DNA from: Candidatus Hodarchaeota archaeon
GTDB taxonomy: Archaea > Asgardarchaeota > Heimdallarchaeia > Hodarchaeales > Hodarchaeaceae
Length of the DNA stretch: 12,477 nucleotides
NCBI GenBank assembly: GCA_016840035.1
Contig: JAEOTC010000099.1
Coordinates: forward strand, 1-12,477
Reading direction: 5' to 3'
In this document: positions 1 to 12,477 of the stretch, in pieces
Numbering within the stretch: the first letter of the stretch is position 1
Layout of the letters: the number at the start of each line of letters is the position of its first letter
Made by a program: the position numbers and the translations under genes
The notes under the pieces: generated by a model
Told to the model about the DNA's origin: nothing
Database searches by the model: none
Seen by the model: the letters and a program-made list of their open reading frames with translations, nothing else

Positions 1-384
1 ATAACCCATTGATTCAAGGACTTTATTCACTTGTGAGACATTTCCTCCCAGATCACTTCGCTTTAGGATTTCATAGATTGGGATTACTTCTGATTGAAAT
101 GGAGAGCCTGTTTCTGACATTGGTCTGTATTGTTTAGCTGTAACTGTAAAAAATTCATTAACAAGCTCGTCAATTTGGGATAATTTCCAGAATCCTGACA
201 TTAGAGTTTCATAGTAACTTAGAAGTTTGCTTTTCATAAAGGCATTGATGCTGGAAGTGGAAAAATAAACTGAATAGACTTTTCGAGAAATCTTGTTGAC
301 TTCACTGTAGTCATTTTTAGATTCGTATTTTGAAGTCTCGAAGGAGGAGCGTATCAGGAAGTAGGATATCCAAAAGATCTTCAT
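1..384 (-). CDS. Hypothetical protein, 3'-truncated at the window edge; may instead be the frameshifted continuation of the 317..868 ORF
   Basis: Not in the ORF track. Manual translation shows a frame with no stop from 432 down to 1. First ATG is at 384: MKIFWISYFLIRSSFETSKYESKNDYSEVNKISRKVYSVYFSTSSINAFMKSKLLSYYETLMSGFWKLSQIDELVNEFF...PIYEILKRSDLGGNVSQVNKVLESMGY. No obvious Shine-Dalgarno. Confidence 0.55.
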   Translation of the reverse strand, partial: MKIFWISYFLIRSSFETSKYESKNDYSEVNKISRKVYSVYFSTSSINAFMKSKLLSYYETLMSGFWKLSQIDELVNEFFTVTAKQYRPMSETGSPFQSEVIPIYEILKRSDLGGNVSQVNKVLESMGY

Positions 385-868
385 TGTCTTCTTCAACGAA
401 TAATCTTTTCGCTTGAGTATTAATGTATTTAGCTAATTTTTTCAAATCAATTGCTGAAATATTCTTGATGGTTGGAGTGATCAGCATTTTTCCTTCTTTA
501 CTTAACACAAATATGAATTCATATGATTGTTTCCAGCTAGGTAAGCGTAGCTCTAAAAGAATGGAAGTAAAATCTACAGAAGGAAGCTGAACTATATTCT
601 TCAGGAGAAAGAAGATGACTTCTCTTTTATTATTTTGAATACGAATATCTGTTTCAGTACCTAGGCATTTTATTCTTAAAATCGGAATTTCTCGCCAATA
701 AATTTGGCTAGGTTTCGTTGAATGACTACAATAATTATCAAGAAATTCGAATGTAATTCGCCTTACTTGACCGAGCGTTAATAGAGTATCCAACAAATGA
801 GCAGGTAGAGATAGGAGAGGTACCTTGTCATTATTCTCAAACATATTATGAAGAATTCGACAATCCAT
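317..868 (-). CDS. Hypothetical protein (alpha/beta, no recognised motif)
   Basis: The ORF track gives 317..991 from a TTG that overlaps the upstream GTPase gene by 41 nt. ATG at 868 (MDCRIL...) or 844 (MFENN...) is more plausible. Co-directional with the GTPase cluster. Confidence 0.6.
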   Translation of the reverse strand: MDCRILHNMFENNDKVPLLSLPAHLLDTLLTLGQVRRITFEFLDNYCSHSTKPSQIYWREIPILRIKCLGTETDIRIQNNKREVIFFLLKNIVQLPSVDFTSILLELRLPSWKQSYEFIFVLSKEGKMLITPTIKNISAIDLKKLAKYINTQAKRLFVEEDNEDLLDILLPDTLLLRDFKIRI

Positions 869-950
869 AGTAGAGTCAGGTAGATCTATGAAAAAACCAA
901 TATAAGTCCGTTTTCGATACAAATATCCGCAAGTTCTTTGATGATGAGTA

Positions 951-1883
951 TTAACTCTCTGTAATGCTCTGTAATTGAGAGCTAAATGCAAGAACTTTGT
1001 TATATAGGGAAGCTACAGGTTCATTCCTTTCCCTAAGTCGACTTTTTGAAAATCCGAAAAATAAAGCCAATCCATTCTCCATAAACCGGATAACGAAAAC
1101 ACGTTGATCTGATTCGAGAAGTGTAGACGTAGCTGTATTAGTTTCTGAATCGGCAAGTCTCTTCACTACCGCATCAAAAAATTCTCTGACTTCATAAAGA
1201 TTAATATGTTCGAATTTTGAAACTTTTTCGACCTTAGTTAAAGGAGCTCCTTCCTTTGTAAAAATTTGCGCCATATCCGCCATGTTATGTTGAATAAAGG
1301 TTTCTAGGAGCGGACGAAGTGTCTTTCGCGCACCACTCGCATCAGCATATACTTCTCCCATCGCCTTGAATATTGTATCTGAGAATACTGAGGTTTCATA
1401 ATACTTAATTCTCTTAGGAGACCCTGCTCCTAAGTAATCTTCAATTGTTTTTCTGACCTCTTGCTTCATTTTTTTCGGAATCAGATCTGCTTTATGTTGA
1501 AAAATGAATAACGTTGCTTCTGGACTAAATTGAGACAATTTTTTAATCGCGAGATCAAGATAATATTTGGCTCGTGAAATATTTTTGATTTCTATCGAAT
1601 CTACAACGAAAACTAAAGATTTAACCCCGCTAAATATGAATTCAGATAATTCACCCGTGAATCTATCTAAGAATGACGTTTGGCCCCCTAGGTCAAAGAT
1701 TGTTACTTCAGTACCCGCTACAATTTTCTGTTTACGTTCATAATCAATCGTAGGGAGATATCTTTCATCTTTACTCGGGATTTTCCCCTCATTGACTACT
1801 TTTATAATCGTGGATTTTCCTGATTCTGCTAATCCCAAAATAAGAACTTTAGAAATTTTTTTCTTTCTTCTTAAATGCGACAT
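951..1883 (-). CDS. Rag/Gtr1-like small GTPase with C-terminal roadblock-like domain (paralog 2)
   Basis: G1 GLAESGKS, switch I PTID, G3 DLGGQ, Rag-like FIFSGVKSLVFVVD, G4 HKAD (His in place of Asn, as in Rags), G5 TSVF. C-terminal ~120 aa follow a helix-strand-strand-helix-strands-helix pattern. AGGAG upstream of the ATG. Confidence 0.85.
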   Translation of the reverse strand: MSHLRRKKKISKVLILGLAESGKSTIIKVVNEGKIPSKDERYLPTIDYERKQKIVAGTEVTIFDLGGQTSFLDRFTGELSEFIFSGVKSLVFVVDSIEIKNISRAKYYLDLAIKKLSQFSPEATLFIFQHKADLIPKKMKQEVRKTIEDYLGAGSPKRIKYYETSVFSDTIFKAMGEVYADASGARKTLRPLLETFIQHNMADMAQIFTKEGAPLTKVEKVSKFEHINLYEVREFFDAVVKRLADSETNTATSTLLESDQRVFVIRFMENGLALFFGFSKSRLRERNEPVASLYNKVLAFSSQLQSITES

Positions 1884-1898
1884 TTGTGGTTATAGCTC

Positions 1899-2705
1899 CT
1901 ATTGGGAACCAAGTTCCTGAATTACTCCGATCTTTTCCAGTATCATTTCCCGTTCCATTGGATCTGATACATTTCGTATAGAAAACCTATTTTTAAAGCG
2001 ATTTGTATTGATGTTGGAAGCTGATGCTCCAGCATGAAACATTAGATGTTGGGATATCGAATCTTTCAATTCGATTAGAAAAATACGATTAAGAAGAGTA
2101 TTCACAAGAATAAGCACGGAAAGCGATTCTAAATCTGCTTGAAGATTAATCTCAATTAAATCTCCCTCCGTATTGACTGTGAAGAATTCTAGACCACCTT
2201 TTTCGTGAACATAAGACGGTTCTGCACTATCTGGAATCGAGATGTGTGAATCTGGTGATTCAGAGATTTGTTTTATACGTGTTAAAATTATTTGCATCTT
2301 TTCTGGATCAGAGAGGTCCTTTTCATCTTTAATTTTTTTAGTCTCTTCCTGCAGGGTCCGTTCAATTACAGGATGGAGTTGAAAAATTCTTTCACGATTA
2401 ATAGAATTGAAAAGAATCCAAATAGTCGATTCTCGCCCGTGTTGGTCAATTCGAATATCTGTCGTCTCTGTTGGGGATACAGTAAAGGACATGGCTAGGG
2501 CTTCTATGTTCGGATTATTTGGAATTGGTAATGAGCCATGTAGTCGATAGTGTTGTCTTTCAGCGAGAGTTCCCGCTCCCATAAAGAGGATTGTCATTCC
2601 TATAACACTTAAGTTCTCAGCAGTGTCTTCTGGAATGTTAGACAAGTTTAAAAGAGGGTAGGGTCCCCGGTCACCCATAGTTGTAACTATTATTCCAGAA
2701 AACAT
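1899..2705 (-). CDS. Longin/uDENN-like N-terminal domain (aa ~1-148) fused to a gelsolin-homology-like C-terminal domain (aa ~170-262)
   Basis: N-terminal strand plus GP motif (GIIVTTMGDRGPYPLL); later strand-loop-strand ALAMSFTV...DIRIDQHGR-ESTIWILF; Ser/Pro/acidic linker; C-terminal LEFFTVNTEGDLIEI...LESLSVLILVN...RIFLI...FHAGASASNI...SIRNVSD. GAGGT Shine-Dalgarno upstream. The CDS is secure; the domain calls are by eye. Confidence 0.6.
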   Translation of the reverse strand: MFSGIIVTTMGDRGPYPLLNLSNIPEDTAENLSVIGMTILFMGAGTLAERQHYRLHGSLPIPNNPNIEALAMSFTVSPTETTDIRIDQHGRESTIWILFNSINRERIFQLHPVIERTLQEETKKIKDEKDLSDPEKMQIILTRIKQISESPDSHISIPDSAEPSYVHEKGGLEFFTVNTEGDLIEINLQADLESLSVLILVNTLLNRIFLIELKDSISQHLMFHAGASASNINTNRFKNRFSIRNVSDPMEREMILEKIGVIQELGSQ

Positions 2706-2735
2706 GATTTCAACCTCTAGTCACAAATTAGTGTC

Positions 2736-3680
2736 TTATTTTAGAATTTCTAAGATTTCTGTCGTAATCTCGAGACAGCTTTCTTGTATTCGAGGATATG
2801 GTTCTGCATCATACTTAAAAACTGATTCCCTTCCAATCAAGATAATTTTATTATCAGCATTGATCCTTCTTGATATCATTACAAAATCTTCAATCCGAAT
2901 AATGTCAGCTTGATATTGTGGACCAAGATCAAAGACATGAAACTGAGCTAACATACGAATAATTTGCGGACCTACACTAGTTTCCCATCCCTCACTTTTT
3001 CCAACCGCAAGTAAAATATTCTGACTATGCCCGATTAGGTAAGCTCCTGAAAATCCACAAATTTCCATTTTTTCTCTAAGGATTTTGGAAATCTTCCTCA
3101 GTTGCTTGTCACCAACTTTCTTAACACTCTGGTTCTTGTCTTTCTTAAGCTTCACACTAAATTCTACAGCTTTGTTGACTATCTGAGTGAAAATTAAGTT
3201 CGTCATCCTTTGTTGGTCAGATCCTTTCAAAGAAACAATATAAGAAGAAATTTCTTGGGGAATAATCTGTTCAAGGTGCTTTTCGACATTTTTCCGAATT
3301 TTAGTCCGTTCTAATTCATTTGGAATGAGGTGCCCTCTGTTTACTATTAGTATAACTTGAAAATTCTTATTTACAGCGCTTATATCAAAGTATATTTCCT
3401 TAAAATCATTTGTCAAGTCATCCAAGACTTGATAGGAGATATCATGAACGTAAATTAATGTGTTAATCTTCAAAAAAAGCTTTTCTTTCAATGCTGGAAG
3501 CGCTTTTTTGAAGTAGGAGTCGTCATCCCCTTTGAATGATTTATTAAGCCAATCATAATAAATTAAATTTTCCCGAAGCTTTAATCCTGGTTCTGCACGT
3601 CCTAATTTTTGTAATTGACCGAACAATAAGTCTTTCCCAGAATGAGATAAACCAGCTAGGACGATTAGATTTTGTTGCAA
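2736..3680 (-). CDS. Degenerate Rag-like (pseudo)GTPase with C-terminal roadblock/LAMTOR-like domain
   Basis: TTG start with GAGGT upstream, 10 nt after the stop of the previous gene. P-loop GLSHSGKD, G3 position YYDWLN, Rag-like LFLKINTLIYVHDIS, G4 position NRGH. C-terminal ISKILREKMEICGFSGAYLIGHSQNILLAVG...FVMISRRINADNKIILIG...CLEITTEILEIL fits the roadblock pattern. Confidence 0.7.
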   Translation of the reverse strand: MQQNLIVLAGLSHSGKDLLFGQLQKLGRAEPGLKLRENLIYYDWLNKSFKGDDDSYFKKALPALKEKLFLKINTLIYVHDISYQVLDDLTNDFKEIYFDISAVNKNFQVILIVNRGHLIPNELERTKIRKNVEKHLEQIIPQEISSYIVSLKGSDQQRMTNLIFTQIVNKAVEFSVKLKKDKNQSVKKVGDKQLRKISKILREKMEICGFSGAYLIGHSQNILLAVGKSEGWETSVGPQIIRMLAQFHVFDLGPQYQADIIRIEDFVMISRRINADNKIILIGRESVFKYDAEPYPRIQESCLEITTEILEILK

Positions 3681-3690
3681 ATTAAAACCT

Positions 3691-4695
3691 CTAAATGGGT
3701 GTTTTTAGCATACTTTCCAGTTGATGAGTAAGAAGACGAATTGTTTCTTCAATTTCTGACAAATTACGTGTCTCTAGCATTGATTTTTCATCCGAAGAGA
3801 CGAGTAAAATCAAATATTGAGGGGGTACAACGGCCCGAAAAAGCATAACCTCGCCCAGTTTTAATAATTCCGATTTAGAGCTTGGGATTAACCATAAATC
3901 TTTCGATTTATCCAGAATTGTTATGAATTGTTGAATTTCATTAACATCTGTTTCAGATGCGCTAATGATGAAATCGGGTTCAACTGTCGATAATAAGAGA
4001 ACCTCATCAAGTCGATTCATGAATTTTAACGCGTGAAGTACTTGTTGGATTGGTCGCATCCGCAATCTTCGTTGAATCGCTTCCAGATCTTCTTCTTTTT
4101 CGACAACAGTAGATTCTGGAATGATTTCACTGGCTTCGGCCGTTATTCGCTTAAAAGCCTCATGTATCGAGTTATCATAGATCGATGTTTGAAGAAAAGT
4201 GATGTTTTTTGTTACAACTGCAGTTTGGTACATCTCCATAAGAAATTCCATACGTTCAGCTCTTTGTGTTAGGTCAGGCATTAAATCTGTCTTGTGTAAC
4301 AAAATATATACAGCTGGTTGCACATCTGACATTTCTTCTAATCGATTTGTGCCTTCAATGAACGCTTTTAGGGAAGCAGGAAATTTATCAGGGGTAGAGA
4401 TATCACAAATAAAAACCAACACTGCTACATTGCTAAAAATGAAGGAACTCATACTACTAAGAAAGCGTTTTAGGAAAACTTCTTGTCCTCCAAGATCCAT
4501 AACCGTTATTGGTTCATCAGCAACTTGCTCTACTTGACGTTCATAATTCAATGTGGCTGCATAATCGGCAGTTTCTTCGGGAGCTTTTCCTCCAAAAACA
4601 ACATCACGAATGGATGTTTTTCCTGCCTGAGAAAGACCTAAAAGAATTATTTTTCGAGAGCTTTGGGTCTTTAGTTGCTTAAGATAATGACTCAT
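3691..4695 (-). CDS. RagA/Gtr1-like small GTPase with C-terminal roadblock-like domain (paralog 1)
   Basis: KIILLGLSQAGKTSIRDVVF, switch I ATLN, G3 DLGGQEVF, FIFSNVAVLVFICD, G4 HKTDL, G5 TSIYD. These parallel the RagA/Gtr1 motifs GKTSMRSIIF / GATI / DCGGQ / IFRNVEVLIYVFD / HKMDL / TSIWD, recalled from memory. Confidence 0.9.
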   Translation of the reverse strand: MSHYLKQLKTQSSRKIILLGLSQAGKTSIRDVVFGGKAPEETADYAATLNYERQVEQVADEPITVMDLGGQEVFLKRFLSSMSSFIFSNVAVLVFICDISTPDKFPASLKAFIEGTNRLEEMSDVQPAVYILLHKTDLMPDLTQRAERMEFLMEMYQTAVVTKNITFLQTSIYDNSIHEAFKRITAEASEIIPESTVVEKEEDLEAIQRRLRMRPIQQVLHALKFMNRLDEVLLLSTVEPDFIISASETDVNEIQQFITILDKSKDLWLIPSSKSELLKLGEVMLFRAVVPPQYLILLVSSDEKSMLETRNLSEIEETIRLLTHQLESMLKTPI

Positions 4696-4961
4696 TGTTT
4701 AGACCTTGTAATGTTCAAGTATGAAGATTTATTCATGAGTTCTAAGACAGAAATTTAAATATGACCAAATAAACCTTCCGTTATAACGAACCATTCTTCG
4801 TGGAAGGAATTCGTATTCTTAACAAATAAGTTTTGGAATTAAGTTCCTGAATTCACTAGTTCCCTCTCGTACTCAGATGGAAGCTATGAACCGAAACTAT
4901 CTGATACAAATTTTATAGGTCAAAGCTTATCCAAAAAATCATGTGATCAGAAATTTATGGC

Positions 4962-6095
4962 TTAACCATCAAGTCTTTCAAGAACGACCTCTCGTGCTTT
5001 TGGGAGAGCATCCTGTCGCTTCTTTTCATGATTATCCATAAATTCCTGAATTATCCCTAGAAGGTTCTTTTTATCTTCTCCACAGAGTAATTCTCCTTTA
5101 CGACAGGAAACTTCGATTTCTTGTAGTTTTTTCTCATTAGATTGAAAGAAGTAGCGATATAAATCAAAAACACGACAAATTTCTGGTTGGCCTCCCAATT
5201 CACGCTGCTCTTCTATGGTAATGCGTCCTCCTGTGAAAGCATTCATAATCTTTTTCTTTAAAGACTTTTTAGTTTCAAATAATGTAAGTACTGACATAGG
5301 ATTTCTTTTTGCCATCTTGTCAGATCCGTCTAATCCTTGAATCAGTTTATGAAAGGTGAATCCTGGAAGCATAAATTTGTAAGTGTCTTGAAAGTACTTT
5401 TTTCGGACAAAATCATGTGACAAGCGCGCATGAGGAGCTTGATCGGCCCCAATTGGGGTCACAGTAGGGAGTGGACCATTATGTAGTTGTGGTAATAAAA
5501 TGTCAGCAACTTGTATAAATGCTGCGTTATATACACCTAATCTATGTTCTCCATAGATCGCTTTCATCATGTTATACGTTGCATGAGAGGATAAGAGGTA
5601 CCCTAATCTCATGACATCCATTTGATGGGATTGTCGATACACATATGCATTATCCAGATTAAGTCCTAATGCAATAAGATCAGCAATGTTTTCTATGGCA
5701 TTCTTTTCCGCTTGATCAAGAGGTAACCTACCATCAGCATAACTCTCAATATCTGCGATACAGAAGTAGACCTTCCCTCCTAATTTTTGGAAATATATTA
5801 CTTCATTACACGTGATTAGATTCCCAATATGGTATTCTGCGGAGCTAGGTTTGATGCCAGTCATAATTGCAAAAGGTTTCTTCTTATTGATTGCATCGAC
5901 GACTGGTTCCAATGAAGTATGCCCGAACATGATATTTCTATTCATGTAATAATGCCGTAATTTTTTGGGTAATGGATTTATTGCTTCATCTATGGGTCTA
6001 ATCCCAAATTCGCTCATTAAACGATCGTAATCTGTAACAGAACCGCCGAATGCGTCGACGACAGAGTCCGTTGGTGAATTGTCATTTGAATTCAT
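4962..6095 (-). CDS. trpS: Tryptophan--tRNA ligase, archaeal type, with divergent motifs
   Basis: TGIKPS...HIGN (HIGH), QVADIL, GADQ, KMAKR (KMSKS equivalent), AFTGGR...EQRELGG.PEIC and CRKGELLCGE.K anticodon-binding domain motifs. Confidence 0.92.
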   Translation of the reverse strand: MNSNDNSPTDSVVDAFGGSVTDYDRLMSEFGIRPIDEAINPLPKKLRHYYMNRNIMFGHTSLEPVVDAINKKKPFAIMTGIKPSSAEYHIGNLITCNEVIYFQKLGGKVYFCIADIESYADGRLPLDQAEKNAIENIADLIALGLNLDNAYVYRQSHQMDVMRLGYLLSSHATYNMMKAIYGEHRLGVYNAAFIQVADILLPQLHNGPLPTVTPIGADQAPHARLSHDFVRKKYFQDTYKFMLPGFTFHKLIQGLDGSDKMAKRNPMSVLTLFETKKSLKKKIMNAFTGGRITIEEQRELGGQPEICRVFDLYRYFFQSNEKKLQEIEVSCRKGELLCGEDKKNLLGIIQEFMDNHEKKRQDALPKAREVVLERLDG

Positions 6096-6303
6096 GATTT
6101 GTATTCCCCGTTAACGCTTGAAGAAAAAAAATGATGAACTTTTGGATGTTGTAAATCTGATCTATTCTGAATAAATTTCGCTGTACCTAAAATTAATGCT
6201 GGTGGGGTTCCACTAGCGACAACTGCCATTGGTACATCTTTCTCACATCCATTTCATCCAAAAATTCAATAGAATAAAAATTCTCTCAATGAAACAGCAC
6301 TCA

Positions 6304-7755
6304 TTACATTAGCTTATGTGTGAAGTGGTAAAAACCACTGGTTTCATATAAGAATTGGACGATGATTACGACTGCGAGTAAACTTAATCCTATACAGAAT
6401 GTCATAACACCAAGAGACCCAAATGTCTCAAAAATATATCCACCGCCAACTGTACCTAATATAGAGCCAGTTGACATTAATGCAGATGTAAATCCCATTT
6501 CTCTTCCTCTGTTTCCCTCTTTTGTGACGTCTGTGATTAAAGCCAAAGAAGCTGAACCGAATCCAGAAGCAGAAATAAGAAATATCAGAAGTAGCAAGAT
6601 AATTAGAAGGTGAGGGATATGTAGTACAATTCCAGGAGCAAATTCAAGTGGTTTACTCAATCCAAGCGAGAAAGGATTATTTAGCAAATTAATGAAGCTT
6701 TCTGGTTCAAGTCGTAGAATTGCAGCAAAAATAACTAAAAGCAGACTTGTTCCAACACAACCAAGAATGAGAAGTGGTTTTCGACCAATATTATCAGAAA
6801 GCTTTCCTAATGTTGGTTGCAAAACTCCCATAATTCCTACTCCTACTAACGCTACGAATCCAATCGTGGAAGCACCTACACCTCCTGCAGTGACTTCCTT
6901 TAAGATTACTGGAGCATAGGTTCCTCCTGCACCCACCAAAGTTGTATAGGCTAGCATAACAAATGCGAATTTTCTGAATTGTTTATTTTTTAAGCTTTGA
7001 AGCATTGCTTTAAACGGGTTTATGCCAGGATCTTCAGGTTCTGAAAGGTTCTCAAATTGAAGTACATCCGCCTCTTCTTCTTTCTTTTCGATTTTTGCTC
7101 TTTTTGGTTCATAGAATCGAAGTAAGTATAATGAAGATGCGAGGAGAAATAGAAATGTAAATATGAAGAATGAATTTTCCAATAATAAGTCCCAAGCAAT
7201 TCCACCGATTAAGAATCCACTAGCCCCACCACCTGAACGAGCTAAATAAAACTTCCCCATTGTTTCTCCATGGTTTCTTTCAGGCGCAAGATCAGCAAAC
7301 ATGGATAAAACAGGTCCAGATAGCATCGCAGATGCTAATCCTTTAAGGGCACTTGCAGAAAATAAGATCCAAAATCCATAAGTTAGGGTAGTATATTCAG
7401 TAAATATAATTGGAAAAGGTATGAAAGTTAAACCCGCTAGAAACGTCCCCGTTACTAGTAAGGGTTTTCTACCAATTTTATCACTGACTGAACCGAAAAA
7501 AGAGGCAGTCGATAATGATACAAGATAATAGACAGATAATATCATAGGTAGCTCTGCATTCGCAAAAAAACTTTGACTTCTCTCCGGTAATTCAAGAAAA
7601 TAAAGAGGTAAACAGATTACTGAGGAGGAAAAAGCCGACTCTGTAATTGCAACGATCAAGAGGAGTAATCTAACCTGCTCTCGTAATAAAAAAGTGATGG
7701 GTTGACCGAAAAAAAGTAATGTATCCTTGGGTAATGATAACGATTTACGGAGCAT
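6304..7755 (-). CDS. Major facilitator superfamily transporter (about 12 TM, DHA1/TetA-like)
   Basis: Motif A in both halves (GSVSDKIGRKPLL, GKLSDNIGRKPLL); ADLAPERNHGETMG and TDVTKEGNRGREMG loops; charged central linker; hydrophobic helices. Substrate cannot be determined. Confidence 0.92.
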   Translation of the reverse strand: MLRKSLSLPKDTLLFFGQPITFLLREQVRLLLLIVAITESAFSSSVICLPLYFLELPERSQSFFANAELPMILSVYYLVSLSTASFFGSVSDKIGRKPLLVTGTFLAGLTFIPFPIIFTEYTTLTYGFWILFSASALKGLASAMLSGPVLSMFADLAPERNHGETMGKFYLARSGGGASGFLIGGIAWDLLLENSFFIFTFLFLLASSLYLLRFYEPKRAKIEKKEEEADVLQFENLSEPEDPGINPFKAMLQSLKNKQFRKFAFVMLAYTTLVGAGGTYAPVILKEVTAGGVGASTIGFVALVGVGIMGVLQPTLGKLSDNIGRKPLLILGCVGTSLLLVIFAAILRLEPESFINLLNNPFSLGLSKPLEFAPGIVLHIPHLLIILLLLIFLISASGFGSASLALITDVTKEGNRGREMGFTSALMSTGSILGTVGGGYIFETFGSLGVMTFCIGLSLLAVVIIVQFLYETSGFYHFTHKLM

Positions 7756-8119
7756 TTTATCTTTTCCTTTCGTCCTCTAGGGTATTTAATTATTATCTTT
7801 GCAGATTAAACTAATCTAACTGCTTGAATGTATTTATCGGAGGATGAACACACTTTCTATATACATGGGAAGATATTTGATTTTAGTTACGGGTTCCAAG
7901 TCTGTTTATTTTTGTGATTTTCGTAAGTTGTTGTCACTTTTTTTAGATATAATAACGTTCCATTACTATAAGACTCTAGTCTTAGATTGGGATAAATAAG
8001 GAATATTTAAAATTTATCCGATATTGGATTCTGTTTCGAGTACGAAATCACCTTTCTTATTCAACATAAAAATAATGAGTCTAACTTAGTGTATCCTTCA
8101 AATTGAGGTTATTAGAATT
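7756..8119. promoter_or_regulatory. Divergent intergenic promoter region (MFS / GTPase paralog 3)
   Basis: AT-rich 364-nt gap between divergent genes, with TATA-like tracts, inverted repeats TAAGACT-ct-AGTCTTA (7969-7984) and GGATAAAT-n14-ATTTATCC (7990-8019), and GAGGT at 8105-8109. Confidence 0.5.
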
Positions 8120-9022
8120 ATGAAAATCTCACTAGTCGGTCTTAGCGGTTGTGGTAAAACTTCCATTTATTCAACAACATTCGGAGGAATGACTCCTTTA
8201 GAAGTCAAAGACCTCGGTCCCACGGTAATGTATGAAGTCAAGAGTCACAATTACCTCGGAATTCAAGTCTCATTATGGGATTTTGGGGGGCAGGAAAAGT
8301 ATCGTCAAAGTTATCTAGAAACACCAAAGTTATTAGCAAATACATCGATTTTGGTATTTGTTCTTGATCTTCATCATCCAGAAAACTTTGACATAGCAAA
8401 TGAATACTTTGACAATGTCTATTCGGCAATTAAAGAACAGGGAGGAGATCCTCGTATTAAGATCTTCTACCATAAATATGATACCGAGGAGTATACCAAA
8501 GAAGCTCTTGAGGAGAATCTCTCAAAGGCAAAGCAACTACCATTCATAGTAAAATATACGCCACGCGAGTTTCTAACATCTGTTTACCGGCAAGAGGAAT
8601 TAAGTGATTTCTTGAAGCAAATCTTAATTGCTGATTTTGATGAGCTAAAGAAAAGCGTTGAAGGTGCTCAAGAATTCCTTTCAAAACTGAAATCTAAAAT
8701 AATTATTACTGATGTCAATGGAAACGTTATTACACATAATATAGAAGGTTTTGCGACTGGGATTCAACTCCGTGAGGATCTACGAGAATATATTTTTGCC
8801 TGTAATGTCTTGCGTGAAAATTTCTTAACTTCAGAATCAGGATCATTTTCTGCTAGCTCTGAGGCAAAGAAGTTAAAGGTATATATCTATAATTATGTTC
8901 TGACCGTCTTAATTATGATGGATGAACATGAACCAGCTGATCCGCAGGATTCTATCAATGAATTATTGAAAGAGATGGAACTATTTGCAGAATTGCTTGT
9001 AGAGATGAGCAGTGAAGAATAA
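8120..9022 (+). CDS. Rag/Gtr-like small GTPase with C-terminal roadblock/longin-like domain (paralog 3)
   Basis: G1 GLSGCGKTS, switch I GPTV, G3 WDFGGQ, LVFVLD, G4 HKYD, G5 TSVY. C-terminal IIITDVNGNVI...LKVYIYNYVLTVLIM...INELLKEMELFAELL. GAGGT upstream. Confidence 0.88.
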   Translation: MKISLVGLSGCGKTSIYSTTFGGMTPLEVKDLGPTVMYEVKSHNYLGIQVSLWDFGGQEKYRQSYLETPKLLANTSILVFVLDLHHPENFDIANEYFDNVYSAIKEQGGDPRIKIFYHKYDTEEYTKEALEENLSKAKQLPFIVKYTPREFLTSVYRQEELSDFLKQILIADFDELKKSVEGAQEFLSKLKSKIIITDVNGNVITHNIEGFATGIQLREDLREYIFACNVLRENFLTSESGSFSASSEAKKLKVYIYNYVLTVLIMMDEHEPADPQDSINELLKEMELFAELLVEMSSEE

Positions 9023-9237
9023 TTAAATAATTATTGATAGTAAACCATAATTTTCAGATATCATTAATTTACTATTGTTTTCTTGGTCAGATCAGAATAA
9101 ATTATTTATACCATATCAATAACAATGGTTTCCGTTGTTTCCAGTAACTTTTAACACATTCTAACCAGAAACTCACATCATAATTATATTACCAGTGGAA
9201 AATAACATTAGTAAGGCAACATTGGAGACGTTCAGAA

Positions 9238-9735
9238 GTGGTTGCAGCAGAAGCTCTAGATTCAACAGTTCACAAGATATTGAACTCAAGGGAGAAAGAG
9301 AGAAAGCACTTGATTCCTATTTTACAGGATATACAGAAAGAATATGGCTATTTATCCAAGGAAAATATGATCAGAATCAGCGAATATCTTGAAATGTCAC
9401 CCAACGAAGTATATGGAGTCGCTTCCTTCTATCAGCAATTTAAATTCATTAAACCCGGTAAACATATAATTTCTGTATGTTTAGGAACTGCTTGCTTTGT
9501 TAAAGGGGGTAATGTTCTCGCAGAAACGGTAAGAACAAAATTAGGAATCGAACCTGGTGAAACAACAGAAGATGGACTGTTTAGTTTCGAAAGAGTAGCA
9601 TGTTTGGGCTGTTGTGCCTTATCTCCGGTTGTTCAAATTGATAATGAGATCTACGGTCAAGTAAAACCTTCAAAATTACTTCGGCTGATTGAACGTATGA
9701 TTAAGAAAGAAAAATCAGAGGAGGCATCAAAATGA
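9238..9735 (+). CDS. nuoE: NuoE/HydC-like [2Fe-2S] subunit
   Basis: GTG start; LIPILQDIQKEYGYL, YGVASFY, CLGTAC and CLGCC [2Fe-2S] motifs; ATGA overlap with the next gene. Confidence 0.93.
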   Translation: MVAAEALDSTVHKILNSREKERKHLIPILQDIQKEYGYLSKENMIRISEYLEMSPNEVYGVASFYQQFKFIKPGKHIISVCLGTACFVKGGNVLAETVRTKLGIEPGETTEDGLFSFERVACLGCCALSPVVQIDNEIYGQVKPSKLLRLIERMIKKEKSEEASK

Positions 9736-11570
9736 CTCAAGCAGATTCACTGTCTCGATTTTCTCAAACAACTATACTAATTTGCAAAGGAACAGGATGT
9801 GTTTCCACTAAATCAGACGAAATCAGTGAGGAATTCGAGGAACAGCTGAAGAACTTTAATTTGCAGGATAAAGTGAAGGTAGATTTTACAGGTTGTCATG
9901 GATTCTGCGCTCAAGGTCCGATTGTTATTGTTGAACCAGAAGGTATAATGTATGCACAGGTAAAAACCCCTAATGTTGCGAAGATTGTTGCTTCACATCT
10001 TAAAGATGGAACACCAGTTGAAGAGCTCTTTTTTGTTGATCCCAAACTGAATAAACGTATTGGAAAATATAATGAAATTGATTTTTATAGCAAACAAACA
10101 AGGATGATTTTAGGAAATTGCGGCCATATTAATCCAGAGAATATTGATGATTATATTGAAACTGGCGGTTATTCGGGGTTAAGGAACGCTTTAGAGAAGA
10201 CTCCAGAAGAAATCATCAAAATCATCAAAGATTCAGGTCTGAGAGGAAGAGGTGGTGCAGGATTTTCTACTGGGTTGAAATGGCAATTTTGTCATAATGC
10301 TCCTGGAAGTCAGAAGTATGTAATTTGTAATGCTGATGAAGGTGATCCTGGTGCATTCATGGACCGATCTTTACTTGAGGCTGATCCCCATAGTGTTTTA
10401 GAGGGAATGATAATCGGAGCATTTGCTATTGGTGCTTCTCATGGTATAATATACGTTCGTGCTGAATATCCACTTGCAATAAAGCGCTTCACTCGTGCTC
10501 TTGAAACTGCCACGGAACTTGGATTCTTAGGTGATAACATATTAAATTCTGGCTTTTCTTTTGATATATCTGTCCATGAAGGCGCGGGAGCGTTTGTTTG
10601 CGGGGAAGAGACGGCATTAATGGCATCTATAGAAGGAGAAAGAGGTAATCCGAGAACCAGGCCACCATATCCTGCAACTTCAGGACTTTGGGGAAACCCT
10701 ACAAACATAAATAATGTCAAAACTTGGGCATCCGCTGCCTGGATTTTTAAAAACGGATGGGAGAAATTTCACGAAATAGGAGTTGAAAATGCAACAGGTA
10801 CAGCGATTTTTTCGTTGACTGGGAAAGTGAAAAATTTGGGTCTAATAGAAGTCCCAATGGGTACTCCTTTGAAAGAGATTGTATATGATATTGGTGGCGG
10901 AATATTAGATGACAGAGATTTTAAGGCTGTTCAGACAGGTGGTCCGTCTGGCGGATGTCTTCCACCAAGCCACTTGGATTCACCAGTTGATTTTGAAACG
11001 ATGGCTGCATCAGGGAGTATAATGGGTTCTGGAGGAATGATAGTTCTTGATGAAACTAATTGCATGGTGAAACTAGCTCATTATTTTCTCACATTTACCC
11101 AAGCTGAGTCTTGTGGTAAGTGTATTCCTTGTAGAATAGGAACACGAGCCATGTTGCTGATTTTAGATAAAATTATAACTGGAAAAGGCGAAGATAAGGA
11201 TTTAATGCTTCTAGAGGAGCTTGCTTATACTGTAAAAATGGGATCTCTATGTGCATTGGGACAGACTGCGCCAAATCCAGTATTAACAACACTAAAATAT
11301 TTCCGGAACGAATATCAATCACATATTTTCGACAAACGGTGTATAGCCAAGGATTGTCAAGATCTAATCAATTATGTAATTGATGAGTCTTTGTGTAATG
11401 GATGTACAACATGCGCACGGAATTGCCCCGTTAATGCTATAACTGGAGAAAAAGGACAAGTTCATTTTATCGATACTTCTGAATGTGTAAAATGTGGTAT
11501 CTGCTATTCAAGTTGTCCAAAAACAGCTATCTACAAAGAAGATAGGCCATTTGAGGTGATAGAACAATGA
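9732..11570 (+). CDS. nuoF: NuoF/HydB-like FMN/NADH-binding subunit, long form with N-terminal [2Fe-2S] and C-terminal 2x[4Fe-4S] domains
   Basis: CKGTGC/GCHGFC, GLRGRGGAGF, NADEGDPGAFMDR, GAGAFVCGEETAL, GGPSGG, ESCGKCIPCRIG...LC, and two CxxCxxCxxxCP motifs. GGAGG upstream. Confidence 0.95.
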   Translation: MTQADSLSRFSQTTILICKGTGCVSTKSDEISEEFEEQLKNFNLQDKVKVDFTGCHGFCAQGPIVIVEPEGIMYAQVKTPNVAKIVASHLKDGTPVEELFFVDPKLNKRIGKYNEIDFYSKQTRMILGNCGHINPENIDDYIETGGYSGLRNALEKTPEEIIKIIKDSGLRGRGGAGFSTGLKWQFCHNAPGSQKYVICNADEGDPGAFMDRSLLEADPHSVLEGMIIGAFAIGASHGIIYVRAEYPLAIKRFTRALETATELGFLGDNILNSGFSFDISVHEGAGAFVCGEETALMASIEGERGNPRTRPPYPATSGLWGNPTNINNVKTWASAAWIFKNGWEKFHEIGVENATGTAIFSLTGKVKNLGLIEVPMGTPLKEIVYDIGGGILDDRDFKAVQTGGPSGGCLPPSHLDSPVDFETMAASGSIMGSGGMIVLDETNCMVKLAHYFLTFTQAESCGKCIPCRIGTRAMLLILDKIITGKGEDKDLMLLEELAYTVKMGSLCALGQTAPNPVLTTLKYFRNEYQSHIFDKRCIAKDCQDLINYVIDESLCNGCTTCARNCPVNAITGEKGQVHFIDTSECVKCGICYSSCPKTAIYKEDRPFEVIEQ

Positions 11571-12477
11571 ACAAATGGATGAATATAAACGGAAGACGGG
11601 TTGTATTCGAAGAAGGGGAGACTGTGCTAGAAGTTGCCACTAAAGCAGGATTTTACATCCCTACACTTTGTGCAAGACCAGATCTTCCTTCATTTGGAGC
11701 ATGCAGATTATGTATTATTGATGTAGAAGGAGCTCGAACATATCCTAATTCTTGTACATTACCTGCCAGGGAAGGGATGGTCGTGAGAACTGCTACTCCT
11801 GATTTGCAGGCGGTACGTCGTAATGTATTTCAACTCATACTTGCTGAACATCCTAGTTACTGTATCATCTGTAAGGAACATGATGAGTGTGAGAAAGTTC
11901 GTCATGGTGAATACAAAGCTGGACGAGTTATTGGATGCTTCACTTGTAGTAACAAAGAAATCTGCGAAATCCGAGAAATTTCTGAATATTTAAGAATTAA
12001 AGAAATACGATATCCCATGCTTTATAAGAACTTACCCTTAGAACGGGATGATCCCTTCTTAATAAGAGATTATAATCTGTGTATTTTGTGTGCAAGATGT
12101 GTTAGGGCCTGTCAAGATGTTTTAGGATATAGTGCTATAGATTTAACAAAACGTGGCCACGATACTAAGATCGGGACAATTTCTGAAGTATCTCACCTTG
12201 AAAGTGGATGTGTATTTTGTGGACATTGTATCGATGTTTGCCCTACAGGTGCCCTCATTGCGCGGGGTTCAACATGGTTTGGTACCCCAGATAAATCTGT
12301 CACCACTACATGTAATCTATGCTCCCATGGTTGTCAAATGGTAATAGATATTAAATGGGATAAAGTTGTAAACGTACATCCTCCATATGAATTATCTGCT
12401 CGTCGTGAATACTGTGTTAAAGGACGTTTTTGTATTCCCGCTTTAGTTAATAGTCGTGATCGGCTGAAATACCCTAC
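11567..12477 (+). CDS. NuoG/FdhA-like molybdopterin-oxidoreductase alpha subunit, 3'-truncated
   Basis: Not in the ORF track. ATG at 11567 overlaps the nuoF stop (ATGA), with GAGGTGA upstream, and the frame is open to the window end. Motifs: IPTLC...GACRLC...SC [2Fe-2S], HPSYCIICKEHDEC, CILCARCVRAC, CVFCGHCIDVCPTGAL, then TTCNLCSHGC...CVKGRF...DRLKYP, the Fe4S4 domain of Mo/W-bisPGD enzymes. Confidence 0.9.
   Translation, partial: MNKWMNINGRRVVFEEGETVLEVATKAGFYIPTLCARPDLPSFGACRLCIIDVEGARTYPNSCTLPAREGMVVRTATPDLQAVRRNVFQLILAEHPSYCIICKEHDECEKVRHGEYKAGRVIGCFTCSNKEICEIREISEYLRIKEIRYPMLYKNLPLERDDPFLIRDYNLCILCARCVRACQDVLGYSAIDLTKRGHDTKIGTISEVSHLESGCVFCGHCIDVCPTGALIARGSTWFGTPDKSVTTTCNLCSHGCQMVIDIKWDKVVNVHPPYELSARREYCVKGRFCIPALVNSRDRLKYP

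Follow-up and report, generated by a model that had tools for sequence, protein, structure and literature searches.

Gene content of the locus

The window, by which we mean the whole 12,477-nucleotide stretch of DNA analyzed here, is one contig (C43) of a Hodarchaeota genome of 4.3 Mb that is 87% complete. The Hodarchaeales are the Asgard group thought to be closest to eukaryotes. A compact operon on the reverse strand of the window encodes four proteins (Table 1). The gene order RagL1, pseudoRag, longin/gelsolin protein (259 to 275 aa), and RagL2 is the same wherever a related locus is not interrupted by the end of a contig, and it persists even in genomes whose pseudoRag is just 46 to 52% identical. 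The placement of the third intact paralogue, RagL3, is syntenic in related genomes.

Table 1. Features in and around the pseudoRag gene (window positions; residue numbers refer to pseudoRag)
Feature	Position	Strand	Remarks
RagL2	951..1883	-	Intact Rag-like GTPase-roadblock protein; well-supported "B" clade
Longin/gelsolin protein	1899..2705	-	268 aa; longin (NPRL2/3-FLCN-like fold) plus gelsolin-like; downstream neighbor of pseudoRag
pseudoRag	2736..3680	-	Rag-family pseudoGTPase (G domain plus roadblock CRD), 314 aa; TTG start, TAA stop
C-terminal roadblock domain	2739..3125	-	Residues 186-314; VIA match to roadblock/MglB folds
Degenerate G domain	3126..3680	-	Residues 1-185; five-stranded sheet without beta2 and switch I (AF2 model; RagD fold match)
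G5 place	3225..3233	-	S150-L-K152
G4 place	3330..3341	-	N114-R-G-H117, replacing HKxD
Strand standing in for beta2-beta3, then D43-W44	3543..3566	-	LIYYDWLN; single strand, no DxxGQ
G1/P-loop	3630..3653	-	GLSHSGKD, residues 10-17 (paralogue alignment and orthologue clusters)
RagL1 stop and SD overlap	3687..3693	-	TAG (3693-3691) overlapping SD GAGGT (3691-3687), 7 nt before the pseudoRag TTG
RagL1	3691..4695	-	Intact Rag-like GTPase-roadblock protein (GKT, DLGGQ, HKTD); upstream neighbor and nearest relative of pseudoRag
RagL3	8120..9022	+	Third intact Rag-like GTPase, divergent; past an MFS transporter gene and trpS

In the stretch TAGAGGT upstream of pseudoRag, the RagL1 stop codon overlaps the SD sequence GAGG and lies 10 bases from the pseudoRag gene. 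Across the orthologous loci, about 20 of 22 have a TTG start (once GTG) after TAGAGG. The initial annotation had described an intact frame preceded by an SD sequence, and this description holds, with GAGG 7 nt before the TTG and a start context that is conserved. The conserved overlap of stop codon and SD sequence, together with the weak TTG start, suggests that translation of pseudoRag is coupled to that of RagL1, perhaps at a set stoichiometry.

The longin/gelsolin protein is of GAP type by its predicted fold (pLDDT 75.6) and may be regarded as a putative GAP. Its N-terminal half matches a Lokiarchaeal longin domain (E, 6e-6) and then chains of the GATOR1 complex (9o5d_D, 8fw5_C, and 7t3b_C); a chain of the FLCN-FNIP2-Rag-Ragulator assembly (6ulg_N) and chains of the SMCR8-C9orf72 complex are also matched, and the C-terminal part matches gelsolin domains. 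Two arginines, R85 and R91, do not vary among 15 orthologues. Full-length versions of this protein occur only in the genus-level lineage that carries pseudoRag.

A Rag-family fold with a degenerate G domain

By structure and ancestry, pseudoRag belongs to the Rag family, but as a GTPase it is non-canonical. It has a GTPase fold, and its Ras-like G domain is followed by a roadblock domain, which is the architecture of PF04670. The AF2 model (47 orthologues) has a pLDDT of 87.7 and a pTM of 0.82. The best Foldseek matches of this model are all Rag/Gtr chains (Gtr1, RagA, RagC, and Gtr2; E, 5e-13 to 1e-10) and cover both domains, with the solved Asgard Rag-like proteins ranking after the eukaryotic chains. 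VIA superimposed residues 2-172 on the G domain of RagD (2q3f_B; Z, 14.3; rmsd, 3.1 Å over 151 residues) and residues 193-314 on a subunit of the MK-D1 roadblock homodimer (9jue_B; Z, 13.7; rmsd, 2.3 Å over 110 residues); the match of the roadblock domain to MglB has a Z of 13.6, within an overall range of 13.4 to 13.7 for roadblock/MglB folds. A Rag-like core with a roadblock-like tail, as first proposed from the letters of the gene, is thus found by structure prediction, Foldseek, and VIA alike. At the sequence level the relationship is faint: the Pfam Gtr1_RagA profile (PF04670) scores 25.3 bits against a cut-off of 22, over residues 54-142 only, compared with 76 to 115 bits for the paralogues.

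The departures from a canonical GTPase are concentrated in the nucleotide-binding motifs, and those reported in the initial annotation were recovered. (i) In alignment with the three window paralogues, the P-loop of pseudoRag ends in GKD, where these have GKT, GKS, and GKT, respectively. (ii) The P-loop Lys and the Asp of the next strand are 27 residues apart (K16 and D43), compared with 41 in all three paralogues (K26/D67, K23/D64, and K13/D54), the shortened switch stretch has no conserved Thr, and most of switch I is deleted, as the motif positions and the AF2 model agree. (iii) The G3 position reads DWLN, and a search for DxxG across the whole protein found none. (iv) The G4 position reads NRGH, as opposed to HKTD, HKAD, and HKYD in the paralogues. 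Set against the functional G1 to G5 motifs (GxxxxGK[ST], a switch I Thr, DxxGQ, HKxD, and TS[IV]), pseudoRag has GKD, no Thr-bearing switch I, DWLN, NRGH, and SLK. pseudoRag has lost the Mg ligand, G2, both the glycine and the Gln of G3, and the Asp of G4, changes that are predicted to abolish GTP binding or hydrolysis. No element for sensing or attacking the gamma-phosphate is left. Among about 18 long Rag/Arf-like proteins of the genome, only pseudoRag lacks GK[ST], DxxG, and [HN]KxD together.

Between helix 1 (residues 13-29) and helix 2 (residues 56-71) the AF2 model contains just one three-residue strand (residues 39-41), so that the beta2/switch I hairpin is absent from pseudoRag. Because this lone strand comes straight after helix 1 and is packed next to beta1, it must fill the beta3 position, which places Asp43 at the site of the DxxG Asp. 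The topology of the model therefore agrees with the earlier reading of the surviving strand as the G3 (beta3) strand. A register that places this strand opposite beta2 of the paralogues, as obtained with MAFFT and hhalign, was rejected on topology.

The earlier statement that every nucleotide-handling motif is altered is correct for the motifs listed above but too strong as a whole, since pseudoRag retains GxxxxGK, a Walker-B-like hhhhD strand (LIYYD43), and S150-L-K152 at the G5 place. The Ras consensus for G5 is S-A-K.

Conservation and origin of pseudoRag

A search of 5.8 billion proteins yielded 96 clusters of full-length pseudoRag orthologues (44 to 84% identity), nearly all of 305 to 317 aa. 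Among 400 Asgard species genomes, pseudoRag is present in 20 of the 21 genomes of one Hodarchaeales GTDB genus-level group (g1), as a single copy with no internal stops; in the 21st genome, which lacks it, RagL1 is truncated at a contig end. A single-sequence search found pseudoRag in none of the 379 remaining Asgard species genomes, and a class-wide profile search concurs. Outside this genus, the 400-genome and class profile searches returned only weak partial matches, the best at 30.7 bits.

The unusual residues of pseudoRag are themselves conserved. Position 17 carries Asp in 80 orthologue clusters, Asn in 3, and Glu in 2; a Ser or Thr occurs there in none. D43 and W44 are each present in 92 of 94 clusters and His79-Asp-Ile81 in 94 of 94, while N114, R115, H117, and L118 as well as S150-L-K152 are found in 96 of 96. 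The most conserved segments are beta1 with G1, beta4, beta5 with G4, and beta6 with G5 (major-residue frequency, 0.85 to 0.90), whereas conservation within the G domain is lowest (0.52) in the stretch that replaces the switches (residues 47-55). Overall, the G domain (0.70) is at least as conserved as the roadblock domain (0.63). Within the latter, helix alpha2 (residues 230-245) and strands beta3 to beta5 are best conserved; these are the elements through which roadblock domains form dimers.

pseudoRag is under strong purifying selection and is maintained rather than decaying. By the Nei-Gojobori method, its dN/dS is 0.04 to 0.10 in comparisons with three genomes whose versions of the protein are about 80% identical (RagL1 and RagL2, 0.014 to 0.07; trpS, 0.016 to 0.037). 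dS is saturated here, but a pN of about 0.10 versus a pS of 0.57 to 0.74 makes the constraint unmistakable. pseudoRag is the fastest-evolving of the four operon products (dN of about 0.11 versus 0.04) and changes about twice as fast as its intact neighbors, and the identity kept across loci is 47 to 55% for pseudoRag, 75 to 82% for RagL1, and 73 to 78% for RagL2. This rapid evolution and the weak TTG start might be taken as signs of an incipient pseudogene or a chance ORF, but the TTG start is itself conserved, the fold is confidently predicted, and all 21 genomic copies are free of internal stops, with a dN/dS of at most 0.1 and invariant motifs; this reading is already refuted by the conservation data. 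Maintenance of a pseudoenzyme, rather than neutral decay, had been anticipated in the initial annotation, and the orthologues in all but one genome of the group, the near-invariance of the odd motifs, and the fixed synteny and start support it well.

Several comparisons point to RagL1 as the closest relative of pseudoRag. When the family profile was run against 1.84 billion representatives, it returned four matches, namely, its own cluster, two fragments, and one RagL1 orthologue, the last being the sole match outside the pseudoRag family (E, 3.6e-5; full length). With hhalign, pseudoRag aligns to RagL1 at an E value of 2.5e-7 over 257 columns, roadblock domain included, compared with 0.053 over 76 columns for RagL2 and 0.01 over 101 columns for RagL3. 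In its own genome, the family HMM has only two non-self matches, RagL1 (29 bits) and one other Rag-like protein (23 bits). A language-model atlas ranked a 334-aa Hodarchaeota cluster first. In a maximum-likelihood tree of 39 Rag-like sequences, the pseudoRag family falls in a polytomy, set apart by a stem of 2.58 substitutions per site, and the tree came with a warning of long-branch attraction. As the tree leaves pseudoRag unplaced, its descent is taken from profile similarity; the best-supported reading is a probable origin in the RagL1 lineage, plausibly by tandem duplication. The sister family of the order has a cassette in which an intact Rag-like gene, a RagL2-like gene that is also intact, and a longin gene stand together with no degenerate member, so that pseudoRag looks like an addition within one lineage.

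Possible roles of pseudoRag and comparison with known systems

The loss of the switch elements, as judged from the sequence and the model, implies neither GTP/GDP cycling nor GTP hydrolysis by the canonical mechanism, and we infer that pseudoRag cannot act as a GTP/GDP switch. We consider it probable, if well short of certain, that pseudoRag is a lineage-specific, conserved pseudoGTPase that serves as a non-switching, fixed-state subunit of the Rag-like module of its operon. Its ancestor in the RagL1 lineage would have lost the switch I/beta2 hairpin with the G2 Thr and the switch II DxxGQ with the glycine for the gamma-phosphate and the catalytic Gln, the Mg-binding Ser/Thr of the P-loop would have become Asp, and the guanine-specifying Asp of HKxD would have become His. 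The protein would then have been kept as a fixed-state component of the RagL1, pseudoRag, longin/gelsolin, and RagL2 module, its roadblock domain pairing with that of an intact Rag-like paralogue. The outcome would be an asymmetric dimer, in which one G domain is live and the other locked; the remodeled, invariant pocket face may be a surface on which another protein docks, possibly the adjacent longin protein. The invariance of this face argues against a purely passive scaffold.

There are two candidates for the intact partner. (i) RagL2 is the candidate by the logic of A/B pairs. In the maximum-likelihood tree, RagL2, RagY of the sister family, and several paralogues form the "B" clade (support, 96), and the adjacent Rag-like gene pairs found elsewhere (C157 a/b and C28 a/b in this genome, RagX/RagY in the sister family) always consist of one B and one non-B member, which suggests by analogy that RagL1 (non-B) and RagL2 (B) may be the canonical pair. 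Since pseudoRag appears to derive from the non-B side, it would be expected to keep an affinity for RagL2, as an alternative, locked partner. (ii) Adjacency and the putative translational coupling make RagL1 the candidate instead. A three-chain competition model of the roadblock domains of RagL1 (residues 194-334) and RagL2 (residues 183-310) with that of pseudoRag (residues 186-314) as the partner gave scores of 0.21 and 0.29, below the mark of 0.32, and so weighs neither for nor against binding. The pairing of B with non-B genes echoes the RagA-RagC logic of eukaryotes. According to their PDB titles, the solved Asgard Rag-like proteins were deposited as a monomer and a homotetramer, so that dimerization is not universal in archaeal Rags. 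Family behavior and gene order point to a possible role of pseudoRag as a heterodimer subunit or a scaffold. The Ragulator-like scaffold suggested at the outset does not fit its architecture, because pseudoRag keeps a full, conserved G domain of 185 residues, in contrast to small, stand-alone roadblock subunits.

The conservation of the pocket is consistent with a site that has kept a binding partner, be it a ligand or a protein. No segments of pseudoRag are more conserved than the pocket loops, in which the odd residues do not vary, and GxxxxGK, the Walker-B-like Asp, and S-x-K are kept. A nucleotide or another ligand may therefore still be bound, and "pseudo" may describe a protein that does not switch but is not empty. 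On this ground, pseudoRag could be a constitutively ligand-bound, non-hydrolyzing G protein of changed specificity, a possibility that we take seriously while considering it somewhat unlikely. The P-loop Lys, Asp43, and possibly Asp17 would hold phosphate and Mg, and N114, R115, and H117 with S150-L-K152 would form the base pocket for ATP, a GDP-only state, or another phosphorylated ligand; in that case, pseudoRag, rather than being an empty scaffold, would act as a sensor or as a subunit held permanently "on" or "off". Changes of the Ras S17N type in the P-loop preserve GDP binding, and YchF/Ola1, with its altered G4, binds ATP. However, the Mg-binding hydroxyl, the G2 Thr, the glycine for the gamma-phosphate, and the guanine-specifying Asp are missing from pseudoRag, and an acidic residue so close to where the beta-phosphate sits is unfavorable unless a metal bridges the two.

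A protein ligand is the premise of two further readings. We regard it as unlikely that pseudoRag is a decoy or anchor whose G domain mimics a Rag substrate and stably binds the longin protein, either sequestering it from RagL1 and RagL2 or presenting it as a platform, as a counterpart of RagB-long acting on GATOR1. The two genes are immediate neighbors in every locus and share one genus-level lineage, the neighbor has an NPRL2/3-FLCN-like longin fold with the invariant Arg85 and Arg91, pseudoRag has its invariant pocket face, and RagB-long offers a precedent (PMC9481464); however, adjacency alone is weak evidence of binding, and the GAP activity of the longin protein is putative. Decidedly speculative, and improbable in our view, is the related proposal of a dedicated receptor for the longin/gelsolin protein, in which Asp17 as a phosphate mimic and the pocket face would capture a longin arginine and the constitutive complex would gate GAP action on RagL1 and RagL2. 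If true, the archaeal order placed nearest to eukaryotes would have, in the four genes of this operon, a minimal analogue of Rag-GATOR1/FLCN regulation. That pseudoRag is instead a fully active GTPase with non-canonical catalysis, for example, through residues supplied in trans by a partner, is highly improbable: it retains the P-loop Lys and Asp43, and some GTPase families do function without the switch II Gln, but here the losses of G2, the G3 glycine, the Mg ligand, and the guanine-specifying Asp coincide, and nothing remains of the switch I/beta2 hairpin.

Rags, roadblock dimers, and longin-type GAPs form the core of eukaryotic nutrient signaling, and their only prokaryotic relatives are found in Asgard archaea. 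pseudoRag resembles the eukaryotic Rag/Gtr proteins (RagA/B-RagC/D and Gtr1-Gtr2) in its G domain followed by a roadblock domain, in its best structural matches, and in its Gtr1_RagA match, and its gene adjoins that of a longin protein of the kind that forms Rag GAPs. However, sequence identity to eukaryotic Rag/Gtr proteins is only 12 to 16%, and all four eukaryotic Rags have intact G1 to G5 motifs and work through nucleotide states, whereas pseudoRag is devoid of switch I/beta2, DxxGQ, the P-loop Ser/Thr, and the Asp of HKxD.

Rag-like GTPase-roadblock proteins are known from Asgard archaea, among them an operon-encoded pair of MK-D1 that is predicted to heterodimerize; a degenerate Rag member is not mentioned in that report (PMC10933270). 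Phylogenetic analysis placed the eukaryotic sequences of a RagGtr clade nested among Asgard sequences (bioRxiv 10.1101/2024.02.28.582541). The MK-D1 pair, LokiRagO (8yl2), and LokiRagM (8zla and 9m28) share their architecture, phylum, operon pairing, and structural match with pseudoRag. LokiRagO and LokiRagM were crystallized with GTP or GDP according to their PDB titles, and hence are nucleotide-binding.

Another parallel is the mammalian isoform RagB-long, which has an altered switch I and a low affinity for GTP and acts as a sponge on Nprl2/3, and which its authors likened to pseudoGTPases (PMC9481464). Like pseudoRag, it is a Rag paralogue with an altered switch I, and it acts by occupying GATOR1, a longin-containing GAP. 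RagB-long is, however, a splice isoform with an insertion in switch I and otherwise intact motifs, whereas pseudoRag is the product of a separate gene and has a deletion of switch I and four changed motifs.

Among pseudoGTPases, pseudoRag shares with CENP-M, the pG domains of p190RhoGAP, and Rnd/RhoH a GTPase fold with disabling changes in the G motifs. In 2020, Stiegler and Boggon reportedly described pseudoGTPases as proteins with a GTPase fold whose G motifs preclude nucleotide binding or hydrolysis and which are kept as scaffolds or regulatory subunits. To our knowledge, the examples named here are all eukaryotic and none belongs to the Rag family. MglB, LC7, and LAMTOR proteins have the same roadblock fold as the C-terminal 130 residues of pseudoRag, a fold that dimerizes and regulates small GTPases; they are stand-alone roadblock domains, whereas pseudoRag adds a full though degenerate G domain.

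In the searchable literature, we found no published description of pseudoRag, no mention of a degenerate Rag-like member, no archaeal example of a pseudoGTPase, and no paper that combines the term "pseudoGTPase" with Asgard or archaea. As read from its sequence, pseudoRag would be a Rag-family pseudoGTPase in an archaeon; Asgard Rag-like proteins were already known, and the degenerate member appears to be new. The Hodarchaeales lineage would thus have gone beyond the duplication of Rag-like genes, turning one copy into a conserved, non-switching subunit within a compact Rag-longin operon. With four small proteins encoded together and no eukaryotic accessory factors, the operon lends itself to the study of how asymmetric Rag dimers and longin GAPs work. 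The pairing of a live enzyme with a dead paralogue is the evolutionary step behind many eukaryotic regulatory complexes and, since pseudoRag is confined to one genus-level lineage, its history is a parallel to the evolution of eukaryotic pseudoenzymes and not its ancestor.

Genes flanking the operon

The table lists genes flanking the Rag-like operon, together with related genes elsewhere. RagL1 is directly preceded upstream by the co-directional trpS and MFS genes, an arrangement kept in four of the related loci (L002-L005); in L001, the MFS gene is there and trpS is missing from the corresponding place. Downstream of RagL2, the related loci L001 and L003-L005 encode a conserved protein of 175-183 aa, for which Pfam gave no match, and a Peptidase_M50 gene comes next. 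Because the ORF listed at this end of the operon in the window overlaps the end of RagL2, its true start probably lies further downstream. In the related genome G057, the longin/gelsolin orthologue carries a single in-frame TAA, which could be a sequencing error or mark a broken copy.

The genes adjoining RagL3 have NuoE-like 2Fe-2S thioredoxin-like and NuoF/NuoG-like Fe-S features and apparently form a module of the electron-bifurcating hydrogenase or formate dehydrogenase type; they bear no relation to the pseudoGTPase finding.

Coordinates of flanking and related features
Feature	Location	Strand
ORF listed as 224 aa, TTG start	window 317-991	-
trpS (tRNA-synt_1b) and MFS transporter genes	window 4962-7755	-
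NuoE-like and NuoF/NuoG-like genes	window 9238-12475	+
Longin/gelsolin orthologue	G057:C98:3455-4252	
Sister-family Rag-like/longin cassette, same order	L040 (G079:C631), 383-3260	
RagL2-type degenerate Rag-like protein, 212 aa	G000:C77:5209-5847, outside window	-
Intact Rag-like pair, divergent	G000:C157:312-1208 / 1437-3581	-/+
Intact Rag-like pair, divergent	G000:C28:18083-18985 / 19418-21100	-/+

Rag-like genes beyond the window

Two intact genes, one Rag-like (362 aa) and one RagL2-like (308 aa; 35% identity with RagL2), make up the sister-family cassette together with a longin protein gene, and no pseudoGTPase lies between them. The degenerate protein encoded on contig C77 of the present genome has lost the P-loop Lys (SGSGMPGVTS), reads DLGCQ at G3, keeps NKID intact, and lacks the roadblock tail; it may be a further pseudoGTPase or a fragment. 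Both divergent pairs in this genome combine a member of the RagL2-containing B clade (about 300 aa) with a long non-B member (560-714 aa), which suggests that this single archaeal genome encodes several RagA/RagC-like heterodimers.
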